Below the pieces are notes generated by a model. The model was not told where the DNA came from. It was given only the letters and a program-made list of their open reading frames with translations, and did no database searches. From Curvularia clavata (taxonomy: Eukaryota), in the NCBI GenBank assembly GCA_023920165.1, contig CP089278.1, positions 1,612,001 through 1,676,000 on the forward strand: a stretch of 64,000 nucleotides of DNA. Direction: 5' to 3'. Positions 1-64,000 of the stretch are shown here, piece after piece; within the stretch, counting starts at the first letter, position 1; the number at the start of each line of letters is the position of its first letter. A program made the translations under genes and the position numbers.

Positions 1-1626
1 GAACGGCTGGAAGTACTTGGTAAGATCGAAGACATGCTCCAGCCCGTACTCGCCGAGATACGTGATCATGGCAGACAAGCATATGGTAACATGTTCCGAC
101 AACTGATGCACTTTGTCCAAGACCGCACCTTGCTTCCCCGAGTCAGCCTCCTGGTTAGACTTCATTTTGCCTGCATAAAAGTTCGAGATGTGACTGTATG
201 CTTGTGCGGCCATTGTCTTGGGCTTCTCTACTCTCTCTACTCGTGATCTGTCTCCAAACACGTTGGTTTTGCTGGCTGAGAGATGCTCTATCAACTTGTT
301 GGTAGCCTTGGACAGATCTCCAACCACGAGGAATTCAGCCGGGGCAATATGAAGCAGGCGTGTCTCGATCTCGTTACGCATGAAGCCATCCTCAAAGTCG
401 TCATAGATAATGTCGCCTGTGGCGGGTTGTACAGCTACCAGTCCGACCTGGACTTTCTCATCTGTACCCCAACCCTTTGCGTTGCTTTCTGTAATGCAAA
501 GCAGGTATCCAGTTGACTGTACACTAGCACCTGAGCCCTCGACTGGTACGTCCAGCCCCTCTACATCATCCACGTACGTGCCTTTGGTGTAGAGGTTCGT
601 GAGTTTTCGGACAAAGGGTGTGTTTCTGTTGTTGCCAGCCGCCTTGAGTGCTGCCGTTTCCAACTGGCGCACCACGCCTACCTTATGGTTCGCTTGTACA
701 AGACGTTTAACATGGACCTGCAGACGATGAGTGGGAAAACTGGCAGACGCAAATTTGTCCAAGTGTGCCTCAGAAGGGTGCTCGTCGTATCGAAGCTTTC
801 CCGGTATACAGACAATCCCCAGCTCCTTCGACGCAATTCTTGCATCCTCGCCCAAGAACTTGTACTTGTATCCGACCTCCATAACAATGATAGTATCCAG
901 GTGCTTGCGCTTTATGTCGAGAAATTGAATTTCCATGGGTGTCAACTTGCTTGCCTTTTTCGTTGTGGCCGTCTTTTTCCCCTTGACAGTCTTTGATGGG
1001 AGCTCGTCTTCCTCATCCTCATCACCTTCGCCTTCTTCCTCATTGGTATTGTCCTCTGAGAGACTCTTGTTCCGCCTCCGAAGCTCCGCAAAGCTGTCGG
1101 GCCGACCCAACTTCTTCACAAACTTCTCATGCAGCCTCTCTTTTTGCTTCTGAGCTGCTACAGCGTTGTCTTCATCTTCATCATCATTCTCTTGAAGTGC
1201 GGGCGACGAGGAGAACAGAAACTTGGAAGTTCTATCAATGGTCTTAGCAGGCGTCGATGTAGCCAAGGCAGCGGCGGATATGTGTGTAGGTGATTGTCGC
1301 GGGGAGTCGTCTTTAGTGAAGCGAACGCGTTTCGAAGGCGATGAGCGAATAGAGTCCGTGGGTTGGTCGTTCTCATTTACTGCGCGTTTGCGAACGGTAA
1401 GGGGTGTCCGTATCGGAAGACTGTCTTCCTCGTCGTCATTGTCAGTGTCCTTTTGGGTTGTGCCGTTGGTCGCGGGCGGAGTCTCCGTTCTTGGTGCGGA
1501 GGTAGTAGCGGCAGTGGCAGGGGCATTAGAAGTCGCTTTTGGTGGTTGGACAGGCTTCCGTGTGAAGAAGCTTGATATCGTGGGCTGGGTGCTCTTCTGC
1601 GATGATTGACTGCTTTTTGGCGCCAT
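1..1626 (-). CDS. MSH3: DNA mismatch repair protein MSH3, 5' part (runs off the window start)
   Basis: Not in ORF track because it has no stop in the window. Manual translation from ATG 1626: [21 protein letters not shown] (PCNA-binding PIP box) ... [45 protein letters not shown] ... [25 protein letters not shown] ... [11 protein letters not shown], a MutS domain I of MSH3 type. Confidence 0.93.
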
Positions 1627-1673
1627 TGGGTTGTTTCTGGGGGGGTGGTGAACGGATGGTCGATGTGCAAGTG

Positions 1674-1692
1674 GAGACGCGAGTCGCGTCTC
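1674..1692. promoter_or_regulatory. Perfect inverted repeat of MCB-like sites upstream of MSH3
   Basis: GAGACGCGA-G-TCGCGTCTC (9-bp arms) about 50 bp upstream of the MSH3 ATG. Also ACGCGT at 2126-2131 and CGCGAAA at 2108-2114. Confidence 0.5.
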
Positions 1693-2331
1693 GCGACCAA
1701 GTCACATCACGCTGTCACGTTGCGGGCCTTGCATCCAGCGGCAATGTGCTTTGACCTCGTACCCCACAAAGATAACAAGTGCCCGAACTACGGCCACGAC
1801 TATCTCAGATCTTCGCCGCCTCCATGTCTGCACGTCTTCAGAGTTGACCTGGCGAACCTCAAGACAGAACTCAACACATCAATTCATTAAAAACGGACAC
1901 CCAGGATTGTCAGCAAATGACCAAGACCTTGTCTCTGGTAGTCCCCTTCACACTACTGCGGATTGCTACTTCCTCAACACTTCTTGCGTCATTTTCTCCA
2001 AAATCTCGACAAGCAGAAAACCCCTCGCAGTATCGCCGACGGGCCGTATTCAAAATTCCTTTCCATCGCCTCACAATGCTTATCATCAAAAAGTATTAAA
2101 CTAAGGCCGCGAAATGCCCATTGATACGCGTGTACTTTATGCCAGCTTCCGATTTGCGTTACTGACGCTAAGCACTTGCAGTAATTGCCCTGGTTATCCT
2201 CGGTGGGTGCCGGGGTCGTCTCCGCCTTCGGCTTATGTATAAATCGGTACTGACAGCGTCCTTGCATGCGACGGCCACGCCAATCTTTTTTTTCCTCTGT
2301 CGGCTAGGGAGTACTCTTGTGCTCGTACAGT

Positions 2332-4139
2332 ATGGCACGAACTCTACTTTTGAAGCCCTTGATTGGGCTTTTGATGCTGCAGAATACCTTAGGTACCCCA
2401 GTGAAGAGGCATATTTCGATATACCAAGATGACGACCCCTCTTCTTTCGCGCCGCGGGAGCCACGTCTTGGTGCTGTGGCTTCGTCAAGCGAGATCTGCA
2501 GTCATATTGGCACCAGCCTCTTGAAAGCAGGCGGCAATGCGGCAGATGCTATGGTTGGCACCGTGGCGTGCGTTGGAGTCGTTGCCATGTACCACTCTGG
2601 TGAATCCATATTCATCTAAACCTATGAGGATAGATATACTGACAGACAGCAGGAATTGGCGGAGGGGGCTTTATGCTCGTTCGTTCCCCAAATGGCACCT
2701 ATGAGTTTATTGACTTCCGCGAAACAGCCCCAGCTGCTGCTTTTGAGAACATGTACAAGAATAATACCGAGGCCAGCGAGACGGGCGGTCTTGCATCCGG
2801 TGTTCCAGGCGAACTTCGTGGTCTGCACTATCTCCATGAGAAGTACGGCGTCCTTCCATGGGAATTTGTGCTTAAACCAGCAATCAAAGTCGCCCGCAAC
2901 GGCTGGAAAGTCAATGCAGATCTTGTCCGGTACATGGCTTCGGCTACAAACAACGGCCAAGACAACTTCCTTGTTAACGACAAGCAATTTGCAATTGACT
3001 TTGCGCCTCAAGGCCGTCTTCTCCAACTCAACGAGACGATTACGCGAAAACGCCTAGCAAAAACACTCTCTATCATTGCGAAGGAGGGCCCCGATGCATT
3101 TTATAAAGGCCCCATAGCGGAGGCTACGATCCGCGCTCTCCAAGCCTCTAATGGCACCATGACGCTTGCAGATCTGGCAAACTACACCGTTGCGATCCGA
3201 AAGCCTTCAACCATTACCTATGGCGACTACAAGCTCACGGCCTGTAGCGCTCCCTCTGGCGGCGGCGTTGCCCTCGCCGCTCTCAAGTTCATGGAAGGCT
3301 ACCCTGACATCGGCGACCCATCCAACATCAACCTAACCACGCACCGTCTGGACGAAAGCATGCGCTTCGCCTACGCCATGCGCGCCGACCTAGGCGATCC
3401 CTCCTTCGTTCCGGGCATCGAGAAATTCCAAGAGGAGATGCTTTCGCCCGCCACCGCTACCGCCGTCCGCAGCAAGATCTTCGACAACCAAACCTTCCCT
3501 GTCGCCTACTATAACCCCGCTGGTCTCGAGTCCCTCGAAACTCCGGGAACAAGCCACGTTGTGACTGCCGACAAAAGCGGCATGGCTATTTCCCTTACCA
3601 CAACCGTAAACCTCCTCTTCGGCAGCAAACTCGTCGTCCCGGAAACAGGAGTAATCATGAACAACGAAATGAACGATTTCAGCATCCCAAACACCACGAA
3701 CGCATTCGGCTACGTCCCTAGTCCCTCCAACTTCATCCGCCCGGGAAAACGCCCCTTGTCGTCTATCGCACCTGTCATCGTCGAGCACTTGAAGCTAGAT
3801 AACATGGCAAACGCCCTGTACATCGCCATCGGCGCAGCAGGCGGCTCGCGCATCATCACCGCCACGATTCAGAATATTGTCCACATGCTCAACGGCAACA
3901 TGACCACCGCGCAGGCACTTGCCCAGCCTAGATTCCACGATCAATTGGTCCCGGCACAGGTGAGCTTCGAGTACGCGTTTGATAATAAAACTACTGCTTT
4001 TATGCAACAGCTGGGTGCGAATGTTACGTGGATGGCACCCGGGAGTAGTAGTGCACAAGGCCTGAGGCTCTTGCCGAATGGCACATTTGAAGCGGCGGGG
4101 GAGCCGAGGCAGCTGAATAGTGGAGGGTTTGCGGTCTGA
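2332..4139 (+). CDS. Gamma-glutamyltranspeptidase (glutathione hydrolase), 2 exons
   Basis: Exon 1 MARTLLLKPLIGLLMLQ...GGNAADA...YHS; intron about 2600-2652; exon 2 GIGGGGFMLVR, DFRETAP, catalytic Thr in GTSHVVTAD, NNEMNDFS, PGKRPLSS, GAAGGSRI. Confidence 0.95.
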
Positions 4140-4811
4140 GCTGGGTGTGCATGTGTATATATGGATATATTTTTCCTGTTGAGAGGACATGGGGATGGTA
4201 TGGGTAGAAGAAGAGGCCCAGTTGACGGTCTCCCACTTCGCATGTATATTCTTCACATCGATAACCCTATGACGTTAGATTAGCTTGACGACACTAATGA
4301 AAACCTCACGATCAAGTAACACAAAAACACTGCTATTCGAGCTAATGAGGTATGGAATTGTAATCATCTTATACACATATTGCACACGATACTTTGTTGT
4401 ATCAAAGCCAAGTCCATGTGCCTGGACTAGAAGACTAAAACTAAACAGATGTAAAGGAAAGAAAGGAACGTTTATTGGACGCTACCGAGGCGTACACATT
4501 CCTTCGTTTTGTCACGTAAAGCAGACGCCAGAATGTACAATGCAAAAGAGGATCAGCGGGGTCTTTACCTGTCGAAGGTTCAGCCGTGGGGACACGGACG
4601 AGACTGCCTTTGACTGCATACCATGAAACAAATCATGGTAGGCTCTGGTTTGTCCGACATAGCTGATCAAGAGTCACTTTTGAGCCAAGGGACTGATCAC
4701 ATCAAAGTGCTTCGATATAAGGATCGGGAAAACTCATCTGTGTGAAACAGTCAGCGAAAAGTTGAGATAAATACAATAGTCGGAAACATATACCGGGTCA
4801 TCGTCGCACAC

Positions 4812-7147
4812 CTAGAAGCGACTGCGGTGAGTGGGCTTTGCTGGTGCAAGGATCGGAGCAACAGCGACGTCTTCAATCTGTTTCGCACTATAATTGACGT
4901 CAAACGTTAGCGAGCACGCCAGGGCAATGAGAAGTGTGGTGTATTACGTTTTGCTAGCAGCTATGCAAATGCAGAAGGATGGTAAACAATGAAAAGGTCA
5001 GAAAGGGTGAAGGCATCGAGTGAGTCTACAACAGGCATCCAGATGGAGCCTTGTTGTGTCTTGTGCCAGGGACACCTAGCGCTACTTTACTGGCGCTGGC
5101 GTTTGGTTGCTGCATTGTGAGGCTGGCCTTTGCGCTTCTTTTGGGCAGGGATTGGGGAGAAAGCGCTCTGAGCAGGTGATACATACCCGTTGACATCCTT
5201 ATCCAGCTGCATATATTCCTCGACTGCGCTCCTGCCACCACGGTCCAAAAGATAGGCCATGTAATAATGCGACAATTCCTTCGAGACCTCGGGGGAGAAG
5301 CGACCCTTAGTACGCATCAGCTCGTGAACCGTCTTTATCCGGGCATGAGACTCTTCTTGATCGGGAGAGGGCTGTGCAACTTCGAATTCGAGATACTTCT
5401 TCCAGAACTCGCGTGAGTCTAAGAATCGCTCATGTTTCTCCTTGAAAACCTGACGGGCCTCGTCGACGTTGCCCTTGCATTGCCAAAGTATTCGTGCTTG
5501 TTCTGCTGCAAGTTTGCCTCCGATCTGGTTGTTTGAGCGTCCAATATACTCCTCGAGAAGACGGACGGCGGCATCGTTGCCTTCGTGCCGTCGCTCTAGG
5601 CCTGCGAGTGAGACAAGAGTTTCGGTATGCTCGGGCGCCTCCTCAAGCATAGCCAGGTAGATATCGCGAGCAACAGAGGTTCGACCAAGCTTCTCTTCGA
5701 AGCGAGCCCAGTTGAGACGTACGGTAGGGGCAGAGATGGGCACAAATATACAGCTGGCTCGCATATAGATAATCCTCGTGTTCTCTTCTTTGCCCTGGGA
5801 AAACATCCAGCGAGCATATCGCAGCCAGAATTCATCGTAGAGAGCGCATGCGACTAGACAGCGCTCATATAGGAAAGAGGTGCGCTCAAAGTCACCCTGC
5901 TTCTCCTCATACTCAAGGTACTTGCGCCAATTATCAAGCTCCGACTCCTCAAGTTCTGTGACGTGGAAATATGCCCTCTTAATTGCATGTTCAAAGGTCC
6001 AGCGGTTGGTCACCTCCTGCTGTGTCTTCGAGTATGATGTGTAGTAGTACTCGTGGATCTTTGTGCGCAACTGTCGTTCAATTTCGAGCGCCGGCTTTTC
6101 AGGTTGTCCCTGGTTCTCCAGCTGAACGGCAGCCTTCAATGATTCAAGGGTATCGGGGTCGGCTAGCTCTTCAACAGGCCTGTTCGAGAGCAGGACAGAA
6201 AACTTCTCATAGTATCGGGCAAATTGGTAAATGGGCAGGTGCAGAACGCGGCTGTAGATCTTGGTAACGTTTGCTGGCTCTTGGATGCGTTCCTCGAATT
6301 CAATATACTTGTCCCAGAACGGGTGACTCTGGAAATCGAGTCCGACAAAATGGGCACCTCGTTCAAAAAGCCTGTTGGGTCAGCATTTTGAGATCCGGAC
6401 AAAAGGGAAGGGGCTGGGAGAGAAAAGGAGGATGATCTTGCAGAGTAACCTAGTATGCCAACAGGAAATGGTAGGGCTATCGACTTCGTACGTCCAGGAT
6501 CTTGGGTTGCTCTTTCGCATAGGGGCAGAGTGTAACGGGGTAAGTGATGGCGCGCACCAAACGGTATACAGCGGGATTACGGGACATGTAAACATGCAGC
6601 GCCGGAATGCGCGAGAGCCCGCCGCTGGCTACGGCGAGTTTGAGCCTCCGAATCGGGGAGGGGAAAGGGGAGGAAAGGCAATACATACTCTCGAATAATA
6701 TCATTGTCATGCGATGTGTCCATCTTGAAGGTGCAGTAGTTGGCCCATAGGTCTACTGAAGGTGAGATGCAGGACACACCACGTTCGTACACCATCTCAG
6801 CAGTCTCAGTACCGCCAATCGAGAACTCGAGATCGGCATACTTCTTCCAGTATCCGAAAAACAATGGGAATTTGGTGAGGAAACAGTCGTAGACGTTACG
6901 GACAAGCTCGATGGCCGATGGGCTAGAGTTGCGGGTGACGCCGCCTTCGAGCTCAGAGGCGCGGGTAACGAGCGCTTCCCATCTTTCGAAATCATCCTCA
7001 TTCTCTACCTGCATGCACCGTTAGCTGCTGCCGATATGGAAGCGATGGTGTGCTTACAACTGCGCTGAGGAGCTTGTTGATCTCGGCTGCAGCTTCTTCC
7101 CCAGAGTAGTGAACCTGGGCAATGCTGCCGCGCCCGGTGGCCAACAT
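4812..7147 (-). CDS. PRP39: U1 snRNP HAT-repeat protein Prp39
   Basis: ATG 7147. Introns 7057-7009, 6688-6372 and 5186-4888 (the last may be retained, giving a stop at 5087). HAT motifs FLTKFPLFFGYWKKYADLE, VGLDFQSHPFWDKYIEFE, FEHAIKRAYFHV, YERCLVACALYDEFWLRYARWM. Confidence 0.9.
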
Positions 7148-7604
7148 GATTTCGCGTCTTCAGGTCTTCTTGAAGGGTTATGCGGAGGAGTCGACTGCGA
7201 TGTGGATGCGACGGACAGAAAGAGCTTGGGGATGGTGGTGAGAGCTTTGCGACAGTTGAACCGTGGAAGCCGCGCTCGAGTTCGCGCGTCGGCGAATCCA
7301 CTTTCGTCAGCGCCGTAGCGTGTAGATGCCAAGCCTACGCTTGGTGAACATAAGCAGCAGGCTGCCATGACGCCATCCAGAAAAGACAAGCATATCCGTT
7401 TCAGCGTGGGGCAGTGGGTGTTAATTAAACCATAGCTACAGTGCTTGTTCATGACATATTGACCTATGTAGAATTCTACAGAGAGGCAACAAAGGCCGCC
7501 AAGGTATCACGCCAAAGAGGAAGGCTATAGGGAGCACCTCACTCCATTCGAGACAGAATTCCATACCCAAGACTCCAGCACACCCACAAATTCTATATCA
7601 ACGC

Positions 7605-8753
7605 TCAAGCGGCACTCTCCTCTTTTAAAAATGGTGCAGTATCACTTGCTGCAAAAGAAAAGGGACTCTTGCCCACTTCAGGGCTCCGCGGACTGATGGG
7701 CAACGCAAAGAGTCCGTCGTCCTTGTCATCGTCGTCTGTAGGTTCTGGCGGGCTTCGCGACTGGAATATAGGTGCTGGGCCAGACAATGCATTTAGAGAG
7801 CCCATACCAGCACTCTGCTGTTCTGTGATGAACTGCGGGGGTGCCTGTGCTGCGATTCTCCGGGGCGGATCTACTGGCTGAATCTGGGGTTGCTGCGGAG
7901 GCTTTGCTGCCAGGGTTGATGGATTTGCGCCTTTGAATACAGCAAATGAACTAATAGCAATATCTGAAGATTCGGGAGACAGGGGGTTGGAGAAGCCTGG
8001 GGCACTGTTGTTGGGTGTGAGGTCTTTCTCGCTCGTGCCTAATCGCAGTCCTGCCAGCTTATCCATAAGCCGCCCCCCGCCGGGAGATCGCGGGCTCGAC
8101 GGTCCCTTCATTGGTGCCAGCATGGGCTCTCCCAGAGAAATGCTTAGGCCTGCCGGTTTGGCATTGACTCCAAATGTAGACTCAATCCACTCCTTCTCTT
8201 GAACAGCCATAAGTAGGCCAACGCCCTCGACGTTGGTGCGTGACTCGGCCTCGATCTCCTTTTGTAGGACCTGCAGCCTCTTCTTTGCCCAGATGGTGTG
8301 TAAGACACCCTTCTTGCCCGCCGCTCGCGCCGATGCCCCTAGCTCTGGTGGGAACAAGGCGGGTAGGGGATTTGTATGCCAGACGACTGGAGGTTTGCTA
8401 GCGTCTTGTGGCCGTAGCGTGAGTGTGACGCTCGTAGGTACCGCATCGCCCGGGGGCAGCAGAAAGTACATGCGATGGACATCATTAGCAGACTGGTCGT
8501 TGGCAGGTAAGACACGCGTGCTGCCGTCCCATGATATGTGCCAGTCTCCACGCACGCCTCTAGTTGTGTCGTCGTCCTCCCACTCGACCATCAGTATCTT
8601 GGTGCCCGTGGTAGCATTGGCATGACCCGCCTCGTATTCATAGCGGGCAAGCGCATTTGCGCTGGAGATGCTCGGCGACTCCACCTCGTCCTTGGTGAGC
8701 TGCCGTGTAGTAGTGTCGACTGAGGTAAACGGAACCGTGGCCGGAGACGCCAT
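7605..8753 (-). CDS. Hypothetical fungal protein, 382 aa
   Basis: Single long ORF with a globular-looking N-terminal half (TKILMVEWED, GVLHTIWAKKRL) and a Pro/Ser-rich C-terminus. No family recognised. Confidence 0.8.
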   Translation of the reverse strand: MASPATVPFTSVDTTTRQLTKDEVESPSISSANALARYEYEAGHANATTGTKILMVEWEDDDTTRGVRGDWHISWDGSTRVLPANDQSANDVHRMYFLLPPGDAVPTSVTLTLRPQDASKPPVVWHTNPLPALFPPELGASARAAGKKGVLHTIWAKKRLQVLQKEIEAESRTNVEGVGLLMAVQEKEWIESTFGVNAKPAGLSISLGEPMLAPMKGPSSPRSPGGGRLMDKLAGLRLGTSEKDLTPNNSAPGFSNPLSPESSDIAISSFAVFKGANPSTLAAKPPQQPQIQPVDPPRRIAAQAPPQFITEQQSAGMGSLNALSGPAPIFQSRSPPEPTDDDDKDDGLFALPISPRSPEVGKSPFSFAASDTAPFLKEESAA

Positions 8754-9702
8754 TGGAGAAGATCTGGGTTGAGTGTCGAGGGGGGTTGCGCGCGAGACGG
8801 GACGGATGCGTATACCTATACAAGTGGGTGGGGGTGGTATACGGGTCTAGGTGTTAATAACGGCGACGGCAAAATGACAATCATCCAAGGCCCGTGTTCG
8901 ACGTCTTAGGCGATGCAACACAGTGTCAACGGTAGGCCAGATGCACTCGCCACGAGTTTGCTCTGCCTCGGATGGTAACTCTGGGGATGTGTTCTGTTGC
9001 TGCACGGCGTTAGGCTGCTGCAGCTTCGCCCTCCAAGTTAGTCGCTAATTTTAGACAGCCTCTTTCTCCACGGCTTCTAGCAACGGGAACCAGCCCAAGC
9101 CAGCGACTACTGCGCCACATGCGGAGAGTGGCGTAGTCAGGGCCTTGCCACTCATGTCAGCCAATCACAATTTGCATATGCATATCTGAGGCATGGTGCC
9201 GAGTGAGCGTATCGCTCGTTTCAACTTCAATTGTCTTCTCTCCTATGGGCGCCTCACTCTGGAGAGCCTCCCATTGCTATACTGCTATACACGCGCCGGC
9301 CGCCGGGGTGCTGCGCTAGCTTCCCCCACGCAATGTCTCGCCCTCCCTCCTCTCTGTCGCCCTCCCCCTTTCCCAGGTCTGACCTGCCAGCGGGGCAGCC
9401 AGGCCATATCACACCACCCCAAATCCAGCCATGATTTCGTTAGCCGTAAAAAAGTTCCTCCCAACGCCATCCAATCGATGCTATTGCGCCGTATGAATGC
9501 TGCCTTTGCTCCTCAGAGCTAATGGTATCCAAAATTACAAAAGGGGGTATCGTGTTGAAGAAAATAATATATGCAAAGAAACAAGCAAATTTGCTTTGGT
9601 TAAGGCGCAACAAAAGTACAGGCGCAGGCCAGACGAGAAGAGAATGTAAGTCGCAAAGAGGTGCACAAGACCAGGATGCATACCAGCAGAAGAACCAGGC
9701 GC

Positions 9703-11777
9703 TCAGATGAGCAAAAAGTCCCAGTTCTTCTGTCGCATCATGTCCCGCCAGTGAACACTCTGTGTGTTGCCCTTTGCGAGGTTTGCGTCGTTGACCAGCC
9801 AGACTTCGTTGAGAAGGTTGCTGACTCTTCCGTACGATCCAAAGTTTGCCGCCTCGCCCAGCATGGCAGAACGCTCGGCAAACATCTTACGGAATCCAGA
9901 ACGCGGCACCGAAATGGAGCCAGCAACCAAGAGCGGCCAGACGAGAGAGCGGTCGAATCCGTCAGGGCCGGCCGGAATGTACTCCATGGCCTTGCAGAGA
10001 GCGCTCACCAAGTTGACAAAGGTAGGTGATGTGCGGTCAAAGTCCGGCACTAGGCTGCAAAGGTATATGCGGGCGGCTAGACGGTACACGGCAGTCATGT
10101 TGCGGCGAAGCTGCCTTGGGAGAATCTCGCCCGTGGATGTGTAGGCGCTGTTGAGCGAGCCCTGGGGCGGCTCAGTCAAGCTGATCTGCTCGCCAAGGAG
10201 TTTGATGTGGGCACAGAGCTGCACAATGTCCATGTTCTCGTTCTTGAGCGCTTCGAGACAGGCGATTTCTGAGATGAGGTACATGATGCGGTCTTCGCAT
10301 CCCATGAGTTCGGCGAGGCCGGAGGATGCATCAGCAATGAGCTTCTCGCGGTAAGTGTCAGCAAATGATGGCGTCCTACCCAGCATCGTAGCGCCGAGGA
10401 TGTCGATCCACGAAGCCAGTGTCATGTTGAAGGGAGGCTGAGCGTGTGCCTGGCCGTTCATTGCGATCATTTGTGCAGGAAGCTCGAGCCTGTGGACAAG
10501 GTTCTGGACGGCCTCGAAGTGGCCATGCCATGGGATGTCCATGAGGCCGTCGTTGTATCGGCCGACAGAGCATTGGAAAAAGATCATGCCGAGCGCTGCC
10601 TCGAGGGTCTGGCCGTGGTTGCTGTCGCTGTAGAGTGCAGCAGTAAGCTGTTGAACAGTCTCACCGCGGTGTCGCTGGATGTCTAGGTCAATCTGCTCGC
10701 CACTGAGCCCCTGAGTGGTCTTCATGTGGAGTGCAGATATGCTCATGCAGCAGTGTAGGTATGCCTTGTTGGTCTCGAGCGCAGGGATGATGACATCGCG
10801 TTGCGCGGCGCCAGGCTGGTTGGTCTCCAGCACAGGGAAAGCTGAAGGCATGATGTTTTCCAGGAAGTGGCTGAGGAGATGGTGATCGCAGTCGTCAACC
10901 TGGATGGACGGCTGGTGGGATGGGCTGAAGGTGCCATATGTATTGTAGTCAAAGATGGGAAACTCGAGGGGTTCCTCTGTGAAGGACTCGCGGCGCTCAA
11001 AGTAGTCTTGTTGAATCCAGTTATCTGATGGGTAGGCTGGAGGTGTTTGATAGTGGCTGTACGACGAGATGGTCGAGTCGCGTCGAGTTTGGATGTCATT
11101 GACGAACATCTGGCTCTCAGTCTTGATGTCAATGTCGTATGGTACATAGTGCCCTGGGTGGGCGAAGCTGGGTGGAAAGCTGGGTGGGGGCATTGCCGAG
11201 TTGTAGAAGTCGAGTGTGGTAGCGGCAGGGTTGAAGTTGTAGTCGAGCGAATTCTGCGAATCTACGGACGGTGCTCTTGTGCAGCTTACACCGTCTGAGA
11301 AGGTGTCTGCAGTCTGCATTGAGTGGCACAGGCTTGGTGGTGTGTTTGTGCCCATGGCCGTGCCTTGGGCGGTCTTTTCGTTGAGTTTTGTGCGCTTGAT
11401 GATGTTTTTGATAAGTTCTTTCTGTGCCCGCCTTTGCTCATTGTTGCTCCACCACATGGGTCGCTTGTATTCGCACTTGAGACCAAGGTGTTTGCAGGCG
11501 CGGCAAGAGGGCTTTCCCTCGTCGCACTTCTTGCGTCGCAGGCGACATGTGAAGCACCCTAAACTCAGAGAAAAAGAGCCTGTTAGCCAATTGTCCATGC
11601 GCTGGGGGATCCCTGCATTGTGCAAAAGCAAAGGGTAAGGCGTTTACCTGTTCGTGAGCGACGGTGCATTTTTGCAGCGGCTTGCTTTGCTGCATTGGCA
11701 GCGTTAGTAGCGCCTACCATTGTTGTGGACGAGTGTTGCTTGGAAGTGGATGCGGGAGGGGATGAAGAGGAGGACAT
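9703..11777 (-). CDS. pro1: Zn(II)2Cys6 transcription factor, PRO1/NosA/ADV-1 type (sexual development)
   Basis: ATG 11777; intron 11647-11559 joins KMHRRSRTG to CFTCRLRRKKCDEGKPSCRACKHLGLKCEYKRPMWW. C-terminal fungal TF domain GFDRSLVWPLL...VHWRDMMRQKNWDFLLI. These signatures match Pro1 orthologues. Confidence 0.88.
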
Positions 11778-14700
11778 GGACGCTCGAGTTACCCAGAGCG
11801 GTGGTATATGAGGCAAGCCAGGTAAACGATGCGGCAATAACGACTAAGGCACGACGGGACGATTCGTAAGGGACAGGATGGCAGGGCTCGACCGGGCTGC
11901 TCGTAATTAAAGATGGGCATTCAAAGCTCGACCAGCGGGCTTGATGTGAAGGAAGGAGCGGGACCAAATTATGCGGTCTACCTGTTTGCGTGGAGGGCTA
12001 TTAGTGAGCGAACAAGTACCTTATATCTACCACGAATGGTCGAATGGTCACAAATACTGCTGAATCTATTCTTGGACTCGCTGTTATCTCGAGGGGGGGC
12101 GGCCAACGGGAGCGGATTGCGAACGCCATGCAAGTTTTTGCAAGGGGCTGGTGATTGGCCAGACTAGTCTTACTCTGCAGCCTGATGTCGACATTTGGGG
12201 TCATTTTGTGTCCCCCAGCTATTTTGGGGGTTCACTTACCCGCCGCGCTTGAGCCAGCTGAAGGACCCAGCGCCCATCTGTCCACGGCTATCGATCGGCT
12301 CACTGGTCCCCGCAACGACTTCTGCAAGTTAATTATCCCGTTTAGGCATCGAGGCCCTATATTCCCATGTCGACGTGGGAGTTTTCGCCGACAGGGGTGG
12401 GAGCAGGAAGGAAGCAGGACGGCGCCGGGCTGCCTTGGTCACTTGTTGTCCCAACCTCCTTGCGGGGGCACTATCGACGAGTTGCATTATTCCAGAGCAG
12501 TCTAGGGAAAACACTTGCAGCGGGTGCGATGAGTGGCCGGCCCGGACGTTACTGGTGGCCTGGGTGAAGATGTGCAGATCACGGGTTGTTTGGTTGCAAT
12601 GCCGCCAAGTCCTGTGTGTACTGTACTTTGGACGATATAGAGTGCGGCATGATGGGTGGCCTGCCATGTTGGACATGTACTGGCTACTTGTGGCAGCGCC
12701 AGGCCGTGTGTAGTGACTCGCCCTCTGCCACGTCGGCCAGAAGTGGGCAGATGGACAGGAAGAACAGAGTCACGCAGAGTGGACGGCGGGCCAATTCGCG
12801 TTGAAAAAAGCTGTCGTGATCATTTCCACCGCGGGACTTGCCCAGCTAGCTAGGCGAACGAAAGGAGCAGACGGCAGTGTCGCCCCAACAGGGCAGGTCG
12901 GTTGACGATGTTTTCCCGAGCTAGGCGGGCGAGAATGAGGGACGAGAGAGGGCAAGTGGACGAGCGTTCGTGTAACGCGGCGGAGGTGTGCATAGCACGA
13001 CATGCAGCGGGCATCCAGTCAGCGTGCTCTGACAGGCAGAGGACGTCGCTTGTGCATGTCGGGCGAGGTGGAATTTGCAGAAGAAGCTTTTTGCTAACAG
13101 GCATGGGCGGCCAATGGCGGGCGGCAGATGGCTAGCTTACAGTGCGGGGCAATGCAGCGGCATGCTAGACGTGCTCGGCTTTGCAACCAGGGACCCGTGG
13201 GACCCGCGGTGCGCGGATTGTGTGGTGTCTAAGTATAGGCCGCTAATTAGGGCACACTGGGTCGAGGAATTGCACATAATTAGTGGTCGTCCGCATTGGG
13301 GCGTGATAGCGACAAGCAGACATGCAATTGGTTACCGACAGTACCAATCAATACTTGGCGGGCGACGAATGGGCCTTCGAGTACCGGGTATGTCCTCGGT
13401 CGCAGTCGGGCAGACATGGAGATTACTCACCTGACTGCGCGGAATTGCTGCTCAAAGGCTACAAGTCTCCCGCGCAGAGGCGCTACTACTTTGGTCCCTG
13501 GTTTTTGGTAAATGATGCTTGCCTCGTTTGCGTCTTGTTGGGCATCTAGTGCACCGATTAATTGTCATCGTACGCTCGGTAGCCCGTACACACGACTCAA
13601 CCCTCGTGTGCTGCGGCACGCCCTCGGCCAGCAGCACGCAGCATGCCAAGCTGGGCAAATTGCGAGCGCCGTTGGAAGCAGAGCCTCCGGGGCAGCGCAG
13701 TCGCACGAACCGTGGTCATTCTCTGTTATGCAAGCCCGAGGTGGGACAGCAGCCGTTCCCACCGTGTTCGGCTGGGGGAGCATTAGAGGTGCAACCTCTT
13801 TTTTTTCCTTTTTTTTTTGCTCTGCTTGGCGCGGGTCGTGGAGAAAATGCTTGGGATAATGCTTGCACAAGTTGCGGTCTGGATGTCTGCTTGCTCAAGG
13901 CCATGTCTGGACGCTGATTCGCCTTTGTGGCCACACACTGCGACGGGACCATTGTGATAGCGGAGCACACTGTTGACTGAAGACCCGGTTGGCCGCAGGG
14001 TCTGACAGTCACGGGCTCGTGGTGTGGGTGCTTTTGTGAGCGACCGTTGGCCGCCACGTTGATGAGGGTTTCATGCCGGGCAAGTCACGAGGCCATGGTG
14101 TAGCAGTAGCAGAGTAGTAGTAACAGCAGCGGCGGTCTGACACATGGATGAGTCAATGCGGGCCCGCTACAGCCGCCATGGGTCAAGAGGATAGAGACAG
14201 GCCAGAATGTACAAAGTAGTATGTAGAGTACGAGTAGGTCCGAGAGGCCGAGGGCGATGACGACAGGAGGCGGGCTCGAGTCGTCGTCGCGGTCGACTCG
14301 GCTCTGTGTATTCGTCTGTGTGGCGCTGGGAGCATGCGGGCTGCACGCAGCCGCGCTCGCACGGAACGCATCCACATGTGATGGAATGCAGCACAAGACA
14401 AGCATGTCGTTGATGAGGCTGTCAGCTAGCCCACGTCAACCGTCGGAAGCGAAGCTCCACCGGCCACGGCCACGGTTGTCGTCACACGCTGGCGGTGAGG
14501 GTGGCGAAACGTCGCCTTTTGTCCGTGTCGCTGTCGTTGTCGTCGCGCTGGCGGGCGACGTGTGGCTGTGGGCTGCGGTGCTGGCAGGCCAGCGGTACGT
14601 ACTGTGTGTGAGGCTGCGCGCCACGGCCCAAGTCAGATCTTCGCTGCATCTGCGCACGACTGGCGGCGACACGATCCGCTGCCGTCGGCCCTCGTTGTGC

Positions 14701-15233
14701 AGTGGATCCGCAGTGGCCCTGGTTGTATGGATGGAGGCGGGATGCGAGTAGGGCCGTCGTGTGGTTGGGGGGATATTAATGGCAATTGTCGTCCGCATCC
14801 GGCGCTATTAGCCCCCGAAGCCAATCTGCAGGCCGGCCAATCAGCGTCTCGCAACGCCCTCGCAGCCCTCTACACTAAGCGCCAGCGCTCGACGACACGC
14901 CCGCCCTCAGTGGCCGCTGCCGACAGGCATGCCTCGTCCCATGCAGTCGACACCGCAGTGTGATATCGCCCAACTGAGCCGTCCTCGCCCCGCCCACGGC
15001 CAACGGCGCCCGAGCAACTCTCGACTCTGCTCTACAAAAGACTTGCAAGCGCTCTCCACCCGAAGGGTCCCTTTTCCCGTTTCCGACTTCTTCTGCTGTC
15101 CATGTGCCTGACTGCTGTATCGCCGTGTACCATGCCTGCGCCCATTTCGTCCTAGCAGCCCTCGCATACCAGACTTGCCCGTCCCTACTTCTCACCGTGC
15201 TTGTCCAGCACCCACCGACCCTCCAGCGTGATC

Positions 15234-17816
15234 ATGGTACGCTACCAGCTCCAACCTCGCCTTGTCCCACCACTAACGTCCTCTTAGCAGGCCATGACAC
15301 CCATCACCCCGCTCGAACCGGGCATGGAGATGTTTGAGCGAGCAAAAGCACAATCCTTCTTCTCGGCCGCCCTGACGGCCCGCTCCTCGCTAGAGCGCCC
15401 GCTTTCCCACATCAGCGTGGCTTATACCGACATCGAAGACGATTCGAGCGAATTCGAGGAATTCAGCGGCTCCTCTGTAAGTGCTTTTGTTCCCTCAAAT
15501 CGAGTCCTTTCTGCTGACAGCCTGCAGAGCGACAACAGGCGAAGCCAGACGACGATATCGACATTTGAGGAAGTGACTACGCCTCAAGAGGAACTCCGCC
15601 CACAGTTTGCCTTCTGGCCAGAACCAGAACCCAAGCCAGTACAAGGCCCAAAAGGACCCCATCTGTTTCGTGCTTCGCAGTCCTCGAATGAGTTTCCATA
15701 TGACGACGCCCTGCAGCTGTCTCCACTACTACCAAGACACACACCACTTCGCCACCCGACTTCATTCCGCGAAGCAACGCCAGAGACAATAGTTCCCCAA
15801 AAGGAGTACAACAACATTGCCCTCGCCGTTTCCCACCTCGATAATGCTGAAGTGCGTGCTTGGACCTCCCAGGACGTTGCGACCTGGATGTACCAGAATG
15901 GATTCGAAGACGACATCATTGACAAATTCATCGGGCATGATATCACTGGTGCCGTCTTGCTCGACATGCAATTCGACGACCTGAGGGAGCTCGAGATCCA
16001 GTCGTTTGGCAAGAGACATCAATTGTGGCATCAGATCGACTCCCTGCGTACCGCAGAAGGCCTTTTGTCGCCAACTGCCCCTGCAGCCATCCCCACCCCA
16101 TTCGAAGACATTGAACGCCCTTGCAAGGAGGCAAGAAACAGGTCAAAGAGTAAGGGGCGGAAAGCCAGTCGCCGTGACAAGTCGCGAGCCCGCAACCTTG
16201 CAGACGATGCCATTACACCTGCGCATTCGGTGTCAATCGTGGCAATCGAACAGCTACTGCCAAAGCCTCACGTATGCGCCAAGGGCGAGAGATGCTCAAA
16301 ATGGAGGAAGCAGCAACGCCAGCTCGCAAGACTCCAACAGGAGCACGGTTTCCCGATATCTCCCGAGAAGGGTGGTCACATCTTCATCGCTGGTGATCCC
16401 GGCAACCCCCAAACCGCAAGCCATGCAGTGGAGAACGTCCATCGTCCCCACTCGGAATCCGCACCCTCTGTCGTCGTACCATCCGTAGTCGCATCTTCCG
16501 ATGTGCTGGGCCCTGGACAGCTACCCGACTTTACTCTCGAGGACCTGCAGAAGTTTGAGCAACGCGACCCACAAGACAATGTACGACAGTTCCTTACCCT
16601 GCAAGGCCAGCAGCAGCCATACTACACCGCTACGCCAATTGAAGCGCCTCCTACCCCACCGACCGACACATACCCACCTCGTCCCTTCTTGGTGATTCCA
16701 CAGCAGCAGTACTGTCCCCAGGTGTCGGCCTTCTCCGCATCCACATCGGCGCATACAACCAGGTCCTTCGAGCCATTCGCTCACACCCCGTCTACTCCGG
16801 CACTCCATCCCCCAGAGTTCATGCCAGCACCCCACTCAAACCTCAAGAGCCTTCCCAAATTGACCATCCCCCCGGCACGTGCAATGTCTGCCCAGCCCAC
16901 CGGCAACCCACGTAGTGGTGCTCCGGTCCACCAATACCTTGCACCGGATAGTGCGTTCTCGCCATGCAGGACAGCGTCACCGGGAGGAGTTTACCGATTC
17001 GGCACGCCCTTCTCCGAGATGGACGTACCCATGACCGCTGTACAACCAGAGCCTCTTAGCCGTGACACGAGCCAGTCTGTGCCTCCGAACATGCAGTACC
17101 AGCCCCAGCTCCACAGGGCTGGCTCGCGTCATGACCGCCGACGCCCCTCGCTGCCTATGCCAGCGCTAGCTGAAGACCGCGTCTTCAGCCCCACAGCTCA
17201 CTCGGACGACGACACTCTGCGCGAAACCATCTTCGATGACTCGGCTAGCTCTGGTGACAGTGCCAGCTCATCACCGCTAAAAGCCACCAAGCCGTTTAGC
17301 AGCGAGGCCCAAGACACTCTTGCCCCTCTGCCAAAGGGTGGCTTCGTCTACGAGGGCGTGAACCACCATGGTTGGATGAAGAAGCGCCGAACCAAACTTC
17401 TGCGTCACGAATGGCAAGACCATCACTTCCGCCTCCAGGGTACACTGCTAGCTATGCATCCCAACGAGCTTCCCTCCTCCTCTGCACTGCAGACTATCGA
17501 TGTAGATGATTATGCTGTGGCATGCTCGTCCATTGCTTCAAGCAAGCTCTCGAGTAAGCTCAGGGCCCTGAAGATCTCTTCGGGTCACCACAAGGACAAG
17601 TCGTCTGCCAATGCACCTGCCTTTGAATTCCAGCTTGTGCCTACCGTGCCTGGTAAAGGCGATGTCAAAAAGGTCATGCCCAATGGCAAGGTTCAGCACT
17701 TCGCTGTTACGACCAAGGACCAGCGAATTGACTGGATGCGTGAGCTCATGTTGGCTAAAGCCTTGAAGGCTAAGAGCGACGGCTACCAGGTCAATGTCAA
17801 CGGTGCGAACATGTAA
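15234..17816 (+). CDS. SAM + PH domain protein (Boi/Pob1-like architecture without SH3)
   Basis: SAM: WTSQDVATWM...HDITGAVLL...LRELEIQSFGKR. PH: HHGWMKKRRTKLLRHEWQDHHFRLQG...RIDWMRELMLAK. Likely ATG-only first exon 15234-15236, intron 15237-15287 or -15290, and an in-frame intron 15477-15527. Confidence 0.85.
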
Positions 17817-20800
17817 GGACACTGGAACATTTTCCTTTTTTTGTTTTTTTTGTTTAGCTTTGTCTTCATATCCTTCCTTGGTAGCGAGCCAGCAAGCGTG
17901 TTCCGTCTTTTTCTTTTCCAGTTTGTCAATGTTCTCCACTCTGCAGTCTTTTACTTAGCATACTTTGGTGTGCCGCTCATGACCCACTATTATACCCTTT
18001 TATGTTCCGTTTCTTTCCTTTTCAGTACACGTCTTTTGTTCTGCTTTTCGCGTTCCTTCTCTCGGCATGCTTACTTCAATACGTGCATCTAAAGACTTTG
18101 AACGCTCAGCGGGACCGCAAGGTCAGAGACGACAACTAGTTTTGGTTTTGAACATTGTTAATGTGTTGGAAAGATGGCATATAGGTAGTTCTTGCACGCC
18201 CTCACTGGATGTATTTGTGCAAGGTGGATGTTTGCTGTGATTTAAAAGCTATTGTTGGGTCGAGGTATTGGGTGAACAAGTTGAGACGGATGCTGTAGGA
18301 GTAGGGCCTGAATGAAATATAGGTATCTTGACGAATAACGACTTTATGAATATTCTTGGTTTGACTGTGGTTGAAAGTTTTTCTCTCATCACTTCACGAC
18401 TACGTGTTTACCTCTCTGCACAGCAAAAAGCTACGGAACTGACCTCAAAATCCTCTATCTACTCTCACTCACAGCCATACCAGACATCTCACCATCCACC
18501 CCGCCCCCAGGGGCCGAATCTCAAATAGCATGCCCAACACCAAGATATTCATAGCAGCCTTTTCTCTTCCTAAGACGTCCTTGGCCACTGGTAAACTACC
18601 CAACCCTTTGCATTTCCGCCCCTCCTAAATTGTAAACGCCCAGCCCCCATCCACATCCCAAAAGACCACTAATTGTCCTCGTATCTACACCTTATCGCTC
18701 GCCACACTAACCGAGCCCTACCTGCCACTAAGCACTGTAAGTGCGCAAACTAGCTCTCACTAGAAAACCCGCATTCCCCTCGCTTCCAAATCCTGTCCTT
18801 ACACCAAGGCAAAAGCGAAGGAAGAGAAGAGAGGATTTGTCATTACCCGAACCCGGGGGAGTGGTAAGTTTGAGAAGTATACCGCCACGCATTGACGCGG
18901 GAAGAACGCACGCACGCGCTGTCCTCGCTCGGTCTCGCATCGATATGTATGTCTGCTAAAAAAGCGTTTTTAACCGCATGAAGTTGAGCATCGCTTCCAG
19001 TCCTAGGGCCTGGAAGCATGTATGCGAGCGCAGGGAGTGGATCGATACAATCACGTTTTTCTTACCACGAATGATTGATCAGCCCTGCTTTCCTAAACAC
19101 TCTGGTGAAGGGTGAAGAGCATGGTGGCGTATAGCATGTCACATATCCGTCTTCGAATGGCCTTCGCATATTCGCTCGTCGCGTCGTCACATCGCCGAGT
19201 AAACGTGCGATGGCATGCATTGCGCGAGGGGTGTGATTCATGCTCAGGCGCCCATCCCCAGTGCCTTATTTCCTTGATACTCTGCCCTATATTAGAGGCA
19301 GCAAGGGAAATGAAGACTAAATCCGCCTAGGTTGGGAGGAGGTTTGTAAATGGGTTGTTAAGCGAGTTGTCCGTGTAGGCTTTTCCAAGATAGATGAGGC
19401 GGGTGGCTGGTGTGATTTGAGATATTTCAAGAGTGATGCCAGGTCGGTGGTTGGTTCGTGCGGTGTAAACAAGGGTGAGGAGAGCGGACGGGCGGGATGC
19501 GCGGGATGCGAGGGATGCGCGGGAGCATGTGCGTGTATGGATGTATCTGAGTGAACAGGGGAGCAGGTAGTGACAAAGGGTATTTGATTTTGAGGGTTTA
19601 GGTACGGTGGGGAGGGAGTTTGGCTGTATGAATAAAATTATAGTTAACTAGAGGCTTATTTGTTTTTTCTTTTTACTACTTCGTGTAGCAGCAAAGGGTA
19701 AAAAAAAAGCAGACGCCAGTTATTTCTTGGCTTATCTTCCCAATGGTTACTAATTAACTCATGAAAAATGAATTGACAAAGTGAAGTTCTGAATGATGAT
19801 ATTCATCAGCGTAACGATAATCTCTGAAATTTCCGTGGGACGCGTATTCATCGTACATTCATTTCCCAGCATCCTCTCCCCAAAAGTTTGATCGCACAAA
19901 TTACATAGTATGATTTCACCTCCTAACCCCCCCTCCCTGTACCTCCATTTCTATACTCCCCGTCGCCTAAAACAATCGTGTGAGTGGCATCGGATACATG
20001 CATTGGGAAAAAGTGGGATACTACTCTATCGTTTCCGGTGCTGCAATGGAACTGTGCTACAAAAGAGTGCCAAATTTCGTGCGTGTAGTGACACAGGCCT
20101 TGATGGAGGAGGCTCTTGGAATGTGACTTATCGTGGATGTGGCTTTTTTTGGCATAACTCTGCTGGTGAGGGGATTTGCTTTGTTGATGGGAGATGAATG
20201 TGTCACGATGGGAGTTGGGTGGTGCGACGGGTAACGCTACAGCGGGAGAAACGGGTACTCAATGTCTAGTTCAGTGCATTGAGAAATGTGAAAAGTCATA
20301 GTAATTTCGAATAGTTTCAATGGTCCGAGATTTTAACTTGTTGTTTGTCTAATCATGTTCAACATCATGACAGGAACGCAGTGAAAGACGATTGTATATT
20401 GTCACTTGAGCCGAAACTACACGTGATTTGATCAAAAGTAAACTTCAAAGCAAGCAATGTATTCAAGAAGCCAAGAATAACTATTGCATGATAAGAGACT
20501 AACCATCTCCAATGTCCATCGGCAATGTTCCGTACCGTTATCCCACCAACAGGAGAAAGGCCAGCCCTGCCCTATAGTAAATACCAGCCAACAGTTGGAT
20601 CTTGCCACGGTGCTAGGCATTGTCGTGAAGAGCGTTCAACTAATATACATTTTGGTGAATCGTTCATGATACAGGTGTCCGAATAATATTTGCAAAAGTT
20701 GCGAGCCATTGCAGTACCTGCCCAATGTGTTGAGAAGAGATACGAGAATGAGCTCTCAGAGAGAGAAGAAATGCAAGTACATTTTAAATCATCGTAGTAG

Positions 20801-20831
20801 AAATCAAAGGCTGTTTATATCCAGGAGACGC

Positions 20832-21317
20832 TTAGTCTTCGTGGGCCTCGCGCTTCCCATGGGACAAGCCGAAGGGACGCGTCCAGGTTAGCAACTTGGG
20901 TTCTGCATCGCGCTTCTCGGCAGCCATGCCGTGAGGCCATCCATAGGGTCGATACCATGTATCCTGAGGAACAGCCTCGCGCTTTTCGGCGGCCATGCCA
21001 TGAGGCCATCCATATGGTCGATACCAGGTCTGTGGCTCCGCTTCCGCTTCCCGCTTCTTCGCAGCCATGCCATGAGGCCATCCATATGGGCGATACCAGG
21101 TCTGCGGCTCGGCTTCCGGGTCACGCTTTTCAGCGGCCATGTCGTAAGGGAATGGATACGGGGGTGATCGATCCCATGGTGGCGGTTGTGGATATGCTTC
21201 AGCTTCAGGGCTGTGTTTCTCAACCTCTTCGACTTCAGCCTCAGCGGGTACTGGGAGAGCGGCACCGGATACGGTGACTGCCAGAATAGCAGAAGCGAAA
21301 ATGGAGTCGATTCTCAT
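20832..21317 (-). CDS. Secreted Kex2-processed repeat-peptide precursor, probable alpha-type mating pheromone precursor (ppg1/ppgA-like)
   Basis: Signal peptide MRIDSIFASAILAVTVSG, KR sites followed by X-A/X-P dipeptide spacers (DPEAEP, EAEAEP, EAVP, DAEP), cores TWYRPYGWPHG x3 and TWTRPFGLSHG. The RPYGxPxG core resembles Pleosporales alpha pheromones as I recall them. Confidence 0.85.
   Translation of the reverse strand: MRIDSIFASAILAVTVSGAALPVPAEAEVEEVEKHSPEAEAYPQPPPWDRSPPYPFPYDMAAEKRDPEAEPQTWYRPYGWPHGMAAKKREAEAEPQTWYRPYGWPHGMAAEKREAVPQDTWYRPYGWPHGMAAEKRDAEPKLLTWTRPFGLSHGKREAHED
20850..21122 (-). repeat. Intragenic tandem repeat, about 60-72 bp units (4 peptide cassettes)
   Basis: Repeated nucleotide block gccatgcc(a/g)tgaggccatccata on the + strand; cassettes of 24, 24, 23 and 20 codons. 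Confidence 0.95.
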
Positions 21318-21510
21318 GGTGCAGATTTTGATCGCGAGGTAGTTCAGTTAAAGTTGAAAATTGGTGCCCTAGATTGGTCTGCGGCTAAATTCTTGACAGT
21401 TGTTGGAGCTCTACTCGGCGACGAGAATAGTATTGATGAGAGGGAGAGTATTTTATGCGCGAAGAGAATAAAGGCCTGTGGATGGTAGCCTCGATGTCCA
21501 CTGCTCACAA

Positions 21511-21866
21511 CGTCAATAGAACGTCGTAGGGCTCAATAGATTTGCAAAAGGCAATGGCCTATTCAAGCAGTAGCAGAGTCTCTATTCAAATGAAGTCAGA
21601 ATCAACAAAGGAACCCTTCTGAATAGATATGGAGGCTAGCCAATAGCAAGAAGGTTTCAGTGAAGAAGAGGCCATCGAGACCGCAAAACCTTCCAATAGT
21701 AACGGATAGTCTGATTTCAGAAAACTCTTGTTAATTAGGCACGGGATGCACATGGTTCTTCCTATCAACATGAAATTCTTGAAAGGAATTGCTGAAGTTA
21801 AAGAAGGCGCTGTGGACTAAGTCTAGCGTTGAGGTTGCCTGTTTGGGGTCTGAATAGCTTCAATAG
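21511..21866 (-). promoter_or_regulatory. Cluster of CTATT(G/C)R motifs (putative MAT1-1-1 alpha-box sites) upstream of the peptide precursor
   Basis: + strand hits: GTCAATAG 21512, CTCAATAG 21532 (CTATTGAG on the minus strand), CTATTCAA 21559 and 21582, TGAATAG 21620, CCAATAG 21640 and 21693, TGAATAG 21851, TTCAATAG 21859. Confidence 0.6.
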
Positions 21867-22243
21867 AAACCCAAGGCTTGGCAAACCACGAGCATTCGAT
21901 CTCGACATTGTGACAGAAGACTTTCCCACATTCGAAATCCGATTGGGCCGTCAGACGCCATCTGTAGAGTACACTGTTCTGGACTCAGGATCCAGCAGTT
22001 GCGGATACCTGGGCACTTACAAAGCAGCTGTGTGTGTGGGTGTGTGGGTGGGTGGAGAAGAACTATAATGATGCGCACTAGCGGATTGCTAGACGAAGGA
22101 GATCTGTTTTGCGAAAGATCCCTATCGCTAAAAGCTCTGGTATGTTGTCCGATACGTCTAATCAAGGTAGGCAAGACCTCGTAGGCAAAGGAGGCACTCG
22201 AAGGGGGTGTATCTTGTGCACAACTCCAAATGACATAAGTTTT

Positions 22244-22282
22244 GAAAGTGAACTCAGAAAGTGAACTCAGAAAGTGAACTCA
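22244..22282. repeat. Perfect 13-bp tandem repeat x3 (GAAAGTGAACTCA)
   Basis: Directly visible in the intergenic region between the peptide precursor and MetRS. Confidence 0.95.
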
Positions 22283-22804
22283 GATTGTCGATCGCTGCTT
22301 CGAATGGTTGAGTCCTATATACTCTGAGATGAGACTGGAAAACATAATAGCGTGCTGCCTGTGTACAAGCAGATTGTGCTCGAGGTCTTGAAACGGACAT
22401 ACCCTAATTGTCGAATACAGGTCCTATGGCCGGTGACCAAAAATCAAAGCTCTTTAAACATATTCCGATTATCTCGTTCAAGATATTCAGTAGACATGGT
22501 GCGGCTCATAGATATCCTGCATCATACCGATTTCCGATCCAGGTAGTCGACGCCCTGGAGGTAAGCCGTTTAGAAAAGGAAGGGTTGACAGCGGCGATGA
22601 GGTCATGCGTTCAATCTTAGAGCAATCAGCCAGGACCATATATGCGTTTTTCGAGGCCTCTGTGTGATGCTTCATGTCTGTGAAGTGGTTAGGTGATGTA
22701 GAACGTGGTGACATAATTGAGTTGAGCTAGCGCCACACGTGGCTTCGCGCCGAAGGTCCACGCGAGAATTGTCGCGAATGGACATCTGAGACAACCATGA
22801 AAGC

Positions 22805-24809
22805 ATGCACGTCCGAATAGCCAATTCGACAATCCCGGCTTTCCGGAGAGCATTTTCTGGGGTTTCTAGGCGCTCGCCATGGGTCTATTCGTCCTGTCAA
22901 ATTAGTAGCAATCGCAATCGACGGTGCATCACCACCAAGCCGCCAATCGAGAAACCGTACTACATTACTACACCTATATTCTACGTCAATGCTGCCCCTC
23001 ATGTCGGTCACCTCTATACCATGGTCCTGGCGGATGTCATCAAGCGCTGGCATGTGCTCAAAGGAGAGAAAGCTATCCTATGCACAGGAACAGATGAACA
23101 TGGGCTGAAGGTAACTTTGTCTTGCAGACATAGACGACGCACACTAAACATTCTACAGGTACAACGGGCTGCAGCCAAGGCTGGTGTTGACCCAAAGCTT
23201 TTCTGTGACCAAGGCGCCGAAATTTTCAAAGTATGCCTACATAAATAGCGAGCCCCGCCCTGGTTACTCACCCCTCCAAGGAACTTGCACAGAAAGCGGA
23301 AATCACGAACGATCATTTCGTACGAACGACGGACCGGGAACACAAGAGTGCAGTAGAGTATGCTTGGGTATGGACCTCGAGATATACCGCACAGGGCAAA
23401 GATAGCTGACGGCGCATAGTATTTGTTGCAAGAGAAGGGTCTTATATACGAGCAGAAACATGAGGGATGGTACTCAGTCACGGACGAGTGCTTCTACCCA
23501 CAGTCTGCCGTCCAACCATACCTTGACCCGCCTACTGGAAGGAAGATAATGGTATGATTAAGCTGGCTATCTGTGACCGGTCGAGCTGACTGTATTGCAG
23601 ACGTCGATTGAAACGGGAAGCGAAGTGGAATGGTCCTCTGAAGAGAATTACCACTTTCGCCTTTCCGCCTTCCGCGACCATCTGCTGGAGTTCTTCAAAA
23701 ACAACCCCGAGTGGATAACACCCGAACATCGTATGAAGGAGGTTGTGCAGGCTGTCGAGTCGGGGTTGGAGGATTTATCGATCTCCCGGCCGTACGATCG
23801 ACTCTCATGGGGCATTAGGGTGCCTGGAGATGATTCGCAGACTATCTACGTATGGCTCGATGCGCTCATGAACTACGCGACAAAGGCAGGCTACCCATGG
23901 ACCCCGGGCCACGAAAAGGTAGGAGGTTGGCCTGCCGACTGTCATGTTATCGGGAAAGATATTGTCCGATTTCACTGCATCTATTGGCCAGCTTTCCTTA
24001 TGGCTCTCGGACTTCCTCTCCCGAAGAAGATATTGACCCATGCTCACTGGACTCTTGGAGGCTCGAAGATGTCCAAATCAACTGGCAGGGTAGTTGATCC
24101 TTTTCATGCTATCAGCCGCTTCGGACCAGACGTCATGCGCTTCTATATGGCTCGTGAGGGTGGCTTACGAGATGACGCTAGCTATGGCAACAACCGAATT
24201 ATCGCCCTGTACAATAAGTTCCTGAACCAGCAACTCGGTAATCTCGCTTCCCGGGTAACAAGAGGTAAGAAGTGGAGCGTTCGGGGCGCTGTCGAGCGCA
24301 TAGGTGGAAGTCCGGAAGAGTATTGGGAAGAAGGACCGGGCTCTAGGTTCTATAAAAACTCGCTTTCTACCATCACCCCAGAGGTAGAGGCGTCTTTCGA
24401 TGCTTATGAACCACGCAAAGCAGTGTCTCAGATTTGTGAATTCGTACGAGGAGTAAGATTACCAATACCTTTATATTTTATCCCTGCTGACCCCAATAAG
24501 TCGAATGCATTCTTCCAAATGTCAAAACCCTGGGACAATGCTTTGAGCTTTGGTCCTAATGAGCCTGGCGAGGACGTGGATAGGACTATCTTCCTTTCCT
24601 CTGAAGCACTTCGCATCACAGGTATCCTCCTCCAGCCATATATGCCGAACAAGGCAAGCACTTTGCTCGACCAGCTGGGCGTACAGCCTGATCGTAGGAC
24701 GCTGGAATACTGCAAGCCCTGTGCCGATCTAGATTATGGAACTCCATTGGTAGACCTGGGTGCGATGTACAAGGGTGTGCTGTTCCCACCGCTTTCAAGC
24801 AACGAATAG
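22805..24809 (+). CDS. MSM1: Mitochondrial methionyl-tRNA synthetase
   Basis: Arg/Ser-rich presequence, YYITTPIFYVNAAPHVGH (HIGH), GTDEHGLK, YVWLDAL, IGKDIVRFH, KMSKS. Introns about 23111-23158, 23231-23280, 23368-23420, 23552-23600, 24453-24500. Confidence 0.95.
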
Positions 24810-25156
24810 TCCTTATACATCAATGTATCATAGATGATTGTAAATTTAACGGAAATCAAAACATTGAATGTGCGCATATGTAATATCTCAGATACCATTT
24901 AGGGAACTTGATGCATGTGATACTAGTGCCTGCCGGCAAGTCTAGTGCCAAGACCGACATCATCGCGCGCAACCTAAACATTTCCGAGTGAACATTCTCA
25001 ACTCTGCTTGACACAACTTTACCATCACCACCACGGCTGCTGTTCTCGCTTCCACACTACCTTGTATCCGGTCGCGCATGCCCTATCTTCCACTTATCCA
25101 CTCGCAAAACTCATCAATCGGATCACCAACGGTTTCCCGCAGACCTACATTTCATC

Positions 25157-26554
25157 ATGGCCGCCCCTAAGCCAAGGGGCTTCAAGATGTCGCTGGGGGC
25201 TTTGAAGGCGAAACCAGGGCTCAAAGCATCGCCAGCACTAAAAGACAGCAAAAAAACAAAGCCTCTGCTCGGCGATGACGAACCCGAAGATTCGGTCGGG
25301 CAGCAAGAAATTACAGGATGGGATATGGCAGAAGGTGGCGCGGTCGAAGCCAGCGGCAAGAAAGAAAAAGAACAGCTGCGTGTCATCCCAGTGCCGCCAA
25401 ATCGCGATTGGCGCGCAGCGGCGCGACGGAAGCATCTTGCGAAAGCGCCACACCAACAAGCACAGAACGAAACAGTCGACGAGAAGCAGATAGAGGAGCC
25501 CAAGTATCAGTACGGACTTACGATCATGAAAAAGGACGAAGCGCAAGAAGACGGGGCTGCAGAACCTGAGGCCCCAGAGCCGATGGAAGTAGAGCAAGAC
25601 AATCTCACAGAAGAAGAACGACTGGAAAAGAAAGCCCTCGACGCGTTGATCACTGGTAAATCGACTGATAACGATCTTGTGATACCTGTACAAACGGAAG
25701 AGGAAGCGTTTCGGAACGACTTGGATAATGCGCCTGAAGCGCCTACGCTCGAAGCTTACGAGGCCACTCCAATCGAAGGATTCGGCGCCGCGCTCCTCCG
25801 TGGTATGGGCTGGAAAGATGGTGAAGGAATTGGCAAAAATGGGACAGCTGTAAAACCGAAGGAGATCAAGCGGCGACCAGCTCTGTTGGGTATTGGGGCG
25901 AAGGAGGACGCGGCGGTAGGCGTTGAACTTGGAGAGTGGGGTGGTGGCAAGGGCAAGGGCAAAAAGGTTGCGCAGAGCTACAACCCGGTCACGCTACGTA
26001 ACAAGCGCACTGGCGAGATCATCACAGAAGAGGAATTGAAGGCAAAGCTCGAGAACCAGCAGTTGGTTGAAGAGGGGCAGGCTTCAAAAACGAAAAGCAA
26101 GTGCGACGATGACAGCGAGGATGAGCGCAGGCACGAGAAACGGAGAGAGAGACGTGACGACCGAGACCGTGATCGCCGACGGGAAGGCGACTACGACAGC
26201 GAGCGTAGACGAGACAAGGACCATCGACGCGAGAAAGACGATTACTACGATAGCGATCGCCGCCGGGAGAAGCGCCGGGAGCGCGCCCGAGATGACGACT
26301 ATGACAGTGAGCATAGGCGCGAGAAGCGGAGAGACCGTGACCGCAGCCGTAGCCCACATGACCGCAAAGACAAGCGCCGCGATAGGGACCGGTACCGCAG
26401 TCGAAGTCGAGACTCCAAGGCAAAAGGCGATAGGCGGGATCGCAGCCGTGAGGAGGATGACAGGAGGAAACGGAGGCGGGAGAGGGATTACGATGATGAT
26501 GAGAGGTATGAGAGGAAGAAGAAGTATAGGGACGATGATAAATACTACAAGTGA
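25157..26554 (+). CDS. SPP2: G-patch splicing factor Spp2/Cwf28-like with RD/RE-rich tail
   Basis: YEATPIEGFGAALLRGMGWKDGEGIGKN...RRPALLGIGA (Spp2/MOS2-type G-patch); low-complexity Arg/Asp C-terminus. Confidence 0.82.
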   Translation: MAAPKPRGFKMSLGALKAKPGLKASPALKDSKKTKPLLGDDEPEDSVGQQEITGWDMAEGGAVEASGKKEKEQLRVIPVPPNRDWRAAARRKHLAKAPHQQAQNETVDEKQIEEPKYQYGLTIMKKDEAQEDGAAEPEAPEPMEVEQDNLTEEERLEKKALDALITGKSTDNDLVIPVQTEEEAFRNDLDNAPEAPTLEAYEATPIEGFGAALLRGMGWKDGEGIGKNGTAVKPKEIKRRPALLGIGAKEDAAVGVELGEWGGGKGKGKKVAQSYNPVTLRNKRTGEIITEEELKAKLENQQLVEEGQASKTKSKCDDDSEDERRHEKRRERRDDRDRDRRREGDYDSERRRDKDHRREKDDYYDSDRRREKRRERARDDDYDSEHRREKRRDRDRSRSPHDRKDKRRDRDRYRSRSRDSKAKGDRRDRSREEDDRRKRRRERDYDDDERYERKKKYRDDDKYYK

Positions 26555-27206
26555 ATAAAAGGTTTGACGCCTTGGTCATAGCATACAATGGGGCGAGGTA
26601 CAGGTTTAACGCATTGGCATATTGAGAAAGCATAAACTGGTAAAGCACATGTACAACGCTATAGAAGCGGAACAATAAGATACCCACTGCACCCATAAGG
26701 GTATGTCTGATTTAGCACAACTACAAATTCCTTGAGACTACTTAAGGTGCAACGACCTTGAATTCATTCTTTTGACTTCAACAAAAGTAATTGATGAGGT
26801 AATTGCATGGCTTCCATTATGAGCTAAAGGCAAACTGGGAAAGACATGTTTTCGCCATAGACAAATTTTCTATTAGGGCGAAAGGCAACTTGATATATCA
26901 AGACACTGCTGCTTAGTCTACTACACTCAGTTGTGCTCGCCACCACACCGTATAACAGCACATTCTTTCGTTGAAACCAACGTGGTCTTCGATTCTTTTC
27001 TAATGATGCAACGCGCTCCCACTCGTCCATTTGAAACAATGCCAGAAATGCGAGAAACAAAGTCTTTGTGCGTGGTATTACATTCTCATGATCATACGAT
27101 ACAATATAGAAAGAGAAACATCAATGCTAGTGGTATATATGCGTGACGAAATATCAAGCAAGAATAACAATGTGACAGACAAAAGAAAAAATGGATTATT
27201 TGTGAC

Positions 27207-28055
27207 TTAAAAATTCCTCGAAGGAAGGGGGGTAGGGTCTTGGAGTCGTGCAGTGCCATTAGCCTGCATGGTTGGTTGGCCGCCTTCCTCGAGCATCTGC
27301 ATCTCGGTTTCCTTTGACTGGTGGTGCCTGGTGCGCTTGGCGGGCAGAAAATCGATGAAGAAGCTAGCGACGTAGAGACAGTAGACGTAGGAGACTATCC
27401 ACTCAAGGACAGCAGCGACGTTCCACTTGTGTGTCTTGGAGCAAACGCCAAAGGCAATAACGAGACAAACCTCGGCAATGATGAAGAAGAGCTTGATCCA
27501 GAACGAGATTCGTAAGATAGAGTCGTCACGGTAATGGACGCCCAGGCGCTGGTATTCCCAGCAAATGAAGATTGCACTGATGATGTAGCCTCCAATAAAG
27601 ACACACAAGAAAATGTTGTGCAGGGTGTTGTGGTGTTTGCAGTCGAAGATGGTGAGGAGGATGAGACCGGCTGCACCGACAATGGCAGCAACGGTTGCGC
27701 AGACCGAGTAGAATTTTTGCCAATTGGAGGTATTTGGGTGGAGTTTGTTGGTGTGACGTAGCCAACGTTCGAAAAGGAAGGCGAAGTCGAAGGTAACCAC
27801 TGTGACAGCAGACATTGCGATAAACATAGGTTTTAGTACATCGGCGCCAATGTCTTGGTCGTTGTTAGCCTGTGTTTGGATATGGACGTGCAACCAAAGT
27901 AACCTACCTGAGATGTACGGGATGTTTTGTCCTTCACTCATGGTTGAATAATGAGGCTTGCCCGTAGCCGCCCAATAAACCAACATGGCAACGAGCATGC
28001 TAGTCCATACTACCGAAGAGAAGATGGGAACGACCCAATACGAAAGTCCAAGCAT
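27207..28055 (-). CDS. SFK1: Frag1/DRAM/Sfk1 family membrane protein
   Basis: About 6 TM segments. Removing in-frame intron 27907-27854 restores PYISDIGA; AAVLEW motif. Confidence 0.85.
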   Translation of the reverse strand: MLGLSYWVVPIFSSVVWTSMLVAMLVYWAATGKPHYSTMSEGQNIPYISGRLLWLHVHIQTQANNDQDIGADVLKPMFIAMSAVTVVTFDFAFLFERWLRHTNKLHPNTSNWQKFYSVCATVAAIVGAAGLILLTIFDCKHHNTLHNIFLCVFIGGYIISAIFICWEYQRLGVHYRDDSILRISFWIKLFFIIAEVCLVIAFGVCSKTHKWNVAAVLEWIVSYVYCLYVASFFIDFLPAKRTRHHQSKETEMQMLEEGGQPTMQANGTARLQDPTPLPSRNF

Positions 28056-29202
28056 CTTGTATATGTCTAGGCTGTCCCGAGAGCAAAAGGGTTGCTTGTG
28101 CAGCCAAGAGGGTTAGGGGACGGATAGCAGACAGGGACGGAATGGAATGGACGAGAGACAGAAGAGCAGAACCACACAGATCGACAGTCGGGAACAAAGG
28201 GCAGATTAATGTATGGGGCAAGGCCGTAAATGTACAAAAAGGCACAAGCGCAGCGTGGGTGAAGTTTTCGACGCAAGGCTGGTGGTGATGGTGGTGGGCG
28301 CGGCTATGATGTCACAAACTGGCCGATGGCGTGGCTGCTTACCTGCTTGGGCCAGTATCGGCAATAACGTCACGTCACCAGAGCGGGCGGATTGCGTAGA
28401 GATGAGACTAAGCCACTGCGAAGATTCTTGACCTCGGACGAGTTTGAGTTTGTAAAGACGGAGTTTAGCAAGCAGGTCAGCGAGGGGGCGGGGGCGGGCG
28501 ACGATTGTTGCATCGCGCTACAAGAGGCCATGCGTCGATGACCGGGGACGAGGCTTGAGATGGTCCTTGAGATGGTCCTAGAGTTGGAAGCGGTGCTGTG
28601 TCCCTGATCGTCCGGTCCGTATGCTCGGAAAAGTCGACAGTACCGCGGGCAATATAGATCTCATGTCCTGCCTGTATCAGCAGCTCTGTGGCTTGGCTTG
28701 AGGCAATGCAGCAGCGTGACGTGAAGAAGCCAATGCTTTCCCTTCACGACCAGCTCGTGGAAGCCCTGATTGACCCCATTGCGGGTGCGAGGGGCGAGAC
28801 CAGACCAGACCAGACCGGACGACGGACAAGGCTCTGACTGCTGTACTGTCCCTGACCCAGCCTCTCGATTATGCGGTGCGTCGTCGAGCGGCGTATGCAT
28901 TGTTAGTCAGCCAAGCTGCTTGTCGTCATCCTTGGTTCATGGAGAAACTACTGTACAAGGCGATGCAGGGCCGGCAGCTGTATAAGCAAAAAAAGAAAGA
29001 AAAAGGCGCGGGTTGCAGACACAGCAACGGCCCAACAAACAGAGCAGACAAGAGTCGAGGCGTTGAGGAGCGGTGGGTGAAGCCGACGCGCGTATACCAG
29101 GCCGCGAAGCAGCTATTGGAGGGGTATGGTGGTTACAAGCCACAGGCCGGAGCATGGCCACACTATATACTTGGACAAGCGCCGCATGTGTCGTCAGCGC
29201 CA

Positions 29203-29215
29203 CAGGCACCGGCAC

Positions 29216-29287
<72 letters not shown>

Positions 29288-29292
29288 CGGCA
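29203..29292. repeat. Hexanucleotide microsatellite (CAGGCA)n, 15 units (11 perfect in a row)
   Basis: Perfect run 29221-29286 flanked by CCGGCA variants; intergenic. Confidence 0.97.
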
Positions 29293-30021
29293 TGGGCGGC
29301 TGAGTGGTTGGCTGGCCAGGCCGGGCGGCTTGCGGTTCCTTGTGTGGATCAAGGCCGGCAATGGCACGACTTTGCTCGCAAAAGGCCGGTTTTTGCGCTG
29401 CTTGCCATGGCCAACGAGGCGTGCATCGCTCCGATCAGCCGTTGGCGTGGACCGATGCGGCAAAATGCGCTGGATCCAAGCCGCGCCCCAGACTGGCGCC
29501 ATTGGCCGGCCAGCCATGCATGCACGCAGCGTAATAACTCGTGGTTTCATTCACTGCTCTCGCTGCACCCGCAACGGCCAAGTTTCAGCTCCTGTCTCTT
29601 CCAGGTTTGTTGCCAGTTGCCATTGCATGCATGCATCTTGTCCACTCGCGACACGCCTGCCCTGGTCCCCCCAGGCCTGTCACCCATGATGCCTGTCGCC
29701 GGCGCGCTTGTCCATCCTTGGGCGCCCGTTCGCGCCAGGCCGACATGTATTTCTTCTTTCTCTTCTTCAATACGCTTCGTCTGCCCTAGTGTACCGCCAA
29801 ACCACGGTTTGCTGCACGCCTGCCAGCCTCCACGTTGATATCGCCGCTCCTCTTCACGCCTTATAAGCAACCCTGCCTCGCCCTCAGCACCTCCACCCCG
29901 CATCAGCTTGACGGCGGTTGACCCGCACTGTAGCTGTTAATCCTAATCCTTTCTTCCAATGCATTGTATCCTGTCCTTGTGAGCGCCGCCGCTCTCCACA
30001 CACTCGCTACAGCCTGACAAC

Positions 30022-33000
30022 ATGGGCAACCAATCCAGCACCCCCAACCCCAACAAGCTGTCCAAACCCAGGACCAACACAAACTCGGTGGCCCCAGCTT
30101 ACAAAGGCGACTCGTCAGAATCCCCCTCGACGGTAGATCTCAGTGACCAGGGACGGCAGCAGATCAGAGAGACGCTCCTATCCCTCCTCGCCGAGGAATT
30201 TGACCAGCACCCTCGCGTGCAAAAGAAGGAGAGTGCTCTTGACACGACTAGAACACGTGACGCGTCTCTGTCCGCTGCCTCGAGATCCCATTCAAGGTCA
30301 AATTCCAGGTCAAATTCGCGTTCCAATTCATTGTCATGCTTCGGTAGCAAACATGGCTCAACCGCTAGGCTTGCTGCCATGTCAGATTCCAAGTTGTCCT
30401 TGGTTTCCGGTTCACATGTAGATATTGCCGAGGCAATAAAGCTCCTACAGCAAGTCAAGAGGAATGCTTCTCCAGAGGACATTGCAGCCCTGCAGCAAGT
30501 TCTCGAGATGCCTGAAGAGTCACCAGAACCAGAAGCGGAGCCAAGCGCCACCTTAAGAACCTCGCCTGTAGACAAGTGCTCATCCTCGTCGCTTACACGG
30601 CGGCAGTCTCTAATCCAGACACCCGGAGTTGGCACCCGAAGCTCTCCTGTCGATGGGCGTCGAAGAACATGGAACTCGTGGAGGTCTCCGAGGCTTGAGC
30701 CTGATGAGGAGGCCAGGTGGCAGCCGAGCTCACGCATTGCTTCACAGCTCGGACTTCCTGAATCCCAGGCCTACCATAACACCAGTCACTTTGATTCAAG
30801 GCCGAGAGTGCCCTCTCCATCGGAGCTCGACTATTCGCATCTAGGGAGCCTAAAACCCGGCACATTGGTCGTCACCAATGGCCCTGCCTCTCCGGCATCG
30901 AGTATCCGGGGACCAAATCGCGCCCATGGAGAAAACGAGGACTATTTTTCAGAAGCAGAGCCCGGCACTAGCCCATTAATGATGAAAACGACACGACGTC
31001 GTGGACACAGAAGAAGCCAATCTGCCGTGCTTCCTGGAACATCTCTCTCTACTGTGGAAACCATGGGGCAGCACGTACCATATGAAACTGTCCGACGTGC
31101 TTCTACCGTGAAACTTGTTGAGCCCCCGGGCGAACCCCGTTCGACCCAATCAACTGCTCCATCCAATTATGTTGTGCAGGCAATGGGTAGCAACACACAT
31201 GCTCCAGCTGATTCTCCTTTGAACTTTCAGCTAAACGTCGTTCCTAGCACATCTCCAGAATCTGGAGAAGATCGTACAGTCAACAAGCATGGAAGCTTTA
31301 CATCTGACGATACCCACTATCCAAAGTCAGAAGATACTTCTACGTCACAAGAGCTAGTATTCACAAAGAATGTGGCAAAGGCTTCGCCGCCCCTCTCCTC
31401 AAGCACACCGGTAGAAGTGAGACCAAAAAGTCGGGCTAAGCAACGACCGCCTCCACAAACAACCGATTCCGGCTATTCTTCTGTTGGCAGCCTGCCGGTT
31501 GATGATCGAGAGCAGCACGCAGGTCCTCGTTCCGTTATTTGCTCCCAGTGCCAACACCATACCTCGCAGCGTCCCCAAGGCACAAACCATGACAACCAAG
31601 CCCTGCAGCAAGATCACATGGAGCAAAGTACAGAGAGAACGCAAATACCTGCGCCTATCGTGTCTACAGCACATGCTGTGCAGGGTCTTCACAATCGAAG
31701 AGCCCTAGTCCAGCCAGCGCTGGTAACCGTACAGCCCTCGCACCTCAACCGATCAAAGTCGCCTCTGCAGATCTCGGTGAATTCTGCAAGTTCGCCATCA
31801 GGGTCATCTACTCCAGAGACGTTACTCTCGCCCCAAACGCCTAGGTCGGTCTCTTCAAAATCGTCCTTCAACAGTACGTCCGGGAAGCCACCGAAGCGTC
31901 TTCACCGCAGACAACAGTCACAGGCAGAGGCCCTGGTTGTGCAATCGTGTCAGCCCATTCCAGAAGGAAAGATACCCGATGTTCCGGCCAACGTGCGGGC
32001 TAAGTTCGAAAGACGCGTGTCAAGTACGCCTGGCATGGACTGTTTGACCCAGACATATCCTTCAAAAGACCACGTTGTTGTAGACGAGTCGAGGCCGGAG
32101 GCCCCACTTCCTGGTCACACCGAGTTTCGACTGCTTGCTGAGCTGCAGGCTGTTCAGCAACCCCCAGTACCTACCCGCGTCCGCCGGAAAAGTCTCTCAT
32201 TTTTCCGGAGGAAGTCGATGAGTGACAAGAAAGCGGCCAAGGAAGAGACTGGACCTGTCGCACTTGAAGCTGAGTACATGGAACCCGTTGTAGTACCAAT
32301 TGGCGTTTCTCCATATGATGCCGTAACGTGCGATCTACCAACGCAGACTGTTCCTTTCCCGTCATACCCACACCAATTTGAGCCTCCCTATCCTCGTTCA
32401 AAGTCCATGGTCAATATGGATAGTAGGACTGCTGCTGAGTATGCGCACGCATATAGCAAAGAACTTGGTATGCCAGACCACGAATTCTCTCATCGGCGAC
32501 GTAAAAGCTTTCATAGCTTGAGTGCAGAGGCTGGCGAGGCCAGGGCCTTGAGACACCGCCCACAGAATGCAGATATCCCGCCTGTGCCATCAATCGACAT
32601 GGCAAAGCTTTCAGTGTCCTGTGCCGACATGCCTCAAGCCAGCAAAAGGTATTCCATTGGGCCACCTAGGCCAAACACTGCCCCTCGTCCTCAATCTCGT
32701 CAGCGTAGCCAAACCGTTTCTCAGGCTGAGAGCAGGAGCAGCGTGGGTATACAAAAAGCCTCACAGCAGAGCATGCAATGGGACGGGCACCCTGGCGCCA
32801 CGAGGCAGCGGCGCAAGACGATTGGAGAAGGCACACGCCCTCTGGATGCTGTTGTTGCGACTGGCAATAAGCGTGCTTCTATTGGCGCGGGAATGAAGGC
32901 TCCAGGGCCAGACAGCACTGGCACCTGGGGTCGGTACAGTGGTGGTTTGGCGTACGAGTATGGGGGTCGCAGCGTAGGCGTGGGAGGAAGCGCCGGTACG

Positions 33001-33099
33001 CGCCAGCTGAATAGCTGCGCATCGGTCAAGTCGCTCCACTATCAGCACCAGTATGGCGTAGACCTTTCCGATGTGCCCATCATTGTTCAGCGCGTATAG
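30022..33099 (+). CDS. Large Ser/Pro-rich fungal protein with N-myristoylation motif
   Basis: 1025-aa ORF starting MGNQSS. Mostly disordered, with short motif-like islands (DYSHLGSLKPGTLVVTNG, DSGYSS, C-terminal YGVDLSDVPI). Confidence 0.82.
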   Translation: MGNQSSTPNPNKLSKPRTNTNSVAPAYKGDSSESPSTVDLSDQGRQQIRETLLSLLAEEFDQHPRVQKKESALDTTRTRDASLSAASRSHSRSNSRSNSRSNSLSCFGSKHGSTARLAAMSDSKLSLVSGSHVDIAEAIKLLQQVKRNASPEDIAALQQVLEMPEESPEPEAEPSATLRTSPVDKCSSSSLTRRQSLIQTPGVGTRSSPVDGRRRTWNSWRSPRLEPDEEARWQPSSRIASQLGLPESQAYHNTSHFDSRPRVPSPSELDYSHLGSLKPGTLVVTNGPASPASSIRGPNRAHGENEDYFSEAEPGTSPLMMKTTRRRGHRRSQSAVLPGTSLSTVETMGQHVPYETVRRASTVKLVEPPGEPRSTQSTAPSNYVVQAMGSNTHAPADSPLNFQLNVVPSTSPESGEDRTVNKHGSFTSDDTHYPKSEDTSTSQELVFTKNVAKASPPLSSSTPVEVRPKSRAKQRPPPQTTDSGYSSVGSLPVDDREQHAGPRSVICSQCQHHTSQRPQGTNHDNQALQQDHMEQSTERTQIPAPIVSTAHAVQGLHNRRALVQPALVTVQPSHLNRSKSPLQISVNSASSPSGSSTPETLLSPQTPRSVSSKSSFNSTSGKPPKRLHRRQQSQAEALVVQSCQPIPEGKIPDVPANVRAKFERRVSSTPGMDCLTQTYPSKDHVVVDESRPEAPLPGHTEFRLLAELQAVQQPPVPTRVRRKSLSFFRRKSMSDKKAAKEETGPVALEAEYMEPVVVPIGVSPYDAVTCDLPTQTVPFPSYPHQFEPPYPRSKSMVNMDSRTAAEYAHAYSKELGMPDHEFSHRRRKSFHSLSAEAGEARALRHRPQNADIPPVPSIDMAKLSVSCADMPQASKRYSIGPPRPNTAPRPQSRQRSQTVSQAESRSSVGIQKASQQSMQWDGHPGATRQRRKTIGEGTRPLDAVVATGNKRASIGAGMKAPGPDSTGTWGRYSGGLAYEYGGRSVGVGGSAGTRQLNSCASVKSLHYQHQYGVDLSDVPIIVQRV

Positions 33100-33860
33100 G
33101 TCTTGGTGAGGCAAAATTGAACTTTAACGTGAGGTTTCTTTTCCTGGAGTTCATCTGGGGCGTTGGGTTACGATTGGCCAGCATTCGCATTCGACGCACA
33201 CAGCCTGCAGCACGCACGCATGCATGCAGAGCGATATTCTTTCGGTCTAGGAGGAGTTCTGGGTTCCTTGTTTTGGGTACATAGTTGGTGCTGCATGACG
33301 GTGGATGCAACGGCGGAATGGTCAATAAAATAGTAATAGCGGCTGCCCTGACACGGCGCAGATGGAACCACGCCCTGCTCACTTGGGCTCAAATGTACAA
33401 GTACCGTGCGCAGGCTGCGTGTGTGTCGATGCCCAAGATGCGCCTTTTTCTCGCCTGCGAACGGGTGCTCAGCCTCAGGTCGTTCGCATCGCTGCCAGCG
33501 CCGCTCATCAGCCAGTCAGGCACGGGTGGCAGGAGCGCACGGCCCCGGTGATGTCAGCAATGGCTGCTAGTGGCTGCGGATGCCGGGCGGCGCAGGGATG
33601 CTAGGTCGTCTTTGGCCCAAGACTCCAGCGACCACAGCCGAATGCGCGAAATTTCATCTCGACAGCTCCCCGCCATCGCCTCCCTTCCCTCCTACATCCA
33701 CCTCTGCTCTCCATTCACCGCCTCTTCAGACCTCGCTGCCTATCAAGCGACCGTGTCTGCCCTCTCGTTGCTGCCCATCTCCGCCCCTCGACAGCCTTTG
33801 GTCGCATCAAAGGCTCCCGTCCCACTACGGCCTCGGCCCTGATTCTGCTCAACCTTCAAG

Positions 33861-34094
33861 TTGTATCTGCTCGGCCAGCGCCTCACGTTTTCAACAACAT
33901 CCCCCCTCCCCGTCTTGTCGCCATCTAAGAAACAGCTCGAGCGTCTTCTTTTTTTGTCGCCTACCCAGACCCTCGACCAGCCTCAACTTCAGCTGCCGCA
34001 TAGGACGCCATCAGCGGTTCTTCCTCTTGTAGAGGAAGCGGCCAGACCTCGCCCAACACCAAGCCTCGGCTTCGCACCCTTCAAGCCTCCCTAA
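33861..34094 (+). promoter_or_regulatory. Non-AUG (UUG) upstream ORF of ODC, 77 codons, ending GFAPFKPP-stop
   Basis: TTG in strong context ACCTTCAAG-TTG; no ATG between about 33645 and 34166; ends in Pro-Pro-TAA 72 nt before the ODC ATG. Confidence 0.72.
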
Positions 34095-34166
34095 CGCGGC
34101 ACCACGCTCCACCAAGTAACCTGCACTAAAGCCATCCCTCAACTTCCACAAGCTACCACCAAGGGC

Positions 34167-35562
34167 ATGGCACCTTCTGCTGTCACGACTACCGAAGAAT
34201 ACCAATTTCCGTTGAAAGACAGTCCGTCCTTCAGCACCTATTCGTCTGGTAGTGTCGACAATCATGGCGCCTGGAAATCCAAGCAGCTGATTGGGGAGGC
34301 TCTCAAGAGCCGTGTCGAGGCTGTTGATTCTGATACCTGCAGTGTTGGCGACGAAGATGCCTTTTTCGTCGCTGACCTGGGCGAGGTCTACCGCCAGCAT
34401 ATGCGCTGGAAGAAGAACCTGAGCCGTGTTAAGCCACACTATGGTAAGCCGAACAACTAGAGACTATTGGCCATACTGGACTGCTGCTGACATATGCATA
34501 GCGGTCAAGTGTAACCCTGACCCCCAGGTCCTTCGTCTCATGACGGAGCTGGGCCTTGGCTTTGACTGCGCCTCCAAGAACGAGATTGAGACTGTCCTCA
34601 AGCTAGGCGTTGATCCCTCTCGCATCATCTATGCGCAGCCCTGCAAGACCAAGTCTTATGTGCGCTATGCTGCCCAGTCCGGCGTCAAGCAGATGACCTT
34701 TGACAATGCCGATGAGCTCTACAAGACCAAGCAGCTCTTCCCAGACGCTGAGCTATACTTGCGCATCTTGACCGATGACTCGGCTAGCCTGTGCCGTCTC
34801 AGCCAGAAGTTTGGCGCTTCTCTGGACACTACTGCTGAGCTCCTGGAGCTGGCAAAGAAGCTGGAGCTCAACGTTGTCGGCGTGGCCTTCCATGTCGGGT
34901 CCGGCGCATCCGACCCCAAGGCATTTATCAAGGCCGTCCAGGATGCCCGCTTCGTTTTTGACCAGGCTGGTGCCCTCGGATTCAACATGCACACACTTGA
35001 CGTTGGCGGCGGATTTACAGGCGATGTCACTTTCGAACCTATGGCTGCCGTCTTGTCAGCCGCTTTGGACGAGTACTTCCCGCCCCACATCCGCGTCATT
35101 GGAGAGCCAGGCCGCTACTACGTCTCCACCGCCTTCACCATTGCGTGCCACGTCATTGCTCGCCGCGCAGTCACTGACGCCACCCTCGGCACCACCTCTT
35201 ACATGTTGTACCTGAACGATGGTGTCTATGGAAACTTTTCGAGCATCATCTTCGACCACCAGCACCCTGTGCCACGTGTCTTGAAGAATGGCAGCAGCGT
35301 CATGTATGATGTTCGTCGCTCAGGCTATGATAGCCCTTCTCAGGTCGAGTACTCTATTTGGGGACCGACTTGCGATGGCATCGATGTCATCTCCTCTTCC
35401 TGCACCTTCCCTGAGCTGCTCGATGTTGGCGACTGGCTCTACTTCGAGGAGATGGGCGCATACACCAAGTGCTCTGCTACCCGCTTCAACGGCTTCAGCG
35501 ATAGCCATGAAGTTGTTTACGTCTGCAGCGAGCCCGGTGCTGCTGCCCTCATGGGCATGTAA
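34167..35562 (+). CDS. SPE1: Ornithine decarboxylase
   Basis: Intron 34444-34501 restores PHYAVKCN (PLP lysine); GFDCAS, FHVGSG, DVGGGF, EPGRY, WGPTCDGID, MGAYT, FNGF. Confidence 0.97.
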
Positions 35563-36993
35563 ATGTGAGGAGAAGGATGTTCCAGTTGAGTGTGTAAGAA
35601 GGAAGTGCGCAAATGTGAGAATGTTGTGTCTTTTTAAAAGTTTGATAGATTTCTAGATGTGTTAAGTTTGCTTTTGTCGTTAATGTAAGCTCTGTTCTCA
35701 GTGATTTTGTAGTGTCGCCGGTGCTGATACATGCTATGAAACATGTGTAGGCCGGGGTCGAATACCGTGTCGTCAAGATTCAATACGGTACACAAGTCAT
35801 GCGTAGACCCAGGACCGGGCAAGTTCCTTCTCGCTGTGTCGCCCAAGTTCCACTAGAAACCAAGACGACGAGGACGCTAGTGGGCTACACTAGTGCCCAA
35901 GTCTGTTTGCTATTGCGCCCCCACCACCCACCTACCCCATGTTTGTGCCGAGTAGCAAACCACAGTCTAAAACACTTCACTTGCACCTTTTACCACCTCA
36001 CTTTCACTTTTCACAAATGGACCCACGGTACTGCTCGGTATCGCGAAAAGGGCGTCTGTACACTTTTTTTTTTTACCTTTTCGACAAATAGACGCATACA
36101 CGCAATCTAAGCAACTTGATTGCACTGTATTGTCTCCTATTTGTCCTCTCTTTTTGTATTGCCTTGCCTCATCTAGTTTCTCGCAGGTCTACATCCCTCA
36201 AAAGCGACGTAAGTACAACCTCTTTTCTCCTCATGTTTCCCACGGGAAACCACCAGCAATGATGATACAACAGATACTGCGTAGTAGATAGCCTCCCTCG
36301 CTCTGTCCTTCGTTCTACCTAATAGATACGGGGATGAGGGTGGGGTGGTTATTGGTGTGCGATAAAAACATTGTCTGAGCTGGTTGACATGTTGTCTCAT
36401 CCTGTGTATCATGTTTGGCAGGCTTGCTGACCTTTTGTGACACAGATGTCAAGGTTTTCCTAGCCAGGGATACGCCAACTGAACAGTTGCATGCAAGCTA
36501 AGTTTCCATACGCTAAATGCGAGATTCTGTTGATATGGTAGGCTAGGGAAAAGAAAAAAGTTTTCAATAAATGGTTGACAGTAGTGCACTACCACTACTT
36601 GAAGAGAACTGTAGATCCGTGATACTAGCACCTTACTCGCCTCTGCGACTTGTGCCTGACGCCTATGCAGCTTTTCTCTAGACTGCTTTATCTGCTGTAG
36701 GTGAGAGTAGCTGCAGGATCGGCAGGCTAGTGGCTTTTGCTACACATAGGTAGTTTGTGATTTTGGATATCCGTTTCTTGATAGGCAGGCGCACAACAGT
36801 TGTCCTATTTCTGGGCCAAGGTCCTTACTCGAGATTACGATAGAAGTCGAATAGATCTATCATATTGCACTTGTAACCAGAGTCATATACACTGGCTATC
36901 AGTCTTCAAGAATCGTGCATGTCTTCAGATAGTATAACATTCATAGTACAAGCAAATGATCTTAATCTGCTCTACACCTCGCATCCACTACCC

Positions 36994-37722
36994 CTACCGC
37001 GCCTTCTCCTTGTTCTCAGCCGCCCTCCTCTTCGCCCTCACTTCCGCCTTTCTCCTCTCACCGCCATCCACCTTGTGACCCCTCCTCTCTTCCCAGATAC
37101 CCTCCTGCAGCCTTATTCTAGCACGAAGCCCCCCACTTCCCTTGACAGGCTCGACATAGCTGCCCTTAATCGTGTTTGCGCCTTTTACAACAACACCCTG
37201 GACCTTCGACAACGTCTCAACTGGCTCTGGGGGATCCTCCGCACCAACCGGTACATTCACAACCAACTTTCTCGTTCCAGGATCATGTGTTGCCGTCGCA
37301 GCAGCAGAGCGAGGACTAATCGTGTTGCCGAGTTGTGGGTTTGGCAGCACAGGTGCTTCAACGACTTTCAGTTCTGCGACCCCATCTGTGACGTGCTTGC
37401 AGTCTCCGCCAATGCCGTACTCGCCGTTTCGGTACTTCTCCCGCCAGTGCAGCAGGTATCGTCTTGCTCGGGCGGGCTCAACTCCCAGCTCTTTTAGTTG
37501 CGGCGATGTGAGTGTGAAGAGGGCTTCCCATGAGGGGATCTTGGTTGCGTGCGCTGAGAGGCCACGGCCAATTGCGCTCAGGAAGGCCGTGTGATCGGGG
37601 ATAAACGGTATGGGCTTGGGGACCGGGCGCATAGGAATCGAGTGTTGGAGGTTGCGCACGCATGTCTTGGGTATTGATACGGCAGCGGAGGTCGCATTGA
37701 GAAGTGGGCGTCTGAGGATCAT
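36994..37722 (-). CDS. FYV4: Mitochondrial small ribosomal subunit protein mS41 (IGR motif)
   Basis: Presequence MILRRPLL...; IPDHTAFLSAIGRG...SWEALFTLTSPQLKELGVEPARARRYLL; C-terminal KVDGGERR. Confidence 0.85.
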   Translation of the reverse strand: MILRRPLLNATSAAVSIPKTCVRNLQHSIPMRPVPKPIPFIPDHTAFLSAIGRGLSAHATKIPSWEALFTLTSPQLKELGVEPARARRYLLHWREKYRNGEYGIGGDCKHVTDGVAELKVVEAPVLPNPQLGNTISPRSAAATATHDPGTRKLVVNVPVGAEDPPEPVETLSKVQGVVVKGANTIKGSYVEPVKGSGGLRARIRLQEGIWEERRGHKVDGGERRKAEVRAKRRAAENKEKAR

Positions 37723-38057
37723 GATGGCGATTGTTGAGCGAAACCCCTTTCTTAATTTTAGCAATGCTCTGAGAAGTCGAAAAACAAAAGCCGTCTGGGG
37801 ACTATCGTACTGTGCAGATGTGGCTGTCCTTCCCAATCACAGCTTACGTGGGACCTGCGGTCGCCGTGAACTTTTCGGAGGAGCCAAGAAATGGACGCCC
37901 GTGCACCCGTTGCGTCGCAGAGCCCCACGTCACCCAAGGCCCCCTCCAGCCCAAGCTCCACTGTCTTTGAACAACTTCACTCCCTCCATTGCAGTAGTAG
38001 AGAGTCTCCTATTGCACGCTCGCCATCTATACCTCTATACCTTCGACAAGAATCATC

Positions 38058-39209
38058 ATGTCTGGCCCCGAAGTCCACCATCTTTTTCATTCCCCCATTG
38101 CGGATCATTCCTTCTCCGCCGACCGCCAGACGCTCGCCGTTGCCCGCGAGAACAACGTCGACGTCTTCCAGAGGAGTGGGAACGGATACAAGCTCAAGGA
38201 TGAGCTAACGGGCCACGACAAGACGGTCACGGGCGTGGACATTGCACCCAACTCTGGCAAGATTGTGACTTGTTCGCAGGGTGAGTAAAGCTTGGAGCTG
38301 TGTTGGTATCAGGCAGTTAACGACGGGACGAAAACAGACCGCAATGCGTATGTCTGGGAACCTTCGCCACAAGGCTGGAAGCCAACATTAGTGCTCCTCC
38401 GTATCAACCGCGCTGCTACCTGCGTTCGCTGGGCTCCCTCTGAGACCAAGTTCGCCGTCGGATCGGGTGCACGCTTGATCCCCGTGTGCTACTTTGAGGA
38501 GGAAGACAACTGGTGGGTTTCCAAACACATCAAGAAGCCCATCCGTTCGACCGTCACATGTGTCTCGTGGCATCCCAACTCGGTCCTGCTCGCGGCAGGC
38601 TCCACCGACGGACACGCTCGCGTGCTCTCTTCCTTCATCAAGGGGGTTGACGAGCGCCCGGAACCCTCGGCTTGGGGAGAACGTCTTCCCTTCAACACTG
38701 TGTGCGGCGAGTACCTGAACAGTACCGCAGGGTGGATTCATAGCGTCGCCTTCTCTCCCTCCGGTAACGCCCTCGCGTTTGCCGCCCACGACAGCACACT
38801 CACTGTCGTCTACCCGAGCGGCCCTGAACAACCTCCTCGTGCCATTGTCAGCGTGAGCACACAGGTGCTCCCGTTCATGTCTCTCCTTTGGAGCTCAGAA
38901 GACGAAATCATTGCTGCTGGGTACAACTGCGAGGCCTTCCGTCTGAAGGGCAACGAGTCTGGCTGGCAGCTGACTGGCAGTTTGGAGTCCAAGAGCCGAC
39001 CTGGTCTTGCGGATCAGCGGGAAGAGAGCGCACTAAACATGTTCAGGCAGATGGACCTCAAAGGCAAGTCAGGCACGGATGATACCAAGCTTAAGACTGT
39101 GCACCAGAACACCATCAACACGATTCGTAGCTTTGAGGAGAGCGGAAGTGGTGTCAGCAAGATCAGCTCGACTGGTGTGGACGGAAGGGTTGTCATTTGG
39201 TCGTTGTAG
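38058..39209 (+). CDS. ARC40: Arp2/3 complex WD40 subunit ARPC1
   Basis: Intron 38281-38337 restores IVTCSQDRNAYVW; WKPTLVLLRINRAAT, WWVSKHIKKPIRST, TVHQNTI. Confidence 0.96.
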
Positions 39210-39562
39210 ATTTACATTGCCCTCTGTAATACCTCTGAAGTGGTAAATGCAAGCAAGATTTTCGAGGACTATCTCCTCCACAGTTGAGCCAAAGTGAAGT
39301 ATGTATTTAGTTGCCCTGTTTGTACAGACTATACAATGCTGAGAAAGCCAAATCCGACCGAACAAGCAATACTATCGTGAGAGTGATACTCTGGTACTAT
39401 ACAGTCCGTTCTCTCTTCTCTTTCGACCGTGAGCCAAAAGCGCTGGTTGTTGTAAAAGACATGAATCTAAACTAAACTAAAGGAAAAAAAAACGCCGTCT
39501 GCCCTTTCCATTAGGGTAAGCAAACAAAATTTCTGCACATCAGACTGCCATTGATATCTGCA

Positions 39563-42264
39563 TCAACCAAACCCAGTGAAACCTTGAGTGTTGAAAACAT
39601 CGAGCGGCAAAGCTGGACCTGGCGCACCAGCAGCCACACTCTGTGTAGTCTGAGCATCGTTCAGGAACCATGACCAATCCTGGTCGATATCCATGGGCAT
39701 GTTCTGCCACGAGAAATTATTCGTTGGCAGCGTAAAACCACCCATAGCACTGCCATCGTCGCCGTTGATTTGGGGACCGAAACCCGCTACTGAGGCACTG
39801 CCGGCCGTCGAGGCATCGTCGGCATTGAGATTGTTCCAGTTGTAGAAGCCGTCGTAGGAGACGAAGGGGGAAGGACCACCGAAGCCGTAGCCCGAGGAGG
39901 AGCTACCTCCTGTGGCGGTGGATATGGATGTCTTGGGCGTGACATTAACGGATTTTGTGGGCTGGGAGAAGACGTCTGAGGTGGACGACTGGCGTTCAGA
40001 TGTAGGTGTATAGGTTTGGTGTGATGTGCCTGGAGACCTGGAGCTAACGGTGCTGGGTGTGCGGGCTGGAGGTTTTACAAGTTGGCCGCCGCGTTTGACA
40101 GAAATGGTGCCGAAGTAGGGGATTACGAAGTTGGAAGCTCCATGGCAGGCTTCGTCGAGCTCATTGTGCGTGCCTTTGAACTTGCCCATCATTCTTTCCA
40201 AGACCTCTGCCGATTGTGCGGCGACGTTGCCTCCCTTTTCGCTTGAAGCTCGGCGGAAGATCTCAATACTGGTTTCGATTAGGCGGACATCTTCTTCAAC
40301 GTCGTCGGGATTGGAGCTGGAGCCTGAGGAATGACCTTGCATGCCGGAGAGGAGGCCAATCTGAATGAGGACTGCGGCTGTGAATCCGATGAAGTCAATG
40401 GCCTTGCATTCATAGAGCGGTGTTCCACTGCCAGTTCGCAGGGTGTGGTACAGGCGCATAACCTCTCGTGAACCATTCAAGGTTGCGGTGCGGGAGTACG
40501 AGAAACGAGAGTTTGACGCCGACTTGAGCATAAAGGGAAGGTGCAGGTAGACGCGGACCTGATGGAAGACCATCTGGCCCATGATGCGTTCTCGCAACTC
40601 TGCAGCGTTTGAGTTTGCGTCTGCAAGAAGCTCACGATAGTCAATCCAGACTGGGTCGAGTCTTTTCCACAAATCCTCGATCTCTTGGTCGAGCTGTAGA
40701 GCCCACGCAAAAGACTGTTCAGCCATGCCTTGGTTGCGGTCGATGACTCGGCCTGCAACCTGTGAGAGTTTTGTCATGGCAACCATGGGATGAATGTATC
40801 TGTCATCTCCCGTCTCTGGCAAGGTCAGGTCACAGTGTGAGTCGTTGATGCCATATGGAAGGCCAAGCATAAGAGACAAGAACCGATCGCCGTGGTACAG
40901 AGCCCACCATAAGCTTTCGTGGGATACAGAGCTGGTACGTTTGCGGTGAAGGCCCTGCTCTTTGTCAGCTACGAGATGCATATTTCAGGACCAGCGAACC
41001 CACTATGAGCTGGGCATACATTAAGCCCTTCCGGTACGCAATCCAAGCCCGTCGTGGTTGACCTATGTCGGCGTACCACTTGGACTTTAGGACGAGACAC
41101 TCTAGCCCCTCTAGGCTTGCAGCATACTCATCGTCGAAGAGGAACCATCTGTCAACAGTTTCAAAATACCGTTGCACTTGGTCAGTATTCTCCGATTCGC
41201 AGATGCCAACTGACAAGACGACCATAGCAATCGCTCCCACGTTTCCGGTAGTCAAAGCCTGGGCAGCGAATTGAGCCAGCGTCTGATCGGGTCCCGATGT
41301 TCCACTGCACTTGCGGCGCCACATTTCCCACCATCCACTGTTGGAATGGAGTATTTTTGTGAGTTGCTCATACGGCGGCAGCACCGCGATAAGTGCTTGT
41401 TTGGCCTTTTCTCGCTTAGCAGAGTTTGCAGATGAGATTCCACCTGCAATGTCCTCATCGTTCCGGTTCTCTACAGTATACCGCTCATCCTCTGCCTGGT
41501 TGGGCTTTGGTGTCGAGGACTGCTGCAGTGAATTGTTGAGAACTTTTGCTTGGGCTTCGGCGTCGTTGAGCTGTGGAAAGTAAGCACACGAGCGTGTCGA
41601 CAAACCGGAAAGCAGCATACCGCGTCTTCAAAAACGGAAAGAATAGGCACATGGTGGCCTCGCTCGGAAGCAGCTTGTCGATTGCTCGTAGACTTGAAAG
41701 TGTTGGTCGGCGATTCCGAAGAAAGGGGCGTTGGTGGAAAACCGTCTTTTGTGTAGTTGTTGAGGGCTTTTGGCGATGATGTGTCTGCTATGCTTTGACT
41801 TCGGCTTTCTGACTTGACGGTCTTGTCTTCCAGCAATGCGTCAACCAAAGACTCCAAGCGAGAGACCCTTTCACGGAGGTTCTTTCTGTGATCGACAATG
41901 ATATCTGGGTTGGCATGCTCTTGGTCGATGCACCTGTTGCCACGTGCAAAGCATTCAGAGCACACGTCCGGGTTGTCGGGCTGGAAGATGCATCTGATCT
42001 TGCGGCGGCGACCTGGGTTGCCATTAGAGAACTGGAAGGAAACTGGAATGGAACAAAGACACAGACTACGGGGATCAAAAGAAAAGAAAGATACGAGCAG
42101 GGCAATGCACGGGTGGTATTGGTGCAGTAGAGTTGTTAAAACAGTAGTATGATGTAGAGGTAGCTATCTCTTGCAAGTGGCAACAGGGTTGACCTACATT
42201 CAAAGCAACTATGCGTACCCTTACGCATCTTCTTGCGCGTCGGCAGCGTCTCCTCCTTTGGCAT
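39563..42264 (-). CDS. Zn(II)2Cys6 transcription factor with fungal-specific TF domain
   Basis: ATG 42264. Intron 42197-42013 joins RKKMRKGTHSCFEC to RRRKIRCIFQPDNPDVCSECFARGNRC; further introns 41620-41571 and 41003-40955; LWWALYHGDRFLSLMLGLP motif. Confidence 0.9.
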
Positions 42265-43334
42265 GTTGAAAGGGTGTGCTGTGTGTCCCACTCTGGCGGA
42301 TGATGGAGCCTAGTTCCCGTAAGAAATTCGTCCGAACAAAGATGTACTCCAGACACGAGCTGACGAGGTGTTTTGGGATATAATCGTGACGTGTGGCGGA
42401 AAAGCTCTGCAAGGTGGATGGAGTATCACACTATGCAAAGCAGAAAGAGAATCAGTGGTCGCAAAGGAAAAAAAAAGAGGGTTCGTAAGCTGCTGGTTGC
42501 TGCTATTGTCTCACTACTGAGAGGATGGACGGTCGGACGGAGTTTTCGTCCGTCGGGAATGCACGGATTAGGTCAGCATAGAGCGGCTGAATAATGCAGC
42601 GCCGTTTGTTGTTAGAGGGACTGCTTATGAGCAGTCCTCTCCCCACGGCCTTATAGAGGCCGGGATGCGCCAGGCAGCCAGGTTGGATGCGTCGACGGGC
42701 TTTTCGGAGGCTCGGGTGTAGCGGACTTACGGCGATGCCGTTCTCCTTTGGGCGCAAGATGCGACCAGGGTGGCATGCCCCGGGGCGTGTGGATTACGGC
42801 GCATACGCGACGTGATTAGTTACCCCAGGTTGGTCGACGACATCTGCAGTCATTCTCGCTCATATGGCTGGGCCCGGCCAAAGCACAAGGCAAATGGCCG
42901 ACGTGGCCGTATCGGAGCCGGAGACGTCCATTCTTCCGTGTACGTATACGCGTATTCGTTCCCCGCGCAAAGCCCACCCTACCCCGGTGCAATGATGTGC
43001 TCGCCGTCCCAGCGTGACGATCCGTGTCTTATCAGATCAAACAAGTCCTTGTGAGCCAGGAGCCGCTACGACATCGCCTTTAGACGTCATGGCGCAACGG
43101 GCGGGTCAGCACAGAACCTAGTCGTAGTAGCCCTACACAGGCGCGTTGCGTCACAGTGATGATCCACCATGCCCATCACTGCCCATCTGCTCCCTGTTCC
43201 AAGACCTTAGCCAGGGCATCTACTGGTCTGCTGCATACATGCGCAGCGTGCCAAAGTAACGAATCGCTGCTGTCTTCTCTTTGGTTTCCAAATCCGGGAG
43301 AAAGCCAGCCTGGGTAAACTTACTAGCATTCGAC

Positions 43335-44052
43335 ATGGCTACCACAAAAGCCCATCCAGCAACACAGCACTTCCCACCGAGTCCTCCGCCCTCTCCATCC
43401 CCTCCATCCTCAGCAAGACGACGGCACAGAAAGAAACCAGACCCATTCGAGCAACTCGCTGCCACACCGCTGCAATCCGCACCATCCTCTCCAGCCGCCT
43501 CGACAGACTCCAACAATACAGTCCAAGAAGAGCCCCTTCTAACACGGGTATGTAAACTCAACCATGTCTCCCTATCCAAAACTCCCAGGCATATCACTAA
43601 CATCTCACTTCAAGATCCTCCTCACCCCCCTCCTCTTCACGTCCTTCCTGCTCTCCCTCTTCCTGGTAAACTACCGCAACCGCGTCCGGCGCACCCAAAC
43701 AAATGCACCCGCTACCTCTTCGCTCCTAACCTACCTCGTCCCCTCGCGCTGGTTCGACCCAGAACCCTACCAAGACCCGCTTGACGCTACCTGGGGCCAT
43801 AGGAACGCTTCTGCCCCCCATGCAGAGCCGCATGATGCCATTTCGCCACGACCTGGGGAGCACGAGAAGAGGGGGTCCTGGCATTTGCATAAGAAGATAC
43901 GCAAGGTGGCCAAGCTCGAGGTGGGTGATGCGCTCGAGATGCGAGGAAGAGTTATGGTGGGAATGATGGCGGCATTGGTGATGGTTGCTGTGGCGGCTTG
44001 TCTGGGATTGACGTGGTGTTTTGGCGTTGTGGCGCAGGCGCTGCGGGCATGA
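43335..44052 (+). CDS. Hypothetical small membrane protein (2 TM segments)
   Basis: ATG 43335; intron 43548-43614 fuses two track ORFs (..PLLTR|ILLTPLLFTSFLLSLFLV..); WHLHKKIRKVAKLEVGDALEMR precedes the C-terminal TM. Confidence 0.75.
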
Positions 44053-44569
44053 GGAGGAGAGATTGACATGTCGACCGTCAGGTTGTATCTTCCTTGAGAT
44101 TATACTCGTATGACACCAGCAGATATGGGTAACCTCTTCCGAACAACGACATTACGAATTACGAAGACTGCACACGATCACGATCGCGATCATGGCACCT
44201 ACAAAAATTGGGAGCCTGTATTTCCAAGAGTGCTTGTTCTCAGGATATGTATATACTAAAAAGATAGTTATATATTCTATACTTCCAAATATCGATCAGG
44301 GCCCTTCGTTACACACTAACTTACAACAGCGACAACAGCAGGCAGACCGGTCGTGAACAATCTAGTTGAGGAAGTAAAACGAGGTTATGCATCAATCGTA
44401 AAGGCCGTTCCATCGTGATAAGAAAAAAAAGTGCGTCTATGAGATATCAGAAGAAAGGGTATTTGCAATGGTCATAGAAAAAACGCCCCCAAGAAAGGAA
44501 AAAAAGAAAGAAACACCGAAAAATCGCTCCAGGATACGTCATCAAAACGCCGTCGATGATGCCGCCATA

Positions 44570-46879
44570 TCACGGCTTCAACAGACGTGCAACCAGCCTG
44601 TCGAAAAAATAACTCATATCGTCGTCCTGCCTCGTCTCCTTCGACTTCTTCACAAGATACCCATCATTGTTCGCCTGCTTGATCGCCGTCTGCACTCCCT
44701 GAACAAATCTGTCGGCAGGCGTGCTCGCCGTCTGAGATTGCGACGTTTCGCCCTCCCAGTCCAGGCGGAGTCTAGCATGACAGCCTGAAAAACATGCTTT
44801 GTAGAAGTCCAGAAGCTCGGCGACACCTTGCTCGTTGAAAGCTAGGTCCTCTTCCGCACTCGAGGATGCGCTGTTTGTGCCGTAAAGGTTGTGATAGGGG
44901 AGCTTTGCGGCGTGGTAGTGGACGGACTCAACTGTCATGAGGACAGTGATGAGGACGGCGAGAGCAATGGGCCATTCGTCACAGTCCTTGTTAAGGAGAA
45001 ATTGCTCTAGGGACGAGAGAACGTTTTTCATGAGGCTGTGGGCGAGACCCGGCATCATTGCACCAAATTGGGAGCGGATGAAGCATGGCGTTGGAGTAAG
45101 GTCCTCGGCGATGTTCATTGTGCTGCAGATGAGCTGGGTCAGAACGGGACTTTCTGACCGCGGCGGCAGCGTTATGTCACCGCCAACATGGACGAGGACA
45201 AGAAGCTTGAGCGCTTCGTGTAGTACGTCATGGTGCGCAGTGTTTGGTGGAAGAGAGCGCGAGAAGATGTATACTTCGCGCAGGATTCTCAAAGGAGAAC
45301 AATAGAGAGGAAACGCACGGAAGTGGTGCGTGACCAGCAGGGATAGATGCGAGTCCAATGTCTGCCAGAGATTGGCTTGAGCATCTGGACACAGGACAGC
45401 TGGAAGGACAGCATGCTTGTGCGGTGGTCCCGAGAACGGCTCAGGTGGCCACGAGTAGACAATGTGCTCATGTACCAGTGGATGCTCATCGAGCTGTACG
45501 GCATTGACAGAGACCGGAAACGCCGGACCAAACCCAAAGTTGAGGGGGACTGTGTACTTGGCATCTGTGAGGATCTTAAAGTGGCCTGTTGGAATGAATG
45601 ACTCAAGGCCTCGAGCAGTTGGATGCCACCCTAGACGATCGGAAAGAAACGCTCCCGACAAGTCTCTGAGCGTGTGATCGCGGCAAGGGTGGTTGACCAG
45701 ATCTCCTTTATAGTGCTCTAGACAGGCTTTGCACGGCATGCCCGGATCGCATTTTTCTTTACGCCTCTGGCAATTGGAGCAAGCCCGGACGATCCGCATC
45801 AATGCTGCATGACGTCGTTGCTCTGGAGTGAGAGCCCTCTTGCGCCCTTTGGGCGCTCTTCCAGACATGCCATCGGTGGTCGTGGGTGCTAGCCTGTTGG
45901 TCAGTGGATTGGGCTGATAAGCCACCCACCCATAAGAGTCCGAGGTAGGTGATGGGGTAGAGCTCTTGCGCCGAGATGATGAAGCACTTCTAGATAGAGC
46001 AGCTGCTCGAGGGTGACGTGAGGCCAAGGGCGACCCTGAAGGAATTGAAGGGGCCCTTCGTGTGGGTCCTGAATTGTTCGTCCGGTTGTTGTAGCTCGCA
46101 GGTCTCCGAACGGCGTCCGGAATTGCAATGGCTCTGCTGTGGCTGTGCAGTTCAATGCTCCCTTGTGATGGCATGAGAGACGGAAAGATGGAATTGTAGC
46201 TCTGCGAGAGAGGTTGTGGGATCGGAATCGGAACGGCTTCTGCTCTTCCGCCCTCGTCTTCGGCAATCGGTTCGATGATGCGCGGCTGGTCTGACCAAGC
46301 AGACCAGTTTGAGAAGGCTCTAGATGCTCTCATGTCCAAGCCACTGAACGAATGAGATGAGCCCATGACATGGGGATTGAAGACGGTCTCGGTTATACTT
46401 TCGAGTGAGCTTGTCGGTGATGCAAACGTTTCTGGGATGCGCTCATAGCGTGTATCCAGAATGAGAGACTCTGTGATATTCCCCAGTGGCGATAGAAGTG
46501 CATTGTCTGACGCACCAAAGGATCCATAGTACTGGTTGTCTCGAGGAATGGCGAGTGGTGAAGCAGCCGTTTTGCCGAAAGAAGGCGAGGTACTATATGG
46601 ATATCCAAAAGACTGCTCGTCCAAGGTAGACGGCGAGGCAGAGACTCCAGTGTACTCGAGCGAAGGCGGTACATCGATGACGGAGGGAGCCGTCGAAACT
46701 ACATACGTCGGCTCAGACGTGTAGCTTCCTGAGAGCTGCGAGTTTGCACTGAAGCTTCCACCTCGTGCTTCTGTGTAGTTGGTCTCGCCTTGGAAAAAAG
46801 GATCGTACAGTTCGTCGTCCCAAGAAACAAGGTCTTGCCAGCCTTCATTTGGTGAGCCGCCATACTGTGCATGGGACAT
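44570..46879 (-). CDS. Zn-cluster transcription factor with internal Cys6 motif, 769 aa
   Basis: ALMRIVRACSNCQRRKEKCDPGMPCKAC...HPC mid-protein after a Ser-rich N-terminal region; intronless ORF. Confidence 0.85.
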   Translation of the reverse strand: MSHAQYGGSPNEGWQDLVSWDDELYDPFFQGETNYTEARGGSFSANSQLSGSYTSEPTYVVSTAPSVIDVPPSLEYTGVSASPSTLDEQSFGYPYSTSPSFGKTAASPLAIPRDNQYYGSFGASDNALLSPLGNITESLILDTRYERIPETFASPTSSLESITETVFNPHVMGSSHSFSGLDMRASRAFSNWSAWSDQPRIIEPIAEDEGGRAEAVPIPIPQPLSQSYNSIFPSLMPSQGSIELHSHSRAIAIPDAVRRPASYNNRTNNSGPTRRAPSIPSGSPLASRHPRAAALSRSASSSRRKSSTPSPTSDSYGWVAYQPNPLTNRLAPTTTDGMSGRAPKGRKRALTPEQRRHAALMRIVRACSNCQRRKEKCDPGMPCKACLEHYKGDLVNHPCRDHTLRDLSGAFLSDRLGWHPTARGLESFIPTGHFKILTDAKYTVPLNFGFGPAFPVSVNAVQLDEHPLVHEHIVYSWPPEPFSGPPHKHAVLPAVLCPDAQANLWQTLDSHLSLLVTHHFRAFPLYCSPLRILREVYIFSRSLPPNTAHHDVLHEALKLLVLVHVGGDITLPPRSESPVLTQLICSTMNIAEDLTPTPCFIRSQFGAMMPGLAHSLMKNVLSSLEQFLLNKDCDEWPIALAVLITVLMTVESVHYHAAKLPYHNLYGTNSASSSAEEDLAFNEQGVAELLDFYKACFSGCHARLRLDWEGETSQSQTASTPADRFVQGVQTAIKQANNDGYLVKKSKETRQDDDMSYFFDRLVARLLKP

Positions 46880-48735
46880 GCCTGAGTCAGACGTAATTGC
46901 AAGTGGACTGATTGGTTGGAGAAACGATGATCGGATATGGATGAGGACCTTGCGGGTTCATCCGTTTGCGAAGGCTCTCATGCGAATGGGCTGGAGAAAC
47001 GCGTAGACGCAGGATGCCTGGAACTCGAAGAAACAAAACCAGTGCGAGCACAACATGAGCAAGGCCGAAATGTCCTCGCAGTTATATTGTCGTGGGCGAC
47101 CTAGGGCAGACTCAAAACACGGCTGACGGAGGGCGGCGCTCGCTGCCTTGCATCGAAGGCGGGCAGGGCAATTGACGAGTAGCTGGCGAAGGCGTTATCA
47201 CGTTCTGGCTGTTCATTAGTCAATTAGTGAAAAGCGTGAGTAAACGGCCGTAGGCTGTTGCTGCCGGCGGGTGCTGTGTCGAAACAATTGTGTCTTGGGG
47301 GCTGGCGGGCAGTGCCATCTGACCATGCACGGGTCTGCAGTATGGTCCGCCGGTCAACTGTATCAGTGGTAGTCGAGTCCCCGTGCTGCCGGGCAGCCTT
47401 CCCCGCTGTATCCTGCCGACCCAGCGTCAAATCACAGCCCGAGACGTGAGCTGCACGCCCAACGGGATGGATTGACTAGGTCCAACGCCTGTGGTGTTCG
47501 AGTGAATCGCATTGGACGACCCAAACGTCTAGAAGATTTCGCCTTGTACTGCGTGGCTGTGAAGGACCGCTAGCGCACGCCCGTGGGGTTGTGCATGTGC
47601 TGCTCCCCAGACGTATCGTTCCGTTGGGAATCATGTCCATACTCTGGTTCAAAGCCCCCACAGCGTACCGAGTCTTGCTGTGCCCTCGAGATGGCCCAAA
47701 GGGCGGTTGCCCTGTCGCCTGCAGCAATGGGCTGGAACTTGGCTGAGCCCCCGCTTATCAAGCACGAGCAAGAAGGCGTCTTGTCTCCTCGCAAACCCAT
47801 CTTGACTTGTCAGTCCCTTCTTGTGACAGCATGTGGCTTCCAGGGCGGAACGGGAGCCTCGGCCGGACTGTGCCTGTTCCTGATACTGCTTCTGGAACAA
47901 GACGTGCTGGTGGGCCAAACATGTGTGGTGTAAGAAGAAGTAAAGGCAGGGGAAAGCGAATCTCTAAACCAGATCAAGTAAAAGGTGGGTAAAAGGTGGC
48001 TCCTCGTTACCAGCGCTCCGTCACCTTGACAAGGGCCAAGCAGAAAACAGCCTGACGGAATGCCTGCTCACTAGCCGTTCCATCTTAACATGCTGTCTTG
48101 CCAATGCCCGGCAGAAGAGGGATGCTATAAGCACGGCGCATTGTCCCTGCGCTAATTGATACACAAGTTTGAAAAGCAGCTAGGAAGCCTCACTCTCGTC
48201 GGCGTATGCGTGGGTAACAAGTCCTGCAAGCTTCACTTGCAACAAGTCTTCATTCACTAGGCAAACGCGGCATTTATTGATGAAGACATGATATATTTTT
48301 GAGGAACGCAACGTCAACAAACGGAGCGGGCCCGGCCCGTAGAGTATTAGGGCAGGTAGTTTGGCCAAAAGATACCAAACCAGCAAAAGTAACCGAACCA
48401 AGGCCGTAAGAATAGGTTTGTGTGCGAAAAGGATGGTATGCAATACAACAAGCAGGAAGAAGGAACACATGAACATAAACACAAAACATAACAGCATAAA
48501 CACCAAGCCCTACCAAATCGCCAATGACCTGGAAGCCGGGTATCATCATAGAAGGAAGAAAAGTGTATAGAAGAAGGCCATCACCATCGAGTCGATGGCC
48601 AGTCTTCAGTGCCCCAAAAGACGTCTCCTTCCACCATCAATTCTCAGACATCATATCGTCGGAGCCTTGACTAGGCGCCGGATCGGAGCATGACCACGCA
48701 CGCATGCGGATGATGATGTCGAGATGCCCCTCTAG

Positions 48736-50445
48736 TCAGGAGGATTCGGCTGGGGCAAAGAAAAGAACGACCTCACCCCGGTCGTTCCTTCGAAGGCGCA
48801 GGTCCTTCCAGAGCTCCTTCTCCTCTTCGGCCTTGGATGGTACGTGATCAAAGTGCTCGTGGCGCTCGCGGTGGTAGCGCTTCAGAGCCTTGTTGACGCT
48901 CATGCCGCGCTCAGAATCGGGTCCCTTTGTGATGAAAGACATGAACAGTCCTGCGCGCTCACTAAAGTCTCCCGAGAAAGGCGCCACGTCTCCACTGGGA
49001 CGTACCATAAGCTGACGGTCGCCATTAGGCTCGGGCGAGTTCGAGGCTGAACGGTTGTACTCAATGGCTTTGATCATCTTGCGATCTTGAGGCGGTGGCG
49101 AAACAGAAGAAGAGTACTGCCTGCGACGGATGCGGCGTATTTCGGTAGAAGAATCCTCACGCTTCTTCTTGGATCGAATCTTCACGAGGGTACCGCTAGA
49201 CTTGCGCTCCTTTCGGTCACGTTCGCGGCCACGGTCCTTGTCCTTCTTGTCCTTCTTTTCCTTCTTTTCCGCATGCTCTCGTGCCTTTGCGTCAGCCTTT
49301 CGTTGCTTTTGTTGTTCTTCCTCATACTCCCGCTGTACACGCATGAGCGCTGTCGAATTGCCCTGCTTGGCGCGTTTCATGGGGCTCAGCGGCGAGTTGG
49401 CATAGTCACCAGAGTCGTCTGGCGATGGTGGGAATTCCGGCCGAGCAAGCAGCTTGCTCAGCCCTCCAGTGAGACCAGTGTGAAGCGATGCTGGTGCATC
49501 CGTCATAGTAGTGTCCTTCTCTTCTTGCGCCCTGATCAGCGACAGGTCCAGCTGTGAGGGGGAGTTGCGCTTTCGCTTGCGGTCAGTCTTCTTTGTCGTG
49601 GTCTCGACATCTGTGTCGCGCGACTTGGTTCGTGAGTGCTTAGACTTTGGAGCGGGCGTGGTATACGAATCGGGTTGCTCTCGCGAGGGACGGATTTGGT
49701 TGGCTCCGTGGGAGAAGCTGCTTTGCGCAAAGGATTCATCGTCATCAGCGACCTGGAACTTCATGACATCGGCAATGGCAGGCATGCGGTGCTCCTCATA
49801 CGCAGGCGGCTGCCTGTCTTCGAGCATGCGCGCTTCGTTCATGGGTGCCGTGGCTCGTGGAGCGATGGGTGTTGAGGAGGGGTCGAGGAAGTCGAAAACG
49901 TTGGGGGCTTCGATGGCTGCTTGCTCGCGGTATCCTAAAGAATGCGCCGCTGGAGGAGGCGTGGGCGCGCGCGGCGGGGCGTCGACAATAGCAACAGCAT
50001 TGTCTTCAGCAGGCGCATCTTGGACGTAAGCGTTGTGCGGGGTGAGGGCTTGCGAATTGTCGTGATATGCGCTGTCTCGCTTCTGCTGCGGGCCTTTTTT
50101 CTTCTCCTTGTAGAGCTTGCCCTGATACTTTTGGTCTTCGGTTATACAGGACTAGGCGATGGCAGTCAGCGACGAAGCGCATGAAAAACACGACGTTAGC
50201 GCAATGCGTACCGTATGGGACTTGTACGAGGTGCCGGGAAAGTGGACCATGCAGTCGAGGCAGGTAAAGGTCGCGCCATAGCATTGGTTACGGTGGCCAT
50301 CGAGTTTCTTCTTGGTGAGAACGTCTCCACAGCCCTAGAGCGGCACAGTCAGCTTGCAATGCGTCGCCAGGGGAGGGGCCGCCATGGAGGGCAGAGGGCA
50401 GGCGTGGGGAGGGCGCTCAAGTACCTCGCAGGAGAAGGAGACCAT
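48736..50445 (-). CDS. LYAR-type C2HC zinc-finger nucleolar protein
   Basis: MVSFSCE|GCGDVLTKKKLDGHRNQCYGATFTCLDCMVHFPGTSYKSHT|SCITEDQKYQG after removing introns 50424-50335 and about 50211-50152; Lys/Arg-rich body. Confidence 0.88.
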
Positions 50446-51628
50446 GGTGTGGGTAGGGCAGTGTTCAATGTCACAGACAAGTAGCGGTGTACAGCTGGCA
50501 GTCAGCAAGGGGAGGAGCAGAGTAACGAGTCGGTGTGCTGAGGGGGCGCGGCGTCGTTATCACCCCTCTGTGCTGATCCAAGGAAGGTTTCAAGTGTTTT
50601 GGATAACACAAAAGCTAGCAGGCGCTAGGTTGCTTCGGGAACAGGGCCCCTGCCGAAGCGCGTCCTCGCGACCGTCCCAAAATACATCATGCGACCTGCG
50701 ACGGCCCATGTCTGCATGCACGCCGCCCACCACTGCTTGTCCGCCCCAAGCCACGCGCCCTGGCGAACAGGTGGGCTCTCTGTTCGTCCTCGGCCGCCAT
50801 ACAAGCGCCGCCAACGGCCATGACGCACCCCGGGGGGCGGTTCTGTTGGCGCTCAAGGGGGAGGCACGGCGAGCAGTAAGACGACAAGAACGAGAAAACG
50901 CACCGAGGAGCACGGCCAGGCACAGGCACAGGCAATTGTTGTTGCGCGTAGATTGACTTGGTTGCTACCATGGTCCGCCGTCGCTGATAAGACCATGGCT
51001 CTCCTGCGCAAGCCAGGCCTGTGTGGCGGACGTCCGACCAGGGCTCTTCCTGTCAGAAGGCCAATCACTCGATCAGCCATTCGCTAGACGCTGCCTAGGC
51101 CAATCTCGAGTCCAGCTTTACACACTCCACCACCATCAACCAAGACATTGCCCCTTCCAACCCCGCTGACCGGCCTATGTGATCTACCGGGGGCCTGGAA
51201 GGAATGCGCCAGCAATAAAGCCCATTGTTGGCTTCTCCCTCCCATCCATGTCCCGACCTACGGCTGGCGGCGCAGCGAGGTACACCCGCCGACTTTGCTA
51301 CTACTACTACAGAGTACACCTATCCCACCTACCAGAAGGCGTCATCTGTGTGCCGGACAAGATGCTGGTCTGGTCGCCAAGGAGCACCCTGTCTTCCTCT
51401 CTCCGGCCCTTACCTGCATATTGACCCCAATGACGCCTGCATTGTTGGTATCTGACAGCGACACACAGCAAGGGTGCTCTGCCATGCGCATATCTCATGG
51501 CTGATGACTTGCCCTAGACTGTCTCTCTCTCCCTGGTTCTCTAGTACTAGTCCATATCACCCGGACTTCCACACCGCTGTGCCATTGTCCAATCCGGTCA
51601 GCTCTCAACACTTGACTGTAGATGACCA

Positions 51629-52342
51629 TCATTCTGCGCAACCTGTCCAAAGTATCAGTACCCACAACGTGACATGTACAGGTAGGGAAAGCAAAGTACC
51701 GCAGTCGTATGCGTCGCCTATGTCCTCACAGTTGAACTCGGGCTTCTTCAGCCTTTTGTTAACAATGTTGTGCACATAGCAGCCCCACATGGCTGCCGCT
51801 GTCCGAGACGAGACCTGGGGAGGGTATTTGGCTAGTACTTGTCCAAAGTGCTCTGCGCATTCTCCACTACGTCCAGGATTAGCCTATGTACGCGTGACTC
51901 CCGCTGCGAACCCCTGTCTGTATTCCGAGAGACATACCAAGGGTAGAGGCGCTGGAACAGGTGGACGTATGACCGCAGTGCTTCTTGCTCCTCCTGTGTA
52001 GGCTTCTCGGGGAAGCGGGCGAATGTTGTGTGAAGGACTTTCCAGGCCGCGCGACCGAGTTCTGCTCTGCACATTGCGCGTCAGCTCAGCTCTTGTGATA
52101 CGTGTTCGCTCTCAGCTACGAGCGTGACCGTCATACTTTGCCGTTGCGTTCCCCAGCTTGGGTGCGATTGCGTGTCCTGTAAGCAGGCTTTGGCTGGTAT
52201 GCCCTAAATCTCTTCCCGTCGCCGTGTGGATGGAGTGGAGTGGCGTCACTTTGTAGGATCCGAGTAAAAAGAATGAGCAGAGGACCATGGCGAGCACGGC
52301 AAGGACAGCGAACCTCGCCCGAGGGCCGGCCATGCGGAACAT
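51629..52342 (-). CDS. ERV2: FAD-linked sulfhydryl oxidase Erv2
   Basis: N-terminal TM anchor, KLGNATAK|AELGRAAWKVLHT, LYPC|GECAEH, WGCYVHNIVNKRLKKPEFNC, C-terminal YDCGC; 4 exons. Confidence 0.9.
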
Positions 52343-53070
52343 GATTAATGGATGAATATTTCGGGGGGTTTTTAACAGCGCGAACAGTTTGCTCAGGGCG
52401 AAAAGGTGTATCTCATAGTGTGATAAGGTTATGTTGGGGCTATAGTAGATTGTCACGTCCTGGATGCTTCAGATTATGCCAAGAAAGGACACATCCGATG
52501 CATCACGCCCCTATGGTGCCACCATGCAGGGAATGCTGCAGGTACAGGTCTGAGATGCAGAGCCGCACCGCGCAGCTGAAAGATGATATTGATGTTGCTT
52601 GCAAAGGGAAGCAGTAAGCAGCACTCAGCTGCCGTTTGGTAGTTTGTAGCGGCTGAGTAAGGATATCGGCGGCCGCACGTCACCGATATCGCAGGCCCAG
52701 CTCAGCTGGCGAGCCCTCCCACCCGGTTGGAAGAATAATCGAGATCAGAATTGCCTTGCACTTCACATCAGTAACAACACCTTCATCTTAGGGGTTTTCT
52801 AATTGTTTGTAGGATGTTTGAAATTGCGAAAGACTTGCTGGTTCTTTTACTAAAATGTACAATACCGTCATGGATTTCTAGGCATGCAAAGTAAGCAAGT
52901 TTGGAACACTTTGGTAACTTTGGTGACGCTCGGGCCCGTGCTGAGTCGCGATTATTCTTTTAGCAGGTTGCCTCCGAAAGCGTTCAAAACCTTCTGAGCC
53001 CCGTTCCACCTTGCATAACTATTTGTACCGCACCACCAAGCCCATACTCCATACTAGAACTATAGAAATC

Positions 53071-54472
53071 ATGTCTGACTTTCCTCCACCTCCTGTTGAC
53101 ACCATTGGTACGTTGATTGCTATCCATTGGCACTTGTATTCCAAGATTCCTTGCTAACCATGTTCCAGACTGGAGCAACGTAGGCTTCAAGATCCGAGAA
53201 GGTACGTGCATGTCTCTTTACGTTTGTTCAAAATTATGCATGCTGCAGAGATTCTTGATTTTGTACTAAAGAAATGTCTTTCTTCGATGACGCCACATGC
53301 ACACCACTCTCTTCTACGTCCCCAATTTGAAACAAAAGCAAATTCAGTAAGACGTTTCCTAACTAGTTTCAAGTTGCTGGCCATGTCGAGTCACATTACT
53401 CGGTCGAGACTGGAAAATGGACTCCTCCGACTTTTGTGGAGGACCCATACCTTCGTATCCACGGCATGGCCCCTGGTCTCAACTATGGCATGCAGTGTTA
53501 TGAAGGCATGAAAGCTTTCAGGGCACCAGACAATACCATCAACATCTTCAGACCCAACAAGAATGCCGAAAGAATGCAACATTCGGCTTCGTTCATCTCC
53601 ATTCCAGAGGTGCCGACAGACCACTTCCTTGCCTGCTGCAGTCTGGCTGTGGGTATGAACGCGGCCTATGTACCACCCCATGAGACTGGTGCGGCCATGT
53701 ACATCCGGCCATTGCTTTTTGGAAGCTCAGCTCAGCTTGGTCTTAACCCTCCTCAAGAATATACTTTTGTCGTTTACTGTATTCCAACCGGCGTCTATCA
53801 CGGATCCAACCCAGTGGACGCCCTCATCCTCGAGGATTTCGACCGTGCGGCTCCAGAGGGCACAGGATCGGCAAAGGTTGGTGGAAACTATGCCCCAGTC
53901 CTGAGGCACAGTGAAAAGGCGTACAAGGCCGGCTATGGCATTACTCTTCACCTGGACAGCAAAACTAGGAGCGTAGTTGACGAGTTCTCAACATCTGCTT
54001 TCATCGGTGTGAAGAAGGACGGCGACAAGGTCAAGCTCGTTGCTTCCAACAGCAAGAACGTCATCCAGAGTGTCACTGGCGACAGTGTTTTGAGAATTGC
54101 CGAGTCTTTCGGATGGGAAGCCGAGTCCCGCGAGGTATTATATCCGAATATTTTACTTGTGGATTGTATTGACGATATCAGATTCCTTACGATGAGCTGA
54201 GCTCCTTTGACGAAGTCCTAGCAGCTGGAACCGCGGCAGCCTTGGTTCCTATCAAATCTATCACTATGCAATCCAAAGGCGACAAGTTTACCTACGCCGA
54301 GGCCCAACAGGAGCCGGGCCCGGTATGCAAGAAGCTCCTCACGACTCTGAAGGGAATCCAGCAAGGCAAGATCGAGGGCAACAAGGACTGGCTTTTCAAG
54401 GTTGAAAGGCCAGAGCAGTTTGGAAAGCAAAGCCAGGGAGACGCCGCTAAGACTGTTGGACAGCTGCCGTGA
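53071..54472 (+). CDS. Branched-chain amino acid aminotransferase (class IV PLP enzyme, no mitochondrial presequence)
   Basis: LNYGMQCYEGMKAFR, YIRP, AKVGGNYAP, EVLAAGTAA. Introns near 53108-53168, 53202-53373, 54135-54181. Confidence 0.92.
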
Positions 54473-55039
54473 GAGATTTGCCTTGCTTGCCAAATGATGC
54501 ATATACAAGTTGGATATCCAACATCTCAAAAGAACAAACATTAGTTCACTGAGACAAGATAAACGATTGTTACGAGTTTGTACGTATAAAAAGAATTGAT
54601 GAACAATGAAGCACAGCGGTAAGCCCAAACACAATCACACTGTACCGTGCGTGAATAGATGTGCCGTATGCCATGCATAGGAGCAAACTACATGTCTCTT
54701 CCCCTGCAGACACAGTCATATATTGTACACATAGTATATTGATTGCACCGTTGACGATAAACATGTCACATCGCAAGCAGGGATACCCCACCAAGCCAAT
54801 CTGGCCAGACGCATACGTCATCCCTGCATATTATTGCCCGCAGGCAGATTCGGCATCTTTTGCTCGGCCTTGGCTCCAACAAGGACAATCATCCGACATT
54901 CCAGTTTCCCTGCATTGCCCTGAGGCCTGGGCTCCTATTACACCGTCCCTGTCGCCCACCGCCTCGCAAAAGGCACTCAGCGCGACCGCGCCTCTCATCC
55001 TCTCAGCCCCTCTATCACATCAGCGGTTGCGCGTGCAAC

Positions 55040-56090
55040 ATGCACGGCTCATTTTCGAGAATCAAGGACAAGGCAAGGCGGCACTTGGGAGACCCCAGTC
55101 CAGATGAGGCCTATCTTTCCTGTGAGTCATGGCCACAGCAATGGCTGAGAATAACGACTGACTGTAGCCAGACTACGACGTGAGGGGTGTGTGCGTCATA
55201 AGCTCCTTGTTTTGCGCATATAAAGACCAAGCCAGCAGCAATACTGACGGACGTAGTGACGCGAGCGGATCTTGATAGTATCAAGACTAACGACTGGCTT
55301 ACCGACAATGTGTGCACGCCTGCCCACCGCTCCCATGGCTGCTGTGGCTAAAACCATCTGCAGGCAATTGCCTTTTGGCAGGAATACCTCGAGCGCGAAG
55401 AGTTAGTCGCCTACCCCAAGGCATCGATTGTCCTCCTCCGCCCGTCCATGTCGTTCATGCTCATGCAAGCCCCTGAGCCGCTCGCCCTCAAAGAAGTCTT
55501 ACCGAATTTCAGCAACACAACGCACGTCTTTCTCCCCATCAACGACAATGTCGATGTCACGCAGGCAGAAGGCGGCTCACACTGGTCGCTACTCCTTGTC
55601 TCAATCATCGACGGCGTTTCCTTCCACTACGATTCCATGAACCAAGCAAACGAGCGGGAAGCACGGAGTACGACTATGAAGCTGGAACAACTACTAGGAA
55701 AGAGACTTAGGTTCATTCCCATGGGAGACAGTCCCCAGCAAGAGAATGGAAGTGATTGCGGAGTGTTTGTCTGTGTTCTTATGAGACACTTGTTGCTGAA
55801 GAGGCTGCTGAGGGCAGATGCAAGTACAAAGGTCAGCATGAGCATGCGCGATGCGCACATCAATGCCAAGGATGGGCGCAAGACGATGCTCAAGGTGATT
55901 GAGGAAAGACGCGACGAGGGAAAGCGAAGACGATCGTAAGTACTCATGATGCGAAGAGTATGAAGGGCGAGAGCTGATGTTATGATTATCCAGAGGCAGC
56001 CACTCGCCTTTTAGAAATTCATCCGCACACTCCAAGAGCCCACCACGCATCGGCGAGGAACAATCACAGTCGCAATCACAGGAGCGCTAG
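55040..56090 (+). CDS. NEDD8-specific Ulp1-family protease (Den1/SENP8, DenA-like)
   Basis: DEAYLS|YYDVRV|TRADLDSIKTNDWLTDN|AIAFWQEYLE...FLPINDN...GGSHWSLL...YDS...QQENGSDCGVFV; 5 exons including a 15-nt exon 55172-55186. Confidence 0.9.
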
Positions 56091-56655
56091 TAGCGACCTG
56101 AGTTTTGTGAAAGAGGATTATACTACAGACAATTATCATTTCGCTGACCATGCATTCTATGCTATGCTGGTTCTTATAACTTCGAGTATTCTGCGGAACC
56201 ACGTTTCTAATCGTTGCTGCAAGGGTCGTTCTTACTCGCGAGCCGGCACATACACATAAAGAAGGATGCGGGGAGACATCAGTCACGATTTACGAATTAT
56301 GCATGTCATGTTAGTATGAGTTGAGGGGCATCAGAACTGGAGTTCATCATGGCAGGAATATATCACACATACATATTCACATAGCATGCACAAACCAATG
56401 CATGATCCTCGAAATTATGCCTATAACACTGTGCCTCTATCGGACATGTAGAACGATATAGCGTTTGTTCAAAAGTATAAGGTACTATATGGAAAAAGCT
56501 TATGCTCACCAACTGCAAGCACAACCACTCCAGTGCGTACGTGCAAATGCAACAACCCAAAAACGCCCACTGATGCACATTGACCCCTCGCATTCGCAGC
56601 ATCACGCCCCAGTACGGAGGCAACAAAGAAAGGCAACTTTGCGTAGGATAGCGCT

Positions 56656-58864
<2,209 letters not shown>

Positions 58865-59498
58865 CAGGCGGCGAGGCGTGTCTTCTAAGCGCAGCGATAA
58901 GCGATTTGGCGCAGGCAATTCACTCGTGAGAAATCGACAGTCCAACCATCTTGTCCCAGGCGCCCAATGGACTTGAGACCACTACCTTATGCAGTCTCTA
59001 GTTCGCCAGGTGTTCACTGCACATCCCGCCGTATGCAGGCAGCTTGGCATGACAGGGGGCCCTTGCGCTCAGTACTGATGCGGAGCTCAGCGGGAGTGCT
59101 CCACCTTACCTCAACAGCCTCGTTGCGTACAATTGCACAACGCAGCCCTGATATAGACATATAGTGAGACATAATGTGACAATGTCATGATATACCACAT
59201 GTTTGTAATCACTGCATTCTGTCACGGTGCCTCTGATCGCATAGTGAATACGTGCCTTGCTGAGGAAGCGCCAGACGAAGCACCAAGGGCGCTTCGATCC
59301 ATCATTGTAAATCCGACAGTTTTCATAGCTTACTACAATTACTTCTTCCTCTATCAAATGAGTCACTTCGAGAAGTGTTACATGCAACGGGCCTGAATAC
59401 TAGTGTTGCTCACTTGAAGTACGCCTACCACAGAACAGCCTGTAGCTTTCACGTGACCAAGTAAGATGCTCAAAAAATGAAATAGAACAAAAATAAGA

Positions 59499-59621
59499 AC
59501 ATACAACAGTGGGGATTCGCCAATGATCACCCACCTGGCTACTAGTCCACCGGTCTCGAGCTTAAGTACCGGAGATCGGACGGGATCCGCTGGCGATAAT
59601 TTCGAGCCTATGATCGTATGT
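59499..59621 (-). rRNA. Dispersed 5S rRNA gene, variant or pseudogene (123 nt)
   Basis: ACATACGATCATAGG...TCCCGTCCGATC...ACTTAAGC...TAGTA...GGGTGA...GCGAATCCCCACTGTTGTATGT; terminal helix intact; TATA-like element about 25-29 nt upstream; T-rich Pol III terminator downstream. Confidence 0.9.
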
Positions 59622-60271
59622 ACTAGACAGTTGTGTTTACCTAAATATATCGTAACTGTCCTTGTCAAGAGGAAGCCAGTAACTTGAAGCTATCGATGGA
59701 CCCAGGGCCTAGGCGCAAGAAGAGCTACCTACGCAGAGATAGTAGACACCAACTTCACGGCTCTTTGACACATCACAGAGACTGTACTGTTGTCTAGCAA
59801 GCTAGAGGCGCTGTCCACAGACCTTTTCGTCCCAATTGTCGCATGCGTAGAGTTGTTACTGCCACGAAAGAGTTCAGTTGTTGGCAGTGGTAAGAAGACC
59901 AGAAGATCAGAATATGAGAACACAAGAGTACGAGTAGACGAGCAGGTAAGTAAACGAGATGTAGGCAATGCAAAGTAGAGTCAGAAGAACCCGAAGCAGT
60001 CGCTGTATTAGCAGGCATGGTAATACATGCTCCACAGCTAGTTGTTCAGCATGACAGCCGCATAGATCATGGCGAGTACGTCAAGACATCTTCGTGGTGT
60101 TTGGAACGATTTGACATTTTTTCATTCCTCGTGGTAACCCAATGTGACGGGTTCCATAATGCCATTGAACAAGGGTTATCCGTTGTGACGCCGTCCGCCC
60201 ATGCCTTCATGCTTTGTGCATTGATGTCCTCGTACACTTCTGTCCTCAGTTCCTCATGCCTTTTGATCCGT

Positions 60272-60723
60272 TTATGCGGTGCGCTTGCCCTTGGGGTTCT
60301 TCTTGCCAACGTCGGAGATGGTAAGACCTGCAGCGTATTAGACACATGTCCCAAGCAATTGTCCTTCCATGGATGGTGCGTACCCGGGGGCAGACTCTGC
60401 TTGAGCTTCTCGGCCTTGTCGGTGTCCTTAAGGACGAGGGTGTAGAGGTTGGTTGAGCATCGGACCTTGAATTTGATGTTGTTCACCTTCTTGTTCTTCT
60501 TGATGCAGGCGGCTGCAATTCTGTCAGTCTGGTTCTCTCATACGATGTAGCCTGTGGCAGTCGGTCCTTCGCGCAGTCGCAAACTATCCAACCATTGTAC
60601 GAACTTCCTGCTCTTCTTGCGACTGCCAGAAACCCGTGGATCGAAATTGGTAGACGTACACTTGGCATCCTTGCGCCTGCAGATCTCGATGAACTGCTTG
60701 ATGTCGGAAACTTCGGAAGGCAT
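60272..60723 (-). CDS. RPL38: 60S ribosomal protein eL38
   Basis: [71 protein letters not shown]..; first intron 60659-60513. Confidence 0.95.
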
Positions 60724-61035
60724 CTTGACGGTATTGTGTCGACGAGTCGTAAGGTTCGGATCGTGAAGTTCGAGAGACCACCCGAGGCGAAATGATCTGT
60801 GGGCAGGTACGAATTCGCTTGGACGCACGGGCTACCAAGAGGCTGGCCGCAAGCGTTGCTGCATCGGGCTTGGTGGGGTGACGACGCGTGTGGCGTTCCA
60901 TACCGCAGAAGCGAGCGTCTATGGGTCAATACAGTGCTGCCTACCTTCAGAGTCTACTTAAAGCTCATAACTCTCTTCCCTGACTATAGATATCTCGGCA
61001 AAACTCTCAAGCAACTACTATAACTATCATCCAAC

Positions 61036-61565
61036 ATGCCGACTCCTATCGACCGCGCAACGCAACAACGTGTAGGTGATCTGTGGCCATCCTGGCATCT
61101 GCTCTACATAGTGGGCCTTCTCTATGGCGATCTGACTGTACTCTAACACCGATACAGGGACCGTTCTTTGTTTTCGCCGCTGTAGTCGCAGGTGTTGCAG
61201 CATGGAGTATTTGGGGCCAAGATATCTTTCCCAGCCAAGATCCCACTGGCGGTGCGTTATCCCCCGTGTAGAAATAGCGTCGCAAATTCAGTAAAGCACT
61301 TGACTGACATGACTTGCAGACCCAGAGACATGGACACATGATCAATGCGTTACCTGGCTGAAGCATGTGAGTAGTCTCTGTACACATCAGAGAGCGGCTT
61401 CTTTCTTCCTGTGCAATCTGCTCTGCCCTAAATTGTTTGACTCAAACATTGGTCCTGGCCTGGCAATTGACAAGCTCACAGCGCAATCTACATCCCTCTC
61501 CTCTTGCGACAACTGCGGAGCTATTGGAGCGTATCAAGGCCAACATGAGGGTGTCTAGGGAGTGA
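61036..61565 (+). CDS. Small (~86 aa) four-exon membrane-anchored protein
   Basis: Exons 61036-61071, 61158-61251, 61320-61366, 61482-61565 with canonical GT..AG give MPTPIDRATQQRGPFFVFAAVVAGVAAWSIWGQDIFPSQDPTGDPETWTHDQCVTWLKHRNLHPSPLATTAELLERIKANMRVSRE. Confidence 0.8.
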
Positions 61566-62088
61566 GCATGGACTAGCCATAGCACGGTGTTATCATTTTT
61601 TGTGGTGTCAGTTTCTCTAAGTTGTGTTCTCGTTTAAAAGTAAACTCACAGTCTTTATCGATACCCCAGATTCATAATATTTCATATTAATATGACCGTG
61701 TTCCATGGCAGTTTGAAAGAATGCAATGGTTTGAAGATTTATACGGATAGCTTAAGCCACGGGTCTTGCACAAGTGCGTAGGTCTCGTATTTCAAATTAG
61801 CCAAAAAAAGAAACTCCAGTCGTTACTATATATCTGGGACTGGATGGCGAACTTCAGAATCATATGGCAATTCTGACAGCTCAAAATCGTAAGTGACAAG
61901 CAGTTATAGCATTAGACTTTTGAACTGCTGCTGTATCCGCCTCACTTAGTAAAGATGCTTTTGACTCCACTTTTGGGAATATCTGTAATCAGTCAAACTT
62001 TAGCCTTCAAGCCGTGTGAATGAATCAGCCCGGCCCTTTCACCGAGATATTTGCATCCATAGCTATGCCAAAAGCTGTCTTTAGTTCT

Positions 62089-63714
62089 CTAATCATGAGA
62101 ATCGTTGTCGTCCTTGATGTTGTCGCTACAGTGCTTCCTCTCTTCGGTGAATGCGTTTTCCTCTTCCTGTACTTCCTGATGCATAAGGTCCAGCTCCTCG
62201 TTCATACAGCGTTTGCAACTTTCCATCTCTTTCTTAATAACAGCCAGCTCCTTTTCCTTCGACAACCAGGTTTTGCGTAGATCGGCGAGCTTCTTCCGGT
62301 AGCCAAAAAATCGATTTTCCGGCGAAATCGCTTCCGGTACATCTGAGAATGATGTGTTCTGCGGTTTCAGAGGCTCATTAGGTGGTGAGGTCGGGATCGG
62401 AAGTAGTTTGGGACGTTTTTGGCCAAGCGATGCTTCGTCCATGGTCGGCGGAGAACGCCTGTTTGATACAGCGACTGAAGGTGCTGACTCGTGCTCCAAA
62501 CTATTCTCTGTGCATGGTGCCTCTGTCGCTGCCATAGGTCCTCTAGTTGTAGACACTGATGTGGGACTATCAGCTCCTTCGGTACCGGCCATGTAGAGAG
62601 ACTCGATGACCATGTCACTGGGTTTTTCGAAGGCCCTCCTTTGGAGATACTCAATGCCTCTGAGATTTGAGGTCATCGTCTTCATCGCCAAATTCACCTT
62701 GATGGTCGGGGTGTCCTGGACAGGAGTCGATGACTGCAGGAGAGATTAGCAGCGGATCACAAGTGACGAACTTGAAAAATCTCTCTCACCTTAGAAGAGA
62801 GACTCTCACCTCTCTCCAGAGTTCCATTGAGAAAAGGAGGCGGTGTATGTGAGCCACCTTTTTCAGGCCGCTCTCTCTCTGCATCTGCAACAAGTGGAGG
62901 CACAGGTTCCAATGGGAGAATCCGTGAGTGGCTCAGCTTCTTGTTCTTGACATCGAATGTGACCGGTAGATCGGGCTCGTCAAGCGCTTCTTCACTGCGG
63001 TAATGAAAGCGGAAGACTACCCAAGGCTCTCTGCCCGGTCGTGGGGATCTCATTCTCCGTTTAAAGGCACTCTCTGAGGTCTTAGTTATCGGAGTAGAGT
63101 TTCTCTCGATGTCTAGCTGGTATGTCGGAGGGACTCTGTTGTAGCAGACAATGCAGTCAATATCTGGAGAATCGTACCTTGTGTCTTTGACATCATGGAA
63201 AACGTCTAGTTGGCGCGTAATGTAGAGCCGGAGCTCCACTGTACCCACGGTCTCTCGTGAGTCTAGCTCCGACTTTTTTGTGGTGGTAAGTTTGTTCAAA
63301 GGAGCTATTAGCATCTTTGAATTGATAGTACCACTTTCTGTCTTGTAAAGGAAGCTATCGAAGTCAAGCTTCTTCTTGATGTGCTGTACATCCTTTGCTT
63401 CGTATGTGATTGACCTGCGATGGACACCGTCCATGAAGGCATCACATGCTATCTCTTTGGTCTATTCGGCTGTTAGGAATCATAAAATATTGTAGATCAT
63501 CTGTGAAAGAATGCGAAAAATCCCTATGGGTACTTACAGTGCCTCTGAATGTCCCACTGATTTTCGGCTTATTTCCTTTCTCAACCGCAACATAGCAGCA
63601 TACTGCATAGTCGGCTGCGACGTATTCGCCATACTCTCTCAGAGGATCAACACTCCCTTCGACATAAAAGTGAATTTCCGCACTTCTATCCGTGCCCTCT
63701 TCGATGACCTTCAT
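62089..63714 (-). CDS. Hypothetical protein, 3 exons, with C-terminal coiled coil
   Basis: ATG 63714; introns about 63537-63462 and 62789-62734 join three track ORFs in frame (PLREYGEY..., VGTVELRLYITR, PWVVFRFHYRS). Confidence 0.7.
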
Positions 63715-64000
63715 GGTTGTAGAGGTCGATAAGTGATCGAGTATGTTACCGAACCGTGCGGCTCGAGGTGAGATGAAGTTCGTGATAGCCTCAGAGATCG
63801 ATCGACTGGTATGATACTGTCCAGGTGAATGCCTGTCAAGCAAGAATGTGCCTGAATTATGTTGGCGAGATGTCGGGAGAGTTCCAGTAGCTAGATGGTG
63901 GTAAAAGGTTGTGGTTGTGTGATAGGAGATCAAAGAACTGTCTTAGTGCTGTGTATTTATGGGGTTGGAAAGTGAGAGAGGAGAGGGGCTAGAAGCTTGC

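Follow-up and report, generated by a model that had tools for sequence, protein, structure and literature searches.

The ODC gene and its ATG-free leader

The window analyzed here is the whole of a 64,000-nt stretch of Curvularia clavata DNA (GCA_023920165.1, contig CP089278.1, positions 1,612,001–1,676,000 of the forward strand), and all coordinates refer to it. On its plus strand lies a gene for ornithine decarboxylase (ODC), the first enzyme of polyamine synthesis. The coding sequence (34167..35562) comprises exon 1 (34167–34443) and exon 2 (34502–35562), separated by a 58-nt GT..AG intron (34444–34501). The original prediction had placed ODC downstream of the leader, and this identity is borne out by the product, which carries both ODC-type domains (Pfam PF02784 and PF00278) and for which human ODC is the closest solved structure in a PDB comparison (E 1.7e-102). 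A long Ser/Pro-rich ORF (30022–33099, plus strand, 1025 aa) ends ∼550 nt 5′ of the ODC leader.

The stretch without ATG in front of the ODC start, first estimated at ∼520 nt, measures exactly 522 nt (33645–34166). It is flanked by an ATG at 33642–33644 upstream and by the ODC ATG at 34167 downstream, and 42% of it is C. The most prominent feature within it is an upstream open reading frame, here termed uORF-B (33861..34094, plus strand), the candidate upstream conserved coding region (uCC). Re-reading of the sequence reproduced each detail claimed for it: a TTG start at 33861 preceded by TTCAAG, 77 codons, and a C terminus SLGFAPFKPP followed by TAA (34092–34094). The frame is open for 83 codons from stop to stop, and its stop lies 72 nt 5′ of the ODC ATG. 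In the window, uORF-B is also in frame with that ATG, with no stop after its TAA (34095–34166), a relation that is not kept in relatives. Extension of the ODC N terminus by readthrough was considered and rejected: the gap between the uORF-B stop and the ODC ATG in relatives ranges from 39 to 143 nt and is mostly not a multiple of three.

Contigs from four public RNA runs were aligned to 32900–36100. The ODC intron has been removed in all four runs, so the contigs derive from spliced RNA. In three runs from three studies, ODC contigs start at 33654 (X9), 33682 (X10), and 33704 (X11, a metatranscriptome run) and end at 35656, 35633, and 35619, respectively, with no splice joint within the leader. 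Because these spliced contigs begin at 33654–33704, the whole of uORF-B lies inside the ODC mRNA, and a transcription start downstream of 33861 is contradicted. The ODC mRNA 5′ leader is accordingly drawn as 33654..34166 (plus strand), unspliced, with an approximate 5′ end, inside the stretch that is ATG-free from 33645. A separate X9 contig covers the end of the upstream gene and stops at 33352, and ∼33353–33653 is without cover in X9–X11, a weak hint at a transcription start but not proof; contigs of this kind cannot fix the transcription start, and they place at least 33654–34166 on the spliced ODC mRNA. The fourth, deep run yielded a single contig that extends from before 32900 across the gene of the Ser/Pro-rich ORF and ODC, and it is uninformative on the 5′ end.

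Dinucleotide shuffles of the 522-nt stretch (n = 2000) served as the chance control. No ATG occurred in 177 of the shuffled leaders, a stop-free run of at least 83 codons in 1916, and a PP-stop anywhere in 352. By itself, then, the uORF in the window is not beyond chance. Single-sequence statistics being weak, only the comparison with relatives makes it significant.

Conservation of uORF-B and its start codon

Metagenome contigs were scanned with ODC exon 2, which gave 80 loci at 64%–97% identity, and the region 5′ of the ODC ATG in these loci was searched for the frame by tblastn, with the uORF peptide as query. The frame was found at 73 of these loci. Six of the other seven (L001, L022, L061, L063, L068, and L075) have at most 113 nt or nothing upstream. 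The seventh, L026, holds a degenerate copy in which the QLPH and C-terminal parts lie in different frames, with no PP-stop and with ATGs in the leader. At L010, the uORF-B frame is interrupted and the leader contains ATGs. At L026 and L010, the element may have decayed, or the contigs may contain errors. Eight more loci run off their contigs and are incomplete; the 64 complete loci, together with the window, gave 53 unique sequences. Where leaders are not cut by a contig end, they are ATG-free over 345–944 nt.

The peptide conserved among these sequences reads ...QLPHRT..VLPLVEE..RPRP..LGFAPFKPP. Its last two codons are Pro-Pro in 53/53, the CC of each being invariant and the third positions variable (entropies of 1.56 and 1.34); TAA is the stop codon in 52/53 (TGA in L060). 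The predicted conservation of FAPFKPP-stop therefore extends through relatives whose ODC exon 2 identity is 64%–97%. As a measure of coding constraint, we used the fraction of single-base codon differences that are synonymous (the synonymous share). Over the last 10 aligned codons, this share, which counts sequence pairs that are not independent, is 0.66 in the uORF-B frame, compared with 0.11 in the +1 and 0.20 in the +2 frame, and the codon-level conservation anticipated for the C terminus was thus found. For the C-terminal part as a whole, the values are 0.50, 0.21, and 0.32, and for the middle segment 0.39, 0.22, and 0.20, in the same order of frames. Entropy by codon position is 0.80/0.96/1.52, and synonymous variation occurs at the PP, F/Y, K/R, G, and S codons. 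By this pattern of substitution, the C terminus of uORF-B, ending F/Y-K/R-P-P-TAA, is under purifying selection at the amino-acid level.

A HMMER search with the stop-to-stop peptide against 1.84 billion representatives gave 12 hits at E ≤ 1e-3, all of them unnamed ORF products, and in each the match extends to the last residue of query and hit alike. A word-based protein search with the uORF peptide gave two candidates, neither of which was scored. Pfam searches with the peptides of uORF-B and of the second frame described below returned no family.

The position of the TTG is conserved in a manner distinct from that of the C terminus. We examined its alignment column in 51 unique sequences; L030 and L067, which have a stop downstream of the column, lie outside this set. 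A near-cognate codon occupies the column in 48/51 (TTG in 28, ATC in 12, ATT in 4, CTG in 3, and ACG in 1), and A is found at −3 in 48/51, within the motif CAAR. The three exceptions, L023, L024, and L048, have poorly aligned N termini. The encoded residue thus shifts among L, I, and T while the near-cognate state stays, and this retention of the near-cognate property under a varying residue is the signature of a start codon. Five different codons thus occur at the near-cognate start of the original prediction, and it is the start, not the encoded amino acid, that is conserved. In-frame stops lie 4–6 codons 5′ of the column in 19/51 sequences and 3′ of it in 0/51. From the column to the stop, the uORF-B frame is open in 51/51, compared with 9/51 and 0/51 for the other two frames. 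Lengths in the relatives are 74–86 codons from the start column and 64–147 codons from stop to stop.

An alternative start at the conserved upstream TTG at 33798 was rejected. Among the 33 relatives having this TTG, it is closed or out of frame in 30, and only 3 keep the corresponding longer version (92–100 codons) open and in frame.

That uORF-B is a functionless chance ORF, as the weak single-sequence statistics would allow, is refuted by its recovery at 73 of 80 loci, with ODC identities as low as 64%, together with the constraint on start column and frame; we give this reading practically no credence.

A second frame, an invariant block, and two hairpins

The relatives also reveal a second frame, which went unnoticed in the original prediction. 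This frame, uORF-A (33827..33928, plus strand), starts at an ACG, comprises 33 codons followed by TAA (33926–33928), and overlaps the start of uORF-B in the +2 frame. Its conserved peptide, ...LQxVSxRPxx[D/H]I[L/F]N[N/D][I/L]PPP, ends in three prolines (33902–33910 in the window). The PPP is present in 47/53 unique sequences as CCN CCN CCN, with third-position entropies of 1.76–1.89. An in-frame ACG lies 24–26 codons 5′ of it in 46/47, with A at −3 in 42/46 and G at +4 in 46/46; the context is typically CA(A/C)(C/T)-ACG-GC(T/C), and that of ACG 33827 in the window is ideal. The frame from ACG to PPP is open in 46/46 sequences, and the other frames are open in 25 and 27. Spacing from the UUG position to the PPP is 41 nt in 45/47. 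The AUG-free ODC leader therefore carries two conserved, overlapping non-AUG frames, each with an invariant polyproline motif.

The out-of-frame PPP is absent from six of the 53 unique sequences (L023, L024, L030, L066, L067, and L048). In the first five, the conserved position does not hold a PPP, and the ACGGC motif is missing as well from four of them. In L048 (positions 158–427 of a metatranscriptome contig), the ACG, PPP, QLPHK, and FKPP-stop all lie in one frame of 89 codons, an arrangement not shared by the other 46 unique loci; the two frames may be truly fused in this variant, or the assembly may contain an indel.

Coding constraint passes from one frame to the other along the leader. 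In the overlap, which covers the first ∼15 codons of uORF-B, the synonymous share, again from non-independent pair counts, is 0.68 in the +2 (ACG/PPP) frame, compared with 0.24 in the uORF-B frame and 0.08 in the +1 frame. The claim that the 77-codon frame is coding thus holds for its middle and C-terminal parts, but over the first ∼15 codons the constraint belongs to the ACG/PPP frame. Beyond the PPP, the ACG frame is unconserved and runs on for 3–33 codons to any of the three stops. From the PPP to the QLPH block, eight different spacings occur (82–112 nt), all of them 1 mod 3, which is exactly the pattern expected from translation in the uORF-B frame across this stretch.

Such a switch invites a reading in terms of a single uCC that starts at ACG 33827, is read through ...NNIPPP, shifts by +1, and continues to FKPP-stop in the manner of antizyme, whose frameshifting is polyamine-stimulated. 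The change of constrained frame at the PPP, the lack of conservation and the variable stops of the ACG frame after it, and the single frame of L048, in which the PPP and QLPH..PP-stop are read together over 89 codons from the ACG, are all in keeping with a frameshift. The region lacks a conserved shift site, however: the third positions of the prolines are free, so that a slippery CCC-C pattern is not kept, and the sequence 3′ of the PPP is not conserved either. Moreover, a frameshift has no need of a near-cognate codon with A at −3, which is nonetheless found 41 nt 5′ of the PPP in 45/47 sequences, nor does it account for in-frame stops that occur shortly before this codon and never after it. 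We consider a frameshift quite improbable.

Part of the conservation in the leader appears to act on the RNA itself. The near-invariant block CAGCTGCCGCATAGGA (the CAGCUGCCGCAUAGG block; 33990..34005, plus strand) is 16 nt long and encodes the uORF-B codons Q L P H R, which read CAG CTG CCG CAT AGG (33990–34004). Nine of its positions are identical in 53/53 sequences and six more in at least 90%. Codon-position entropies are 0.13/0.21/0.09, and synonymous variation is absent. Judged from the alignment, coding constraint is therefore no explanation for the conservation of the block. We searched for a long-range pairing partner with RNAduplex; the best sites are scattered, and no site recurs at a fixed position. 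Within the block, CAGCTG resembles an E-box, and the ACG/PPP frame meets a TAG.

Two hairpins are predicted on either side of the block. Hairpin A (33793..33815, plus strand; AGCCUUUGGU cgc AUCAAAGGCU) lies 11 nt 5′ of the uORF-A ACG and has 10 bp, and the 39 nt around it fold with a minimum free energy (MFE) of −13.1 kcal/mol. Its stem, GCCUUUG(G)/(C)CAAAGGC, is predicted with variable loops in most relatives, with a median MFE of −10.8 and z < −2 in 23/45. L045 and L060 are without the conserved stem; a different complementary pair can be seen by eye in both, and the predicted fold is weak. The distance from hairpin A to the ACG varies among relatives by 30–35 nt and by non-multiples of three; the spacing is not kept modulo three, so hairpin A does not sit in a fixed reading frame and is not coding.

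Hairpin B (34020..34038, plus strand; CUUCCUCU ugu AGAGGAAG) lies inside uORF-B at the codons for (V)LPL.EE. Across the 53 sequences, 91.6% of its cells are paired, compared with 56%–68% when the partner is slid. Changes on both sides occur at only two pairs, and the shuffle control is not exceeded. RNAalifold recovers only three of the hairpin B pairs, and over the 3′ half of the uORF it predicts just five pairs, at −1.69 kcal/mol. On this evidence, the pairing potential of hairpin B is conserved, with thin covariation. The stem opposes pyrimidines to purines, and where a codon facing U has changed from E to G, a G.U pair is retained; changes of this kind suggest that the LPL.EE codons are constrained at the level of RNA. 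At QLPHR and LPL.EE, what looks like conservation of the uORF-B peptide may thus in part be of RNA-level origin. The peptide conservation of uORF-B accordingly stands at the C terminus, but at QLPHR and VLPL.EE it is in part conservation of nucleotides.

These features raise the question of whether the leader works entirely through RNA structure or a bound factor, its open frame being a by-product of C-rich composition. The near-invariance of the 16-nt block, third positions included, and the conserved stems of the two hairpins would fit such a reading, as would the long open frames seen in nearly all shuffled leaders (1916 of 2000). It is contradicted by the synonymous share, which is highest in the claimed frames, and by the synonymous variation at the PP, F/Y, K/R, G, and S codons. 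Indels come only in multiples of three, in eight spacing classes; the other two frames are closed in 42/51 and 51/51 sequences; and variation in the start column is confined to near-cognate codons. We regard an exclusively RNA-level function as very improbable. The RNA elements may well act in addition to the coding frames.

Proposed polyamine sensing by the ODC leader and known systems

In our view, uORF-B is likely to be a genuine uCC of the filamentous-ascomycete ODC mRNA that senses polyamines through its PP-stop, with a probable second sensor upstream. It lies inside the spliced mRNA and is kept open and in frame in relatives. A response to polyamines and eIF5A would be expected from its likeness to the uORFs of AZIN1 and HOL1. 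On this model, a minority of scanning ribosomes would initiate at UUG 33861 and translate the 77 codons. Termination on Pro-Pro-stop would be slow, requiring eIF5A and being inhibited by high polyamines. The stalled ribosome would then block the scanning ribosomes behind it and queue them back to the weak start, raising initiation at the uORF. High polyamines would in this way lower ODC synthesis, forming a loop that acts directly on ODC. By analogy with those systems, such stalling at the PP-stop, with ODC as its direct target, is the most likely reading of uORF-B.

A constitutive brake or trigger of nonsense-mediated decay (NMD), translated and conserved yet blind to polyamines and eIF5A, would agree with the evidence at hand, which is of translation-type constraint only. 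However, an invariant Pro-Pro before an almost invariant TAA and a second invariant motif, PPP, are both eIF5A-dependent motifs, and the mRNA that carries them encodes the first enzyme of polyamine synthesis. The same logic has been demonstrated experimentally for AZIN1 and HOL1, as retold in the available text of two later papers (PMC10855120, PMC11550727). A polyamine-blind role for uORF-B is therefore, to our minds, unlikely.

The place of uORF-A in the stalling model is less settled. Its PPP is likewise an eIF5A-dependent motif, and uORF-A is probably a second sensor in front of uORF-B. Two more speculative options concern how it might act. It could be a first sensor, in which a stall at the PPP would feed ribosomes into the UUG frame, or it could offer a by-pass over the UUG when eIF5A is active, as in the plant AdoMetDC pair. 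By a rough estimate of geometry rather than a computation, a ribosome stalled on the PPP would have its trailing edge ∼32 nt after the UUG. On that estimate, the 41-nt spacing between UUG and PPP does not fit a 40S subunit on the UUG abutting a PPP-stalled ribosome.

Taken further, and only tentatively, the ODC leader of filamentous ascomycetes could be a two-tier polyamine sensor built from two overlapping non-AUG uORFs in different frames, the UUG of the longer one lying within the ACG frame, 41 nt ahead of the PPP. With eIF5A active, ribosomes translating uORF-A would pass the UUG, terminate, and be able to reinitiate at ODC. With high polyamines, a stall at the PPP would direct more ribosomes into the repressive PP-stop frame. 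The 16-nt RNA block and the two hairpins would contribute control at the RNA level.

Metabolite sensing by the ribosome itself has a textbook example in the translational control of ODC by non-AUG uORFs. The window adds a fungal instance that is well supported, both by RNA evidence for its leader and by 52 unique relatives. The comparison also shows that, besides the one frame that is usually cited, the fungal ODC leader contains the ACG/PPP frame, the block, and the two hairpins. If not already described, these would provide mutable targets for studying how eIF5A-dependent stalling is coupled to start-codon choice.

uORF-B itself is of a known kind, the published uCC, as the original prediction correctly recognized; this instance is new. 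Ivanov, Loughran, and Atkins reportedly described the uCC of ODC homologs in Pezizomycotina in PNAS in 2008. Our literature searches, whose reach did not include that primary paper, found no experiment on a fungal ODC uCC and nothing on the overlapping ACG/PPP frame, the invariant block, or the hairpins. The two-frame architecture may be absent from the literature.

The class of non-AUG uORFs in fungal ODC leaders to which uORF-B had been assigned is indeed on record. The accessible portion of a review (PMC2811004) places uCCs in the ODC leaders of Pezizomycota, mostly without AUG and with UUG and ACG as putative starts. Nearly all have two adjacent prolines near the C terminus, toward which conservation is concentrated; the groups of uCCs arose independently, and in this portion AZIN1's is the only start codon described as experimentally verified. 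uORF-B matches the fungal uCC, as excerpted there, in its position in the ODC mRNA leader (here from Pfam and PDB matches and RNA contigs), in the lack of AUG and a near-cognate start in good context (48/51 here), and in amino-acid-level conservation at the C terminus with adjacent prolines, which are the last codons in 53/53 sequences here. It differs in length, with about 100 codons given for Pezizomycota and 77 from the UUG, or 83 from stop to stop, here. The longer figure may refer to the version starting at TTG 33798.

Polyamine-responsive uORFs outside this group offer further comparisons. The AZIN1 uCC starts at AUU and carries PPW..PS-stop, and the S. cerevisiae HOL1 uORF reads MLLLPS-stop; in the available text of both papers, polyamines inhibit eIF5A-dependent peptide bond formation or termination at such proline motifs, for HOL1 the termination step (PMC10855120, PMC11550727). 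For AZIN1, it is proposed there that the stalled ribosome queues scanning ribosomes and thereby represses the main ORF. The mammalian AZIN1 uCC and uORF-B, as far as these texts describe the former, are alike in a weak non-AUG start and an eIF5A-type proline motif. They share no sequence similarity, and the motif in AZIN1 is an internal PPW, whereas here it is a PP at the stop, with a PPP in the second frame. HOL1 shares with uORF-B proline-containing last codons immediately before the stop; as reported there, however, it has six codons in front of a transporter gene, in contrast to 77 codons, a non-AUG start, and ODC in our case.

For the pair of frames, a parallel is provided by the tiny and small uORFs of plant AdoMetDC. 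As outlined in the accessible portion of the review (PMC2811004), these overlap and start with AUG, the downstream one is a sequence-dependent repressor, and the choice of start between them sets the output of the main ORF. Both leaders thus present two overlapping uORFs in different frames on an mRNA of the polyamine pathway. In contrast to the plant pair as described in that portion, both starts in the ODC leader are non-AUG, and the upstream frame encodes a conserved PPP peptide.
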